In this document: one piece after another, positions 1-64,000 of the stretch
Layout of the letters: each line of letters begins with the position of its first letter
Position numbering within the stretch: position 1 is the stretch's first letter
DNA from: Eledone cirrhosa
Lineage: Eukaryota
DNA: 64,000 nucleotides
Assembly: GCA_964016885.1 (NCBI GenBank)
Contig: OZ024748.1
Location: forward strand, 43,028,001-43,092,000
Direction of reading: 5' to 3'
The notes under the pieces: generated by a model
The model's input: the letters and a program-made list of their open reading frames with translations, nothing else
Told to the model about the DNA's origin: nothing
Databases searched by the model: none
Made by a program: the position numbers and the translations under genes

Positions 1-279
1 GACATTTTTTGATTTCGTTTTTAACATAAAGAAGTTTTTATTCAGCATTTTTTCTTATTTTTCTTATTTTTCATATCTTCTCATTCATCTTCACACATTT
101 TATTTGTTTGCTAGCTTTTCTTTCTGCCCTAGATTTAAAAAAAAACAACACAAACAAAAACTATAATAAATGACTGAAAATCCCGAAATATATGTCAGTT
201 AAAGGAAAGAAAGGACATTTAAGGCTTTCTTTCTCGCCGTTAGTAATATTCAGTTTCTTTTTTCATGCCCCTCATCCAG

Positions 280-315
280 CAACACACCATAGACATATTG
301 GTAGCAGTGGTGTTT
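280..315 (+). CDS. CLASP: Candidate short CLASP exon (36 nt)
   Basis: tttcatgcccctcatccag|...|gtaagt; open in phase 1: xTHHRHIGSSGV; no homology support. Confidence 0.5.
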
Positions 316-416
316 GTAAGTATTTTTAGGTACTTTGTCATATCTGGCAAAACCTCTTGCTTTCTGCTGCTTCATTTGTCTTCTTCATAACCACACATTC
401 TCATCTCTCATCTCTT

Positions 417-449
<33 letters not shown>

Positions 450-477
450 ATATATATATATAGTTTTAATATAGATG

Positions 478-528
478 AGATTCTACAGGATTAGAACTGT
501 TTCATTCTTTTGAAATCATCAGGAATCT
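478..528 (-). ncRNA. Antisense copy of the same hammerhead motif (left arm of palindrome)
   Basis: Reverse complement reads agattc-CTGATGA-tttcaaaagaat-GAAA-cagttctaatcctg-TA-gaatct. Confidence 0.7.
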
Positions 529-556
529 GGGTATAAAGATTTATTTTTTGATACCC

Positions 557-607
557 AGATTCCTGATGATTTCTAAAGAATGAAACAGTTCTAGTCCTGT
601 AGAATCT
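557..607 (+). ncRNA. Type I minimal hammerhead ribozyme motif (Penelope/retrozyme-like)
   Basis: agattc-CTGATGA-t(ttc taaa gaa)t-GAAA-cag ttctagtc ctg-TA-gaatct; stems I, II and III pair; predicted cleavage after GUA (601). Confidence 0.75.
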
Positions 608-815
608 CATCTATATTAAAACTTTTATACTCTATGTATTGAGTACCTTACTTACTGTGGTTACCTCCAATTCAACCCGGAATAACATATATATATATAT
701 ATATATATAGCATATTCTAATATCATTAGTTTTCGGAAAATTAATACTTTAATATTCCTCCTAGATTTTTTATTATTCGGTTCTCGTTTTTATCACTCTA
801 TATCCAATTTATATT

Positions 816-852
<37 letters not shown>

Positions 853-1183
853 TTATATATATATGTATATGTACATACAAATATATCATCTCACTCATAT
901 ATTATTCATTTCTTTATTTTACCTTAATTTCCTCCAATAACTTTAAAGTAGCCAGTAATTAGGTGACAATATTTCAACAGGGCCCTGACCTCCCCCTGCC
1001 TCTTATCCACAAACACAGGGCCGGATTTAATGGAGTGCAATTGCCCTGTACCCCACCAGCGATGGCCATAGCAATTTATTTGTGCCCTCAGTTGAGTTTT
1101 TAGTTTTAGGATGGTTAGAATTTTTTTATTTAATACCTGTATGTATAACTTTTCAATTCTAATGACTGAAACAAGTTGAATAA

Positions 1184-1539
1184 TAATAATTGTTTCTACT
1201 TTTTGGCACAAGGCCAGCAATTATCCCAGTGTATTACTGGTACTTTATTTTATCGACCCCGTAAGGATGAAAGGCAAAGTTAACCTCGGCGGGATTTGAG
1301 CTCAGATCATAAAGAGCCGTAACTCTATGCTGCAAAGCATGGCGTCCAACCCTCTACCGATACTGCCAAAATAATAATTGTTTCTTCTTTCGGCACAAGG
1401 CCAGCAATTACCCAGTGCATTACTGGTACTTTATTTTATCGACCCCGTAAGGATGAAAGGCAAAGTTAACCTCGACGAGATTTGAACTCAGAATGGCAAG
1501 GGGCGTAACTCTATACTTCAAAGCATGGTGTCCGACTCT
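1184..1539 (-). mobile_element. Two tandem copies of a second tRNA-derived SINE family
   Basis: Antisense of tctgagttcaaatcccgccgaggtcaactttgcctttcatccttacggggtcgataaaataaagtaccagt. Confidence 0.75.
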
Positions 1540-1544
1540 AATAA

Positions 1545-1995
1545 TATACAAACACACACCAGAAAAAGTGTCAGAGAATGACAAAGCAACCATTCTCTGG
1601 GATATGCCAATATATACAGACAGAGATCAAAGCCAACTGACCAGATATAGTCAAAGACCATATCTTCCAAGGAAATCGAGAAACTATCCAAATATAAAGA
1701 TCTTGAGATAGAAATAACTCGAATGTGGAAAATGAAACCAAAAACAATACCTATAATAAAAGGTGTTCTAGGAATAATAAAAAAAAGCCAGACGAATACA
1801 TAACCAAAACCTCAGGAATTACAAATATATACAGTATACAAAAGATAGCAATAGGTACTGCACACATATTACAAAAAATACTATCAATACAATAGAAACA
1901 ACATCAGCACAAACTACACTGCACAGAGCTGTGCTCGGTAAAGCAGTAATGATGTGCAATAAAAATAATAATGGAAATAACAATAATAATAATAA
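1545..1995 (+). mobile_element. 3' end of an RLE-type non-LTR retrotransposon (R4/Dong-like), decayed
   Basis: HTPEKVSENDKATILWDMPIYTDR... followed by frameshifted PDIV and later IPIIKGVLG; (TAA)-rich tail. Confidence 0.65.
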
Positions 1996-2250
1996 AATAA
2001 AAAGAGAATTTGTATAATCAAAATACTCTAACGAGTTGCTGGCTACTTAAAACATCATTAACATTTCATTTCCATTAAACTAATTAAACTAATTACATTT
2101 TAAAACTTTTCATAAATTTCATCTTTTCTTATTTTTATTATTTATTTCAAGAATTATATTAGAATTATTGGTCAAAATACTTTACTATTATATATTTATA
2201 TTTTAGCTAACCTCATTATCACCTATATTCCTCTACTGACATTCTATATA

Positions 2251-2288
<38 letters not shown>

Positions 2289-2294
<6 letters not shown>

Positions 2295-2339
2295 CTGATG
2301 ATTTCTAAAGAATGAAACAGTTCTAGTCCTGTAGAATAT
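2289..2339 (+). ncRNA. Solo copy of the same hammerhead motif
   Basis: atattc-CTGATGA-tttctaaagaat-GAAA-cagttctagtcctg-TA-gaatat; the element continues to ~2425 between (TA)n tracts. Confidence 0.7.
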
Positions 2340-2879
2340 CATCTATATTAAAACTTTTATACTCGTCAATGTATTGAGTACCTTACTTACTGTGGTTACC
2401 TCTGACTCAACCCGGAATAACGTACCTATATATATATATATATATATGTATCTATATGTATATATATATAGCTATAATCATACTAATTATTCATTTTGGT
2501 GGTTTATCCTAAAATTTTCAAATTAGATTTCTTTCCTACTCTCTGCTCTCACTCTCTGTCTCTCTATATATACACTCTATATAGTGTATATCTGTGTATA
2601 TATATATTTGGTAGCTGTGTATTTGACAACAATTGTGTTTCTATAGCTTAATTTATGTTGTAATATTTTATTTAAAATCTTTATTTTCTCTCCACCCCCA
2701 TGTTGTTATGTTGTCAAACTATATTCAGTATTCCTGGTTTAGTTATATTGTATAGCCTGTTGTTGTTGTTATTGTTGTTAATATTTTTGCTTTTCTTTTT
2801 GATCTTATTTTAATATACTATGCTGTATTATTATATATACATAAAAATGGGTGGTTTTAATATATGACACTGTATTATA

Positions 2880-2926
<47 letters not shown>

Positions 2927-3140
2927 GTAAAAGGTAAACAGAAATAAAACAAACGTCACAGTACATGGAAGAAATATATTAGTTTATCGCTTGAAGTAGC
3001 AGGAAGAGAGTCTTAACGTTTCAGTTACACTAGTCCTTTAACAGAAGATAGTTAGAAATAGAAGATAAATAGAAAATAAAGAGTGATGAGAGGAAGGAAC
3101 GGGGGAAAAGGGGGGAAAAAAATACCCCACATTTGCATGT

Positions 3141-3185
<45 letters not shown>

Positions 3186-3513
3186 TGATTTGATCAGAGA
3201 CACACACTGTGTTTAAGGTTGAGTGACGCAATTTTGAGTGATTAGCGGCCTTTAGACTCACCTGATCAATGAAACAATTGTTAATACTGTAAATAAAACC
3301 CTTTTTCTACAGCCGACCATATTATTCTTCACTCTTTCACTACTATTACTCCAAGAATAACCTGCATGGGAATTGTCGCAAACTCGCCACCTAACTAAGG
3401 AAACCTCTTGAGTCAAACAACGCCGTATGTTAAAACTATCCATAGTACAGAGTACTCACAACCTCTAACTGGATTACCTAAAACAATAACTTGTAACCCA
3501 CACATATATATAT

Positions 3514-3896
3514 GGAGGCACATGGCTTAGTGGTTAGAGCATTGGCCTTGCAATCGAAAAGTTGTGAGTTCAATTCTCAGACTGGGTGATGTGTTGTTTC
3601 CTTGAGCAAGACACTTTATTTCACATTGCTCCAGTTTACTCAGCTGTAGAAATGAGATGATAGGACTGGGGTCCCTATCATTCCACTGCAAAGTGGTCGT
3701 GGAGGTGCCACGGCAAAAAAAAGCACCCAGCCCACACTGGACGTGGAGGTGCCACAGGGGGAAAAAAAAGCACCCAGCACTCACTGTAAATGAGGTTGGT
3801 GTTAGGAAGGGCATCCAGCTGTAGAAATCAAGCCAGAATCGTTCCCGTCCTACCTTTGCAAGCAGGGAAAAGCGGACGTATGATGATGATGATGAT
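3514..3896 (+). mobile_element. tRNA-derived CORE-type SINE
   Basis: A box TGGCTTAGTGG, B box GAGTTCAATTC, CORE-like CCTTGAGCAAGACACTT..CTCAGCTGTAGAAATG, (GAT)n tail. Confidence 0.85.
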
Positions 3897-4392
3897 ATAT
3901 ATATATATACAAATGGAAGTACAGCATAATCGAAGCTCTGGCTGCAGCTAAGCTAACGAATGCAATCGGAATGTACAGCTAAGTACTCAATAAGGTATTT
4001 TACCTTAGAGTTATAACATTACGTTTAGACAGCTTTGCAAATTGAAGATAGCGACCGGTAAGCCAGCCGCAGTGACCAAAGCAACGAGAAAACTGTCTCA
4101 GGAAAATATGACAAACCTGGGCCATCGCGTCGATATATATATATATATATTCTATGCTAAGGCAGAGTGCATATATTGAAAACAAAGGTTTCGCATTAAG
4201 GTCTTTATTGATTATACGTAGTTATTACAACCGTTTCACAGGATCGTAGTTATTACAACGTGGCTCAGGATCTATGTAAAGGCTATAGACCTGACTCCAA
4301 CCCGATATGGGATCTTCTGAAACTGAGAAAAATTAATCTGTAAACGCAGAAGTAAATATTTCAAAAAATGTTATGACCAAACATGACAACAT

Positions 4393-4423
<31 letters not shown>

Positions 4424-6204
4424 AAGACAATAGTAAAATATTATTGCTATCAGCACCAAAATGGATCAACATCAATATGGTCTCCCTTTATGTCACACTG
4501 AATCAAAACTAATTATTGAAATTTTATTCAATAAAAACTGCTGAGCTGGTAATCTACTGTATTGAATACTTAGTGTTGTAGTATAGGTCACTATATCTTA
4601 TAAGAACAGCCAGGATACCACGTGATATACAAACATCTGGATGTGGCCTGGCCCCTTAGAGTGTAAGCAGTTAAGGGCTGAAACACTTACTTGAGGCAGG
4701 GTTTCTTCTCTGAAGACCTTCTGCTGTCCAGCTCTCTTGAGAGTTTCTTCTCTGAAGACCTTCTGCTGTCCAGTCCTCTTGAGAGTTTCTTACCACCACT
4801 AAGCTGTCAAGGATGATAATATATAAATCAATAATAGCTGATAGATTATAAATCAATAATAGCTGTTAGATTTGTTGTATTTTGCTTCTTTTTTTTTAAG
4901 TTTGTTTTTGTTTAATTTCTTTTTTATTTCTTTATTGTTATTCCACAGTTTATTATCCATAAAATTTTCTTCTGCCATCTAAACTTTGCCAATATTTGAA
5001 ACTTTCTACATATTTCCATTCCATATTCCTGCTTCATGGATATGAAATGTCCAGTTTTAGTTAGCTGGAAAGAGCATAAGAGTTTCTCACACCATCTGAG
5101 AAAACTGATTTATGTCTGTGCAATTGTATTCTTATATTTTGTTACTGGTTCCAGCTGGTGGACTATGTAACTTTAAAAATATCTTCTATAGATACAAGAT
5201 GTCCTATTTAAAGACTATGCTGTACTTGTCTTTTATGTAGTGAAAAATTGATTCCATTCTTCTCTTGATTAAGTAATTAGAACAAACGAGAGATTATTTA
5301 GCTTCACAGATATATAACCAGCAAGAATTTTTTTGAAATATCTGATTTTGAAATCACTACTATTTTGTGCTCTTGTGATGCTGAGTTTTCCAGGAAGTTT
5401 GAAACAAAATAATTGTCAAAAAATAATGTGCATGTCTGCATTTGTGGAATGTATGTATTTCCCAATATAATCAATGATTATTGGAGAAGATAGAAAGAAA
5501 AGGATTGGCACCAGGAAGAATGTCTAGTCATAGAATCCTGCCTGAAAAATATCCTGTCCATCCCATGTTGCTGATATGATGATTTAAACCTTTGGAACCT
5601 GCTCCACATTCAAGTGCACATAAATATATACATAAATACATGTCCATATGTTCTGCCCAACACTTGCTAGCAGGGAATATGGATGTTAAAACAATGATAT
5701 GTGAATATGCATGGTTTTAACTACTTGCAATTATTTTGTTTCAAATATGTTGCTAGTATATTGTTTTATAACAAAACAAATAAAACTGATATCTTATATA
5801 TTTAAATAAGACCAACAATTACCCAAACCTGAATGTAATGATATCCTGTCCCTACAAGAGGACTATCACTGGGAATCTGTCCACAGTGTCAAGATATGAT
5901 ATATATTACATATATGAAATACTATAACCAAACACTGACACCTGCTGAATCATGACACCTGCTGAATCAAACTGTACACACCCTCCAAATTTTGTAAATA
6001 AACACGAACCATCCCCCTTCCCAAACTTGACATATGTAACCAGACCTCCAATAGGGAAAACAGACACTATCAAAACTACCTGAAACCAGCCATCATCCCA
6101 AACTCGACATATCTAACTGGACCCTATGTATTTTCTAATGTTCTTCTTCTTTTCGTATCTTCGAAGCATGTGGTTATATGACAGTTTCCCATTTCTTTAC
6201 ACAG

Positions 6205-6505
6205 CCCTTTGCGTTATTATTAAATTCTGCGAGATCTTTTAAGCTGCACTGGTTGGGTAGTAGAGGGCAAACAAGGCGGTGTTGTATTGTATGGTCCTCC
6301 TCTCCGCATTCGCAGATGGTTGGGCCGGTCTTGTAGCCCCATCTGGCCATACCAGATTTTGATCGCCCGAATTCCTGTTCTCAGGCGGTTGAGTGTCTTC
6401 CACTGGACCCATGGTGCTTCTGAGCCAGGAGGGAGAGCTTCAGAAGGAGGGATTCTCATGTCAATAGGAGGGGAGTTATTCTCTAATGTTTATAGTTGGT
6501 TATAA
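6205..6505 (-). mobile_element. 3' end of a non-LTR retrotransposon (Vingi/Ingi-like)
   Basis: LPPGSEAPWVQWKTLNRLRTG followed by a frameshifted CECG..H..C knuckle. Confidence 0.6.
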
Positions 6506-6681
6506 TCTGTCTGTTGGCAAAGTTTAAATGAAATGGTCTGAAGAAGTTTTATATTGCAAATAGTTATTGTTTTTTTCTGTTTTTATTTTTGTAAAATTTT
6601 TATTTATTTTTTACTCCTGCATGACTTGCTTTTTATATATATTTTTTTACAATAATTTGCCATTTGTGCTCCTTCTGCCAG

Positions 6682-6711
6682 AAGGTGGTGGCGAAGGTGA
6701 TGATACGGAAG
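6682..6711 (+). CDS. CLASP: Candidate CLASP microexon (30 nt; 27 nt via NAGNAG)
   Basis: tttgccatttgtgctccttctgccag|aaggtggtggcgaaggtgatgatacggaag|gtaagg; phase 1-1 xGGGEGDDTE; purine-rich island in an AT-rich intron. Confidence 0.6.
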
Positions 6712-6933
6712 GTAAGGTTTTTTGGTGATATTCCTTGCCACTTGTGTCTCCCAGAACATTTGTTTTTGTGTGTAATTGTATTCCTGGCTTTCTGTTGCAT
6801 TCAATTTAGTTGTGACCCCTTTTTTACCTGATTTATGCCATTTTTTAATATTTTTTTTTTTTACCTGTTGTTGTATAGCTTGGATGTTGTTTTTGTTTTG
6901 TTTTTGCTTCTTTTTATTTTCATCCTGTTACAG

Positions 6934-7074
6934 ATGGTTCTAGAGCTAACAGCACGGGTGGGATAGTACGCTCTAGTAGTGATATAGATCTGACTGGCGC
7001 CGCCACACGGGTTTATCCTTCCTTTTCAAGGTCCACAGCACTTAGACTCACTCCAGACAATACACGTTCACTGC
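6934..7074 (+). CDS. CLASP: CLASP coding exon (S/R-rich linker, RSSSDID motif)
   Basis: ttacag|...|gtaaga; 141 nt, phase 1-1; xGSRANSTGGIVRSSSDIDLTGAATRVYPSFSRSTALRLTPDNTRSL resembles vertebrate CLASP RSRSDIDVNAAA. Confidence 0.9.
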
Positions 7075-7454
7075 GTAAGAAAGTATTATTGTATATATAT
7101 TTATAAATTAGTCAAAGCTTTCCTCTCCCTCTCAATTCTTTCTTAACTCATGTATTCAACTGAAACTAAGTCTTACAAAATTGAAATTTAAACCAATTAT
7201 AATTCCTCACTTGTCAATTTTCTTTAGCTTTAAATATGTAACCATATTTCTAAGAAGAATATATTTCATCTGTATTTTATTTAGGAAAAATACTGAATGA
7301 TAACGAGAGGTTTAGAGAAATAACTTTCAACTTAATAATTATTTCTACATTTGGTACAACTTAATAATAAAAAATAAATATTTTATTACAGAAATATATC
7401 TGTCGTATAATAATGAGATTTTAGTCCAAGATTTGAAATTAACTTTAGAAACTT

Positions 7455-8145
7455 TAACTTTTAACTTCCTATAATGATGTAGCAGAAATATTAAAAAAAC
7501 AAGTTTGTTAATTCAAATGTTTGTAGTATCTTTACTAGGTGTTAGATCCTTGAGAAAATTTGTAGTATTAGAGCAAAGACTTTACAATTTAATGTCATGC
7601 AGGCATTGTGCTGTTTTGTACTTTTCAAGAATGTCTTGCTAATGCTGTTTCATGTGGTACAGGATGTTAAGAGTTAACAATTTAGATACAGTTTTTGGTG
7701 GGTGTGTATTGAAAAGATTAAGTTTATACAATCAGTAAAATGAGGCAATAATGAGGTATGTTTCTATTTGATAAAATCGAAATAATTAAATATGTTAATC
7801 TTTTATTATCAGATTTTAGCCACCATACATTTTAATTCCTATCTTTTGGTAATTGGGGTAAAAACTAGATATTCAAAAGGGAAGAAGGTGGAAAATAAAT
7901 TGAAAATTAAATACCTTTATAAGTCTTCTTTTTCTTCTTTCTAACTCTTAACATCCTGTAATGATTTAGCAGAAAATATCTACAAATGTGTCTGTTAATT
8001 GAAATGTTTATAGTATCTTTATTAGTAAAGAGATATTTGTGAAAATTATCAGTATGTTAAAATTTTAGTGTTTAATGTGATGCAGTCATAGTACTGTTCT
8101 GTCTTGCTAATGCGGTTTGATGCTGTACAGGACGTTAGCAGTTGA
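7455..8145 (+). mobile_element. Two copies of TTAA-ended MITE family B
   Basis: TIR TAACTCTTAACATCCTGTA / TACAGGATGTTAAGAGTTA; copies ~7455-7677 and 7941-8145; also 23568-23793, 38300-38496 (-) and 42598-42866 (-). Confidence 0.7.
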
Positions 8146-8329
8146 CTAACCAGAAACACTGAATATGAGATCAACCACATATCTTGTAACATCGTAGTTT
8201 TTATCATGTTCAAGTGTATCTTGAATTTTACTGGTTTGCAAGTAGAAATATTTTAAGAAAATCACTGAAAGTCACCGATAAAATTTCTAACTTTTGTATT
8301 TAATTTTAAATTAAAATTTTTTCTTTTCT

Positions 8330-8558
8330 TTAACCCTTTAGCATTTACTTTACTCTAATATTTACTATTGTATTTTAACGGTAAACACTTTATTTCACAT
8401 AATTATCTCCCATAATATTGAATCTATGAGATTTTGATGTTATTTATTTTGAGAACAATACCATAACATGAGTATAAACAGCCAGTTATGGCTGGTTTGA
8501 ACAGAGAGCGGTGATAGAATTCTGGCCGAATTTGGCCAGTTTAGATGCTAAAGGGTTA
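8330..8558 (+). mobile_element. piggyBac-type MITE, family A
   Basis: TIRs TTAACCCTTTAGCAT / ATGCTAAAGGGTTAA; further copies at ~25317-25543, 33101-33210 (partial) and 36547-36782. Confidence 0.8.
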
Positions 8559-9087
8559 AATGTAATTATTTGGTAAATAATCTAAAATGTTAATACATAT
8601 ATTTGCTCATAAATTTCTCAAGTTATAGATAAATACATAATTTAGTTATTTTACTATAAATATTCTATTTTGTTGCAGTTTTCAGTTGGATCATTATATA
8701 CATTATAATTGTTATTTACATTTCATCATCATCATTTCTTTATCAACTGTTTTCTTTTGTTTTTTGTTATTTTTTTCTTCTATTGCTACATTTCTTTTTT
8801 CTTTTCTTTTTTCTGGATTCTATTTCTTTCCTCCTCTCACAATTTCACGCTAAATTATATATATTCCATTCGACAACCATTTCTTACAATTATTTCCTCA
8901 TATTGATTAGATTAAATAGAAATAGTTCAGGGAGGTAATTTAAGTTAATATTTTCTAAGTTTCTTTTTTGATTAGCTGTGTTGGATTCTTTGAATATTGG
9001 TTTCTTGTTTTAGTTCTGGCAGCAGTAGTTGGCAAGGGTGTCTTCATAATTGTGGTTTTATTGTTATTGTTGTCATTATTCACGATT

Positions 9088-9460
9088 TAGAGTTACGGCC
9101 CTTTACGTTCTGAGTTCAAATCCTGCTGAGGTTAGCTTTGCCTTTCATCCTTACAGGGTCAATAAATGAAGTACCAGTAATGCACTGGGTCAATTTAATC
9201 GACTTCCCCTTCCCTTCAAATTGCTGGCTTTGTGCCTAAAGTAGAAACACTTATTTTATTACTGATGAGGGTGGTGGGCTGGCAGTATCGGTAGAGTATC
9301 AGGCAATGTTTTGCAGCATAGTTATGTCCCTTTACATTGAGTTCAAATCCTGTCACGGTTAACTTTCATCCTATCATTAAAATAAAGTACCAGTAGCACA
9401 CTGGCATCAATTTAATCTTTTCCCCTTGCCCCTAAAAATGGGTGGCATTGTGTCTAAATC
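9088..9460 (+). mobile_element. Second SINE family, two diverged copies
   Basis: gagttcaaatcc..tttgcctttcatcc..aagtaccagta. Confidence 0.65.
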
Positions 9461-10115
9461 AGGACCCATTCTATGGCTGATACATTTATTTAATCAATCG
9501 AGATACTCTAAAACAGGATATAGTTATAAAGTTATCTTTCTACTATCGGAATTGAATCAGTACTGCATATTTAATTAATTTTATTTTTAATTTATCTCGA
9601 TAATTAAAAAGTTGTGTTTTCTGTTCGTTTAGGCTCCACAATAAGTTCTGAGCTAGTTTTTATAAACCAATTCTTTAAGGTATCAGAAATTAGACTTTAA
9701 GTTGGTACTATCAACAAAATTGGGCTACATTGCTAAATAAAACCAGGGCTGGGCTTAAGCATGAAAAGGTTAAACTGGAAAGTTTCTTTTCAATAATACG
9801 CTATTGCAAAACCATACTAAAGCTTAAGAGTGGCGGACCTTTACAGTTTTACAAAATCTATGAAGCTTATCTTTTCACTTATTGTTTATATATTTGCTGT
9901 GTTCTGAGAAATCTATTCATTCAAATCAGTGTCAAGTGGAAGATAAAGGTTTCTTTGGGGTATTTCAATGTCAATATTATTCATTACACAGACCATTAAT
10001 CTAATTCAATTATAGTTCTAGGTGACTGCTTGGCCAAGTCTGTCTTTAAAGTTAGAGTTCTTTGTTCATATATTTCTGATCCAGCTGGAAAATAGGTTAT
10101 TTAGATGTTAAGAAA

Positions 10116-10300
10116 TACTGTATATACTCGAATATAAGCTGAGTTATATGTGACCAAGCAATTGATGGTGGGGGTGGCTTATATTCACCATCTAAACATA
10201 ATGTTATTTAGCTGCATCAGCTTATAAATGGGGCTTGGATTTTTGCTCATTTCCCCGGCATAAAATAGTGGGGTCAGCTTATATTCGAGTATATATGGTA
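10116..10300. mobile_element. Tc/pogo-type MITE
   Basis: TIRs tactgtatatactcgaatataagctga / tcagcttatattcgagtatatatggta with TA ends; a related copy at 20685-21225 has an internal insertion. Confidence 0.7.
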
Positions 10301-10965
10301 TTTAATGTCTGTAGCATAGTATAATATGAGACATATAATATGGGACTTAGAATGTTCTAGAGACCTAGAATGCTCTGGAGAGTTGAAATTCTCTAGAGTT
10401 GCTAATGTTATATTTTGGGAACTCATTTACAGTAGGACTTGAGCTACACTTGTTCATCACTCGGCAGTAAGAGATTAATATTTTATCACTGCCCTATAAG
10501 CTGACCCTCTCCCTCATCCCAATAGATTTGGAGAGATTGTCAGGTTTAAAAAGTAGAACCCTACACCACAATTTATGGTAATTTTTGTCTTGGTTCAAGA
10601 TAGAATATTGGTACTCCCTCAGACTTTGGAAGATATTTTATCTTCAATTAGGAATAAACAGATAAATAAAGAGATTTTGATTGGGGGGGGGGGGGGGGGG
10701 TCGTCAGTTATTAGTCATTTTAGTTTTGTTAGTTAGTACACTTTGTACCCCTTACTATTACTAATGTCAATGATAGTAATATTATCTACTAGTGACACAA
10801 GAGTGGGGCAGTTTAATTCTGTTAGTATAATTTATACCTCTACTATTACTAATGTTAGTGGTAGTTATATGTCTACTAGTGTACCGTCAACTTTACTGGT
10901 ACTATTGGAAATATTAATGGATAATAGAACATTTTGAATCTTACTTAGTTATTGGGTTTTCAGCA

Positions 10966-11007
<42 letters not shown>

Positions 11008-11056
11008 ATGTATGTATGTATGTATGTATATATGTATGAATGTATATATGTATATG

Positions 11057-11088
<32 letters not shown>

Positions 11089-11109
11089 TGTATGTATGTA
11101 TGTATGTAT

Positions 11110-11713
11110 GTCAGGTCACCAGTTGGTGCTACTGGTAACATGTATCCCAGTACAACCTGTTTCATGGTCGGGTCGTTGGCGACTAAACTGGCAACCCCAC
11201 CAAGGTTTCTTGGTGAGGAGGGTGACTTTGGACATCCTGCAGGACTAAAAACAAAACCTGTCAAAGGGCAAAGGAGCTCTTAAGAGTCAATGGCCATCCA
11301 AAATCACTGGGAGAGACGACCCCTTAGCCTTTGTCAAGGCAGAATTCTAGGAGAAGGAAAACTCTGATATAACACCTGCAACCCTGATGGTATCCAATGA
11401 TGTTGACTTGTTCTACTTTTTGGTAAATATCATCTTGGTTAAGAGAGTGGGACTGGCTCTGTGCAATGCCTTTGCTCACTATAAAAGCTTCATGGCACAG
11501 GCATTGCTTTATATCTGGAGATCTCTGCACTTGTCACATGGTACCATGGGCCCAGGACTATGTGTCAATAATTGTCACAAGTGTAGTGTTTGTACCAGAG
11601 TTATCAAGTCGCTGGCTGGACTCAAAAGTCACACTCATTCAGCGCATCGGTAGGGGTTCTCCTACATGGATATAAAGTAGTGGCCGTACTCGAAAACGAG
11701 TTGGCAGCCGCCA
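11110..11713 (+). mobile_element. Non-autonomous/internally deleted RTE-type retroelement
   Basis: Structured 5' part; 3' part encodes [22 protein letters not shown] (C2H2-like LINE C-terminus); second copy at 51700-52111. Confidence 0.55.
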
Positions 11714-11989
11714 TGTATGTATGTATGTATGTATGTATGTATAGATATGTATGTATGTATGTATAGATATGTATGTATATATAGATATGTATGTATGTAT
11801 ATATAGATATATGTATGTATGTATATATAGATATATGTATGTATGTATATATAGATATATGTATGTATGTATATATAGATATATATATGTATATATATAT
11901 GTATATGTATATATATATATGTATGTATATATATATGTATATGTATGTATATGTATATATATATATATATATGTATATGTATGTATATG

Positions 11990-12020
<31 letters not shown>

Positions 12021-12143
12021 GTATATATATATGTATATGTATATATATATGTATATATATATGTATATATATATGTATATGTATATATGTATATGTATAT
12101 GTATATATGTATATGTATATATGCATATGTATATATATATATG

Positions 12144-12175
<32 letters not shown>

Positions 12176-12225
12176 TGTATATGTATATATGTATATATAT
12201 ATATATATATGTATATGTATATATG

Positions 12226-12279
<54 letters not shown>

Positions 12280-12562
12280 TGTATATGTATATATGTATAT
12301 ATATATATGTATATGTATATATGCATATGTATATATATATATATATATGTATATGTATATATGTATATATATATATGTATATGTATATATGCATATGTAT
12401 ATATATATATATATGTATATGTATATATGTATATATGCATATGTATATATATGTATATGTATATATGCATGTGTATATGTATGTATATGTGTATATGTAT
12501 GTATATATGTATATGTATGTATATATGTATATATGTATATATATATATATGTATATATGTAT

Positions 12563-12594
<32 letters not shown>

Positions 12595-13736
12595 GTATAT
12601 ATGTATATGTATATATGTATATATATGTGTATGAATGTATATATATATATATATGTGTATCTATGTGTGTATATATGTGTGTGTGTGTATATGTATATAG
12701 ATATATATATGTGTGTGTGTGTGTATATGTATATAGATATATATATATGTATATGTATGTATGTATATATAGATATATGTATGTATGTATATATAGATAA
12801 TTGTATGTATGTATGTATGTATGTATATATATGTATAGATAGATAGATATATATAGATAGATATATATATGTATATATAGATAGATAGATATATCTATAT
12901 ATATATATATATATGTATATATAGATATATGTGTATGTATGTATATATAGATATGTATATGTATATATATATAGATATATATATGTATATGTATGTATAT
13001 ATATATATATATGTATATGTATGTATATATATATATATGTATATGTATGTATATATATATATATGTATATGTATGTATATATATATATATATGTATATGT
13101 ATGTATATATATATGTATATGTATGTATATATATATATATATGTATATGTATGTATATATATATATATATGTATATGTATGTATATATATATATATATGT
13201 ATATGTATGTATATATATATGTATATGTATGTATATATATATATATATGTATATGTATGTATATATATATATATGTATATGTATGTATATATATATATAT
13301 GTATATGTATGTATATATAGATATATGTATATGTATGTATATATAGATATATGTATATGTATGTATATATAGATATATGTATGTATATATAGATATATGT
13401 ATATGTATATATAGATATATGTATATGTATGTATATATATATATATGTATATGTATGTATATATAGATATATGTATATGTATGTATATATAGATATATGT
13501 ATATGTATGTATATATAGATATATGTATATATATATATGTATATGTATATGTATGTATATGTATATATATGTATATGTATGTATATATAGATATATGTAT
13601 GTATATATAGATATATGTATATATATATAGATATATGTATATATATATATATGTATATATATATGTGTATATATGTATAAAGATATGTATATATAGATAT
13701 ATGTATATATATATGTGTATATATGTATAAAGATAT

Positions 13737-13774
<38 letters not shown>

Positions 13775-13888
13775 GTGTATATATATAGGTGTATATATGT
13801 ATATAGATATGTGTATATATATATGTATATATATGTATATATATATATATATATATGTGTATATAAATATGTATGTGTATATATATAT
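11714..13888. repeat. ~2.2-kb compound (TA)/(TATG)/(TAGA) microsatellite
   Basis: Direct inspection. Confidence 0.95.
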
Positions 13889-14234
13889 CTAATGTGCTAC
13901 TGGATCTAATTTTACTCTCCGCGGTCGTCTGTGTTATACTCTTACTAATGTGCAGTATCTAATCCCTGTTTGAGCATTAAACATTGATGTTATTTTCTAT
14001 TGTTCTCAAATGCTGCTTGTCGATCAAAATGTGTAGCATGTGTCTTGGAATCCTGCTCAGCTGTTCTCCTAGTCTGGTTTGATCTGGTCTGATCTGGTTT
14101 GGTCATCTGTCTGACTGGTCACCACAACAGTTTCCTTACTTTAGCTCTTCTCTATAACCTCTTTCCTTTTTGCCATGACTTTGCTACCTGTGTGTACACG
14201 GCCCCCTGTGTAGACTAGTGAGTTTTATTTCCAG

Positions 14235-14336
14235 CCCGTCACAAGACATCCAGTAATGCTAGCAGCTCCATATCAGGTCTGGTATCTCCTGAGAGAGGGC
14301 GCACACGATCAAGGATAGGGGTGTCCCAGTCACAAC
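14235..14336 (+). CDS. CLASP: CLASP coding exon
   Basis: ttccag|...|gtaagt; 102 nt, phase 1-1; PRHKTSSNASSSISGLVSPERGRTRSRIGVSQSQ (cf. CLASP RGRSR...VSQSQ). Confidence 0.92.
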
Positions 14337-14636
14337 GTAAGTAAAGACTACCATGTCTGGTCCATATCCAAATATTCATCATACAACCAGTAGAATAACA
14401 TTTAGAATGTCATTTCTATTCTATGTGTTTGTGTCAGCAAGCTTTGCTAGGAACATATAATTTATATCTATATATATGTATATATATATGTATATGTATG
14501 TATGTATATATATATATATATGTATGTATGTATATGTGTATATATATATATATGTATGTATGTATGTATATGTGTATATATATATATATGTATGTATATA
14601 TATATATATATATGTGTATATATATGTATATATGTG

Positions 14637-14671
<35 letters not shown>

Positions 14672-14718
14672 GTGTATATATATGTATATATGTGTATGTA
14701 TATGTATATATATGTGTA

Positions 14719-14752
<34 letters not shown>

Positions 14753-16407
14753 AAGTGTAATTATTATATTTAATCTGTCTAAATGTTTAAATGATATCAG
14801 TCCAATCTGTTGGTGTTAAGACATCAACCTAAAGCTATTTGTGGAAATGTGTGTTGATTGCTTCGCTCCAGCTTTTCACTGATTGGTTTACATTAATTAC
14901 TTGGAAGAAACTCATTTACTAACATAATCAATCAGGTTTTCATCTATTGAACTATTGGTGGGGGAGGTTTTTTTGTTTTTTTACCTCAAAATTTGTTAGT
15001 CATATCTCTAACATCCACAAAGGTGTTGGTACTTTAGTAAAGCCACAGGTAAATTACCTGGTACCAGTGAAACATTCAGACTTATATTCTGTCTGATTCA
15101 TACAACAGACAGCATTTCTAAAGCTGGTGAAAATTTGTGAGATCATTCTTTTAATCAACTCAACTCGGCAATTGTATGTGTATATGTATATATATATATA
15201 TATATGATGAAGTTATATCTGTATAAATACAGAGTGTATAACTTTATCATACACTTCAGCTGCTAGCACACTTCTTACTATATATATATATGTGTGTGTG
15301 TATATATATTTCTTACATTGTCTTAGTATTAAAACCAAATTTATTAATCTTAGTGTAGAATAGAGACTAATCAACAAAAAAAAAAAAAAAAATAGAGACT
15401 ATATCGGCTAAATCTAGCTGGTTTCATGGTATGTAAGTATTTTAAAATGAATTTAGTTTGTATAGATTTTTATGACACAGATCCAACATAAGGCCAAAGT
15501 GTTTTCCTTAGACTGGAGAAACTGGTAGACAGCATTACTGTGAATAGCGTTGGTTTGTCTGTGGAATCTACCCAAACTATTTAATAATTCCACTTGTTTA
15601 ACTTGTGTAATTCTCATGGCTTGCTCTTTGTATGGTATGACAGTCTTGGGAGTGAATGAGTCAAGTTGGTTTATGATTGTTTCTGCATGGAGAGCTTTTT
15701 TGATCATCAGTGTGGCTGTAATGTGAACTGTTAAACCTGCTACCTTAATCTTAACCTCATATTTTCAGCATTTCCATCTCAAACACAATACATAGACCAT
15801 ATACAATCACTTATTCATCACTCAAATTTCTTCTAATAGTTTTTTAAGTTTTTTTTTTTTTAGTTGCAATGTAATTCTAATTTGCAAATAGATATTTAAT
15901 TTCTGCTATTTTATTTTGTAAAATTATTTTTAAATTATAACTTGAATAAATAATTTTGGCTTAATTCTTTTCATTTATATTGCATTTTTGCAGTTATTTA
16001 TTTATTTATTTATTTTTTCATAATCATCAAATTATTTCAATTCTGACACTTTTTAAATAACAGAAACTCAGAAAATACATTTCTTTTAAAATACGAAACT
16101 TAATTATTGATTTTATGAATTCTGTCCTTTAGAATTATCGTTTTTGTTTAGACTATGGACAAAAATATTTTAGTAATAAATATTCTACATATTTTCTGCT
16201 GTATAAGTGCCATAATCTAACAATATTGTATTAATTTATTAAAACAAACTATTAATTTTTTTTTTAAATCAACAATTACAAAAACAAAATCGATATTTTG
16301 GTGTGATATAAATTTGTGTGTTTTGTGTGTTGTGTTTTATTTTGTTTTGTGTTGTTTGTGTCACATTTATATGATGTGATTTATTTAAAACTCTTTATAA
16401 GTACATA

Positions 16408-16640
16408 TTTACTATTTGTTAGTCCCAACCCCCAATTTAAAGGTACATGTTTACTATTTGTTAGTCCTCACCCCCAATTTAAAGGTACATGTTTACTATT
16501 TGTTAGTCCCCACCCCCAATTTAAAGGTATATGTTTACTATTTGTTAGTCCTCACCCTCAATTTAAAGGAATATGTTTACTATTTGTTAGTTCCCACCCT
16601 CAATTTAAAGGCACATTTACTATTTGTTACTCCCAACCCT
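16408..16640. repeat. 42-bp minisatellite, ~5.5 copies
   Basis: tttactatttgttagtcctcacccccaatttaaaggtacatg. Confidence 0.9.
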
Positions 16641-17300
16641 CTAATTAAAAAAAAATTTAATTTCTTCAACACGAAAGGAGATAATTAAAAAAACTAACCT
16701 TCAATATGAGAAGCAGTATTTTCTTAAAATTTACCAAACACTTTCTATAATAAGTGTTTCACTTTCTTTAACAAATAAATGTTCTTTATTTTAGAAACAT
16801 TCAGATATAATTATTGATATTTCTTCAAAATGACATCTTGGTAATGTTTTTGGTAATATTCCTGGAAACAAATGTTTTTGTTCTTAAAGATCTACATTGG
16901 ATTTCTCTGTCATCATTACCTGTAGACATTTCTATAAGTGGGTGGGGAAAGAATATATAGTTTTTTGTAAAATGTATTTTGAAATCTGGTTTTGAAAGGC
17001 ACTCTTTGTTGTTGGTGCTGTAATGAATTATTGTTAATGAAGATTGAAATGAATGTGTTCATTATTATTATTATTATATTTCCCTTTTAAAACAATATAT
17101 GTAGTCCAATATCTACCTGGGGAGGGGAACCACTTAAAATAATAATGGCTGTAGTTGCTTTATATACCCCTACCAATATAATAATTTACCCCTATTGATA
17201 TAATTACTTACCCCCTATCAATATAATAATTTACCCCTATTGATATAATTACTTACCCCCTATCAATATAATTAATTACCCCCCATCAATATAATTACAG

Positions 17301-17465
17301 CAAGTAGCCGATCAGGTTCTCCATCATCTCGAGTAGGCTACATTCATCATGGCACTTCGCACCACACTACACACCACTCAATAAGTACGCCTAAAACAAG
17401 GCGTTCAGCTATACCTCGAAGTCAAGGTACTAGCCGTGAAACAAGTCCTAATCGGTCGACTTACG
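17301..17465 (+). CDS. CLASP: CLASP coding exon with SxIP EB1-binding motif
   Basis: ttacag|...|gtgagg; 165 nt; PSSRSGSPSSRVGYIHHGTSHHTTHHSISTPKTRRSAIPRSQGTSRETSPNRSTY (cf. SKIPRSQGCSRETSP). Confidence 0.95.
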
Positions 17466-18605
17466 GTGAGGTTTAAACATTTCTTTTTTTTTTATTTTTG
17501 TTTTTGTATTTAAATTAATCAGAATTGATGGCAGGAGTTTCTGTGGCCCCCCTTTTTTTTTTCAGGAAAACTTAATTTAAAAATCGTATTTATTGTAAGA
17601 TGTAATTTATAAAATAAATGTAATGTATACTATAGAAAGCTTTCCAAATAAAGGGTTAGGAAGACCCTTTAGTTGTGTCAAAGATGCAACAACCTTCCTA
17701 GTTCTGGTGATCTACACAATAAAAACACCCGGTGGTGATTGATGTTAGGGAGGGCATCCAGCTGTAGAAAGCTGGCCAAAAAAGGAGTTAGGAGGACCCT
17801 TCAAGTTGTGTCAAAAAATATGACAACTTCACCTCTGCACTTGATATGGCTGTCTGGGAGATCAGTAGCCCTGCTTCAGTACTCACTTGGTCTATGTAGA
17901 CCTGTCCAACCCTTGGTAGAAGGGAAAGTAGACGTTAAATAATAATGATGATAGTAACAAGAACAGCAGCCAACCTTTTATGGCCATTTTCCCTACAGAA
18001 GGAAAAGTTAACAATATGGCCTCCTAGGGGCCAATATTTTATTGCTGGATTCCTTTCCTGGCACTAACTCTTTCTGGTTTCCCCCCTTACAATACATAGG
18101 GATATAGTGTAGACTCCCTTTCTGGCACTCTTTCTTGTTGCCCTTCTACACTACACAGGGATATAGTGTAGTGTATGTATACGAGATACATACAGTAAGA
18201 TGTGTAATATATAGTCTGTTAAGATACTTTTGTTGCATTTATTGTTTAGTTATATAAATATATCACATGATAAAAGTCTAGCTATTTGTAGAGATTGTAT
18301 ACAGTTTATAGATGTAACCAAATTTGTATAATTCTGGTAGAAGGTGGACTAAAAACACCTTTTGTTAACCCTTTCATTACCATATTTCTAATACAAAACA
18401 AGCATTTTCAAATTTTTGAAAATGCTCAATAATTTGGAAGTATTTAGTAATATAACTTTCTCAAGATATGTATTGTATACACCTGGAAAATACGTTGTAT
18501 ACACCTGAAGATATGTGTAATATACACCTGAAGATGTGGCACTTTGTTATAGTGTCTTAATTTCAATAAAATTTATGTTTTTCTATTTCTAATTGTGTGT
18601 AACAG

Positions 18606-18653
18606 GTCGTGAAAGGCGATTAAGTGGTAGTAGACTTTCGACACTACAAAAGC
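18606..18653 (+). CDS. CLASP: CLASP short coding exon
   Basis: aacag|...|gtgagt; 48 nt, phase 1-1; GRERRLSGSRLSTLQK. Confidence 0.8.
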
Positions 18654-18923
18654 GTGAGTTTCTTTAAAATCTTTTTCTAAAAATCAATTGCAATGAAATA
18701 TCTTATTGAACCAGTTATAATATATTTCTTGGCTTATATTCAAGTATATATTGGTAGTTTTGTTTGTATGATTGGTAATTTGTAATTACTGAAGTATGGA
18801 GTGATTATAGAACAGATCAATTTAATTGATATTCAGTGATCAATAAGTTTTATAGATCTATCGTCTGCTGACATAAGTATATTAGGAATATTTATGAAAA
18901 CCTCCCAACTTGTTTCTTTCCAG

Positions 18924-18991
18924 CCAATGTGATAACCCAAAGAGTGCTCAGACCTGGTTCTGATTCAGAAGCAGCTATAGCAGATGCTCTG
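18924..18991 (+). CDS. CLASP: CLASP coding exon
   Basis: ttccag|...|gtgagt; PNVITQRVLRPGSDSEAAIADAL (cf. RVL...EAAVADAL); ends phase 0. Confidence 0.93.
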
Positions 18992-21358
18992 GTGAGTTAT
19001 TATTATTTAACTAATATTAACTTATTTCTCTATAATATTGTTGTTAATGTATTAGAATAAAACAGGGATTAACTTTATATTTTGTACAGAAATTAATATT
19101 AAATTGCTAGTTTTAAACTTAAATTGTTAGTCATTAATCTCTTGTTTAACTAACATCAACTTTTTAAATAAGAAATTTTTCTTTGTTTTTTCTGTATAAT
19201 ATTATTATAATGTATGAGAATAAAACAGGGATTAACTTTATATTTTGAACAGAAATTGATATTAAATTCCAAGTTTTAAAACTAAATTGTTAGAATGTTT
19301 CTGTGAATGTTTGAGAGTAGATAACTGCTCTGAAGAAAATATTACCATATAATATGTATTTTTATCTCAATTTTCAGTTTGTTCTCTGGAAAATTATATC
19401 TCTTCTCTCTCTCTACTAAAAGTGTAAAACAAGATCTTTCTTTACATTCTCAGTAATTCCAGTTGTATATACTTGAATAAAAGCCAACACTAGTTTTACA
19501 CAGGTTAATAGATGGAGTTAACCTACAAGAAGAAAACATCCCTTACATCACAACCAAATTTCTTATATAAGCTGGACCATGTATATTTACCAGTATAAGT
19601 CACTATAATTCATTAGGCCTCTTCCTGCCATCACACACACACCATTTAAGAGAACATTTGGGTTTTTGGTACACTGTACTTTGGACTGTACCCTGTATTT
19701 CAACCTCCTAAAAGGTAGCATCTGTATAATGGGCAATCCCAGAAGTCTGGCCAAAAAATCTGGTTTTAAAAAAATAATCTGACTTTTATACAAGTATATA
19801 CAGTGTTGACTACATCTGAATTATCTACAATGTCTCTACAATGATGATGATCTCTACATTAAACCTTTTTTTTTTTTCAATCTGCCTTTCCTTAGGAACT
19901 GTAGAGAATATTAAAATATTTTGTTTTTGTTAGTCTAAAATAGTCTCTTTTTTTTTAAACTGATAAACTCTCTTGCTTATTTTCCAAAGTGTCGCTTCCA
20001 GGAGGCTTCATAAATCTTCTCTTTATAACTTTCAGTAAATGTAACTTGAAGAACAATCTTGAAGTTTTGTGATATTTTTGTAATGTTTCTTTTGAATTCT
20101 TTTAAATCTATTTTCCCTTTAAAGGTAATTTCTTCAAGAGTATTATCTTCATACTCATATCTCTATTTTCTATAATGTATTTAAATATCTTGCTTATTTT
20201 CAAAGTATGTTTTGCTTTTAGGCAAAGCTACCACAACACATAATTTTAACATATAAATATTTATTCCTATAATAAATTATTATTCAACGATGAGTAAGAA
20301 AAGAAAATTCTTCAGATGCTAATTTTTTTTTTATAATTCTTACAGAAAGGGAGACTTTTATTCATAAAGTTGGCTTAAAAACCATTAATGATTACATAAA
20401 TATGAAAAAGAAAGATAAAAGCAAAATTAAATAATGAGAAAAGCGGGGAAGAGGTAAAGAAGGGCAGATCTGGGAAAGTAGAGGAAAGGACTATGAATAA
20501 ATCCGAAATATAAGGTCTTGAGTTGTTGACACAGCTTTCTGGCACACAGCGGATGTAAGGTTTGATGAGGTTCAATTCCTGCAGCCATCTACTTCTGTTG
20601 TAAGAGGTTATAATCTGTATTTATTTTCAACTGTTTTATAGTTAAAATTATGGATTGTCAGGCTTTTGCATGAAAGTAAAAACATACCGTATATATTCCA
20701 ATATAAGCTGATGAATAGCACGTGACCCAAACATTTATGGTAAAAGGGAAGGTTGGCTTATATATACTTATACTTGTGTTCACCCAGGGTGGGTTGTGCC
20801 AGCTCCATCAAAGGAATTCACGGTGTAAGTTCATTTCAATGGAGTTTCTTCAGGCCATTGGTTTCACAAGCGTTGCTCAGCTGCAAGTATATCCACTTTA
20901 GGATAGTGCAATGCTTAGATTGCATTGGTTATAGCACCGATCTTTCACTCTCACACTCAACCCAATTTGATGAAGCCAGTGTCGCGATGGGGGATGCATG
21001 GGAGGATATTTGGCTGGCAGAGGTGATAAACACAACCTATTTGAGCCATTTTGTAGGCCAGCAGAAGCTCACTCCACTGCCCAGCTCAGGTATATCAACC
21101 CTCAACATTTTGGCTTATATATGCCAACTAAACAATGTGTTTATTAGCTGTCTCAGTTTATAAATGGGGTTTGAGTTTCTCAGACATGAAATGAGGGGTT
21201 GGCTTATATTTGGGTTTATACAGTACTTTGAAATTCCAGTCTTACTATTTGGTTCATAAAACATTTTGTCTTATTTGTTTCTTCCAAACAAATACTACCA
21301 ACTGTAGTTTAAATGGTATTCTATAGACCCTTTCCTAAAACTGCTGGTTTTATTTCAG

Positions 21359-21388
21359 GGAGATATAACACAGCGTGGCCTCAGCCAG
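21359..21388 (+). CDS. CLASP: Candidate CLASP microexon GDITQRGLSQ (30 nt)
   Basis: ctgctggttttatttcag|...cag|gtgaga; phase 0-0, lies between the ADAL and QSSLRKRYE exons. Confidence 0.7.
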
Positions 21389-22383
21389 GTGAGATATGTT
21401 AATCATATGTTTGCTGTGCAGAAAGTTTTCAGCATGAAGTTTTTGTCAAATGTTTTTCAACTAAACAAATATCTGATTTTTAATCCATGAAAAACCTCTA
21501 GATTAAATCAGTTTACTAATTTATTTGGCATTTGTGTTTGTCTTGTCAGCTTTCGATTTGTTTTCAAATCTGTTTGTTTAATTTTTAATAATTTTCTTTT
21601 AACTATTTTGATTTTTGTTTACTGTATACATGTCCCACACTGTAAATGCGGTTGGTGTTAGAAAGGGCATCCAGCTGTAAAAATCCAGCCAAATTTACAT
21701 TCCTGTCAGAGCAAGGTACAGTGTGGCCAAACCTGGCCTGACTTCTCTCTTGATGTGGACGGCTCGTCTGATCCATACAAGCATGAAAAAATGGACGTTA
21801 AACGCTGATGATGATGATGATGATGATGGTTGAGGTGGGGAAATGACGGAATCATTAGATTGTTGGATATAATGCCTTGGCATTTGTGCCAGATCTCTGC
21901 ACTTGTTCAAATCCCACCAAGATCAACCTTACCTTTCATCCTTTCGGGGTTGATAAATAGGGTAGAAATCCAGGGGCTGTGGATTGACAATCAGGATACT
22001 TTGTGGTATCTGATCTGGCTCTGTAATCCAAGTTCAAATCCTGCCTCTTCTGCCAGGAATTCTGACTAACAGATCCTATCAGTGATGGAAAGACCAATGG
22101 AAATATAGTTCCCTTGCTCTGAACTGATAATTGGCTTCTTCCCTAATTTGTTTTATTGTTGTTTAACTAGATGTAGTAAAAATTACTAACTCACCAAACA
22201 TTTTGTTTTATATTAGTTTGTGTGACCAAATCTACAAAAGGGTTTAATGAAAAACTATTCCTTTAAGGATATGGCTTCATATAAAACCATTTTGGCCTGA
22301 TTTGTAATTATTTTGGTTTGTTCCATGTTTGATTAAATATTCTGATTTATTTCTGCATTAATAGTGCTTGTTATAGAAGTTAT

Positions 22384-22420
<37 letters not shown>

Positions 22421-23325
22421 GTGCTTGCTATGAAAGTTAATAATTATAGTAGATATATGTATAGTGCTTGCTGTGGAAGTCAATACTCATATTTTATGTA
22501 TATTTGTATATTTAATTTAAATTCTTTCTCCAAACATGTCGGTGTAATTTCTGTATCTAATGAAGAGGTTATATGGTAGAAACACCATATAACCTTATCT
22601 CACAACACTACACCATCTACTACAGTCTACCAACACCACCTATTCCATTCTCACAACACTGCACAGCCTACTGCAGTCTCACAACACCACACCACACAAC
22701 CTACTGCAGTCTACCATCACTACACCACATCATACAAGCTCTTGTAGTCTCACAACACACCACAGCATCTGATGCAGTCTCCCAACACCATACCACACAA
22801 CCTACTGTAGTTTACCACCACCACACCACCACCACACTACACCATCTGCTACATTAAAAACAGAAATCACACCCTCATGTTTTGTGTTTAATATAAACAT
22901 TACATACACAACACTCCATGTTTCACCTGTGCCTCCTTACTCTCATTCCACCCTCCTTTGTGTATAATTTTATCTTGCCCTGTTGCATGTATTGCTTATT
23001 AACCCTCCACTTAAAGCCTCCCCACGTTGCATGTTGCTTCTACTCTAGTTTCATAGAATGTTACCTTCGCTGCTTGCATGCATGTTATGCACATGTTCTG
23101 TCAAATTGTCATAATGCACACATCATGAATCAACCCAGACAGACAGGCAGAAATACGCGCACACACACACACAGACGACACCATTCAGTTAATAAGAAAT
23201 ATTATTTATTTCAAGTATTCAAGACCAGTATTAATCCAGTATGTTCCATGTATTAATTTCTCTTATATTTTACTTTATCTGTTGTATTTAATGTAATAAC
23301 CTAAATCCTTTATATCTCCCAACAG

Positions 23326-23436
23326 CAATCATCTCTTCGTAAAAGGTATGAGAGCTATGATTCGGACGATGCTGGTAGTGAAACTTCAAGTCTTTGCTCA
23401 GAGCGCTCCTTCAGTTCTTATGGTCGTACATCAGAG
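23326..23436 (+). CDS. CLASP: CLASP coding exon
   Basis: caacag|...|gtgagt; 111 nt; QSSLRKRYESYDSDDAGSETSSLCSERSFSSYGRTSE (cf. RRRYE...SDDDANSDASSVCSERS). Confidence 0.95.
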
Positions 23437-24127
23437 GTGAGTTCTCATCAACCAGTGGTTTTAATTTAAAACCTTTCTCTTCTCATTTGGTTTCTTGTCT
23501 TTCTTTCCAGGGCAGCAAATTTGTAAATATTGTTAAAATGTTGCCACCCTCATGAGTAGATGTTCTATTAACTCTTAACATTCTGTAAAGATTTAACAGA
23601 AAATATCATGTAAAAATAAATCAAATGTAAATAGTATCTTTACTAGTGGACAGATTTTTGTGAAAATTATTTTACAGTATTAACATAAAGTCTTTATCTT
23701 TTAATGTGATGGGCTGTTTTATTTTTTTTAAAAATACTTTTCAAGAATGTTTTGTTAATGTGGTTTAATGTGGTACAGGATGTTAAGAATTAATTCAAAT
23801 ATGTGAAGAACCCATCTCAAACATTGTTTTATTTTCAGTTATTAAGCTGATTGATTGGTAAAATAATTAGAAGGCATTGCAGCATTTATTCTGGCTCTTT
23901 GCATTCTGAGTTCAAACCCCACTAAGTTCAGCTTTGCCTTTTATCCTTCTGGGTTTGATAAAATACCAGTCATGTATTGGAGGTGGTTTAACCACCATTG
24001 CTGGCCTTATCTTGATTACAAACCATTATTTGCAGCTACTATTTCATTTCTCCCCCATCACTGAGAAGTCGGTAAATGACCATTAGTCATATTTCTACAG
24101 TATTCTGTGGTGATCTGACGGTAGACA

Positions 24128-24551
24128 TTACTGACCAGATGACTAGATATACCTTGTGATGACCTGAAGGTAGATGTTACTGACCAGTAGATGACTAGAT
24201 ATACCTTGTGATGGCCTGAAGTTACTGACCAGTAGATGACTAGATTACCTTGAGATGGCCTGAAGTTACTGACCAGTAGATGACTAGATATACCTTGAGA
24301 TGGCCTGAAGTTACTGACCAGTAGATGACTAGATTACCTTGAGATGGCCTGAAGTTACTGACCAGTAGATGACTAAATATACCTTGAGATGGCCTGAAGT
24401 TACTGACCAGTAGATGACTAGAAATACCTTGAGATGGCCTGAAGTTACTGACCAGTAGATGACTAGATATACCTTGAGATGGCCTGAAGTTACTGACCTT
24501 AAGATGGCCTGAAGTTACTGACCAGTAGATGACTAGATATACCTTGAGATG
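24128..24551. repeat. ~43-45-bp minisatellite, ~9 copies
   Basis: gttactgaccagtagatgactagatataccttgagatggcctgaa. Confidence 0.9.
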
Positions 24552-25316
24552 ACATTCATCATCATCATCATCTTTTTTTTACATTGACTTTGCCATGCTT
24601 TTTTGAGGCAATATTTTTACAACCTTTCCTGACAGCAGCCTTTTACCCATTTCTAATGACATGCAGGGATACAATGTACTTATCCTAACCTAGGTATACA
24701 CTGCCATAGAAATAAAATTAGCAGTCTGGTTGAGTTGTAACTTTTATCCCCATCGTCACCATTTGTTTGTCTGTGCTGTCGTGGATGGATGAACCTGAGG
24801 CAGAATTCTGTGGCTTCTATGCTTCAATGCTCTTCTTGATGCCATCAACCATAAGAGATCTTCACATATGTAACTGCTGAGCTCCGGGATCTCTGTTTAT
24901 GTGTGACATAAACAAACATAACCTTCTGTGCTAGCGATATCAAATGAAAATAGAGACTCTCTCTCTCTCTCTATCTCAAATCCTGTGTGAGGTCATGGTT
25001 GCCTTTCATCATTCTGGGATCAATAAAATAAACTACCAGTCAAGTACTGGGACCAATCTGCTGGCCTGGTGCCAATGTTAGAAAGAATTATGCCACATAC
25101 TCTCAGGTCCCAAATAATAGGACAGGGGAAGGGGTGGAATAAGTGTGTGGATGGGTTGGAAAATCAATAATTTTTCTTGGTTGTCTCCATTGATTTTAAA
25201 AAAACAAAACAGAATTAGTCATTAAGTTTACATATTGATACCCTAACCCATCCTATTTATTTTATAACATGGGATTTCTAGTAATGTACTTTTTTTTTAC
25301 CATGTATAATGTTTTT

Positions 25317-25543
25317 TTAACCCGTTAACATTTCCGCTACTCTATATTTACTATTGTATTTTCGTGGTAAAGGCTTTATCTTACATAATATCTCACACAA
25401 TATCAAATCTATGAGATTTTGATGTTATTTATTTTGAGAACAATACCTTAACATCAGTATGAGCAGCCAGTTATGGTCTGTTTGAACAGAAAGAGGTGAG
25501 AAAATTCTGGCCAGATGTGGCCAGCTTAAAGGCTAAAGGGTTA
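25317..25543 (+). mobile_element. piggyBac-type MITE, family A
   Basis: ttaacccgttaacat...gctaaagggttaa. Confidence 0.75.
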
Positions 25544-25863
25544 ATGCCTAAAGGAAAATTGTTGCAGGAATGTTACCACTTAAAATATAATTTTGTCACA
25601 GATTGATTAGCAACATTTAATAAGCGGGGATCTGAAAAATTGATAAGCAAGAGTGGGGGGAAGGTGTGGAGGTAATTATTGGAAACTCGAGAGTAAGTTG
25701 TCAAAACAGTAAGTTAGTCTATTCTAACCATGGACACATATTTTTCCCCTTTTTTTCCAATTTCTTTTCAATTCTGTCTATCTTTCTCATGTAATTAAAC
25801 CGTAGAAGCTGTTTCTCAGTCATACTAACAATCTGTTGCTATTCCTTGCTTTCTTTACTGGAG

Positions 25864-25905
25864 AGAGGAGATTCACAAAGCAAAGATTCTAGTGCAAATG
25901 AACAG
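25864..25905 (+). CDS. CLASP: Candidate alternative CLASP exon RGDSQSKDSSANEQ (42 nt)
   Basis: TACTAAC at 25823-25829, pyrimidine tract with TGC, first downstream AG (gag|), CAG|gtaac donor; phase 0-0, open. Confidence 0.5.
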
Positions 25906-26027
25906 GTAACGTTCTTTGTGGAAATTGGACTTTTATACTCTTTTAAGCTTTTTCTGACTTTTACTATTTTTTAGCTTTCTGAATATGTGACTTGATTATT
26001 TTGCATGCCTGCTTGTATTGGGCAGTA

Positions 26028-26061
<34 letters not shown>

Positions 26062-26303
26062 TTTCTCTGTCCACAACATTTTTGTAGAAGTCCATTTAAA
26101 ATTTTTTTTTTTTTTAAATTTAAATATCAAAGTAGCAAATACTTAAGTTGGACAGTTTAATTTCTGCTTTGCTTCAATAATATATATATAGTGTCTCAAA
26201 AGTGACTTGGGTATTTGAAAATTCAATATCATATTTAGGCCGTTAATAAATTTTGAAATACCTAGGTAACATATGTGATACACTATATATAAATAAATAA
26301 TGT

Positions 26304-26336
<33 letters not shown>

Positions 26337-27071
26337 TATATATATATAATGTTATATATATATATATATATAATGTTATATATATAATATATATATATAA
26401 TGTTATATATATAGTTTAGCAAATCAATATAGACATGCTAGAGTGTAGGTAATATGTATTGGAGTGATTCCATTCCTATGTTGGCAAGTAGATACATGCA
26501 AATGAATGATTAAAATAAGAAATTATACGTACTTATATATATATACATCTGTGTACATCTGTGTATCAAAATGATGAAAATCTTCACAGTATTGGCTTAG
26601 ACTTTTGTCAGTATTGATTTGTTAAACATTTTCCTTTCAAGATTCAATAACAATTAGAAGTGTGAAGAGCAAATAGATAAAAATAGATAAAAATATACTT
26701 AATTTTTTCTTCAAAGTCCCGACTGTGCAATTTCACTGGTGTGCTGCCAGGGTGTAACTAACGTGCACTGGGACCGTGAGGTTATAAGCTTATCAAGAGA
26801 CCAATTCCTGAACTGACTGCTACTGGTTAAACATTTGAGGGAGGGAGAATTATCATATGGTATAACGGTCACAGAAGGGTGATAAAGAGTGGATGGTTGG
26901 CGAGTAATACATTTGCTAGAAATTGCAGTCAGTTTCCACCTAGTTTTTACTCAACTGTATGGGAGTTAGGACAAATTAATAAGATATATATACCTATAGA
27001 TACATAAGTATAAACACATATATGTGTGGTGTCCTTCCTTTACTATACATATATATATATATATATATATA

Positions 27072-27400
27072 GCACATGGCTTAGTGGTTAGAGCATTGGC
27101 CTTGCAATCGAAAGGTTGTGAGTTCAATTCTCAGACCGGGTGATGTGTTGTTTCCTTGAGCAAAACATTTTATTTCACATTGCTCCAGTTTACTCAGCTG
27201 TAGAAATGAGATGATAGGGACTGGGGTCCCTATCATTCCACTGCAAAGTGGTCGTGGAGGTGCCGCGGCAAAAAAGCACCCAGCACTCCCTGTAAATGAG
27301 GTTGGTGTTAGGAAGGGCATCCAGCTGTAGAAATCAAGCCAGAATCAGTTCCCGTCCCACCCTTGCAAGCAGGGAAAAGGCGGGCGTAAAATGATGATGA
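27072..27400 (+). mobile_element. tRNA-derived CORE-type SINE
   Basis: Near-identical to 3514-3896 and 58773-59116. Confidence 0.85.
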
Positions 27401-27429
27401 TATATATAATATATATATATATATATATT

Positions 27430-27815
27430 ATATAGTTGTGTATAATGGTAGATATGGTGCTTCCATAGGAGGTATGCCAAAATTAGCACTCAATATTCAG
27501 CAGAGTAGAGTGTAAATAGTATAAAGAAAACGAAAAATCAGTGATGCATCTGGACTTAATTTATTGCATGTTACAATTGTTTCGCCGGCAGGTAGCTCGA
27601 GACATGGTCCCTGTATGGTAGTTCATTCGGAGAAAATTTTATCAGTGATAAAATTTGCACCGAACAAACTACCCGTGCCTGAAAGAACCTGCAGCCGCAG
27701 AATCAGCCAGATCCATACAGGGACCATGTCTCGAGCTACCTGCCGGCGAAACAATTATAACACGCAATAAATTAAGTCCAGATGCATCACTGATTTTTCG
27801 TTTTCTTTATTCTAT
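27430..27815. mobile_element. Palindromic Penelope-like element (arms 27521-27618 / 27713-27810)
   Basis: ~98-bp inverted repeat between TA tracts; degenerate hammerhead (ctgaaaga ... GAAACAATTRTA). Confidence 0.55.
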
Positions 27816-27877
27816 ATATTATATATTTATATATATACGATATTAACAAATGGAAACTATATTTATAAAACCATATT

Positions 27878-27942
27878 TATTTCATTATACATATTTCAAG
27901 GATACCAAGTTAAATTATGGTGTGCTTTCATCAGATAAAATG
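27878..27942 (-). ncRNA. Antisense hammerhead motif, left arm of the 27838-28147 palindrome
   Basis: Reverse complement: cattttat-CTGATGA-aagcacaccat...tggtatcctt-GAAA-tatgta-TA-atgaaata. Confidence 0.7.
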
Positions 27943-28042
27943 TAATATAGATCAGTTTTATAAGCTCTCGGGAGCTTCCAACAGTAATGGTTGCATTTTT
28001 TAAGGGTATGTCAATATTTATTTATAAAACTGATCTATATTA

Positions 28043-28107
28043 TATTTTATCTGATGAAAGCACACCATAATTTAACTTGGTGTCCTTGAAATATTTATAA
28101 TGAAATA
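28043..28107 (+). ncRNA. Type I minimal hammerhead motif, second family
   Basis: tattttat-CTGATGA-aagcacacca..tggtgtcctt-GAAA-t attt a-TA-atgaaata; 8-bp stem I, ~9-bp stem II, minimal stem III. Confidence 0.75.
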
Positions 28108-28933
28108 AATATGGTTTTATAAATATAGTTTCCATTTGTTAATATCGTATTTTTACTCCAAATATTTGTTGAGTGCTTTATATCAGTTATAAAAATATTT
28201 GCTTGCTGTATCCCAACAATTTAAATAGAACTTTTACATATATATATATATAGACTGAATACCCCTGTTATAATGAGTGGGGTACTCAGCAGATACTAGG
28301 GTAATCAAGAAGTCCAGGTGAGACAATATCATTATGTCAGTGTCTTAAATACACTTGCTATAATTGGTGAAGTACTCAATACGCACAAGGAAGATCCTCT
28401 AAACTCTATGGACTACTCTTATAGAAAAGAATTAAAACATTAAAACCATATAGATTGTTGGTAGTTTATATTGCAGACAGCTTGATTAGTCTGATGTGAA
28501 TAATTGTTCTAATTAAGGTTAAATGATTGATAATCTCCACCTCCTCCTCATTAGCAATTAACAATCAGTCCTTAACACTAATCATCACATACAAGTAATA
28601 ACAGTTAGCATGTATCACTTGATAAAAGCCTGGTTTAATATAATTCATCACAGCAATATAGTTATAAGGTCAGTTGTAAAGATATAACTAGTTATATTTC
28701 TTGTTTATTTACGTCTACTAACACTGTGAAAACTGATAGTTTTGTCTAGTATATTTAACGAGCTCTACATTTGTGTGCTCATACTTATATACACATGTAC
28801 ACATAGTCTTATATACCACTTTCTCCTTGCTAGCATGGGTTGAATGGGTGTTTGTTCTCAGAGGAAATGTTTTCGTTTGGATGAATGAATTCCTTTCCCA
28901 GCATGAACTATTCCACCTATTGTGGACCAGTAT

Positions 28934-29132
28934 CTATAAAACAGTTATCAATACCTTTAAAACAGTTATCAATACTTATAAAACAGTTATCAATACCTAG
29001 AAAACAGTCATCAGTATTTATAAAAGAATTATCAATATCTATAAAACTGTTAGCAAAACCTATAAAACTGTTATCAATACATATAAAACAGCTATCGATA
29101 CCTCTAAAACAGTTATCAACACCTATAAAACA
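28934..29132. repeat. 21-bp diverged minisatellite
   Basis: tataaaacagttatcaatacc. Confidence 0.85.
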
Positions 29133-29353
29133 GACTAAGTCATACAAACCAACGTGTCTTTAACAAATGCAAACAACTAAGATTTGAACCTTTGTCCTAT
29201 GAATCTAGTTTCTAATTTGTCAAAATATCAAAATAAATCTTCATGGCAGTTATAAATTATAACTTTTATCATGTGACTTTCAATGTTCTTTTAAAGCTTA
29301 TTTCTGTATTCTTTTGTTGATTCAATGTTTCATAAAACTTTATTTTTTTTACA

Positions 29354-29478
<125 letters not shown>

Positions 29479-29904
29479 TATATATTTCTCAATTTTTATT
29501 TTTTTATTTCAAAGAACACAGCATGGTGTTGCTTCATTCAATATTTTTCAACATTTTTTAAATGAAAACTTTAAATGAATTTGTTTTGTGTTCAGCAATC
29601 TGACATTTAAACTTGTGGCACCTCTGCACCGAATCAAACATGAATAATTAAATTGAAAACTGAAAAATAAAAAATAAAATAATGTACCAGTTTGTTTATT
29701 AATTTGCATATTTTGGTCCCCCTCCCCCACACATGCACTGGAAGACTGCAATGTTTTACATTGAAAAAAGCTTTTAGTTGTCTTTAGTTTATTTGGTTGG
29801 TTTGTTTTTGGCTTTATTCAGATTTTGATTTCTATGTATATCACTTGATCACCTTACTCAGTTTGATTGTGAAATGTATATCTTTGTTGGTAGATCCCTT
29901 CTCT

Positions 29905-31170
29905 GGACAGTGGCTCCCTGTTGACAGATCTATTGTCTCTATCAAGGACAGTAGGTCCCTATTGGTAGATCTATCATCTATATCAAGGACAATGTGTCTC
30001 TGTTACTAGATCTATTGTCTATATGAAAGACAGTAGGTCCCTGTTGGTAGATCTATTGTCTCTATCAAGAACAGTAGGTCCCTGTTGGTAGATCTATTGT
30101 TTCTATCAAGGACAGTAGGTCCCTGTTGGTAGATCTATTGTTTCTATCAAGGACAGTAGGTCCCTGTTGGTAGATCTATTGTTTCTATCAAGGACAGTAG
30201 GTCCCTGTTGGTAGATCTATTGTTTCTATCAAGGACTGTAGGTCCCTATTGGTAGATCTATTTTCTCTATATGACACAGTGGTCCCTGTTGTTAGTCTCT
30301 ATTGTCTCTATCAAGGACAGTAGGTCCCTATTGGTAGATCTATTGTCTCTATCAAGGACAGTAGGTCCCTATTGGTAGATCTATTGTCTCTATATGAAAG
30401 ACAGTGGGTCCCTGTTGTTAGATCTGTTGTCTATATCAAGGACAGTAGGTCCCTATTGTTAGATCTATTGTCTCTATATGACACACAGTAGGTCTTTATT
30501 GGTAGATCTATTGTCTCTATATGACAGACAGTGGGTCCCTGTTGGTAGATCTATTGTTTCTATCAAGGACAGTAGGTCCCTGTTGGTAGATCTATTGTTT
30601 CTATCAAGGACAGTAGGTCCCTGTTGGTAGATCTATTGTTTCTATCAAGGACTGTAGGTCCCTATTGGTAGATCTATTTTCTCTATATGACACAGTGGTC
30701 CCTGTTGTTAGATCTATTGTCTCTATCAAGGACAGTAGGTCCCTATTGGTAGATCTATTGTCTCTATCAAGGACAGTAGGTCCCTATTGGTAGATCTATT
30801 GTCTCTATATGAAAGACAGTGGGTCCCTGTTGTTAGATCTGTTGTCTATATCAAGGACAGTAGGTCCCTATTGTTAGATCTATTGTCTCTATATGACACA
30901 CAGTAGGTCTTTATTGGTAGATCTATTGTCTCTATATGACAGACAGTGGGTCCCTGTTGGTAGATCTATTGTCTCTATCAAGGACAGTAGGTCTCTGTTG
31001 GTAGATCTATTGTCTATATCAAGGACAGTGGTCCCTGTTGTTAGATCTATTGTCTCTATATGACACAGTGGTCCCTATTGGTAGATCTATTGTCTCTATA
31101 TGACAGACAGTGGGTCCCTGTTGTTAGATCTATTGTCTCTACAAGGACTGTAGGTCCCTGTTGCTAGATC
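29905..31170. repeat. ~41-bp minisatellite, ~30 copies
   Basis: ggacagtaggtccctgttggtagatctattgtctctatcaa. Confidence 0.92.
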
Positions 31171-31236
31171 CAATGCCTGTGATAAGTACATATTGTTATC
31201 ATATAATAATGCCAGTGTATTGTTTGGTCTTTACAG

Positions 31237-31340
31237 GATATTTATGAAATAATTCGAAGCTTATCCAGCAGCTCTCATACCGAACGTAAAGAAGGCCTTT
31301 ATGGATTGAAGAATGTTTTATTGGGTGCACGTGTTCTTAA
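31237..31340 (+). CDS. CLASP: CLASP coding exon, start of TOG3
   Basis: ttacag|...|gtaagt; DIYEIIRSLSSSSHTERKEGLYGLKNVLLGARVL; ends phase 2. Confidence 0.95.
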
Positions 31341-31493
31341 GTAAGTACACTTAAATGAAACATGTTTAAATGAAGTGTGCTTAATTGAAATATGTTTACA
31401 TGAAGTGTGTTTAAATGTAACATGTTTAAATGTAACATGTTTACACAGTGTGTTTAAATATAACATGTTTAAATATATTTTCCAATGTTTCAG

Positions 31494-31557
31494 TCGAGTG
31501 GAATTACGGAAGGTGACAGAGATATTTACACGCATGTTCCATGATCCAAGCAACAAA
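31494..31557 (+). CDS. CLASP: CLASP coding exon (TOG3)
   Basis: tttcag|...|gtaagt; (N)RVELRKVTEIFTRMFHDPSNK (cf. RVELKRLCEIFTRMFADP). Confidence 0.96.
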
Positions 31558-32101
31558 GTAAGTTACTACAACTAGAACACTGCTACCACTACTACTACCA
31601 CTACCACTACTACCTCTACTACTACTAAGTTACAGTAAAAATAATAATTTTACCAGTGTTATAGAATATAATCTCCAAGTTGTTCTGTTTGACTTAATTT
31701 CACTTAATTTGTTTTATATTCCCTTAAGAAAGAAATGACTACCACAAACTCCTTAATTTTTCAATCCTTTATAAACTTAGTCTTGTAATTGTGAAAGAAA
31801 TTGTCACTATTTTGACAATTGCTCTGATTTGTATTGTTTTATTCAGAGAAATATTTTGGAAATTCAATGTCAGAATAGCTGTTGAAACAGTGAAATGCTG
31901 TCAATGACTGCAAAGTGAAAATATCTCTCAGGACTTACTGGCGCCAAAGTTGCTTCGTCCTCGAGGACGCACCCTAATTTTGACAACCAAAAATACGAGC
32001 AAAATATAATAAACAACCTTCGGTCTCCAGAATGCATGGTAGATTTTTGAGACTTATTTTAGGAAAAAAGTAGCGTCTTCGACACCGAGAAATACGGTAC
32101 C

Positions 32102-32530
32102 TGACAGCAAGCAAGTCCAGTAAAAATATATCTCAGTACTTGCTGTCATTGACAACAAACAAGTCCAGTAAAAATATCTCTCAGGACTTGCTGTCATTGA
32201 CAACAAGCAAGTCCAGTAAAAATATATCTCAGTACTTGCTGTCATTGACAACAAGCAAGTCCAGTAAAAATATATCTCAGGACTTGCTGTCATTGACAAC
32301 AAGCAAGTCAAGTAAAAATATCTCTCAGGACTTGCTGTCATTGACAACAAGCAAGTCCAGTAAAAAATATCTCTCAGGACTTGCTGTCATTGACAACAAG
32401 CAAGTCCAGTAAAAAATATCTCTCAGGACTTGCTGTCATTGACAACAAGCAAGTCCAGTAAAAATATATCTCAGTACTTGCTGTCATTGACAACAAGCAA
32501 GTCAAGTAAAAAATCTCTCTCAGGACTTAC
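32102..32530. repeat. 48-bp minisatellite, ~9 copies
   Basis: aagcaagtccagtaaaaatatctctcaggacttgctgtcattgacaac. Confidence 0.9.
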
Positions 32531-32786
32531 ATGACGTATGTGATCGTATGTAAGTCCTTTGAGGTATTTTTACCTGACTTACTTGCTGTAATGACGGCAA
32601 GTAAGACAGGTAAAAATATCTCTCAGAACAGAAATCAGTATTTTTACTCAACTTACCTGCTCTTGTCTTTAACAACATTTGGCTGTTTTAAGAGATATTC
32701 TTGCCTGGGAGTTTCAGATCCACTCAACACTTTATCTCAATATTCCAGACAATGTTTATATATTCATTTTCTATTTTCTTCCACAG

Positions 32787-32950
32787 GTTCTCAGCATATT
32801 TCTCGATATTCTTGTACTACTAATTACTGTACATACACATGAATTGAATGACTGGCTTAACATATTGCTGACCAAACTTCTCAATAGAACCGGCACTGAT
32901 TGTCTTGGATCAATTCAAACTAAAATACAAAAAGCGTTAGAAACTGTCAG
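32787..32950 (+). CDS. CLASP: CLASP coding exon (TOG3)
   Basis: ccacag|...|gtaagt; VLSIFLDILVLLITVHTHELNDWLNILLTKLLNRTGTDCLGSIQTKIQKALETV(R). Confidence 0.96.
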
Positions 32951-33384
32951 GTAAGTGTTGATTTAATTAGTGATACTTCAGGTTGTGGTGTTGTATGTAG
33001 GTATTGCTTAGTATAATTGTATTCATCATCGTTTAACATCTATCTTCCATGCTTTATTGTCGACATTCACTTAGGGTGTGTTTAGGGCTAAGCTACACAT
33101 TTAACCCTTTACCATTTACATAACTCTATTATTATATTTTCACATTAAAAGCTTTATCTCACATAATATCTCTCATAATATCAAATCTATGAGATTTTGA
33201 TATTATTTGATAATATTTTCAAATGGCAATACTTCCGGTTAGCGCCCGGGTGGTTTTTCTGTTAGTATGTGTAGTGTGCATATTGATATAATACACAAAT
33301 AAAGAGAGACTGTGTTACACTGTCTTCTGTAACCAGTAAAGTAATCCATGATACATTTAAAAAAAAGATATTATATATATGTGA

Positions 33385-33543
33385 AGACCACGAAAAACAT
33401 GGGCGGAGGTGGTGAGAGCAGATCGCTGAAGCTCACGGAGGAGATGACGAAGGACCGTGACAAGTGGAGAGATGTTGTGCTGAATAGGACCCATCCCACC
33501 CTTGCAAGCAGGGGAAAGCGGGCGTAAAATGATGATGTTGATG
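33385..33543 (+). mobile_element. RTE LINE 3' fragment nested in a Helitron-like element
   Basis: RPRKTWAEVVRAD..DRDKWR-type sequence, tail ggcgtaaaatgatgatg. Confidence 0.65.
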
Positions 33544-33938
33544 AAGCTGCATTACGGTGAAATGTAATGAAAACAAAAAAGGAGAAAATCAGTGACGGAA
33601 ATATAAACCTTACATAACGATGCAAATATACGAATGTTTGTATAAGCGATGTAATTTAGCATATGTTATATATATTATGATATAACAGATGCTAACTGGA
33701 AGTGTAGACATTTGAAAATTTTTAAAGAAGTGAATCTTAAAATAAACAATATAAGAATATTTATGTTTAATCAACAGCTACGAAATTTAGTAGATAAATT
33801 ACATAATATTCATTCATGATTTATTGATAGTATTTTAATAATGTGTTCAGAAAAAATATCCCTGACACAGTCTTGCAGTCCTCCAATCCTTATACATTAG
33901 ATTGCTGAATAATAATTCTATTATTCTTTATTTTTCAG

Positions 33939-34017
33939 GGAATGTTTTCCTTGTAGCCTGCAATTTAGTATAGCTACAAGGTTTTGTATTGACCAAACAC
34001 AATCACCAAATCTTAAG
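33939..34017 (+). CDS. CLASP: CLASP coding exon (TOG3)
   Basis: tttcag|...|gtaccg; (R)ECFPCSLQFSIATRFCIDQTQSPNLK (cf. DQTQTPNLK). Confidence 0.95.
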
Positions 34018-34232
34018 GTACCGATATATATATATATATATATTTCTAATTATTGTCTCTATATCATAATTTCTGGTTTCTCTCTTCAATATGTTTGTGT
34101 GTGTGCGTGTGTGCATATGTATGTGTGTGTGTGTGTTTATATATATATTTCCTATTACCCACTCTACTACCCTAAGTATTGAGTACTTTGGTGCGTTATG
34201 GTCCACCTGGTTCCTTACCACATTTCCTTTGT

Positions 34233-34289
<57 letters not shown>

Positions 34290-34579
34290 CAGTTACTTCA
34301 ACAGCCATAAATAATTATATTAAAACTCATCCTACAGACTCTATCTTGGATCATCATCATCATTATCATTTTACATCTGCTTTTCCTTACTGGATATTTC
34401 TACCAAATTATTACCACTATATTATATCATCATCATCATTGTTTAATGTCCATTTTTCCATGCTAGCATGGGTTAGACAGGTTGTCCTGTTGTGGGATGT
34501 CAGATCAGGTGACCATATCTTGCTCATACAGAACTGATTGTGGCTTGGTTTTTCTGGTTGGATGTCCTTCCTAACGCCA

Positions 34580-35877
34580 ACCACTTTTCAGTGTGGACTG
34601 GGTACTTTTTATTGTGTCACTTATACAACCACTTTACAGTGTGGACTGGGTACTTTTTATTGTCACCTACACAACCACTTTTCAGTGTGGACTGGGTACT
34701 TTTTATTGTGTCACTTATACAACCACTTTACAGTGTGGACTGGGTACTTTTTATTGTCACTTACACAACCACTTTACAGTGTTGACTGGGTACTTTTTAT
34801 TATCACCTACACAACCACTTTACAGTGTGGACTGGGTACTTTTTATTGTGTCACTTATACAACCACTTTACAGTGTGGACTGGGTACTTTTTATTGTCAC
34901 CTACACAACCACTTTACAGTGTGAACTGGGTACTTTTTATTGTCACCTACACAACCACTTTACAGTGTGGACTGGGTACTTTTTATTGTCACCTACACAA
35001 CCACTTTACAGTGTGAACTGGGTACTTTTTATTGTCACCTACACAACCACTTTACAGTGTGGACTGGAGTGGGGGAGGTGAAATACTCTGAAATTCGCTT
35101 TTACTTTTAAGTCAGTATTTGGCTATTAAATCTCTGGAGTTATATTGGTCTAAGGTATTCTTTATATCATCATCATCATCATCATCATCATCGTCTTCAT
35201 ATGGTTTGAAACAGGACTAGTTGGAGAACTTTGTCTTGTTTGTATGTTTTGTTTTCGGCATGGTTTCTCTGACTAGGTACCCTTACTGATACCAACCACT
35301 TTACAGAGTGTACCTGGTGCTTTTTATTGTGGCTCCGGCATTAACATTTTACAGAGTGAACTGGGTACATCTTATCATGGCACCAGCACTACTGCTTTAC
35401 AGAGTGAACTGGGTGCATTATATCATGGCACCAGCATTACTGCTTTACAGAGTGTACTTGGTGCTTTTTATTGTGGCTCCGGCATTAACATTTTACAGAG
35501 TGAACTGGGTGCTTTTTATTGTGGCACCAGCACTACTGCTTTACAGAGTGTACTGGGTGCTTTTTATTGTGGCACCAGCACTACTGCTTTACAGAGTGTA
35601 CTGGGTGCTTTTTATTGTGGCACCAGCACTAACATTTTACAGAGTGTACTGGGTGCATTTTATCATGGCACCAGCACTACTGCTTTACAGAGTGTACTGG
35701 GTGTATTTTATCCTGGCACCAGCACTAATATTTTACAGAGTGTACTGGGTGCATTTTATCATGGTACCAGCACTACTACTTTAGAGTGTACTGGGTGCAT
35801 TTTATCCTGGTACCAACACTACCGCTTTACAGAGTGTACTGGGTGCATTTTATCCTGGTACCAGCACTACCGCTTTA

Positions 35878-35880
<3 letters not shown>
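34580..35880. repeat. Two SINE/LINE-tail-derived minisatellites (46-48 bp at 34580-35067; 48 bp at 35297-35880)
   Basis: Units accactttacagtgtggactgggtactttttattgtcacctacaca and tttacagagtgtactgggtgctttttattgtggcaccagcactactgc. Confidence 0.88.
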
Positions 35881-35910
<30 letters not shown>

Positions 35911-36546
35911 TGACTTCTGATATTTGCAATATTGAGAAGGAGAACTTTGTCTATTTCTCTCTCTTCTTTCTGGAACTGCCTTACAGGCTACATAATGTGT
36001 ATGTAACATGTTTTTATATGTATGTTTATACATACACACACACATATTTATATATATGTGTGTGTGTGTGTGTATATATAAACATCCAGGTATACATACA
36101 CATGGCTTATTATACAGCACTGCACACAGAAAACATACAAGATAACCTCCTCTCTGCTTCCATTGCATGCTTATCTATTTTCTTTGTTTTTCTTATGTCT
36201 GTCATTTACCCTGGACTTCAGCCAAAGGTAACTTTTCTTATGGTTCCAATATTCTTTATATTCACTGCTTCTACTGCTTCTTGCATACCTCACAGCTAGC
36301 TGGTGATGGTCATGGTTGTCATGGTGCTGGTGATGGTCATGGTTGTCATGGTGCTGGTGGTCACCTTCTCAATTTCCTCTGCTAATAACTCCAAGCAGTG
36401 CCAACTCCACATTAATTCTACAGCTAGTATAGTAGTACTAAATACCTAGTGTAGCTCTTACTAATTATTCACTCTTTTTAATTTGCACCTCTTGTATTTT
36501 CTTTTACTTCAGCATACTCTGTGTCACACCTGAACACAGTGTTCCC

Positions 36547-36782
36547 TTAACCCTTTAGCATTTACATTACTCCATACTATTATATATACTATTGTATTTC
36601 CAAGGTAAAGGCTTTACTTCACATAATTATCTCACATAATATCAAATCTATGAGATTTTGGTGATATTTATTTTGAGAACAATAACTTAACATCAGTATG
36701 AGTGGCCGATTACAGCTGGTTTGAATAGAAAGAGGTGAGAGAATTCTGGCCGGATATGGCCGGTTTAAATGCTAAAGGGTTA
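36547..36782 (+). mobile_element. piggyBac-type MITE, family A
   Basis: ttaaccctttagcattta...taaatgctaaagggtta. Confidence 0.8.
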
Positions 36783-39103
36783 TTCAACATTTTAAACCCT
36801 ATTTTGACTTTTATATCCTAGTTAGGAACTAATTTTATTTTATTATGTTTTGGCCGTTATTGTCAACTACGGGTTTCTGGGTCTATCTGAAGCTGAGAGC
36901 TGATAAATAAAACTGCTAGAAAAATGTTTGTGTTGTGTGTTTCTGATATAGAATAGGTACACTGATGATGGTGATGATGATGTACTTCTGTGGTTCAGAG
37001 AAAGGGGGGAGGAAGTCAATTGACAGAATCCCAGACCTCATTCACTTACCAAGTGAATCGGACTGAGGAAACAATGTTTCCATTGGTCTTTCCATTGCTG
37101 ATATTATCTACCGGTCGCAACTCCAGGCAAAAGGAGCAACGTGAAATAAAGTGCCTTGCTCAAGGACATAATGCAATGCTCGGTCCAGGAATCGAACTCA
37201 TAGCTTCACAATTGCAAGTCCACTTCTCTAACCATGTGCCTTCACTGTGTGTCATAAGAGAGGCTAAAAGAATGCCCTTGTTATCACCAACCACTTTATT
37301 ACTCTGGATAACAATCTGGGTTGTGAGGTAGAGTTGGGGGCTTTCATTGGTGGTGAAAATGTCAAGGACCACTGATGTCAGGTGACGTCAGGGACCTCTG
37401 ATGTTAGAGGTATGTTGGTTTATTTCAGATTTAAAACATTCCACAACTATCAACTAGTTGTACATTTGAACATGTTTGTAAAGAAATATTTAAATGGAAC
37501 CAAAACGAGGGTGGAGAAAAGGACTGAGAGAATTACACAAGGAAAGAAAGGGAGAGGGCGGGGCAGATTCTACAGCCCAGTCTGACCTGTGGTGATTTGG
37601 CTGTGCCCCACAGACAGAATGGTGAAGGTGTTGCTATGGAGAATAGATAATGACACCTTCTGCAACAGCCACCCCACCTCATGGAGCTCCTTCCTCAGGT
37701 GAGATGCTGTGTTTCTGACTTGCTGAAGAAATCAGCAGTGTGGGGACTGAACTAAGGACACCAGATGTCTCACTGGTGGTTGGTGCGAAAAGGAAGCAGT
37801 CGGTCAAGCCCCAGTATTTATCTTCCGCTTCCCTACATTGAGCATTGAGGGTGACAGTGTCCTAGTTTGCAGCCAAAACAACAAAGTTAGAGGCAGAGAA
37901 CAAGTCACAACAAATTAATCTTTGAAATTTCTTTTACTCTCCTATTTCTTTCTTTCTTTATTTATTTAGTAATTTTCATAAAATTGTACCTTTTTTGTTG
38001 TTTTTTCCAGATATTTTTGTTATTTGTCCATAAGTTAGTATTCTCTTTTACCAGAAGCTCATTACTATCTTTTAAAAAAAGAAACACAAAAGATAATGTA
38101 GTCCCGGGTACATTGTGTCTTTAACTGAGGATGTGCTCCAATACAAACAATCTCACACAATATTTACTATCTTGTTAGTTTTTTTACATTAATAGAAATC
38201 TCTTTCTCTAATAATTAGTCCCTTGTATACTATATATATTATAGGTCAGTAGTATGTCTCTAATAGTTAGTCCCTACTATACTCTATGTAGTATTGGTCA
38301 GTATACTGCATGAAACATCATTAACAAGACATCCTTGAAAAGTACAAATCAGCACTATGATTGCATCACATTAAAAAAATTTTTCTGCAAATTTTTACAT
38401 CGCTCTGTCCATAAGAAAAGATACTATAAACATTTGAATTAACAAACTTGTTTTTAGATATTTTCTGCTAAAACCATTGCAGAATGTTAAAAGTTAAACA
38501 AACCTAATTCTATTCACTCTTGCACCCAGTCTATCTTAAAACATCATCTCATTGTCTTTAATTCAGCATGTGATATTTTTTATAAAATATATTATTTCAC
38601 TTTTTCATATTTAGAGACACTGATTAGTTCTGAAACTGCTGTCAGTCCTCCATAACAGCTTTTTAACAGCAAACCACAGATATCTAGTTTAAAATAGCTC
38701 CACAACACTTTAGACAACACTAAATTTTATAACCCTAGCTAGCATGGCATTTATATATCATTTTCTATTGCAAAAATTTCTAGTTTTAAAAATATATTTC
38801 AAAATTAATGTTTTATATAAATTAAAGTGGATCACAACTTGTTAAACATCGTTAAATTTTATAAGCCTAGCTAGCATTGCATTCATGTAATACCATCTTT
38901 ATTGTAAGATTTCTAGTTTTAAAGATATATTTCAGAGTTAAAGTTTCATATAAATTAATTAATATAAATTAACGAGCTAATTCTTTAAATTTTACAAATG
39001 TTTTTCCTTTCTTTACAATACAAAATATATTATCATAGATGATATCATTATTATTTAAGTATGCAGGCATTGCAGGTGCTGTTCGAACTGAGCACCTTGT
39101 AGA

Positions 39104-39299
39104 AACAGAAGTTGTACCAGTCATCATTGGGGCACTAGACATGGTCCCTAAAGACAGAAGTTGTACCAGTCATCATTGGCGCACCAGACATGGTCCCTAA
39201 AGACAGAAGTTGTACCAGTCATCATTGGCGCACCAGACATGGTCCCTAAAGACAGAAGTTGTACCAGTCATCATTGAGGCACTAGACATGGGCCCTAAA
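39104..39299. repeat. ~49-bp tandem repeat (4 copies) inside an R4/RLE-like LINE 3' fragment
   Basis: acagaagttgtaccagtcatcattggcgcaccagacatggtccctaaag (EVVPVIIGA). Confidence 0.75.
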
Positions 39300-39933
39300 T
39301 GCTTTACATCTTTTATCAAAATCCTTGGGACCCCACCTTTATAGGCAATGCCCATATTTCTACCATCACTGGCACTGCCAGAACCCTACATGATATATTA
39401 AACCTCTGAGATCAGGGACTGATCTGAGGCCAATTAATACACTTCACCTGGCAACCTATTGCTAGAGAAACCTTTCAAAAGAGGATTAAAATAATATTAT
39501 TATTGTTGTTATTATTTATAAAGGTGGTTTGGCCTTGTACCTAAATGAGAAACCATTATTTCTAAAGGTGGTGGTCTGGCAGAATTGTTAGAGATTTGGA
39601 TAAAATACTTTTCAGGATTGTTTTTCCTGCTCTATATATTCTCGCTTCAAACCCTGCCAAGATCAACTTCTGGGTTCTCTAAAATAAAATACCAACAAAA
39701 TACTGGGCTCAATATAATCGACTTACCCCCCTCCCTCAATTGCTAACCTTGTGACAATGTTAGGAAGGATTCTTTCTCAACTGTAAATGTCTTGTTGTTT
39801 TGGAGTTAGGTATTTAGTTATCTATCTATCTATCTATCTATATAGCTATCTATCATATATATATATATAGTGTTCCCCTTTTTCCAGTCTCTTCTACTGT
39901 GTTCTAATAACATCATTGGTTTGGTATTTCTAG

Positions 39934-40077
39934 GTGAAGGCAGCTGTTTTACAGTACATGCATGCACTGATTCTACACATGGACCCTTCAGACTTCAATA
40001 ATTCTAGTGATTCCCGTTTAGCTGTATCTAGAATTATAACCTGGACTACAGAACCAAAGAGTGCTGACGTACGAAAG
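39934..40077 (+). CDS. CLASP: CLASP coding exon (TOG3)
   Basis: ttctag|...|gtaaga; VKAAVLQYMHALILHMDPSDFNNSSDSRLAVSRIITWTTEPKSADVRK; RLAVSRIITWTTEPKS is diagnostic of CLASP. Confidence 0.98.
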
Positions 40078-40606
40078 GTAAGATTCTCAGTTCTTTTGGT
40101 GTTTCTTCCCCTAAATACAGTTAACATTTATTTTGATTGAAGGTGTCGTGTCTAGTTGGCAGACTCGTTAGTATGTTGGATTGAATAATGTAATAATGTC
40201 TTGGTGTTTCTTTGGGGTCTTTACATTCTGTGTTTAGATCTTACCAAAGTCAACTTTGTCTTTCATCTTTTTGAATTTAGTAAACTACCAGAGCAATACT
40301 GAGAGGGTGTGGTCGATTCTTCCTCTCTTTGGAAAAAACTGGCTGTGTTCTGTGTTCTGAGCTGGAAAAGAACTGGTTCCCTCAGGTTTAAATGTCTAAG
40401 ATGTATTTCAGTATGGAACCCTTACAATACTATCAGAAGTTAAGGGCTCTCTGTCTCTGCATTGATTGGTTAGGGTTATTTGGGGGAAAGCTGGGACTTT
40501 CCCAAGTTAGAAATAATGGAGTGAAAACTTGATTAAATTAAGACAAAATTAACAAAACAACAGTTTACACTTTTAACTTACATTTCATATTTTAGGGTTA
40601 GGACTT

Positions 40607-40989
40607 GTTATATTGTTAATATATGTTAAAGATATGTAATTATCTTCTATTCGTTATATTGTTAATATATATTAAAGATGTGTAATTATCTTCTATTCGT
40701 TATATTGTTAATATATGTTAAAGATATGTAATTATCTTCCATCTTCTATTCGTTATATCGTTAATATATATTAAAGATATGTAATTATCTTCTATTCGTT
40801 ATATCGTTAACCTATGTTAAATATATGTAATTATCTTCTATGTTGTTATATCGTTAATATATATTAAAGATATGTAATTATCTTCTATGTTGTTATATCG
40901 TTAATATATATTAAAGATATGTAATTATCTTCTATGTTGTTATATCGTTAATATATATTAAAGATATGTAATTATCTTCTATTCGTTAG
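40607..40989. repeat. ~46-bp minisatellite ending at the exon acceptor
   Basis: gttatatcgttaatatatattaaagatatgtaattatcttctattc, ~8 copies. Confidence 0.9.
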
Positions 40990-41076
40990 GCTGCTCAAGC
41001 TGTACTGATTGCTCTGTTTAACTTGAATACAGCGGAATTTTCTATGATGTTATCTATTCTTCCCAAAGCATTCCAG
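40990..41076 (+). CDS. CLASP: CLASP coding exon (TOG3)
   Basis: cgttag|...|gtaaga; AAQAVLIALFNLNTAEFSMMLSILPKAFQ. Confidence 0.96.
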
Positions 41077-41129
41077 GTAAGAAGAATCGGTTTGATTTTA
41101 TTAAACAAACCAAAACAAATGCAGTTTAT

Positions 41130-41330
41130 TTTGTCGGTTTTGAAATATTAACCAAACCATGTTTGGTCAGTTTTGAAATATTAGCCAAACCTGGTTTGGT
41201 CAGTTTTGAGATATTAACCAAACCTGGTTTGGTCAGTTTTGAAATATTAACCAAACCAAGTTTGGTCAGTTTTGAGATATTAACCAAACCTGGTTTGGTC
41301 AATATCTCAATATTGACCAAACCAAGTTTT
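41130..41330. repeat. 33-bp minisatellite, ~6 copies
   Basis: tttggtcagttttgaaatattaaccaaacctgg. Confidence 0.88.
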
Positions 41331-42206
41331 GTCTGTGAAGAACAGCCTTATATTTGTGTGTTATTTTTGTTTTTGTTTAATTTCAGCAAAGTTTTTGGTC
41401 GAATCCAAGACTTGTAGTTACTACTATTGGCTCATTTGGCCGCCTATTGACCAGAAGCCATTTTTACACACACCAGCACCTGGTAGTCACTGACTTTATT
41501 TCCTCTAAGCCTTCCAGATTGCTGCTTTAATTTTGGCCCTGCCCCATTTTTTTTTTCTTTTTGGAATTCAGTTCTTTTTGCAACCCTTAATTTATATTTT
41601 TTCTTTATTTCTTCTCTTAAATACACAAAACTTTTCTCTATCCTCTTTTCCTGGGAATTTACAAAGATTATGGAAGTACAATTTTTTTTCCAGATATATT
41701 AAAGTGGTCATTGGTTTGTTGGGAAATTAGAATTATTCACATTTTTTGGCAATTTATATTTCCATTAATTATTATTATTTGTTAAATGACCACATGACTT
41801 CAGGTGTGTTACTACCGTTGCTTGTGCACTTCTGTTTATCAAGCTTTTCAACTGGCTTCCCCTCCCCCCTACTTCATTCCTCTGTTTATTATTGGAACAG
41901 CCCCCCTTTTTTTGCTTTCATTAGCCAACACACTGAAATATATCGAAAGACGGTAATAATAATAATATATTATATGATCTGTTTCATGTTTTACTGGAAC
42001 GGGTTGTAATTTTAAATATATATATACACCATATTAAACATTTATAAAAAATATATATATATATTTATATTAAATAGTCACTAATATCCAAACATCTAAA
42101 TGAAAGAAATCTCTTAGAGAATCAATATTATATAAGCAAAGTTAGATTAAATAAATGTTTCCGTCTATCTCATTTATACTCCCATAATTAGTTTTTTCTC
42201 ATTTAA

Positions 42207-42261
<55 letters not shown>

Positions 42262-42996
42262 CATATTAAACACTTATAAAATATATAAATAGCATAATAA
42301 AGATGTATAAAATATATATATATATATATATAGCATAATAAAGACTTATAAAATATATCCATATTAAACACTTATAAAATAGCATAATAAAGACTTATAA
42401 AAATGTGTATTGAAGAGGTGGATAGTTTGGTAAATTGGTAAGTAATTGGTGAACTCAGTCTGCAATTCTTGGAACTGCTTTCCTTATCTTGCTAACGCCT
42501 TTCAGGAAGGCAAAAAATGTTACAATGTTTTGGTCTGTTTTCTTTAAATCCAACTCTATGTATATCTATTAGAAATTTATTACCATTTTCGCTTTGATTC
42601 TTAATGTCCTGTACTGCATGAAACAGCATTAACAGGACATTCTTCTAAACTACAAGACTACTATGACTGTATCACATTAGAAATTGTCTTCAAGACATTC
42701 TTCTAAACTACAAGACTACTATGACTGTATCATATTAGAAATTGTCTTCGTTCTAATGTAAATCTTCACAATGATCAGTCTGCTGGTAAAGATACTATAA
42801 ATATTTGAATGAACAAACCTGTATTGGGATATCTTCTGCTAAATTGTTACAGGATGTTAAGAGTTATTGTTTTGTTTTAATGTGGTATATTTTGAAAATA
42901 TATAAAAAGTAATTTTCTTTGCGGGGTTTCATTAATCCTGTTTTCCTGTAGGATGTTTTATAATTTTTTTCCTTCGTTTTTTTCTTATCTCTGTAG

Positions 42997-43115
42997 GATG
43001 GTGCTACGAAAATCTTGCATAACCATGTGAAATATGCCAGTTCTCACTCAGATTCAGATGTTTTATCTCCTCGTAACGCCACTAGTCCTGTTGCCCGATT
43101 ACGTCCTCCATCCAG
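42997..43115 (+). CDS. CLASP: CLASP coding exon ending at a GC donor
   Basis: ctgtag|DGATKILHNHVKYASSHSDSDVLSPRNATSPVARLRPPS(R)|gcaagt; the phase-2 end is required by the next exon. Confidence 0.9.
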
Positions 43116-43157
43116 GCAAGTATTTTCTGAATTGATGTCATTATAATAACTAGCAAA

Positions 43158-43349
43158 GGGCAGTGGATTGGCAGTATCGGTGGAGGGTCGCACGTCATGC
43201 TTTGACGCATAGAATTACGGCCCTTTCCATTCTGAGTTCAAATCCCGCCGAGGTCAACTTTGCCTTTCATCCTTACGGGGTCGATAAAATAAAGTACCAG
43301 TAATGTACTGGGTAATTGCTGGCCTTGTGCCAAAAGTAGAAACAATTAT
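43158..43349 (+). mobile_element. Second SINE family, full copy
   Basis: B-box gagttcaaatcc; body shared with many copies. Confidence 0.75.
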
Positions 43350-43354
43350 AATAA

Positions 43355-43838
43355 CTAGCAGAAAAACCACCCTTCGGGTGGTTTTCTGCTAGCATGTGTG
43401 GTGTGTATAATGATATTATACGCAAGAATATATATACATGTAGATATGATACATCAAATAACATTGTAATTGACAATATACACAGAAATTGAACGAAGAC
43501 TGCGTTACACTGTCTTATGTAATCAGTAACATAATCCATGATACATTAAAAAAAAGACGATATATATAAACTGCATTAGGAGAAAATTAGTGACAGCGAT
43601 CATTTAAATAAATATTCATATATTTCTAACTGGAAGTGTTGACATTTGAAAATTTTAAAGAAGTGAATCTTTAAATAAACAATAAAATATCTTTAATCAA
43701 CAGCTACGAAATTTAGTAGATAAATTATGTAATATTCATTCATTATTTATTCAAAGTAATCCAACTTATTTTACTAACTGGATTAAAAGAAATAAACCGT
43801 ACGCAGTCCCGCACTCTTTACTTTATTATAGTTTAGAT
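43355..43838 (-). mobile_element. Helitron-like element (related copy ~33235-33901)
   Basis: ctagcagaaaaaccacccttcgggtggttttctgctag hairpin at one end, TCTAAACTATAATAAAG on the minus strand at the other; internal sequence shared with 33270-33830. Confidence 0.55.
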
Positions 43839-43839
43839 A

Positions 43840-44480
43840 CTGGTTTCTACTTTAGCCACTATGCTAGCAATTTAGGGGGAGGGGGAAGTAAATTGAATCA
43901 ACCCCAGTATATTACTGGTATTTTATTTTATCGACCCCATAAGCATGAAAGGCATAGCAAACCTGGGCAGGATTAGAACTCAGAAAGTAAATGGCCATAA
44001 ATTTTTTTTTTATGTTATAATGATAATAAAGGGACGTATCTCTATTCCGTGAAGCATAGGGCTGTCGCTCCACCAATACTGCCAATCCCTCGACCTTAAT
44101 AATAATTGTTTCTACTTTTGGCACGAGGCCAGCAATTATCCCAGTGTATTACTGGTGCATTATTTTATCGACCCCGTAAGGATGAAAGGCAAAGTTGACC
44201 TTGGCGGGATTTGAACTCAGATCATAAAGGGCCATAACTCTATGCTGCAAAGCATGGCGTCCGACACTCTACCGATACTGCCAATCCACGACCTTAATAA
44301 TAATAACAATGAGGGTGAAGCATTTGTAGCACAGACAGAATGCTTTGTGGTATTTGTTCCTGTACTTCACAATCTGTGTTCAAATCCTGCTGAGGTCAGC
44401 TTCACCTTTCCAGGGTTGAATAAATAAAATACCAGTAATACACTGGTGTCGATTTGATTGACTTTCCCCTCCCCTTAGAA
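43840..44480. mobile_element. Cluster of second-family SINEs (two antisense, one sense)
   Basis: Approximately 43840-44093 (-), 44098-44293 (-) and 44310-44480 (+). Confidence 0.7.
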
Positions 44481-44530
44481 AATCTTTAGTGTTCTATTAT
44501 TGGTTCTACTTAATCAACTTCATTATAACA

Positions 44531-45599
44531 TTAACCTTTTAGCATTTAAACCAGCCACTTATCTGGCCACTCATACTGATGTTAAGGTATTGTTCTCAAA
44601 ATAAATATCAAAATCTCATAGATTCGAAATTATGTGAGGTAAAGCCTTTACCATGAAAATACAATAGAATATATAGAGTAATGTAAATGTTATGTGAGGT
44701 AAAGCCTTTACCATGAAAATACAATAGAATATATAGAGTAATGTAAATGTTATGTGAGGTAAAGCCTTTACCATGAAAATACAATAGAATATATAGAGTA
44801 ATGTAAATGTTATGTGAGGTAAAGCCTTTACCATGAAAATACAATAGAATATATAGAGTAATGTAAATGTTATGTGAGGTAAAGCCTTTACCATGAAAAT
44901 ACAATAGAATATATAGAGTAATGTAAATGTTATGTGAGGTAAAGCCTTTACCATGAAAATACAATAGAATATATAGAGTAATGTAAATATTATGTGAGGT
45001 AAAGCCTTTACCATGAAAATACAATAGAATATATAGAGTAATGTAAATGTTATGTGAGGTAAAGCCTTTACCATGAAAATACAATAGAATATATAGAGTA
45101 ATGTAAATGTTATGTGAGGTAAAGCCTTTACCATGAAAATACAATAGAATATATAGAGTAATGTAAATGTTATGTGAGGTAAAGCCTTTACCATGAAAAT
45201 ACAATAGAATATATAGAGTAATCTAAATATTATGTGAGGTAAAGCCTTTACCATGAAAATACAATAGAATATATAGAGTAATGTAAATGTTATGTGAGGT
45301 AAAGCCTTTACCATGAAAATACAATAGAATATATAGAGTAATGTAAATATTATGTGAGGTAAAGCCTTTACCATGAAAATACAATAGAATATATAGAGTA
45401 ATGTAAATGTTATGTGAGGTAAAGCCTTTACCATGAAAATACAATAGAATATATAGAGTAATGTAAATGTTGTGAGGTAAAGCCTTTACCATGAAAATAC
45501 AATAGAATATATAGAGTAATGTAAATGTTATGTGAGGTAAAGCCTTTACCATGAAAATACAAAAGTAAATATAGAGTAATGTAAATGACAAAGGGTTAA
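44531..45599 (-). mobile_element. piggyBac-type MITE, family A, with an internal 60-bp tandem array (~16 copies)
   Basis: ttaaccttttagcattta at 44531 and aaagggttaa at 45599; the 60-bp unit repeats ~44630-45587. Confidence 0.85.
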
Positions 45600-45673
45600 T
45601 TTGATTTCTGGGATTTTTTTAATGATAATTATTGAATTAATCTCTTGTAATTAAGGTGTTTCTTTTACTGTAG

Positions 45674-45920
45674 GTCTGGTGAACCCGATGAATACGAAAC
45701 TGAAAACATGAATCCTCAGGATATTTATAATTCTATTAAGAAAACTTCGGCCGATATTCAAAACCTTAGCTACAACAGTAAATTAGACCATTTTGATGAT
45801 GTGAAGAAAAAGAAAGAATTCACCTCACAAGATAGTGGTATACAAGATCTTCGGAATGATAGTCCTGATGTTTCTGATCCACGTAAAACATTTTATAACC
45901 CCTCACATTACCAAGATGAG
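45674..45920 (+). CDS. CLASP: CLASP coding exon
   Basis: ctgtag|...|gtgatt; (R)SGEPDEYETENMNPQDIYNSIKKTSADIQNLSYNSKLD...YNPSHYQDE (cf. YDTENLNSEEIYSSL; YNPY). Confidence 0.93.
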
Positions 45921-46070
45921 GTGATTATTACATTTATTCCTCAGCTCGATACCTTCTCTGTCTCTCTCTCACTGAAGCCTGACAAGGTCCTGTGTCTATG
46001 ATTTGTTTGGGCTTGGTTTCTACGGCTGAATGTCCTTTCAAATGCCAACCACTTTACAGCATGAAGTATA

Positions 46071-46105
<35 letters not shown>

Positions 46106-46169
46106 CACATACACACACATGCACACCATACTTAAATAAAATATGTGTTGATGAAATGAAGGGCATCCA

Positions 46170-46213
46170 ACTATCTCTCTCTCTCTATCTATCTATCTAT
46201 CTCTTTATATATA

Positions 46214-46247
<34 letters not shown>

Positions 46248-46284
46248 TCTACACCTCTCTCTCTCTACATATATATTTCTACAC

Positions 46285-46318
<34 letters not shown>

Positions 46319-46858
46319 TTCTACACCTCTCTCTCTCTCTACATATATATTTCTACACCTCTCTCTCTATATATATATATATTTCTACACCTCTCTCTCT
46401 ATATATATATATATTTCTACACCTCTCTCTCTATATATATATATATTTCTACACCTCTCTCTCTATATATATATATATTTCTACACCTCTCTCTCTATAT
46501 ATATATATATTTCTACACCTCTCTCTCTCTTCACACATATATTTCTACACCTCTCTCTCTCTCTCTCTACATATATATTTCTACACCTCTCTCTCTCTTC
46601 ACACATATATTTCTACACCTCTCTCTCTACATATATATTTCTACACCTCTCTCTCTCTATATATATATATTTCTACACCTCTCTCTCTCTTCACACATAT
46701 ATTTCTACACCTCTCTCTCTCTCCACACACACATCTCTCTCTCTCTCCATACCACTCTCCCTAATATATATATATCTCTCTCTCTCTCTCTCCATACCAC
46801 TCTCTCTAATATATCTCTCTACATACCACTCTCCCTAATATCTCTACATATCTCTCTC
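46170..46858. repeat. Compound (TC)n(TA)n-ttctacac tandem repeat ending at the exon acceptor
   Basis: Direct inspection. Confidence 0.9.
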
Positions 46859-46861
46859 CAG

Positions 46862-46937
46862 CATACTTTAAATGGATACAACAGAACAACACTATCTGCT
46901 GCTATGTTGGATGTAGACAATCAGCTATTCAATGAAG
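46862..46937 (+). CDS. CLASP: CLASP coding exon
   Basis: ctccag|...|gtaact; HTLNGYNRTTLSAAMLDVDNQLFNE; phase 0-1. Confidence 0.88.
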
Positions 46938-47017
46938 GTAACTCCTCCTTCTTCTCCTCCTCCTCCTCCTCTTACTTTAACATTTATTATTTATTTATTT
47001 GTTGGATTCATTATTTG

Positions 47018-47068
<51 letters not shown>

Positions 47069-48413
47069 GCTATATTTTTTTTATTATTTTGCAATTTAGT
47101 TTTTAAAATGTTGCTTTGATTTCTTATATTTTTAAACAAAAAAAATTAGTCTGTGTGTGTGTGTTTCTAGTGTGTGGTGTGTGTGGTGTGTAGTGTAGTG
47201 TGTGTCTAGTATGGTGTGTGGTGTGTGTGTAGTGTGTGTCTGTAGTATGGTGTGTGTGTAGTGTAGTGTGTGATGTGTGTCTGTAGTGTGTATGTCTAGT
47301 GTGTGTGGTGTGTGTGTAGTGTGGTGTGGTGTGTGTGTCTGTAGTGTGTATGTCTAGTGTGGTGTGGTGTGTAGTGTGGTGTGTCTGTAGTATGGTGTGT
47401 CTGTAGTGTGGTGTGTCTAGTGTGGTGTGTATGTCTAGTGTGTGTGGTGTGGTGTGTGTTGAGATCATTTCCATATGAAAAGAAATATAATTTCCTCTAA
47501 AATAATTTCATGTCTTTATTTCCATTTACAACAGAATATTTAAACTGAATCAATATTTAACCTTCAGCTTCATCAAAACATTAAATCATTTTAACTGTTT
47601 TAAGTATTTAACAACTACTAGCCAACCAACCAGCCCCTAAATCATAAGCCAACCAGCCCCTAATTCATGTTAACTTTAACTACCAGTCATCCAACAACTC
47701 CCTATTTCATGCCGTTAGGAAGGGCCTCTGACTAGACACCCAGTACACTCTGTAAAGTGGTTGGTGTTAGGAAGGACATCCAGATGTAGATACCATGCCT
47801 AAAATGGAATGTGCAAGTAAGGTGTGGTCCTCTGATCCGTTTTAACTGCTAATAAAAGAAAATGGCCGTGCCCTGCACAAAATGTTGAACAGAAACATAT
47901 TTTTATGAACCTTAAATAATGGGGGAGTGTGGTGGAGTTAGATATGTTCCAGCGGAAAATATTTCTTTTATAACTAGAAATAAAAATGTGGTTGGTGATA
48001 GGAAGGGCCTCAAGCTGTAGAAAACCTGCCAAACATAGGGGCAGGAGAACCCTTTAGTTGTGTTACAGACATGGCAACCTCCCTACTGTTGGTGCCATGA
48101 TAAAACACATCAGATGCACTCTGTGGAGGTGGGTCCCCTGGCTCACTTGAGATGTTAGTAGCTCCAATTAAATACTGGCCTGGTCTGTAATCACCTGTCC
48201 AAACCTCGTTAGCCAGGACAATGAACATTAAATAAGGTTGATAACAGAAAATATGTCTATTAATTTAAAAAAAAACAAATTTTCACAAATTAGACTGTTT
48301 AAACAATTAACAAAACAAATTAGTGTTTTTATTTTTATTTATCTATTCTTTTTTTTCGCCCCCAATTTGTGATGATGGATAATTATTAAACTGTGCCCTC
48401 CTATTTTAACTAG

Positions 48414-48455
48414 CTCCCTGGAAGTCACTGCTGGGCATACCGGTCACCGAAGGTG
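48414..48455 (+). CDS. CLASP: Candidate alternative CLASP exon APWKSLLGIPVTEG (42 nt)
   Basis: gtgccctcctattttaactag|...|gtgaga; phase 1-1, open; GC-rich island. Confidence 0.6.
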
Positions 48456-48834
48456 GTGAGATTTCTTCCCCAACATTTTTTTTTGTCAACCTTTTCAGTT
48501 TTTTACTTTAATACTGTACAAACCTCCACCCCCCCTCTTATCATTATTATTATATTATCTTCCATTTCATTATAAAATGTTTTACTAACATTCACTATTA
48601 GAACCATTTGGAAGACGTGTTTAACTATAGAATGTTGTCATATATGTATATATTAGATATATATACATGTGTGTGTATGTATGTATGTGTGTGTGTGCAT
48701 GTGTGTTTTAAAGGCCTGCAAATTGATCCAATCAAATTAAATTGGGATACATATATATAGTAATAATGATAAATGTGAAGACTAAAATCTAAAGAGGGCT
48801 CGATAAGGATAAATATATAAGAACCGTAGAGCAA

Positions 48835-48979
48835 ATATTTATTAAAATAACAGATTAAAGTTTAAGCAAAGAATCACTGCTTTCAGCCTTAACGGAATCT
48901 TCTGAGTTTTAGAAAATCCCATTAAGGGTGAAAGCAGTGATTCTTTGCGTAAACTTTAATCTGTTATTTTAATAAATAT
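48835..48979. mobile_element. Short palindromic element in (TA)n
   Basis: ~58-bp inverted arms 48835-48892 / 48922-48979. Confidence 0.5.
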
Positions 48980-49988
48980 ATATATATATCAGTAAAATAG
49001 TTCCCTCCCAATTTTAAGAGCAATTTCTTAGATTTTGTTTTACTTCTCCAAATTGGAAACATTTACATATTTAAATAGATTTTAAATTTATTTTAAATGA
49101 CATCAAAACAAGATAACGCATTTATGATATCCTTTATGAAATACATTATCTATGATTTTCGAAGAATTTGGAAAGATTTCAAAATGTTTCCCAAAGAAAT
49201 TTGCAGCATATAGTCACAGCCCTTTAGATTCTCAGTTCAAAACCTAACAAGGGTAGTTTTGCCTTTCATCCTTATGGGGTCAATAAAATAAAGCACCAGT
49301 AATACACTGGGATTAATTTAATCAACTTCTCCCTTCCCTGCTAATTGCTGGCCTTGTGTCAAACATAGAAACAATTATTTAGACATTATAAAATTTAATT
49401 TGATTTCTCAATCTTTGCTAAGCCTTTCAAATTGAAAGAATCCAATAACTTGTTTGTGCTATTCAGGTGTCTTATAAATCTAACAAGTTTTATTTTTTCT
49501 TCATCTTCCAAGTTCAGTCACAGTGCACATATTCCAGTAATGTTTTTATATTTTCTTGAAAAATCATTCACACCACAGAAAAGTTACTTATTATTAAAAT
49601 TAGATTGTAATAAAATAACAAAGATTAGGTGCCAGCTTCAGTGTGTGGGTGAGTGGTGATAGCATTGTTGTCACATCACTGTGTGAGTGCCTGCAATGTT
49701 TTGTGGGTACCTGCATCACTGTGTGGGTGGAGTACATCGCTGTGTAAGTGTATCCATCGGTGTGTGGGTGTTGGCAGCATTGGTGTGTGGGTACATCGCT
49801 GTGTAGGTGTATACATCAGTGTGTGGGTGTTGGCATCACTTTGTGATGAACAAGTTTGCTTTGTAACCACATTCTCTTTGGTTCTTTCCCATTGCACGAC
49901 ACCTTAGGCAAGTGTCTTCAACTCTAACCTTGGGCTGACCATGCTTTGTCAGGCAATTTGGTAGATGGAAACTATATCAAGTCCATCA

Positions 49989-50039
<51 letters not shown>

Positions 50040-50042
50040 GTG

Positions 50043-50073
<31 letters not shown>

Positions 50074-50092
50074 GTATATATATATGTGTATA

Positions 50093-50145
<53 letters not shown>

Positions 50146-50230
50146 ATATATATGTATATATATGTATATATATATATATGTATATGTATATATATATGTA
50201 TATATATATGTATATATATATGTATATATG

Positions 50231-50265
<35 letters not shown>

Positions 50266-50280
50266 GTATATATATATGTG

Positions 50281-50313
<33 letters not shown>

Positions 50314-50316
50314 GTG

Positions 50317-50349
<33 letters not shown>

Positions 50350-50458
50350 GTGTATATATATATATATATGTATATATATATGTGTATATATATATATGTG
50401 TATATATGTATATATATATGTGTATATATATATATATACACACATATATATGTATATA

Positions 50459-50502
<44 letters not shown>

Positions 50503-50788
50503 TATGTATATATATATGTGTATATATATATGTGTATATATATATATATATATACACACATATATATGTATATATATATATGTGTATATATATATATATA
50601 TATACACACATATATATGTATATATATATGTGTGTATATATATATATATATACACACATATGTATGTATATATATGTATGTGTATGTATATATATGTATG
50701 TGTATATATATATATGTATGTGTATGTATATATATGTATGTGTATGTATATATATGTATGTGTATGTATATATATATATGTGTATATA

Positions 50789-51120
50789 CGATATTAAATA
50801 AATGGAAACTATATTTATAAAACCATATTTATTTCATTATATATATTTCAGGGATATCATATTAAAAATACGGTATGCCTTCATCAGACAAAATACAATA
50901 TAAACAGTCTTATAAATAGATAGATTTGACATACCTTACACTTCAACTTCCATTTAAAAAGTTGATTTGGTAGTGAAATCACTACCAAATCAACTTTGGT
51001 TTTATAAATATAGTTTCCATTTATTTAATATCGTAAATATACTCCAAATACTTGTTGAGTGCTTCTATATCAGTTATAAATATTTACTCGTTGTAACCCA
51101 ACAAATTAAATAAAACTTTG
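50789..51120. mobile_element. Palindromic Penelope-like element, same family as 27838-28235
   Basis: Shares the cgatatta..aatggaaactatatttataaaacca arms and the 3' tail; embedded in long (TA/TG)n. Confidence 0.6.
50830..50895 (-). ncRNA. Hammerhead motif, second family, diverged copy
   Basis: Reverse complement: tattttgt-CTGATGA-agg...cct-GAAA-tatata-TA-atgaaata; the stem II base covaries (agg/cct vs aag/ctt). Confidence 0.7.
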
Positions 51121-51204
51121 CATATGTGTATATATATATATACGTGTATATATATATATATGTGTATATATATATATATATATATGTGTATATATATATA
51201 TATA

Positions 51205-51299
<95 letters not shown>

Positions 51300-51590
51300 A
51301 TATATGTATATATATGTATATATATGTGTATATATATGTATATATATGTATATATATGTGTATATATATATGTGTGTATATATATATATGTGTGTATATA
51401 TATATATGTGTGTATATATGTATATATATGTATATATATGTGTATATATATATGTGTGTATATATATATATGTGTGTATATATATATATGTGTGTATATA
51501 TATATATGTGTATATATATATGTGTGTATATATATATATGTGTATATGTATATATGTGTATATATATATATATATATTTGTGTATATATA

Positions 51591-51689
<99 letters not shown>

Positions 51690-51699
51690 GTGTGTATAT

Positions 51700-52111
51700 C
51701 GGGAGAGATGACCCCTTAGCCTTTTGTCAAGGCAGAATTCTAGGAGAAGGAAAACTCTGATATAACACCTGCAACCCTGATGGTATCCAATGATGTTGAC
51801 TTGTTCTTCTTTTTGGTAAATATCATCTTGGTTAAGAGAGTGGGACTGGCTTTGTGCAGTGCCTTTGCTCACTATAAAAGCTTCACGGCACAGGCATTGC
51901 TTTATATCTGGAGATCTCTCTGCACTTGTCATCACATGGTACCATGGGCCCAGCACTATGTGTCAATAATTGTCACAAGTGTAGTGTTTGTACCAGAGTT
52001 TTCAAGTCGCTGGTTGGACTAAAAAGTCACACTCGTTCAGCGCATCGGTAGGGGTTCTCCTACATGGATATAAGGTAGTGGCCATACTCGAAAACGAGTT
52101 GGCAGCCACCA
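51700..52111 (+). mobile_element. 5'-truncated copy of the 11110-11713 element
   Basis: Closely matches 11309-11713; inserted in (TA/TG)n. Confidence 0.7.
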
Positions 52112-52157
52112 TATATATATGTATGTATATATATGTGTATATATATATGTATGTATA

Positions 52158-52206
<49 letters not shown>

Positions 52207-52297
52207 ATATATATATATATGTGTATATGTATATATATATGTGTATATGTATATATATATGTGTATATATATATGTGTATATATATATATATATATA

Positions 52298-53028
52298 TCA
52301 TCATCATCATCATCATCATCAGGTTTAGCGTCCGTGTTCCACGCTTGCATGGGTTTGGACGGGGGTTTTCCCACTTGAGGCAAGAGTGGTTGTCTTGCTC
52401 GCATAGGACTGTCTGGCGGGTTTTCTACAGTTGGATGCCCTTCCTAACACCAACCACATTTACAGTGTGGGGCTGGGAGGTTTTTACCGTGTTGCCTACA
52501 CGGCCACATTACAGCGTGGACTGTCTGGCGGGTTTTCTACAGCTGGATGCCCTTCCTAACACCAACCACATTTACAGTGTGGGGCTGGGAGGTTTTTACC
52601 GTGTTGCCTACACGGCCACATTTACAGCGTGGACTGTGTGTTTTTTGTCGTGACACCTACACGATCTCATTTGTTTCGGCCTGGATGTTGTGGGACCAAC
52701 ATAACTTTACATTGAAAGGGGCGGTGTGGGTGGGGTGGAGGTGGTGGGACGGGGGTGTGTTTTGATAGAGATGCCTACTGACTGTAGTAGGTTTTTACTT
52801 TGTATTTAGGTAAGGCGGGTCTTCTCTATTACTGAGTACCGCCAAAGGTCTCGGTCCAGTGACATTGTCTTGGAGAGGTGTAAGCGTGTGAGGTCGGAAT
52901 TTATCAGCTCGTCCCATGTTTTTCTGGGTCTGCCTACTCTGTGGCTACCGTCTATCTTTATTGCCCTGCACTTTGTTATACAGCTGTCGTCTTTCATGCG
53001 CATCACGTGACCGTACCAACGTAGCCTT
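52298..53028 (-). mobile_element. RTE-type LINE 3' end (ORF C-terminus + 3'UTR + (GAT)n tail)
   Basis: [11 protein letters not shown]...GRPRKTW...DRDLWR...KTRLT*; the UTR contains a ~109-bp internal duplication. Confidence 0.8.
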
Positions 53029-53249
53029 ATATGTGTATATATATATATATATGTGTATATGTATATATATATGTGTATATGTATGTGTATATGTATATAT
53101 ATATATGTGTATGTATATATATATATGTGTATGTATATGTATGTATATATATGTATGTATATGTGTGTATATATATATATGTACATATATACATATATAT
53201 ATGTGTATATATATATATGTACATATATATATGTATATATATATATGTG

Positions 53250-53667
53250 TCATCATCATCATCATCATCAACGTTTAACGTCCGTGTTCCACGCTTGCAT
53301 GGGTTTGGACGGGGGTAGTCCCACTTGAGGCAAGAGTGGTTGTCTTGCTCGCATAGGACTGTCTGGCAGGTTTTCTACAGTTGGATGCCCTTCCTAACAC
53401 CAACCACATTTACAGTGTGGGTCTGGGAGGTTTTTACCGTGTTACCTACACGGCCACATTACAGCGTGGACTGTGTGTTTTTTTGTCGTGACACCTACAC
53501 GATCTCGTTTGTTTCGGCCTCGATGGCGCGGCACCAACATAACTTTACATAGAACGGGGTGGTGTGGATGGGGTGGGGGTGGTGGTGGTGGGACGGGGTG
53601 TATTTTGTTAGAGATGCCTACTGGCTGGAGTAGGTTTTACTATATATTTAGGTAAGGCGGGTCTTCG
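53250..53667 (-). mobile_element. Second, shorter copy of the same RTE 3' end
   Basis: Matches 52298-52823 from the (CAT)n tail through KTRLT*. Confidence 0.8.
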
Positions 53668-54971
53668 TGTATATATATATATGTGTATATATATATATAT
53701 TTACATATATACATATATATATATGTGTATATATATATATGTACATATATATATGTATATATATATATGTGTATATATATATACATGTACATATATACAT
53801 ATATATATGTACATATATATATACATATATATATGTATATATATATGTATGTATATATGTATGTATATATGTATGTATATATGTATGTATATATGTATAT
53901 ATATGTATGTATATATGTATATATATGTATGTATATATGTATATATATGTATGTATATATGTATATATATGTATGTATATATATGTATATATATGTATAT
54001 ATGTATATATATATGTATGTATATATGTATATATGTATATGTATGTATATATGTATATATGTATGTATATATGTATATATGTATATGTATGTATATATGT
54101 ATATATATGTATGTATGTATATATGTATATATATGTATGTATATATGTATATATATGTATGTATATATGTATATATGTATATATATATGTATGTATATAT
54201 ATATATATAATGTATATATATATAATGTATATCTCAATGCCAAGAACTGTGGAGGTGAGGGAAGCTACTATGTGACCATATGACAACTGTGTTTACTTCA
54301 GAAAAACAACAAGAGTACACATAATGATTCTTATTTGGCTGGCAATGTCTCCTGTGTTTATACACACAGCTCCACGTCTGTATATTTATGTGCACCTGTG
54401 CATTCATGTTTGTGTATGCATGTGCATCAGTGTATGTGTATGTCAGTGTCACCCAGTTTCTACAACCAAAGTTGGTCTTTCAATCTCTTTCAGTCTACAA
54501 CCTATCTGAAAACAAAATATATCTTTTCAGATTCTTTGAACCACATTCTTCTTCATTTTGGTTTTTGAGCCATGCAATAATTCTCTTTTTAAACAGAACT
54601 GTTGTTATATGAAAAAACAAAGCTGATATTTTCCTTATTTTTCTCAACAGCTCAGTATCTTTGTCTTCATTCTCATCATCATCATCATGTCTTCACTTCA
54701 CCAATATGGTGTCCACAACAGTAGTTGCACTAGCTTTTTTCCTCTTTGCTTCATGTTATAAACTAAAGTTTTAAAACAAAAAACAGGGCCCAAATTTTGT
54801 GACCTGCTTTCACGTATCAGTTGTAGCTTGGGGAATGTGTGAACGCCACAGCTTCCATTTCCTTTATCATAAACCAATGTTAACTAGTCATAGATATTTC
54901 TGGTTATGGAAAGTTGAACAATTTCTCTCTCTCTTGTTTAGTTTGGCTTTGTTTTCACCAGATTTACTAAA

Positions 54972-55406
54972 ATAACTCTTAACATCCTGTAATGATTCAG
55001 CAGAAAATATCTAAAAACAGGTTTTGTTAATTCAAATATTTATAGTATCTTTTACAAATGGACAAATCACTGAAAATTTACAATATTAACCCTTTAGCAT
55101 TTAAACCGGCCATATCCAGCCAGAATTCTCTCACCTCTTTCTGTTCAAACTGGCTGTAACCAGCCGCTCTTACATATGTTAAGGTATTGTTCTCAAAATA
55201 AATGACATCAAAATTTCAAGGATTCGATATTATGTGAAATAACTATATGAGGTAAAGTGTTTACCATGAAAATTCAATAGAATATATAGAATAATGTAAA
55301 TGCTAAAGGCTTTGATATTTAATGTGATGCAGACACAGTGCTGTTTTCTACTTTTCAAGAATGTCTTGCTAATGCTGTTTCGTGTGGTACAGGATGTTAA
55401 AAGTTA
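54972..55406 (+). mobile_element. MITE family B carrying a nested family A MITE (55086-55309)
   Basis: Host TIRs at 54972 and 55406; family A TIR ttaaccctttagcat at 55086. Confidence 0.75.
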
Positions 55407-56019
55407 TATATAGTTGTGTAGAAATGCAGTGATGTTAACATATTAGGAATTAACCTCGTAGATTTGTGTTATTTTCAAACTTAGTGTTTTCTGTTGGCGG
55501 ACCAACACAACTCTGGAAAATGCTTCTTTGTTTTGGTTTCCTCTTGAAATATTGAGATAATTTCACAAAACGTTTCACCTGCATGACTTTTAGTGAGTTT
55601 TTAATGCATGAAAGGCTTTGATGTTAGGAAACAGTCTTTGTAGTTATGGAATAGTTATATTTACTAACACAATTACTTCTGCATCTTGTCTAAGGAAGAA
55701 AACTTAGTTTATTCCTTAAAGTGGTCCTAGTAGTCTTTGTTAGTTGATTTTTTTAATGTTTTTTTTATTTTGGTGTTTTCTTAGTGCTGGTGTTTTATTT
55801 GATGTTTGTCTTTAATAAACTGTTTTTTACCTCTCACGATTCACACTGTGTTCTGTACCAAAACCCTGCATGGATTTATCACATCTCTTAACCCCCCCCA
55901 AATTACAATTATCTGACCAGTTAATAAAACTGGAGTCAGATCTTCATAGTATGATATTTGTTGTTGTTTATTGCTGTAGAAATCAAATGTTCTGTTTGTT
56001 TTGATTCTATAATGTGTCA

Positions 56020-56060
<41 letters not shown>

Positions 56061-56086
56061 GAGGTATGTAATAAAAGACTGATTAG

Positions 56087-56429
56087 TTTCAAAAAGCCGG
56101 TACAATGTGGTAGAACTATATAAACGGTAAAGCATGATGGATAAAACAGAAGAAAGTAATGTTTTACCCTGAAATATTTCAACATAATATTTCATGGTTA
56201 TAACCTTCTTTACAAATGTGGGACTGAAATAGTGCAAAACAAGATGAACGATGGATGTATTTTTTCTCCATAACTTATTTTGAACTGTTTCACCTCTACA
56301 TTTGAAAAGAGGGTAATTGCCCCGAAATATTATGTTGAAATATACTGGGTAAAACATTGCATCGTTTTGTTTTATTTTTCATCATTTGACTTTTATATTT
56401 TTCTACCACATTGTACCGGCTTTTTGAAA
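56087..56429. mobile_element. Older imperfect palindromic element in (TA)n
   Basis: Arms tttcaaaaagccggtacaatgtggtagaa / ttctaccacattgtaccggctttttgaaa; decayed hammerhead-like ttgaaaagaggg..cccgaaatatta. Confidence 0.5.
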
Positions 56430-57339
56430 ATTACCGGTTATATATATATATATATATATAAAATTTTATATAGAAATGGCTTGTACAGGACTAGAACTGT
56501 TTCATTTATATACACTGTGATGTGATATTAGGATTCATAGCTGACTCTACTAGTTTATTAGTTATTATTGTCATTGTGTTATTGTCATTTCTGTTTTAGT
56601 CGTTTCGTCAATTTGAATATTTCTATGTTTATTATTTGGCAACATTGATGAGGAAGTAGAATAACTCAACCCAGCCCGACTTGACCCAACCTGACTCGAC
56701 TCCAATCTGACCCTCATACAAAATGTTCTGTATTTAATTATCTGCCATCTCAGTCATGTCATTTCATTAAGATTTACTATCATCATCATTGTTTAACGTT
56801 TATTTTGCCACACTAGCATGGGTCAGACAGGTTGTCCTGTTGTGAGACAAGTCAGATCAGTGACCCATCTCTTGCTCATACAGAACTGTTTCTGGCTTGG
56901 TTTCTACGCCTGGATGCCCTTCCGAACACTAGCCATGTTTACAGAGTGGACTAGGTGCTTTTTGACATGGCACCAAATATGTTTATTATTCCACATGAGG
57001 TAATGAGTTTGTAGAGTCATTAGAGTGTTGGATTAAATACCTTGTGGTATTTAATCCAGTTGCCTCCACTCTGAGTTCAAATTGCACTGAGGCTAACTTT
57101 GGCTATCATCATTTTAGGGGTCGATATAGAAATTAGTAGTCCTGGGACAGAGTGTAAATCACTAGGGGTCAAGAGTTGGATAGGATGCCTTGTAGTATCT
57201 GATGTGGTTCTGTAAGTTATACAGTCTGAGTTCCTTCTGCCAACAGACAATATCAACAATTGAAAGTCCAATGGAAACATTGTTTTCTTGGCTAATCAGA
57301 TGATTGGTTCCTTTCTTTCATGTGTGTGTCTCTCTCTCT

Positions 57340-57748
57340 CACACATTGTCCCCAGTTCCACAACTGGGACTCTGTGTGTGTCCCACACTCGTTCCCAGTT
57401 CCACAACTGGGACTGTGTGTCCCACATTGTCCTCAGTTCCACAACTGGGACTGTGTGTCCCACATTGTCCTCAGTTCCACAACTGGGACTGTGTGTCCCA
57501 CATTGTCCTCAGTTCCACAACTGGGACTGTGTGTCCATCCCACATTGTCCCCGGTTCCACAACTGGGACTGTGTGTCTGTCCCACACATTGTCCCCAGTT
57601 CCACAACTGGAACTGTGTGTCTGTCCCACACATTGTCTCCAGTTCCACAACTGGGACTGTGTGTCCATCCCATATTGTCCCCGGTTCCACAACTGGAACT
57701 GTGTGTCTGTCCCACACATTGTCTCCAGTTCCACAACTGGACTGTGTA
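57340..57748. repeat. ~38-44-bp minisatellite
   Basis: cattgtcctcagttccacaactgggactgtgtgtccca. Confidence 0.9.
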
Positions 57749-57797
57749 CATCAAAGGAACTCAACTTATTCATGTTTTGTGATTCTTTCTGTTGCAG

Positions 57798-57864
57798 GAA
57801 CTAATCAAGACCAAGATGAACAAATACAAGAAATCCTGACAGAACTTTCAAATCATAATTCACG
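57798..57864 (+). CDS. CLASP: CLASP coding exon, start of C-terminal CLIP-interacting domain
   Basis: ttgcag|...|gtaaat; (G)TNQDQDEQIQEILTELSNHNS(R) (cf. LLKELSNHNER). Confidence 0.95.
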
Positions 57865-58027
57865 GTAAATATTTCATTTATTTAATAAAGCTGCCATTAT
57901 TTAGCACTGGTCTGTTATTTTTGACATTTTGAAATTATTTTTTATAAATTATAATTATTATTATTACTATTAAAAACAAAAAAAAAAATTGAATTTCAAT
58001 TTTGTACATAAATTGATTTTTTTCACA

Positions 58028-58617
58028 TCTATATATATAAAACTGTGGTTGTCTGTCTGTCTATCGATTTTTGGCACACATCTCCTCTTAGAATCTCTCA
58101 CGGAATTGCACCGAAATTGCTATACTTGTGCATTGAGCCCTAGCGAAGACATCGGAAAAAAAAAAATTTCAAATTGACCCACCCTATGTGACGAAATCGA
58201 ATATAATGTATCGATTTTTGAGCGTAAGTTATCAGTTATTTCCCTTTGTTCTGTTTACATTGAGCGTCTTACGTAAAAAATTACGCTGGCTTTCTCAGCG
58301 TTTAAAATGACATAACTGATAATTTGGTTACGCTAATGTTTTTCTCTGCGTTGCAGTGTTTACATTTTCGATCTTTGTTAATAAATAACCAGTGCAGTTT
58401 TTATCCCCAGCATCCTCTTTTGTTATAACATTCGGGTTATCGTTATGTTTTCTTAACTTCATAAGGCATATTGTTGGTTGAGGGAATATTAATCAAAAAC
58501 ACCACATGCAAGTCTGCACAGTAGACATTACAGTTTTTAAGCCAAAAAAGAAACTTAACATTGTAACTTTAACACAGCTACTGAGCGACCCCGAGCAACG
58601 CCGGGCTTTACTGCTAG
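58028..58617 (+). mobile_element. Non-autonomous Helitron
   Basis: A|TC 5' end; 3' hairpin cccgagcaacgccggg followed by CTAG|T. Confidence 0.8.
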
Positions 58618-58772
58618 TATATAATAAATGTAATCTGAGTTTTTCGAATATTAATAATAATATTCGATTCGTTTGCAATTATGCAAACAAATTTCATTTT
58701 TAAAGCCATGATAGTAGAATGAACCCTTCATTCTTGCTCTTGTGTTGGCATGTTTTATATATATATATATAT

Positions 58773-59116
58773 GGAGGCACATGGCTTAGTGGTTAGAGCA
58801 TTGGCCTTGCAATCGAAAGGTTGTGAGTTCAATTCTCAGACCGGGTGATGTGTTGTTTCCTTGAGCAAGATACTTTATTTCACATTGCTCCAGTTTACTC
58901 AGCTGTAGAAATGAGATGATAGGGACTGGGGTCCCTATCATTCCACTGCAAAGTGGTCGTGGAGGTGCCACGGCAAAAAAGCACCCAGCACTCACTGTAA
59001 ATGAGGTTGGTGTTAGGAAGGGCATCCAGCTGTAGAAATCAAGCCAGAATCAGTTCCCGTCCCACCCTTGCAAGCAGGGAAAAAGCAGACGTAAAATGAA
59101 ATGATGATGATGATGA
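58773..59116 (+). mobile_element. tRNA-derived CORE-type SINE
   Basis: Full-length copy inserted in (TA)n. Confidence 0.85.
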
Positions 59117-59247
59117 TATATATATATATATGAAAAAAATCAATTTATGTACAAAATTGTAATTCAATTTTTTTTTTGTTTTTAATAGTAATAATAATAA
59201 TTATACATACATATATATTTATATATTTATCTTTTTCACCCTGTCAG

Positions 59248-59374
59248 GAACGATGAGAGAAAGAACGCTATGCATTTATTAATGAAACTAGCTATAGACG
59301 GAAAGACAGAGTTATGGGACAAGCATTTCAAACCAGTTTTGTTAATTCTTCTGGAAACCTTAGCTGATGATGAT
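59248..59374 (+). CDS. CLASP: CLASP coding exon (CLIP-ID)
   Basis: tgtcag|...|gtcagt; NDERKNAMHLLMKLAIDGKTELWDKHFKPVLLILLETLADDD. Confidence 0.96.
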
Positions 59375-59481
59375 GTCAGTATTGATTTTATTTGATTTTT
59401 CTATCTTTCTATATTTTCTACTTTCAAATTGATTATTATTGTTGTTATTATTATTGCTAATATTGTTGTTATTTCTTCCAG

Positions 59482-59610
59482 TATAAGATTCGAGGCCTCA
59501 CTTTGTGTGTGTTAAGAGATATTTTGCACAACCAAGCTACTCGATTTAAAGATTATGCAGAGTTAACCATTCTGAAAGTTTTAGAATCACATAGAGATGT
59601 TATTCGAGAG
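59482..59610 (+). CDS. CLASP: CLASP coding exon (CLIP-ID)
   Basis: ttccag|...|gtgagt; YKIRGLTLCVLRDILHNQATRFKDYAELTILKVLESHRDVIRE. Confidence 0.97.
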
Positions 59611-59626
59611 GTGAGTTTAATTTACA

Positions 59627-59698
<72 letters not shown>

Positions 59699-59844
59699 TC
59701 CCTCTCCACTGTTTAGTCAGAGAACAGAAAGACTATGTTAATGACCCTGAAATAGTGGACTGGCAGAGTTTTGTCAGATCTAGCTAAACAGTGTTGATAC
59801 TGTAGCACCTGGCTGACAAGTTGTAACATTTAGATGTTGTAACA

Positions 59845-60232
59845 CATCATCATCATCACCCTTTTACGTCCGTTCCACCACGCTAGCATAGGTTAGACAG
59901 GTTGTCCTGTCGTGGGCAGTGTCCGGTCGGCTGACCTTGTCTTGCTCATACGGGAACTGATTCTGGCTTCTACAGCTGGATGTCCTTCCTAACACCAACC
60001 TCATTTACAGTGAGTGCTGGGTGCTTTTTGCTGTGTGGCACCTCCACAACCATTTTGCAGTGGAATGATAGGGACTCCAGACCTATCATCTCATTTCTAC
60101 AGCTGAGTAAACTGGAGCAATGTGAAATAAAGTATCTTGCTCACGGAAACAACACATCACCCGGTCTGAGAATTGAATTCACAACCTTTCGATTGCAAGC
60201 CCAATGCTCTAACCACTAAGCCATGTGCCTTC
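59845..60232 (-). mobile_element. tRNA-derived CORE-type SINE (antisense)
   Basis: Reverse complement of the 58773 copy; (CAT)n at the left end. Confidence 0.85.
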
Positions 60233-60280
60233 AAACATCTCTATTTAAATGTGTTGTGTTCTAACTTTTCTATTTTTCAG

Positions 60281-60418
60281 GTTGTGAAAGCAGCTGAGGA
60301 ATGTGCTGGAACTCTGGCTAACGTGATTCCTCCAGAACAGAGTATTAGGATATTAAATCCACTGATTCAAAGCTCACAATATCCAGTCATTTTAGCTGCT
60401 ATCAAGATGCAAAATAAG
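60281..60418 (+). CDS. CLASP: CLASP coding exon (CLIP-ID)
   Basis: tttcag|...|gtactt; VVKAAEECAGTLANVIPPEQSIRILNPLIQSSQYPVILAAIKMQNK. Confidence 0.97.
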
Positions 60419-60682
60419 GTACTTTTCAAATAACACAAACTGTTCCTTTTTTTTTTTCAGTTTCAGTTTATTGAGTAGTCACAGTATGTAATTAAGTTTT
60501 TTCTGCTACCACTTGGTTTCAAACTCCATTTAATTGTGCAGTACTTTAGTCAAGTGTATAGCCCTAGGCCAACTTGTGAGGGAATTTGGTATCCTGTCCT
60601 ATATACAACTGTATATATTGTGTTAAAAAATACAATATATTTCTTTATATTTATGGCACAGTCTAAATTCCATCATCTTTTT

Positions 60683-61477
60683 CTTTATAACAGTTATTTA
60701 AATAGTCAACATTATTGTATTACTTTATAACAGTTATTTAAATGGTCAACATTATTCTATTACTTTATAACAGTTATTTAAATGGTCAACATTATTCTAT
60801 TTCTTTATAACAGTTATTTAAATAGTCAACATTATTCTATTACTTTATAACAGTTATTTAAATAGTCAACATTATTCTATTTCTTTATAACAGTTATTTA
60901 AATAGTCAACTATTGTATTACTTTATAACAGTTATTTAAATAGTCAACATTATTGTATTACTTTATAACAGTTATTTAAATAGTCAACTATTGTATTACT
61001 TTATAACAGTTATTTAAATAGTCAACATTATTGTATTACTTTATAACAGTTATTTAAATAGTCAACTATTGTATTACTTTATAACAGTTATTTAAATGGT
61101 TAACATTATTGTATTACTTTATAACAGTTATTTAAATAGACAACATTATTGTATTACTTTATAACAGTTATTTAAATAGTCAACATTATTCTATTTCTTT
61201 ATAACAGTTATTTAAATAGTCAACATTATTGTATTACTTTATAACAGTTATTTAAATAGTCAACTATTGTATTTCTTTATAACAGTTATTTAAATAGACA
61301 ACATTATTGTATTACTTTATAACAGTTATTTAAATGGTCAACATTATTGTATTACTTTATAACAGTTATTTAAATAGACAACATTATTGTATTACTTTAT
61401 AACAGTTATTTAAATAGTCAACATTATTCTATTTCTTTATAACAGTTATTTAAATAGTCAACATTTTTCTATTTCAG
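60683..61477. repeat. 40-bp minisatellite, ~20 copies, ending at the exon acceptor
   Basis: tttataacagttatttaaatagtcaacattattgtattac. Confidence 0.92.
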
Positions 61478-61546
61478 GTTATAGAACTCTTGCCTAAAGA
61501 GGAATTAGAAACCTCCCTCACAGAGATAGTACCTGGTTTGTTAAAG
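61478..61546 (+). CDS. CLASP: CLASP coding exon (CLIP-ID)
   Basis: tttcag|...|gtaagc; VIELLPKEELETSLTEIVPGLLK. Confidence 0.95.
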
Positions 61547-61640
61547 GTAAGCATATCTTAGTACAACTAAGATGATAGATTGGGTAGTAGTTTGTATACT
61601 GTTGTGAAAATAGTGATATTAAATTTTATGCATATATAAA

Positions 61641-61705
<65 letters not shown>

Positions 61706-61924
61706 ATGTATGTGTGTGTTTCTTTCTTTTTCTCGCATTCCCTCTAGAGTTACAATGTCTCTAAGTACAGTATATAAGTGTGTGTATATGTATATATATA
61801 TATAATTATATTTCTCTCCCTCTCTAGAGTTATGAAGTACAGTGTATATGTGTCTGTGTGTGTATATAACGTGTGTTGTATTGAAGTGAATAACTATGTG
61901 TATATTCTGGGAGTTTATTTAACA

Positions 61925-62841
61925 CTAGAAGTGGTATCCGGCGTTGCACGAGATAAGGTATTTTGGAACGCGGGCCGCCAACAGACCCAATCATGGAAAA
62001 ACTGCATGCCTAGACAATATGTAAAGAAAATAAACCGAATACTCTGATGGCTGGATAATCTTTAAGATTTTCCTCGATGAAGCAGGAAAAAATACAGGTT
62101 TTCACCTAATGCGGGCCCTAGGGGATCAAGAAAATAAATTTTTTTTATGTGCATAATATGCCTTGAAATTTCGGGCAAATCGGCTAGACGTAACGCCTCC
62201 AAAAAGCGCTAGAAAGCTGAAAAAATGAAGTTTTTCACCTAATGCGGGCCCTAGGCCATAAAAAAGTTGGATTTTCTTTGCTCACGGTATGAAGAAGAGA
62301 CTGACTAATACATAGTTACAATTTCAAGGAAATCGGTCTGACGTAACGCCTCAAAAAAACCCTAAAAAGCTTAAAAAACGCAGTTTTTCACCTAATGCGG
62401 GCCCTAGAGGATCAAAAAGTTGAATTTTTTATGTGCATAACACTCCCTGAAACAGAAGTAATACACATGTAAAGTTTGAAAAAAGTCGGTTGGGTACTTC
62501 TGGAGTTTTAGGGATTCAAACTCACAGACACACACACAGACAGACATCCTCAGGGAAGTGATGTAATGCAGACATACAGACAGATATTATAAGGCGCGAC
62601 GTTGTACGCATGTATCTATCTAAAAAGAGAAAGACTAAGAATTATAGAGAGAGATCGCTAAATCGCCTAATGTGGTCCCTAGGGCATTGAAAATTTGAAA
62701 TTTTGTTTGCTCAGAACACTCCTGAAACAAGTATTACATGTGTAAAGTTTGAAAACAGTCGGTTGGGTGCTTCTCTAGTTTTAGGGATTCAAATTCACAC
62801 ACACACACACAGACAGACATCCTCAGTTTTATATATATAGA
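61925..62841 (-). mobile_element. Non-autonomous Helitron with internal tandem duplications
   Basis: CTAG plus hairpin (atccggcgttgcacgagat) at the left end; TCTATATATATAAAACTG on the minus strand at the right end, as in the 58028 element; repeated ttttcacctaatgcgggccctag. Confidence 0.8.
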
Positions 62842-62957
62842 TAACCTATTGAGTACACTGAGATGCAACTGGTCCTAGCAGTGATACCTATGCTAGGTCC
62901 ATCTACTTATTATATATATATATGTATATATAATCATATTTCTTCTCTCCCTTCTAG

Positions 62958-63074
62958 AGTTACGATGACTCTGAAAGTACAGTTCGCAAGGCTAGTGTGT
63001 TCTGCTTGGTATCCATTTATATGGCAGTTGGTGACAATTTACGACCATATTTAAGTCAACTAAATTACAGTAAG
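62958..63074 (+). CDS. CLASP: CLASP coding exon (probably penultimate; final exon lies beyond the window)
   Basis: ttctag|...|gtaaat; SYDDSESTVRKASVFCLVSIYMAVGDNLRPYLSQLNYSK (cf. YDNTESSVRKASVFCLV). Confidence 0.97.
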
Positions 63075-63170
63075 GTAAATATCTCTTACATCTTTTCTTC
63101 AGTTCATTTCATCCTTTTCACATCAAACTGACTAAAACCACTCTTGATTTTTATTGAATTCTCCCATAAA

Positions 63171-63362
63171 TGATTGTTTCTACTTTAGGCACAAAGCCAG
63201 CAATTATCCCAGTGCATTGCTGGTACTTTATTTTATCAACCCCATAAGGATGAAAGGTAAAGTTAACCCCAGCGGGATTTGAGCTCAGGTCATAAAGGAC
63301 CGCAACTCCATGCTGGAAAGCATGGCATCTGACCTTCTACTGATACTGCCAATCCACTGCCC
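63171..63362 (-). mobile_element. Second SINE family copy
   Basis: Matches the 1184-1369 copy. Confidence 0.75.
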
Positions 63363-63689
63363 TAATCATCCCATAAATAATGCCAGGTTTTATTTCAATT
63401 ACATGCAGTAAGTCAGAGGTGTGGCGATAAACACCTGTATAAGCTTGCTATAAGAGCAGGTATTAAATTTACCTTGTCCTTATTCTTAGTGTAAACTTTG
63501 AAAAGTGAAGTTTATCTTAATTCTTTTTAAATAAAAGAAATATTTTTAAAAATTGCATTATTTATTATTTATGAGATGTCAAAATATGATACAAAAGTGT
63601 TTAGAAAGTTTATGAAGCAAATGATGTGGTTTAAATTTCAAAGTATGTATTTGAATGCTATTGAACAAAACAACCATGACATATGAATT

Positions 63690-63878
63690 ATGAGTGTGAA
63701 ATAGTTGTAAAGGTAGACTGAGAAAGACCTGGGCAGGGGTGGTGACAGCTGACCTGAAATTGCTGAGATTTACAGAGGAAAGGACAAAGAAACGTGGTCA
63801 GGGGAGAGACACTATGCTGAAAAGGACCTGTCCAACCCATGCAGGCGGGGGAAAACGGATTTAAAGATGATGATGATA
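63690..63878 (+). mobile_element. RTE LINE 3' fragment
   Basis: agaaagacctgggcaggggtggtg (RKTWAGVV)...(GAT)n tail. Confidence 0.6.
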
Positions 63879-64000
63879 TTTTCAACTATTTCTTAGCGAT
63901 GATTCATGCATTGTCATGTTTTGCTCAATAGTAAAAACATACTTTTAAAGTATCTATATTTATCTAAAACCTTTCATCATAGTTTTATGTAAGAACCTTT

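Follow-up and report, generated by a model that had tools for sequence, protein, structure and literature searches.

The palindromic element at positions 462–688 of the window (the whole 64,000-nucleotide stretch of Eledone cirrhosa DNA analysed here) is, on the evidence of its sequence, a truncated insertion of a young, autonomous Penelope-like retrotransposon (PLE) of the Hydra clade, a clade assignment made from protein motifs. The family (hereafter the octopus family) is new within a known clade, and the type of insertion is already known. The short, truncated insertion occupies a (TA)n tract within an intron of CLASP, and we consider it probable that it arose from uncleaved RNA copied at two internal starts, the resulting cDNAs being joined.

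The insertion in the CLASP intron

Comparison with homologues placed CLASP exons on the plus strand at −231 to −178 and 6936–7073, with an alternative exon at 280–315 and the gene spanning past the end of the window; the CLASP exon was 98% identical to octopod proteins. The element is therefore intronic and in sense orientation relative to CLASP, the location that the first-pass annotation had given it, and sits 147 nt inside the intron (about 316–6933), after the 36-nt exon. The features are as follows.

280–315, plus strand: 36-nt alternative exon of the host CLASP gene, from homologues
437–461: left (TA)n target microsatellite, from sequence reading
462–537, minus strand: inverted, 5′-truncated, tail-less copy of the element end (pLTR end), from arm comparison and hammerhead scan
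528–478, minus strand: type I hammerhead motif with CTAA in loop 3, from the scan
539–623, plus strand: pLTR end in direct orientation, its first base 18 nt upstream of the putative transcription start
557, plus strand: putative +1 of the family transcript, where its cap would sit, at the first hammerhead stem I base, from TATA at −30, pile-up and extra G
557–607, plus strand: type I hammerhead motif, predicted to cleave after 601 and to be locked by 462–537 in CLASP pre-mRNA
624–688, plus strand: 65-nt tail, the start of the 5′ UTR, which in full-length copies runs on to the ORF (ATG at +182)
689–709: right (TA)n target microsatellite, from sequence reading
2289–2424, plus strand: second, independent family copy in the same CLASP intron, with tail and no inverted arm of its own, beginning at the equivalent of 559 (2292)

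The two arms of the hairpin (462–537 and 548–623) are 76 nt long, inverted, 96% complementary and separated by a 10-nt spacer. Watson–Crick pairs form at 73 of the 76 positions, thereby matching the 73-bp inverted arms of the first-pass annotation, and the other three positions are 491/594 (U–G), 511/574 and 535/550. Folding of 450–700 gave z = −24.4, and none of 200 shuffled sequences matched or beat the score. The palindrome at 462–623 is bounded by (TA)n on the left and right, as had also been reported, and no target-site duplication could be read within the (TA)n at this insertion. The direct arm begins at 539 and the inverted arm likewise extends past 557, and the TATA (−30), CACCC and CCAAT boxes of longer copies are missing from both.

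Elsewhere in the window, 56441–56506 (minus strand) is a degenerate remnant of the family adjoining a (TA) tract. The segment 1457–1900 resembles a frame at another locus and is presumably what is left of the 3′ end of a LINE of the type encoding a restriction-like endonuclease, and 1182–1353 and 1370–1539 are two tandem copies, 88% alike, of a presumably SINE-like repeat.

The parent family and its clade

A search with 545–690 gave 1,457 genome candidates, and the 40 that were scored were 95–100% identical. The terminal 21-mer had 12,934 exact genomic matches and both hammerhead flanks had 2,831; compact palindromes with 90–120 nt between the anchors numbered at least 1,418 genome-wide, and the reversed-pattern controls for these counts gave no match. 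For the ORF, 122 scored matches (91–100% identity) were obtained, 20 of which share a 758-codon open frame, and 18 of these 20 are stop-free within the match. The hammerhead and the tail stood immediately upstream of the ORF at 14 of the 20 ORF loci, which supplies the genomic link between arm and GIY-YIG/RT ORF proposed earlier and bears out the suggested Penelope-like origin, the family being linked to intact RT/GIY-YIG ORFs. In longer copies, a microsatellite-rich region and then the RT/GIY-YIG ORF lie upstream of the element end. Complete pLTR-ORF-pLTR units were 4,797, 4,963 and 5,688 bp long (all three that were measured), with an intact 713-aa RT/GIY-YIG ORF whose ATG lies 182 nt from the first stem I base. 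Since full units place the tail before the ORF, 624–688 is the Penelope tail, that is, the start of the next unit, and by the same layout 462–537 is the usual inverted, tail-less end. The 3′ region of the three units (2.5–3.4 kb) is mostly (TA)/(TG) microsatellite, the type of target used by the family, and self-insertion into this region could give rise to tandem pLTRs. Fragments of other GIY-YIG-bearing Penelope-like families were seen close to family copies at six loci.

Among 34 aligned proteins, YRDDG was invariant. The R and W of RW[KR] were present in all 34 (K in 29, R in 5; the octopus family has RWR), DKT in 32, each Cys of the CxCX5C linker in 33, and CxxC and CxH in 33; no conserved Cys pair (CCHH) was found within GIY-YIG. 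The Pfam match to GIY-YIG was weak (E 0.025), reaching 1e-5 in the relative P0094, and RVT_1 was matched at 9e-6 in P0141. Naiad and Nematis had been first guesses and were dropped on these protein motifs: Naiad should have an N-terminal endonuclease, which here is C-terminal, and Neptune and Nematis should have CCHH plus CX2-5CxxC, of which CCHH is absent here.

The same features are those of the Hydra clade as set out in the available part of Craig et al. (2021; PMC8557442), which includes Hydra-1_Obim of Octopus bimaculoides. The clade and the octopus family alike have a single ORF with C-terminal GIY-YIG, RW[KR], DKT, the CxCX5C linker, CxxC and CxH and no CCHH, as well as a sense type I hammerhead (often with U–U), (TA)n insertion and inverted, 5′-truncated copies. 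The octopus family shows partial-tandem pLTRs, an inverted 5′-truncated copy, a tail at one end, insertion into (TA)n and a canonical sense hammerhead; of these features, the hammerheads, the inverted ends, the tails and the targeting of (TA)n have been published as traits of the Hydra clade. It departs from the clade in the tail, which is 65 nt and not 30–40 nt, and in unit length, which is 4.8–5.7 kb because of the 2.5–3.4 kb microsatellite-rich 3′ region, whereas Hydra-clade units are generally shorter than 3 kb, a tendency rather than a criterion in the available part of that paper. Hydra-1_Obim is a separate family, since its protein as printed in the supplement text of PMC8557442 differs, and two 12-mers of the octopus element were not found in that supplement.

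3′ ends of the copies and the probable joining of two cDNAs

Ends were mapped in the first 100 consecutive 21-mer matches on contig C1, with none dropped and with two loci that are duplicates of each other. Sixty-four of these copies ended with the tail, 33 without it, and 3 read through to the ORF, giving two fixed 3′ ends that correspond to 623 and 688. One arm with the tail and one without it made up 11 of the 13 inverted pairs in this sample. From these ends and the structure of the family, we infer priming and joining as follows. Reverse transcription would begin 66 or about 132 nt downstream of 557, the element protein would copy uncleaved RNA from both internal starts onto both ends of the cut, and the two cDNA 3′ ends would then be joined by microhomology into a head-to-head palindrome.

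Copying of uncleaved RNA from two sites agrees with in vitro findings for Poseidon, a PLE of Anolis carolinensis (Frangieh et al. 2024, available part of PMC11167929): both strands were extended, two internal RT starts likewise bounded the tail, the main template was uncleaved RNA, and the targets were AT-rich. Poseidon belongs to a different clade, and its ORF starts inside the hammerhead, whereas the octopus ATG lies at +182.

A palindrome might also form without second priming, if a single cDNA stopped, snapped back through stem I or the GAATC/GATTC near-palindrome and was extended. Microhomology junctions in stem I do occur (ATAGATG/AGATTC and ATCATCAG/GAATCTC, the slash marking the junction), and we regard such a fold-back as possible but doubtful, because it leaves unexplained the filler bases between the arms at many junctions and the end of the tail-less arm at the fixed base 623, where 33 of the 100 copies also terminate at their 3′ side.

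5′ ends of the copies and the putative transcription start

In window coordinates, the 5′ ends of the same 100 copies fell at 556–561 in 30 cases, that is, within 6 nt of the first stem I base; the others fell at 562–569 (14), 570–597 (9), 546–555 (3), 501–545 (4) and further upstream (36), and few (4) fell at the cleavage site (598–602). The window copy, which starts at 539, is of a minority type, in that 7 of the 100 copies begin at 501–555. A corresponding step was seen genome-wide, where 7,644 copies reached 559 as against 3,048 reaching 545, as counted with probes of 8 and 11 fixed letters and uncorrected for mutation. In longer copies, a TATA box begins 30 nt upstream of 557, and CACCC and CCAAT boxes, all assigned by consensus motif, precede it.

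A base other than C preceded 557 in 1,670 matches. By hand count, this base was G in 78 of 100 matches listed, and 8 of the other 22 listed junctions were point mutants of longer copies. At the control position 563, an extra G was found in 4 of 100 matches listed, this control being incompletely matched to 557, since Gs there often fit the partner arm: many of the 78 Gs could also be read as partner-arm letters and, by hand reading, roughly 30 could not. No constant sequence was found upstream of the extra G among the listed junctions. At the cleavage site there were 143 non-A junctions, a count that misses A-preceded junctions such as those with (TA)n, and about 44 of 100 listed were point mutants. 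In full-length L1 insertions, copying of the cap is marked by an additional G (available part of PMC11702581).

We infer that the family RNA would be capped at 557 from a TATA/CCAAT promoter within the upstream pLTR, and that cDNA would run off the cap to give most short copies; alternatively, where a longer RNA is copied from its 3′ pLTR, the cDNA would halt upstream of 557 and give the window copy. Most short copies are likely to be run-off cDNAs of the 5′ end of capped, uncleaved RNA, often placed head to head, because a pile-up at stem I, TATA at −30 and an extra G are found together with few starts at the cleavage site. Because both of its arms pass 557, the window copy is likely to derive from RNA with promoter-side sequence, such as a full-length or read-through RNA would carry in its 3′ pLTR. 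On the whole we lean towards the wider proposal that the capped RNA starts at the first base of the hammerhead, that run-off cDNAs covering the first 66 or about 132 nt of this RNA, copied while uncleaved and often joined into palindromes, make up most insertions, and that the ribozyme limits the element.

The pile-up could instead reflect a splice acceptor (CAG/A at 558/559) or a stall of the RT at the hammerhead. A pyrimidine tract and CAG do precede stem I, and the 75-bp intron of Drosophila virilis Penelope ends at helix I (available part of PMC4209133), whereas in the octopus family it is the putative start that coincides with stem I. Both explanations appear unlikely in view of TATA at −30; a splice acceptor should moreover have left a constant exon sequence upstream of the extra G, and, against a stall, the edge of the pile-up falls at the far end of the structure. 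In the available parts of PMC2377424 and PMC4209133, D. virilis Penelope resembles the octopus family in its partial tandems, inverted terminal copies, pLTR hammerhead and short repeat at the start of the ORF, and differs in having a TATA-less internal promoter (PMC2377424), as against the putative upstream TATA/CCAAT promoter. Beyond the octopus family this promoter layout may not be general, because a strict TATA was found 36–46 nt upstream of the core in 7 of 26 relatives.

The start-site and cap-G pattern, which rests on 100-copy samples and hand counts, is what the present analysis adds, and we did not find it in print: the literature searched (mostly without subscription papers, Repbase and bioRxiv supplements) held no prior account of a 5′-end pile-up or a cap G in PLEs, nor did the portion of PMC11167929 examined.

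Relation to non-autonomous ribozyme elements

The first-pass annotation had regarded the hairpin as a distinct non-autonomous element, and a retrozyme- or MITE-like unit in which the palindrome itself replicates would account for the large excess of short copies over ORFs and for an array of twelve tandem hammerhead-bearing units of about 1.08 kb. The centres of the palindromes vary from copy to copy, so the palindrome is not inherited, the loop-2 variants of short copies are those of ORF-bearing copies, and most short copies have no upstream promoter boxes. We consider this reading very improbable, its central claim of a replicating palindrome being largely refuted by the varying centres and shared loop-2 variants; the window copy is instead an insertion, 5′-truncated and inverted, from an autonomous family whose ORFs are intact, and its hammerheads on both strands are a by-product of the inverted copy and not a two-strand design.

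Non-LTR retrozymes, as described in the available part of bioRxiv 10.64898/2026.07.22.740005, are also non-coding, carry type I hammerheads and derive from PLE pLTRs; they are defined by two or more successive head-to-tail units, each with a complete hammerhead, whereas the window copy has paired inverted ends and a tail. Head-to-tail units of this kind were found at C1:83.68–83.69 Mb, where twelve of them (C1:83,679,757–83,691,720; 1,027–1,113 bp), all of which carry a pLTR, a hammerhead and a tail, form a retrozyme-like array adjoining an ORF of the parent family at C1:83,695,613.

Two further observations concern sequencing data. In contigs of four runs (at most two samples, from one study), summed depth rose about 15-fold at the hammerhead start and fell about 500-fold after the tail, values that do not represent copy number and carry no weight in the conclusions. 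Comparison of one full-unit locus (its positions 2250–3300) with three sequencing runs gave joints going back 77–78 nt (2642 to 2566), a sign that the sample in question may contain the hammerhead unit as a tandem mini-repeat.

The hammerhead motif

When all 64 kb were scanned on both strands with a strict type I descriptor, three matches were obtained, with cores at 563 (plus), 522 (minus) and 2295 (plus), the last not listed in the first-pass annotation. The motif claimed for both strands of the hairpin is therefore there by descriptor; the Rfam models gave no hammerhead family at E ≤ 10 and only miRNA-hairpin matches below gathering scores, which arise because the element is a hairpin. The plus-strand motif comprises stem I (557–562/602–607), CUGAUGA (563–569), U570·U581, stem II (571–573/578–580), GAAA (582–585), stem III (586–588/597–599) with loop UUCUAGUC, and GUA (599–601), with predicted cleavage after 601. 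CUGANGA, GAAA, UH and helices I–III are thus all present, U570·U581 replaces the canonical G10.1–C11.1 pair, and loop 3 has CTAG in the plus copy as against CTAA in the minus copy.

Within the family, variation among 134 copies was 1.3% in the core and about 1% in the stems, which gives no sign of extra constraint on the core, and the sole common variant was in loop 2 (position 577, A in 88 and T in 46). Because the family is young and its core varies like its stems, within-family conservation, the test suggested earlier, is uninformative, and support for the hammerhead comes from distant families. In 77 metagenome loci bearing a related ORF, the motif was found on the ORF strand in 31 (35 matches), as against one match in 20 shuffles. 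The 32 distinct motifs of these relatives had four or five pair types at each of four inner stem I positions, part of this covariation being by construction, since the descriptor requires pairing. C15.2–G16.2 was invariant among the 32, GUA was the cleavage triplet in 23, helix III was palindromic in 31, and the helix III segment was 4–8 nt long as against 14 nt in the octopus family. The U–U at the base of stem II, earlier suspected of reducing activity, occurred in 14 of the 32 and in many published Hydra hammerheads (available part of PMC8557442), and is a clade trait rather than a defect. These comparisons across distant families are strong evidence that the hammerhead motif is real, with self-cleavage itself putative. 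In the available parts of the respective sources, the in vitro cleavage of metazoan PLE hammerheads is weak (PMC4209133), and that of the Anolis PLE occurs only with protein (PMC11167929).

Folding predictions disfavour the monomer hammerhead, at −4.2 kcal/mol as against −7.6 for the minimum-energy fold (z = −0.27). The dimer was predicted at −21.2 kcal/mol, with stem I and an extended helix III intermolecular and stem II mispaired; as had been proposed for loop 3, the palindromic helix III would suit dimer folding.

Predicted consequences for CLASP

In CLASP pre-mRNA, the hairpin was predicted at −118.4 kcal/mol with a stem I pair probability of 1.5e-51; the 76-bp hairpin is thus predicted to keep the sense hammerhead of the window copy unfolded, in line with the lock by the upstream antisense arm that had been postulated, and the copy is likely to be an inert passenger in CLASP because of this block. 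ADAR acts mainly on young repeats (available part of PMC9989829), which makes editing of the hairpin plausible. In the second copy (2289–2424), the (TA) flank and a C-to-A change together give stem I its full 6 bp (ATATTC/GAATAT), and the core is intact; with a full stem I and no inverted arm, it would be a better candidate than 462–688 for cutting CLASP pre-mRNA. Co-option of the intronic hairpin or hammerhead for CLASP regulation, for example in splicing of the 36-nt exon or pre-mRNA cleavage, could draw on the 147 nt between the element and the alternative exon (280–315), on the second, unlocked sense motif (2289–2339) and on the targeting of young repeats by ADAR in animals (available part of PMC9989829), but is most improbable for a copy that is young (95–98% identical to its best-scoring sisters), that shows no sign of selection and that belongs to a family of about 13,000 copies in 3 Gb, some of which are expected in introns.

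Significance of the family

The window copy alone is ordinary; the family bears on the inverted ends and tails of PLEs and on the purpose of their hammerheads, and its near-identical intact ORFs offer material for biochemistry. Thousands of junctions match the sole available in vitro study, in a living genome and in another clade. If the proposed mechanism is true, these thousands of fossil reaction products would show where transcription starts and where the two priming sites lie, and would document two-ended priming in vivo, and the ribozyme would limit the element by removing the cap rather than make its template. The short, near-perfect palindromes in this octopus genome, at least 1,418 in number, may also, wherever transcription covers them, supply double-stranded RNA for editing.

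Follow-up and report, generated by a model that had tools for sequence, protein, structure and literature searches.

The CLASP locus and its 30-nt exon

On its + strand the window, a 64,000-nt stretch of the Eledone cirrhosa genome, covers the larger part of the 3' two-thirds of an octopod gene for CLASP, a microtubule-stabilising protein. In all, 24 window segments align in order with O. sinensis CLASP isoform X1, and exon 45675-45920 is 100% identical with CLASP of O. vulgaris, O. sinensis, and Argonauta. Pfam CLASP_N and PDB CLASP matches were obtained on protein P0130, and the window gene shows the TOG1-TOG2-linker-TOG3-CLIP-ID architecture and the orthology of the CLASP family. The exon studied here has a single match in the genome, at G000:C8. 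It and its surroundings are as follows, where joints are those of a contig from run X1.

18924..18991, +, upstream exon ending ...AAIADAL, phase 0 (sequence, X1 joints, mapping)
21342..21344, +, UGC motif at -17, a candidate SRRM/eMIC element by predicted function
21345..21358, +, T-rich acceptor adjoining the AG, score 6.1 (splice matrix)
21359..21388, +, 30-nt cassette exon of CLASP, GDITQRGLSQ, phase 0/0 (letters, X1 contig joints, and orthologous peptides of O. sinensis, O. vulgaris, and Sepia pharaonis)
21389..21394, +, donor CAG/gtgaga, score 8.0 (splice matrix)
23326..23436, +, downstream exon QSSLRKRYESYDSDDAGSETSS..., phase 0 (sequence, X1 joints, mapping)

An earlier note on this DNA had described a 30-nt phase-0 exon with strong splice sites, placed right after ...AAIADAL and preceded at ~17 nt by TGC. 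Coordinates, length, phase, and peptide all match this description, the upstream exon ends as stated, and the TGC begins 17 nt upstream of the acceptor's exon edge. The exon is bordered by ttatttcag/GGAGAT...AGCCAG/gtgaga, the downstream exon begins QSSLRK, and the UGC is located inside a 30-nt zone free of AG. Among 128 candidates in the intron (in-frame, stop-free AG..GT stretches of 3-51 nt) it scored best, at 14.1 vs 3.0 for the next independent one, and its acceptor (6.1) beats both flanking acceptors (4.9 and 4.4); these scores come from a crude, hand-set, untrained matrix of generic frequencies. Ranked over the whole window, it was second among seven candidates, the first being an exon used by O. 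sinensis models. At 30 nt it exceeds the strict microexon range of 3-27 nt and belongs to the 28-51 nt class.

Several further features of the gene were seen. A 48-nt exon without an upstream UGC (18606-18653) is present in 35/35 aligned cephalopod sequences, is spliced in run X1, and serves as a short constitutive control. O. sinensis models insert SFISQQ ahead of the downstream exon; window positions 23308-23325 read ...ISQQ in frame but hold no AG at the corresponding site, and SFISQQ looks like an alternative acceptor absent in E. cirrhosa. The six bases past the donor at 34017 (34018-34023) would encode an extra PK, a dipeptide that is optional in models of O. sinensis, O. bimaculoides, and Sepia and that likely reflects tandem donors. 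The introns contain very long AT/AC microsatellite tracts (11700-13900, 49950-51720, and 53650-54230) and several minisatellites, such as one at 29905-31170 with a 41-nt period, all of them ordinary for octopod DNA.

Splicing of the exon in E. cirrhosa

Four runs of one study contain the CLASP gene. In run X1, whose library type and tissue are not on record, one contig (3059 nt, depth 57.8) joins 18653 to 18924, 18991 to 21359, and 21388 to 23326, all at GT..AG. Between the two flanking exons the contig holds exactly the letters of the exon (record 280 to 309) and nothing else. Each joint has a short side of 28 letters, under the 31-letter rule, but both flanking exons stand in that one record. 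The two junctions by which the earlier note had proposed to check the exon are thus both used, in one run. Runs X2-X4 cover introns, and none of the three joints named above is present in them. The skip joint, 18991 to 23326, was absent from the 15 X1 joints listed (34 more are unlisted), in a single run whose contigs drop minor variants. Skipping was seen in the models of O. sinensis, O. bimaculoides, and Argonauta only. The exon is real, expressed, and alternatively used, with skipping known from the models of other species.

Conservation within cephalopods

The earlier note held that its reading would fall if both junction reads and conservation in other cephalopods were lacking; the exon was found in both octopods and cuttlefish. 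Counting sequences, which are isoforms rather than independent events, 15/18 O. sinensis models include the exon as GDITQRGLGQ and 3/18 skip it, the single O. vulgaris model (1/1) includes it, and it is missing from the models of O. bimaculoides (8/8) and Argonauta (1/1). Among 16 decapodiform sequences, two of them fragments, all 14 that span the junction carry the cuttlefish form GDITQRGFSQ; five of these 14 are named Sepia pharaonis and nine are known only from Logan, the latter being called decapodiform by clustering with, or close resemblance to, Sepia pharaonis sequences. Nine of the ten residues are kept in O. sinensis, where position 9 is G for S, and nine in cuttlefish, where position 8 is F for L. 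Since octopods and decapodiforms both carry it, the exon is older than their split, which dates to roughly 270-300 My.

The exon itself is therefore not new to public gene models: the orthologous exon is both included and skipped in O. sinensis RefSeq isoforms (XP_036366131.1 etc.) and is already within the Sepia pharaonis CLASP1_2 models (CAE1286835.1 etc.). We found no publication on this CLASP exon, a weak negative from searches of a limited library, and supplementary tables or VastDB may include it; recurrence of exons at one position is a described class.

Other inserts at the same junction

The junction at which the exon is placed holds optional inserts in several lineages. Across 92 amphioxus sequences, ANYS (12 nt) and YDT(L/V)CHPQ (24 nt) occur in every possible combination: 42 with both, 25 and 11 with a single one, and 14 with neither. 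Scallops carry SP(R/K)GEHPK (24 nt) in 23/36 sequences, and decapodiform sequences carry an extra LTHSKFHLQ (27 nt) and PSKTKQ (18 nt). In the window's intron we found nothing that corresponds to LTHSKFHLQ or PSKTKQ, to the scallop insert, or to either amphioxus insert. The amphioxus and scallop inserts share HP(Q/K) with p=0.007, as one of 28 pairs and hence about 0.2 when corrected. The last residue of the 24-nt amphioxus insert and of the scallop insert is Q/K, and these two could be alternative acceptors rather than cassettes. Because the amphioxus, scallop, and cuttlefish inserts differ at one junction, it looks, from these sequences, like a slot for repeated gains.

Outgroups were compared as protein models rather than genomes, and no Nautilus sequence was among them. 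Deep conservation, one of two options in the earlier note, was not supported by comparison with other molluscs: a GD-type insert was present in 0/205 junction-spanning protein sequences from non-cephalopod molluscs (213 examined, eight not spanning), and 182/205 had neither the GD-type nor the scallop insert. Isoform sets from Lingula (nine sequences), Priapulus (six), and the sea cucumber Apostichopus (13, of which nine span the junction) showed no alternative form there. The insert is thus absent from the protein models of the intermediate lineages, a type of annotation in which short or neural exons are frequently overlooked.

One junction further on, following ...GRTSE / ...GRTLE, the protein likewise holds unrelated optional inserts, in amphioxus (P0442-P0459, P0475-P0485, and P0493-P0494), bivalves including scallops (P0040-P0053), limpets, and coleoids (window 25864); this junction is a second recurrent slot.

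Comparison with the vertebrate CLASP microexon

In vertebrates a 24-nt exon of CLASP2/1 has been given as LLGDIRTK / LLGDSRSK, and the earlier note placed it at this same junction. The position held at the protein level, in vertebrate proteins rather than introns, where teleost CLASP1 reads EAAVADAL/LLGDSRNK/RKPMRR. The inserts that we retrieved read LLGDSRNK, LLGDTRNK (arowana), and LLGDMRSK (smelt CLASP2). The vertebrate insert is skipped in alpaca CLASP2 and in sturgeon. Like the octopus exon, it lies between ADAL and the basic patch. A region search seeded with protein P0006 yielded no vertebrate sequence.

The primers printed for a mouse Clasp2 microexon in PMC8378409, which go with an RT-PCR panel of neuronal microexons, encode EEAVAD and SACSER, and this puts them on either side of the junction. 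Three 24-nt exons of mouse Clasp1 (MmuEX0011507) and Clasp2 (MmuEX0011514 and MmuEX0011532) are classed as eMIC-dependent in Table S2 of PMC8797185, and a 24-nt exon of mouse Clasp2 is reported to require its UGC in a minigene (10.64898/2026.05.02.722430). The octopus exon resembles the mouse Clasp1/Clasp2 exons in being short, frame-preserving, and optional, with UGC before the acceptor. It differs in length (30 vs 24 nt), in the register of GD, in the lack of convincing similarity, and, for the coleoid exon as a whole, in being broadly included in sequences.

The GD(I) shared with vertebrates had been taken in the earlier note as suggesting deep conservation or convergence. Only GD is common, because the third residue varies in vertebrates (S, T, and M), and it stands at positions 3-4 of the vertebrate inserts vs 1-2 of the octopus exon. 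Against a null of random peptides of linker composition, the octopus peptide gave p=0.129 and 0.123 with two teleost CLASP1 inserts and p=0.051 with the smelt CLASP2 insert. An exact G-D-I triple would score 16, with p=0.0175 under the same null and a choice from several paralogues. Sequence similarity is therefore near chance (p=0.05-0.13), and the lengths differ (30 vs 24 nt). The shared motif is not supported as a sign of deep homology, and the note's second option, convergence, is favoured by this near-chance similarity and by the lack of GD-type inserts in other molluscs.

Upstream UGC motifs and possible eMIC regulation

Four sibling optional exons of the gene in the window also carry an upstream UGC.

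280..315, +, 36-nt optional exon, UGC at -14
6682..6711, +, 30-nt optional exon, UGC at -24, -15, and -6
25864..25905, +, 42-nt optional exon, UGC at -27 and -17
48414..48455, +, 42-nt optional exon, UGC at -20

Exon 6682-6711 supplies the GDDTE peptide in O. sinensis X12 and X15, and both 42-nt siblings are also present in decapodiform sequences. Run X1 gave no cover on sibling 25864-25905; its contig match runs one base beyond 23436, a weak hint that fits a skip to 31237 and that we set aside.

UGC at -25..-8 was present in 5/5 short optional CLASP exons (30-42 nt) vs 0/21 others (Fisher p=1.5e-5), in a range that was chosen after four of the exons had been seen and that the fifth (280-315) fitted afterwards. 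In the wider range -30..-3 the counts were 5/5 vs 4/21 (p=0.002). TGC occurs by chance in 17% of 2782 windows of 23 nt, and 35/90 strong-scoring AG sites have it at -25..-3, so that a single upstream UGC is weak evidence for the eMIC. The exon at 21359-21388 combines a UGC near its 3' splice site (at -17) with preservation of the frame. Typical eMIC targets differ, with a weak acceptor and a UCUC-rich tract, whereas the octopus acceptor is strong on our crude matrix and no UCUC lies in the 100 nt upstream. A 42-nt sibling is found in 2/14 decapodiform sequences vs 14/14 for exon 21359-21388, and the two 42-nt siblings may be the better neural/eMIC candidates.

In zebrafish, 60% of neural exons of 28-51 nt are reported to respond to srrm3/4 loss (PMC12626424), and in mammals strong core sites are reported to raise both basal inclusion and SRRM4 sensitivity (10.1101/2024.09.17.613571). 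The mammalian effect would therefore fit an octopus exon that is broadly included and eMIC-boosted. Strong core splice sites may give broad inclusion, the upstream UGC would likely let Srrm234/eMIC raise inclusion further in neurons, and the exon would then act as a rheostat more than as an on/off switch. A role of the eMIC in controlling exon 21359-21388 is plausible. Strict neural specificity is doubtful, a strict neural switch being disfavoured because decapodiform inclusion is 14/14 and the strong acceptor has no UCUC.

The regulator itself is likely present in the genome, as judged from an SRRM_C-like exon. This exon, SARKRPVPYHR... at G000:C22:28146430 (-) (L044:1359-1532), has as its sole Pfam match the end of SRRM_C (positions 56-67), at a strength below the cut-off (E=0.013); it is likely the last exon of Srrm234, the one that encodes the eMIC. 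A cwf21 exon split by an intron (L003) lies 1.24 Mb upstream on the same contig and strand as the putative eMIC exon. Scanning 200 kb next to each of two cwf21 matches for motifs turned up no eMIC exon. At a further locus (L002, G000:C26:19508238-19509310) a frame of 356 aa runs without interruption and encodes a complete cwf21 domain plus an SRRM2-like N-terminus; this is a second, intron-poor Srrm2/Cwc21-like copy.

Independent gain or common ancestry

We favour, with a probability of about 0.7, the reading that the octopus exon and the vertebrate microexon at this junction are independent gains. The exon would have arisen in the coleoid (or cephalopod) lineage, and the phase-0 junction within a low-complexity linker may tolerate and repeatedly recruit short in-frame exons. 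That the exon is a cassette of coleoid (or cephalopod) independent origin and is also regulated as proposed above is, taken jointly, moderately probable. Published surveys point in a similar direction. One preprint, which covers 20 bilaterians with O. bimaculoides among them, reports that in the median 3% of neural exons are conserved in outgroup species and that most others are convergent, and it terms recurrence at the same position 'type I convergence' (Mantica et al., bioRxiv 10.64898/2026.09.05.749416); its main text makes no mention of CLASP. Of four eMIC exons at the same position in fly and mouse, convergence was favoured for three (PMC8797185); the fly CLASP gene name chb is not among the listed Table S2 matches from that source, the first of which stand in its GO table. 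The type I convergent exons of spg and syd resemble the CLASP case in that different short exons occupy an equivalent intron position in cytoskeletal or trafficking orthologues, and unc-13 and unc-104 (PMC8797185) likewise have short exons at an equivalent intron position. The type I definition includes neural specificity, which in its strict form is doubtful for the CLASP exon.

The exons might instead descend from one microexon of the bilaterian ancestor, kept with diverged sequence and shifted splice sites by vertebrates, amphioxus, scallops, and coleoids, with many lineages having lost it or leaving it unannotated. The junction is identical in these four lineages and three of them share a 24-nt length (eight residues), yet deriving the octopus exon from such a form requires moving the acceptor by 6 nt and the donor as well. 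GD is common to octopus and vertebrates and HP(Q/K) to amphioxus and scallops, and ten residues of disordered linker can lose all similarity over such a distance; the octopus and vertebrate inserts nevertheless show none that is convincing, and the tandem inserts of amphioxus and cuttlefish show that extra gains did occur here. UGC lies upstream of both the octopus exon and the mouse Clasp2 24-nt exon, while the published prior for conservation is low (10.64898/2026.09.05.749416). Many mollusc losses would be needed to leave so many sequences with neither insert, albeit in protein models prone to missing short or neural exons. We regard descent of this kind as unlikely. Equally improbable is its stronger form, in which the junction would be one of very few microexons from the bilaterian ancestor's eMIC programme with the sequence turned over; if such an ancestral slot were true, position and length, not residues, would carry the function.

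A different question is whether the exon, of whatever origin, is regulated at all. A near-constitutive coleoid exon outside eMIC or neural control, with an incidental UGC and skipping at a low level or in particular species, would account for the uniform decapodiform inclusion (the 42-nt sibling being so much rarer), the strong splice sites, and the frequency of TGC by chance. It fits less well with the partition of UGC between the short optional exons and the others and with the models that skip the exon, seen for O. sinensis, O. bimaculoides, and Argonauta. We consider it a serious contender, though a less probable one; it concerns how the exon is regulated and nothing else, and it can hold together with independent gain. 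That 21359-21388 is a splice-like motif arisen by chance, or a cryptic exon lacking function, is extremely improbable: short length and the eight O. bimaculoides models without the exon would suit such a reading, whereas splicing in X1, the residues kept in O. sinensis and cuttlefish, and the top score in the intron do not. The cryptic-exon reading is refuted by the X1 splicing together with the O. sinensis models.

Probable consequences for the CLASP protein

The insert corresponds to residues 771-780 of P0130, between the PDB matches of TOG2 (280-539) and TOG3 (831-1059), and its inclusion adds ten residues to the S/R-rich TOG2-TOG3 linker. An SxIP-like motif (SAIP) lies about 60 residues before it, and directly after it comes the conserved RKRY...SDDxxSETSS stretch, a basic patch with an acidic serine-rich part. 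The insert would build no domain; it may tune linker length and charge spacing, and hence the binding of microtubules or partners. In mouse, one Clasp1 microexon, given as exon 'A', reportedly dampens FAK-ERK signalling during neurogenesis, and FAK phosphorylation rises when it is skipped (PMC12868881).

With independent gain as the preferred reading, optional inserts at the junction in at least four bilaterian lineages make it a compact test of ancestry vs convergence. The CLASP junction also tests whether unrelated inserts do the same job, and the five UGC-bearing short CLASP exons are ready candidates with which to test the eMIC code in a cephalopod.

What the first reader, a model, noticed from the sequence alone, without database searches (positions are those of the whole stretch)
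27838..28235. Second, unrelated palindromic family with paired hammerheads and covarying stems
Seen: ~125-bp inverted arms, each with tattttat-CTGATGA-[~9-bp stem II]-GAAA-minimal stem III-UA-atgaaata. The related copy at 50830-50895 keeps the core and shows a compensatory change at the stem II base (aag/ctt vs agg/cct) and a palindromic ATAT loop 3. Unrelated sequence with the same architecture points to a shared mobilisation mechanism rather than chance.
Basis: partly seen in the sequence, partly recalled or inferred. Interest (0 to 1): 0.75.

Follow-up and report, generated by a model that had tools for sequence, protein, structure and literature searches.

The report
Head-to-head Penelope retrotransposon ends with hammerheads
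The palindrome is two truncated copies of the tail end of a very abundant Penelope-like retrotransposon lying head to head, each carrying that element's small hammerhead-type RNA motif, which is predicted (not shown) to self-cleave; this is an ordinary, already described arrangement for this class of mobile DNA.

Summary
Arms of 134 nt, 96% complementary, lie at 27830-27963 and 28022-28155.

It is not a new palindromic ribozyme family. The arm is the last about 180 bp of a Penelope-like element (PLE). That element has an RT/GIY-YIG-type ORF about 1.8 kb upstream, sits in (TA)n, and has an optional 88-bp read-through tail. There are at least 21,840 exact copies of its 3' motif.

The palindrome is the known PLE pattern of an inverted 5'-truncated copy next to a direct one:
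- Head-to-head neighbours outnumber tail-to-tail 20 to 3.
- Inner junctions differ between copies.

On 61 distinct copies, three stem II pairs covary. A second PLE family has the same design with a different stem I.

No Rfam hammerhead model matches. The 10.1-11.1 pair is A-U. No RNA data were available, and copy 5' ends are not enriched at the predicted cut. Cleavage is therefore only predicted.

Verdict: new member of a known kind, low interest.

The parts
27806..27835 (.). TA-rich microsatellite flank (target) on the left
   Evidence: Sequence read. Solo and paired copies elsewhere also sit in (TA)n.
27836..27963 (-). Inverted, 5'-truncated copy of the PLE 3' end (left arm). Its outer end is the element's 3' terminus (reverse complement of ...TTAATATCGTA).
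   Evidence: 97.8% identical to the 3' end of the long copy in L026. Arm of the inverted repeat.
27879..27942 (-). Hammerhead-type motif of the left arm (CTGATGA 27934-27928, GAAA 27897-27894, A17 at 27886; predicted cut between 27886 and 27885 on the - strand)
   Evidence: Pattern match. Row 2 of alignment A2.
27964..27967 (.). 4-nt junction (gctc) between the inverted and the direct copy
   Evidence: Junction sequences differ among 16 palindromes examined.
27968..28147 (+). Direct copy of the 180-bp terminal unit of the PLE (starts at the recurrent 5' end ..CGGGAGC, ends ..TTAATATCGTA)
   Evidence: 98-99% identical to solo units in 10 loci. Contiguous with the PLE 3' UTR in L026, L045-L049.
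28043..28107 (+). Hammerhead-type motif of the right arm: stem I 28043-28050/28100-28107, core 28051-28057, stem II 28058-28066/28079-28087, GAAA 28088-28091, stem III/loop 28092-28098, A17 28099 (predicted cut after 28099)
   Evidence: The centroid fold reproduces stems I and II. Stem II covariation.
28148..28235 (+). Optional 88-bp extension ('tail'). The same sequence is the start of the 5' UTR that leads into the ORF in a full-length arrangement.
   Evidence: Present in 5 of 10 solo loci. In L100 it follows the unit and is followed about 50 nt later by the ATG of the RT/EN ORF.
28236..28252 (.). (TA)n flank on the right
50780..50935 (-). Second, older copy (subfamily C): inverted 3'-end copy with hammerhead-type motif (CTGATGA 50887-50881, GAAA 50849-50846, A17 at 50838)
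   Evidence: 84.7% to the L026 3' end..
50987..51141 (+). Direct partner of the second copy: only the last ~50 nt of the unit plus the extension (no hammerhead motif)
   Evidence: 86.6% to L026 3' end positions 1901-2051. Sequence.

Best explanation
The feature is a head-to-head pair of 5'-truncated copies of the 3' end of a highly abundant Penelope-like retrotransposon (PLE) inserted in a (TA)n microsatellite, and each copy carries the element's minimal type-I hammerhead-type motif, which is predicted, not shown, to self-cleave after A28099 (and after A27886 on the other strand), likely only when two sense copies pair through their palindromic stem III.

Shown here:
- The arms are the terminal 126-180 bp of an element whose RT/GIY-YIG-type ORF lies about 1.8 kb upstream.
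- The unit also occurs solo, and just upstream of the ORF (a pseudo-LTR).
- Head-to-head pairs are strongly over-represented and have different inner junctions.
- Stem II covaries.

Inferred:
- The pair likely arose in one integration event. The element's endonuclease would cut both target strands and reverse transcription would start on both, as reported in vitro for an Anolis PLE (PMC11167929). That gives two cDNAs whose 3' termini face outward.
- The two alternative outer ends (after ..ATATCGTA and 88 bp further) would be two alternative reverse-transcription start sites.
- The fixed 5' end of the 180-bp unit is possibly the transcription start of the pseudo-LTR promoter.
- The palindrome itself likely has no ribozyme function.
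For: (1) PLE identity.
- A peptide from the unique centre of the 2.8-kb palindromic copy in L026 finds 39,755 first-look candidates in the genome, with open frames up to 645 aa.
- These ORFs carry YRDD, a Cys-rich linker and IVY..YVGST..R..H.
- The alignment of 20 relatives has invariant Y-R-D-D and Y..Y-G..R..H.
- GIY-YIG Pfam hits 2 of 20 members, best E 0.0011.
- Atlas neighbours carry GIY-YIG, RVT_1 and HTH_animal.

(2) Linkage of ORF and unit.
- The ORF-to-unit continuity is seen in L045-L049.
- In 19 of 20 divergent ORF copies the unit with the motif lies downstream on the same strand.
- In L100 the unit plus extension lies just upstream of the ATG.

(3) PLE-style insertion features, as described in PMC8557442 (passages read).
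- (TA)n targets.
- An inverted 5'-truncated copy next to a direct one in L026 and L045-L046.
- A 36-nt inverted tail in L103.

(4) Orientation bias and junctions.
- Among the first 100 of 21,840 exact 3'-motif sites, neighbours within 4 kb are 20 head-to-head, 3 tail-to-tail and 5 tandem.
- Of 16 palindromes with both cores, 14 have the direct copy starting within 5 nt of CGGGAGC. The inverted arm stops at different points; only L003 and L004 share a junction.

(5) Motif.
- 97.5% of 1157 cells are paired on 61 distinct copies.
- 46 cells have changes on both sides, against 15.3 in shuffles (0 of 500 as high) and 0-6 in slid controls.
- The three covarying pairs are AU43/GC15/GU3, AU43/GC10/GU6 and CG38/UA20/UG2.
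- A second PLE family (L059:2606-2772) has the same layout: an 11-bp stem II with a C.C mismatch at the same 4th position, TATATATA stem III and about 47 nt to the 3' end. Its stem I is a different, G/C-containing sequence, and its 10.1-11.1 pair is G-C.

(6) Published PLE hammerheads are described with a long helix II, a short helix I, a palindromic helix III/loop 3, and 'dual min-HHRs 100-700 bp apart on opposite strands' (PMC4209133, text read).
Against: - No Rfam hammerhead model matches, even on 77 nt at E<=10.
- The 10.1-11.1 pair is A-U, and there is no unpaired base between A9 and 10.1. PMC4209133 lists G10.1-C11.1 and that extra base as consistent features of PLE hammerheads.
- Stems I and III show no change on both sides within this family. 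They are all A/U, which is easy to get in this AT-rich DNA.
- The 60 nt after the predicted cut are more conserved than the core, so core conservation alone does not single out a ribozyme.
- The monomer fold is only modestly better than shuffles (z -1.98).
- Copies beginning next to (AT)6 at the predicted cut (46) are no more frequent than at an AT-adjacent control point 13 nt downstream (about 50 distinct). They are far fewer than at the unit start (109 on the reverse strand alone).
- The genomic unit spans the cut site, so the templates were uncleaved RNA.
- Local Pfam scans of the window genome's own ORFs gave no family. The PDB profile search found nothing.
- The RT/GIY-YIG call rests on motifs, weak Pfam hits and Atlas neighbours.
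- The PLE clade was not determined.
Confidence: 0.85

Rival explanations
1. The conserved stem II hairpin and flanking boxes are a structural signal of the PLE 3' end, for example for recognition by its reverse transcriptase or for internal initiation. The hammerhead resemblance would then be vestigial or non-catalytic in this family. The element identity stays the same; only the function of the motif differs.
For: - The whole terminal module is conserved, most strongly the 60 nt after the predicted cut.
- In a lineage whose 3' UTR is only 72% identical, the last ~330 nt are still 90% identical.
- A-U at 10.1-11.1 and a kept C.C mismatch in stem II.
- No Rfam hit.
- No excess of 5' ends at the cut.
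- PMC11167929 (passages read) reports that hammerhead cleavage was not needed for insertion in vitro, and that no RNA-seq reads ended at the presumptive cut in Anolis.
- PMC4209133 reports low in vitro activity of metazoan PLE hammerheads.
Against: - The full set of core letters (CUGAUGA, GAAA, A15.1-U16.1, A17) is kept across subfamilies A-D and in an otherwise unrelated second family.
- The palindromic stem III expected for dimeric hammerheads is kept in 39 (AUAUGUAU) + 10 (AUAUAUAU) of 61 distinct copies.
Confidence: 0.3
2. A non-LTR retrozyme: a short hammerhead-bearing repeat that spreads through circular RNAs made from tandem copies, with the palindrome as an accidental arrangement.
For: - Type-I motif with palindromic stem III.
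- A short (180 or 268 bp) unit with defined ends, present in thousands of copies.
- A tandem dimer of unit plus extension exists in L045 7834-8387.
- A 2026 preprint (results section read) derives animal retrozymes from PLE pseudo-LTRs and reports monomers.
Against: - Tandem neighbours are rare: 2 within 400 bp and 5 within 4 kb among 100 sites.
- Unit boundaries are not at the hammerhead cut site, as would be expected for copies of circles opened at the ribozyme.
- The unit is contiguous with a coding PLE.
- No RNA data were available.
Confidence: 0.08
3. A MITE or foldback DNA transposon with long terminal inverted repeats that happens to contain a hammerhead-like string.
For: - A near-perfect 134-nt inverted repeat with sharp, identical outer ends.
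- Many 300-360-bp palindromic copies.
- A 2.8-kb copy with ~890-nt arms and no long ORF.
Against: - The same end occurs alone in most sites: 52 - and 48 + sites of 100, with only 8 short pairs.
- The inner junctions differ.
- The arms are of unequal length and one carries an extra 88-bp tail.
- The sequence is the 3' end of an RT-coding element.
- No transposase was seen.
- A (TA)n target hides any target-site duplication.
Confidence: 0.03

Closest known systems
Minimal hammerhead motifs in the pseudo-LTRs of Penelope-like elements (Cervera & de la Pena 2014, PMC4209133; main text parts 1-2 read)
   Same: - Type-I layout with a CUGAUGA/GAAA core.
- Long helix II (9 positions here; 7-8 bp reported).
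- Short or poorly closed helix I.
- Minimal helix III with a palindromic sequence, suited to dimers.
- Located in the terminal repeat of a PLE.
- Thousands of copies, mostly as single truncated motifs.
- Pairs on opposite strands 100-700 bp apart are mentioned for Schistosoma.
   Different: - 10.1-11.1 is A-U, not G-C.
- No unpaired base after A9.
- A C.C mismatch is kept at the 4th position of helix II. The paper mentions a bulge in helix II only for Drosophila virilis.
- Helix I here can reach 8 A/U pairs.
PLE insertion architecture (Craig et al. 2021, PMC8557442, passages read; Anolis PLE in vitro, PMC11167929, passages read)
   Same: - High 5' truncation.
- An inverted 5'-truncated copy adjacent to a direct copy.
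- A pseudo-LTR upstream of the ORF.
- An optional extension ('tail') at one end.
- (TA)n microsatellite targets.
- The hammerhead motif near the 3' end.
- Two reverse-transcription start sites, and extension of both target strands in vitro.
   Different: - The optional extension here is 88 bp rather than 30-40 bp. A 36-nt inverted tail is also seen in L103.
- The very short pair (126 + 180 nt) is an extreme of the truncation range.
- The clade (Neptune, Poseidon, Nematis, Hydra) was not assigned.
Non-LTR retrozymes of animals (Cervera & de la Pena 2020, PMC7229834, search listing and abstract only; Li et al. 2026 preprint 10.64898/2026.07.22.740005, abstract and results read)
   Same: - A short non-coding unit with a type-I hammerhead related to a PLE pseudo-LTR.
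- Monomers scattered through the genome.
   Different: - Retrozymes are defined by tandem arrays that give circular RNAs. Here tandem neighbours are rare and head-to-head pairs dominate.
- No circular RNA evidence was available.
MITEs / foldback elements
   Same: A short, AT-rich, multi-copy palindrome with sharp ends.
   Different: The ends are retroelement 3' termini, the arms are unequal, the junctions vary, solo ends are abundant, and the coding partner is RT/GIY-YIG rather than a transposase.

Membership tests
Hammerhead ribozyme (type I) | Conserved core C3-U4-G5-A6-N7-G8-A9 ... G12-A13-A14, A15.1-U16.1, H17 (not G) | tested here: met
   CTGATGA 28051-57, GAAA 28088-91, U28098, A28099. 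CTGATGA is intact in 88 of 96 arms. It is kept in subfamilies A-D. The numbering scheme is recalled from the field and from PMC4209133.
Hammerhead ribozyme (type I) | Three helices around the core, supported by covariation | tested here: inconclusive
   Helix II has 3 of 8 pairs with changes on both sides: 46 cells against 15.3 in shuffles, 0 of 500 as high. Helices I and III show only one-sided (wobble) changes within the family. A different stem I sequence that still pairs is seen in family 2 (read by eye).
Hammerhead ribozyme (type I) | Match to curated covariance models (Rfam hammerhead families) | tested here: not met
   No hammerhead family matched at gathering score or at E<=10 on 651 nt and on 77 nt.
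Hammerhead ribozyme (type I) | Site-specific self-cleavage | not testable with these tools
   No run on record as RNA was found and only contigs could be laid. The indirect test, copy 5' ends at the cut, showed no specific excess.
PLE minimal hammerhead (Cervera & de la Pena 2014) | Long helix II and palindromic 15.2-16.2 / loop 3 | tested here: met
   Helix II has 9 positions. Stem III/loop is AUAUGUAU in 39, AUAUAUAU in 10 and AUAUUUAU in 4 of 61 distinct copies.
PLE minimal hammerhead (Cervera & de la Pena 2014) | G10.1-C11.1 pair and an unpaired base between A9 and 10.1 | tested here: not met
   A-U in 56 of 61 distinct copies at columns 25:64, with no extra base. Family 2 has G-C but also no extra base.
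PLE minimal hammerhead (Cervera & de la Pena 2014) | Location in the terminal repeat (pseudo-LTR) of a PLE | tested here: met
   The unit lies at the 3' end downstream of the ORF in 19 of 20 copies, and upstream of the ATG in L100.
Penelope-like element | Single ORF with reverse transcriptase followed by a C-terminal GIY-YIG endonuclease | tested here: inconclusive
   For: YRDD and Y..YxG..R..H are invariant in 20 relatives; GIY-YIG Pfam hits 2 of 20, E 0.0011; Atlas neighbours carry GIY-YIG, RVT_1 and HTH_animal; precomputed PF00078 on 1 of 120 hits and PF26215 on many. Against: no Pfam family on the genome's own ORFs and no PDB hit. The structure prediction was not run because the machine was busy.
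Penelope-like element | Pseudo-LTRs, inverted 5'-truncated neighbour, optional tail, microsatellite target | tested here: met
   compared with passages of PMC8557442.
Non-LTR retrozyme | Tandem head-to-tail arrays of the hammerhead unit | tested here: not met
   Tandem neighbours: 2 within 400 bp and 5 within 4 kb among 100 sites, against 20 head-to-head. One tandem dimer is seen in L045.
MITE / foldback DNA transposon | Terminal inverted repeats as the mobile unit, with target-site duplication and a transposase-coding parent | tested here: not met
   Solo ends are abundant, junctions vary, and the parent codes RT/EN. A target-site duplication cannot be read in (TA)n.

The most novel reading that the evidence does not exclude
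The 165-180-nt terminal modules of at least two unrelated PLE families in this genome behave as SINE-like elements in their own right.

Proposed mechanism:
- Short RNAs start at a fixed point inside the pseudo-LTR, possibly its transcription start about 22-27 nt after a TATA-like box.
- These RNAs are copied by the PLE enzyme from internal start sites on one or both target strands. This seeds thousands of solo units and short palindromes in (TA)n tracts.

Their hammerhead is a distinct variant: A-U at 10.1-11.1 in one family, and an invariant C.C mismatch at the 4th position of a 9-11-bp helix II in both. Because it sits in both the 5' leader and the 3' end of the full-length RNA, it could pair with itself within one molecule, cut out a unit-length RNA and perhaps circularise it.
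Probability: 0.25. Interest if true: 0.45.

Novelty: new member of a known kind. Interest (0 to 1): 0.25.

Why it matters
For genome annotation, short AT-rich palindromes with a hammerhead string in each arm should be filed as head-to-head truncated PLE ends. They are not new ribozyme-bearing palindromic elements or MITEs. By extrapolation from 8 short pairs among 100 of 21,840 sites, this one family accounts for on the order of a thousand or more such palindromes.

For PLE biology, the family offers a large natural data set:
- at least 21,840 ends
- a strong head-to-head bias
- two alternative 3' termini
- a fixed 5' end of the short unit

This fits the in vitro picture of both-strand cleavage and internal initiation, and could be mined further.

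For ribozyme biology, it adds a hammerhead-type variant with A-U at 10.1-11.1 and a conserved C.C mismatch in helix II. Its activity is untested.

Tried and rejected
- **RNA evidence:** The look-up of sequencing runs listed 5 runs, and no RNA holder was listed. Laying X1, X4 and X5 gave contigs only, so no starts, ends or circles can be read. It showed only high copy number and that G is the commoner letter at 28095.
- **Rfam hammerhead models:** no match.
- **Pfam on the genome's own ORF pieces:** nothing. Pfam on 5 relatives gave only chance-level rows.
- **PDB profile search with A1:** nothing at E<=1.
- **Earlier findings of the scan:** nothing on record for this genome.
  - CTGANGA..CGAAA gave 0 matches.
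  - A strict stem II scan gave nothing.
  - The long inverted repeats found are microsatellite blocks.
  - Family 2 and the L055-type motif are not in the window.
  - I did not find that family.
- **Copy 5' ends at the predicted cleavage site:**
  - Counts were 46 sites next to (AT)6, about 50 distinct at +13, about 8 at -16, and 109 reverse-strand sites at the unit start.
  - There is no specific excess at the cut.
  - The test is confounded because the native stem III is itself a TA run.
  - Forward-strand counts include overlapping duplicates.
- **MITE/foldback reading:** my first guess. Rejected.
- **HDV-like or other ribozyme at the fixed 5' end of the unit:** no Rfam hit at E<=10.
Full report
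**1. What is in the sequence**

The repeat finder gives inverted arms at 27830-27963 and 28022-28155. They are 134 nt long, 96% complementary, with 58 nt between them.

Reading, the right arm carries:
- CTGATGA (28051-28057)
- a 9-position stem II (28058-28066 with 28079-28087, with a C.C mismatch at the 4th position)
- GAAA (28088-28091)
- an 8-nt A/U stretch that can form only a 2-3-bp stem III
- A at 28099
- a 3' strand (28100-28107) that pairs with 28043-28050 (8 pairs, one G.U)

The left arm carries the mirror image on the minus strand. A diverged copy lies at 50846-50887 on the minus strand.

The core pattern occurs 7 times in the window against 1.22 expected, and 0 of 100 shuffles reach 7. 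Four of the 7 rows are this family.

The RNA centroid fold of 28036-28112 reproduces stems I and II (MFE -11.6 kcal/mol, z -1.98).

No Rfam hammerhead model matches at any threshold tried.

**2. The family and its forms**

The window lies in a 3.0-Gb eukaryotic assembly. The 310-bp palindrome finds 90 matches from 40 scored candidates. Three forms appear:
- Palindromes of 264-365 bp.
- A solo 180-bp unit equal to window 27968-28147, running from ..CGGGAGC to ..TTAATATCGTA. It is 98-99% identical between loci and flanked by (TA)n.
- Long palindromic copies, such as L026 364-3202 with about 890-nt arms.

About half of the copies continue for 88 bp beyond ..ATATCGTA (window 28148-28235) before the (TA)n flank.

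An exact 42-mer from the 3' part occurs 10,956 + 10,884 times in the genome. The reversed control occurs 0 times.

**3. It is the 3' end of a Penelope-like element**

*The ORF.*
- The unique centre of the L026 copy contains a decayed ORF. Its peptide finds 39,755 first-look candidates (150 scored), with open frames up to 645 aa.
- These ORFs show YRDD, a Cys-rich linker and IVY..YVGST..R..H.
- 177 homologues were found elsewhere.
- In an alignment of 20, Y-R-D-D and Y..Y-G..R..H are invariant.

*Domain support.*
- Domain support is indirect.
- Pfam GIY-YIG hits 2 of 20 members (best E 0.0011).
- Precomputed PF26215/PF28514 appear on many hits and PF00078 on one.
- Atlas neighbours carry GIY-YIG, RVT_1 and HTH_animal, both for the whole protein and for its C-terminal 164 residues.
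- Pfam on the genome's own ORFs and a PDB profile search gave nothing.

*Linkage of ORF and unit.*
- The ORF is physically continuous with the unit. In L045-L049 the order is ORF, about 1.6-kb 3' UTR, then unit.
- In 19 of 20 further, more divergent ORF copies the unit with its motif lies downstream on the same strand. The distance is mostly 1.8-2.2 kb.
- In L100 the unit plus the 88-bp extension lies directly upstream of the ORF, whose ATG follows about 50 nt later.
- So the unit is a pseudo-LTR, and the 'extension' is the beginning of the 5' UTR.

**4. Why it is a palindrome**

*What is published.*
- PMC8557442 (passages) describes PLEs as highly 5'-truncated. They often have an inverted 5'-truncated copy adjacent to the direct one, an optional tail, (TA)n targets and a hammerhead motif near the 3' end.
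- PMC11167929 (passages) reports that an Anolis PLE protein cleaves and extends both target strands. It also initiates reverse transcription at two internal sites.

*What is seen here.*
- L045 and L046 have an inverted ~450-nt copy just upstream of a direct ORF-bearing copy.
- L103 has a 36-nt inverted terminal piece.
- Among the first 100 exact-motif sites, neighbours within 4 kb are 20 head-to-head, 3 tail-to-tail and 5 tandem. Within 400 bp the counts are 8, 1 and 2.
- Independent insertions into the same microsatellite would give equal head-to-head and tail-to-tail numbers. One such tail-to-tail cluster is seen in L045.
- In the 16 palindromes that retain both cores (of 20 examined; 4 lacked a core string), the direct copy starts within 5 nt of CGGGAGC in 14. 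The inverted arm stops at different points, and only L003 and L004 share a junction.

*Inference.* Palindromes form anew at integration rather than spreading as palindromes. The window copy is one such event in (TA)n: an inverted arm of about 128 nt, a 4-nt junction, and a direct 180-nt unit with the 88-nt tail.

The copy at 50780-51141 is an older event of the same kind. It has an inverted 156-nt arm, an unrelated 18-bp hairpin, and a direct ~50-nt end plus extension.

**5. Is the motif a hammerhead?**

*For.*
- I aligned 61 distinct motif regions drawn from 96 arms. Overlapping loci were dropped, and only arms covering the region were kept.
- On this alignment the proposed structure has 97.5% of 1157 cells paired.
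- Three stem II pairs have changes on both sides (AU43/GC15/GU3; AU43/GC10/GU6; CG38/UA20/UG2).
- That is 46 such cells against 15.3 in shuffles (0 of 500 as high), and 0-6 when partners are slid.
- These counts are copies, not events. They reflect a few subfamily-level substitutions.
- The core is kept in all subfamilies.
- Stem III is self-complementary in most copies, as expected for hammerheads that act as dimers (PMC4209133).
- A second family has the same layout with a G/C-containing stem I, G-C at 10.1-11.1 and the same C.C mismatch. This is L059:2606-2772, a 165-bp unit at 96-98% identity in 40 scored copies. A PLE-type endonuclease ORF lies about 1 kb upstream in 4 loci.

*Against.*
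- No Rfam match.
- A-U at 10.1-11.1, and no unpaired base after A9.
- Stems I and III are all A/U, with only wobble changes.
- The flank after the cut is more conserved than the core.
- Single copies lose the core: CTGATGA is intact in 88 of 96 arms.
- The dimer is only modestly favoured in cofold, for example -34.4 against -31.8 kcal/mol.

**6. Attempts to see activity**

- No run on record as RNA was found, and only contigs could be laid.
- As a proxy I counted copies whose 5' end abuts (AT)6:
  - 46 at the predicted cut (11 of 12 inspected have no upstream motif half)
  - about 50 distinct at +13
  - about 8 at -16
  - at least 218 at the unit start, taken as twice the 109 reverse-strand hits
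- The cut site is not singled out. TA-run microhomology confounds the test.
- A transcript through the palindrome folds into a hairpin of -188.7 kcal/mol. The paired arrangement would therefore mask the motif rather than help it.

**7. Comparison and verdict**

The feature matches published descriptions of PLE ends and PLE hammerheads in position, layout, target, truncation pattern and inverted pairing.

It differs in three details:
- the A-U closing pair
- the conserved C.C mismatch
- the longer (88-bp) optional tail

The fixed 5' end of the short unit has a TATA-like box 22-27 nt upstream in long copies. This suggests that short pseudo-LTR transcripts are being copied. That is inference only.

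Searches for 'hammerhead ribozyme' with 'cephalopod' returned 4 papers, of which 2 were listed. I did not check either for a description of this family.

The only taxon hint is a source-given name on one homologue. I did not pursue it.

The finding is real and well explained. It is a new member of a known kind and of low general interest.

Noticed in passing
L059:2606-2772 (G000:C1:382676805-382676971): A second, unrelated 165-bp hammerhead-bearing unit. It has a G/C stem I, G-C at 10.1-11.1, an 11-bp helix II with a C.C mismatch at the 4th position, TATATATA as stem III and about 47 nt to the 3' end. It sits in (TA)n. There are 167 first-look candidates; 40 were scored, at 96-98% identity. 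About 12 of 29 loci start sharply at the same base, and 0 of 29 have an inverted partner within 1.5 kb. A PLE-type EN ORF lies about 1 kb upstream in L081, L091, L092 and L093.
   Followed up: partly
L055:1602-1645 and L056 (reverse complement) near 3407: A third hammerhead-like string of canonical PLE type: CTGAAGA, one extra G, then a 6-bp GUCACA/UGUGAC helix II closed by G-C, then GAAA. It lies in another repeat.
   Followed up: no
window 50958-50997: A perfect 18-bp hairpin with a 4-nt loop sits at the inner junction of the older head-to-head copy, between the inverted arm and the short direct end. Its origin is unknown; it may be a snap-back product.
   Followed up: no
window 27600-27738: Just upstream of the finding lies a separate ~135-bp element with 19-nt terminal inverted repeats (AGACATGGTCCCTGTATGG ... 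CCATACAGGGACCATGTCT). It is MITE-like and unrelated to the PLE end.
   Followed up: no
window 3521-3584: A borderline tRNA match on the + strand (29.1 bits against a gathering score of 29, E 0.056). It may be a tRNA-derived repeat.
   Followed up: no
window 11712-13891 and 50023-51699: Kilobase-scale blocks of TA/GTAT-type microsatellite that read as long imperfect palindromes (72-80% complementary). The second block surrounds the older PLE-end pair, which fits microsatellite targeting.
   Followed up: no
L045:7638-8390: Three PLE ends sit in one (TA)n tract: one direct end of a long copy, then two solo units with extension on the other strand in tandem (period about 287 bp). This is a rare tandem dimer that could in principle give a retrozyme-like RNA.
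   Followed up: partly
L048 (G000:C4:88943000-88952900): In a lineage whose 3' UTR is only 71-72% identical to the L026 copy, the last ~330 nt are 90.8% identical. The terminal module is conserved well beyond the rest of the UTR.
   Followed up: no
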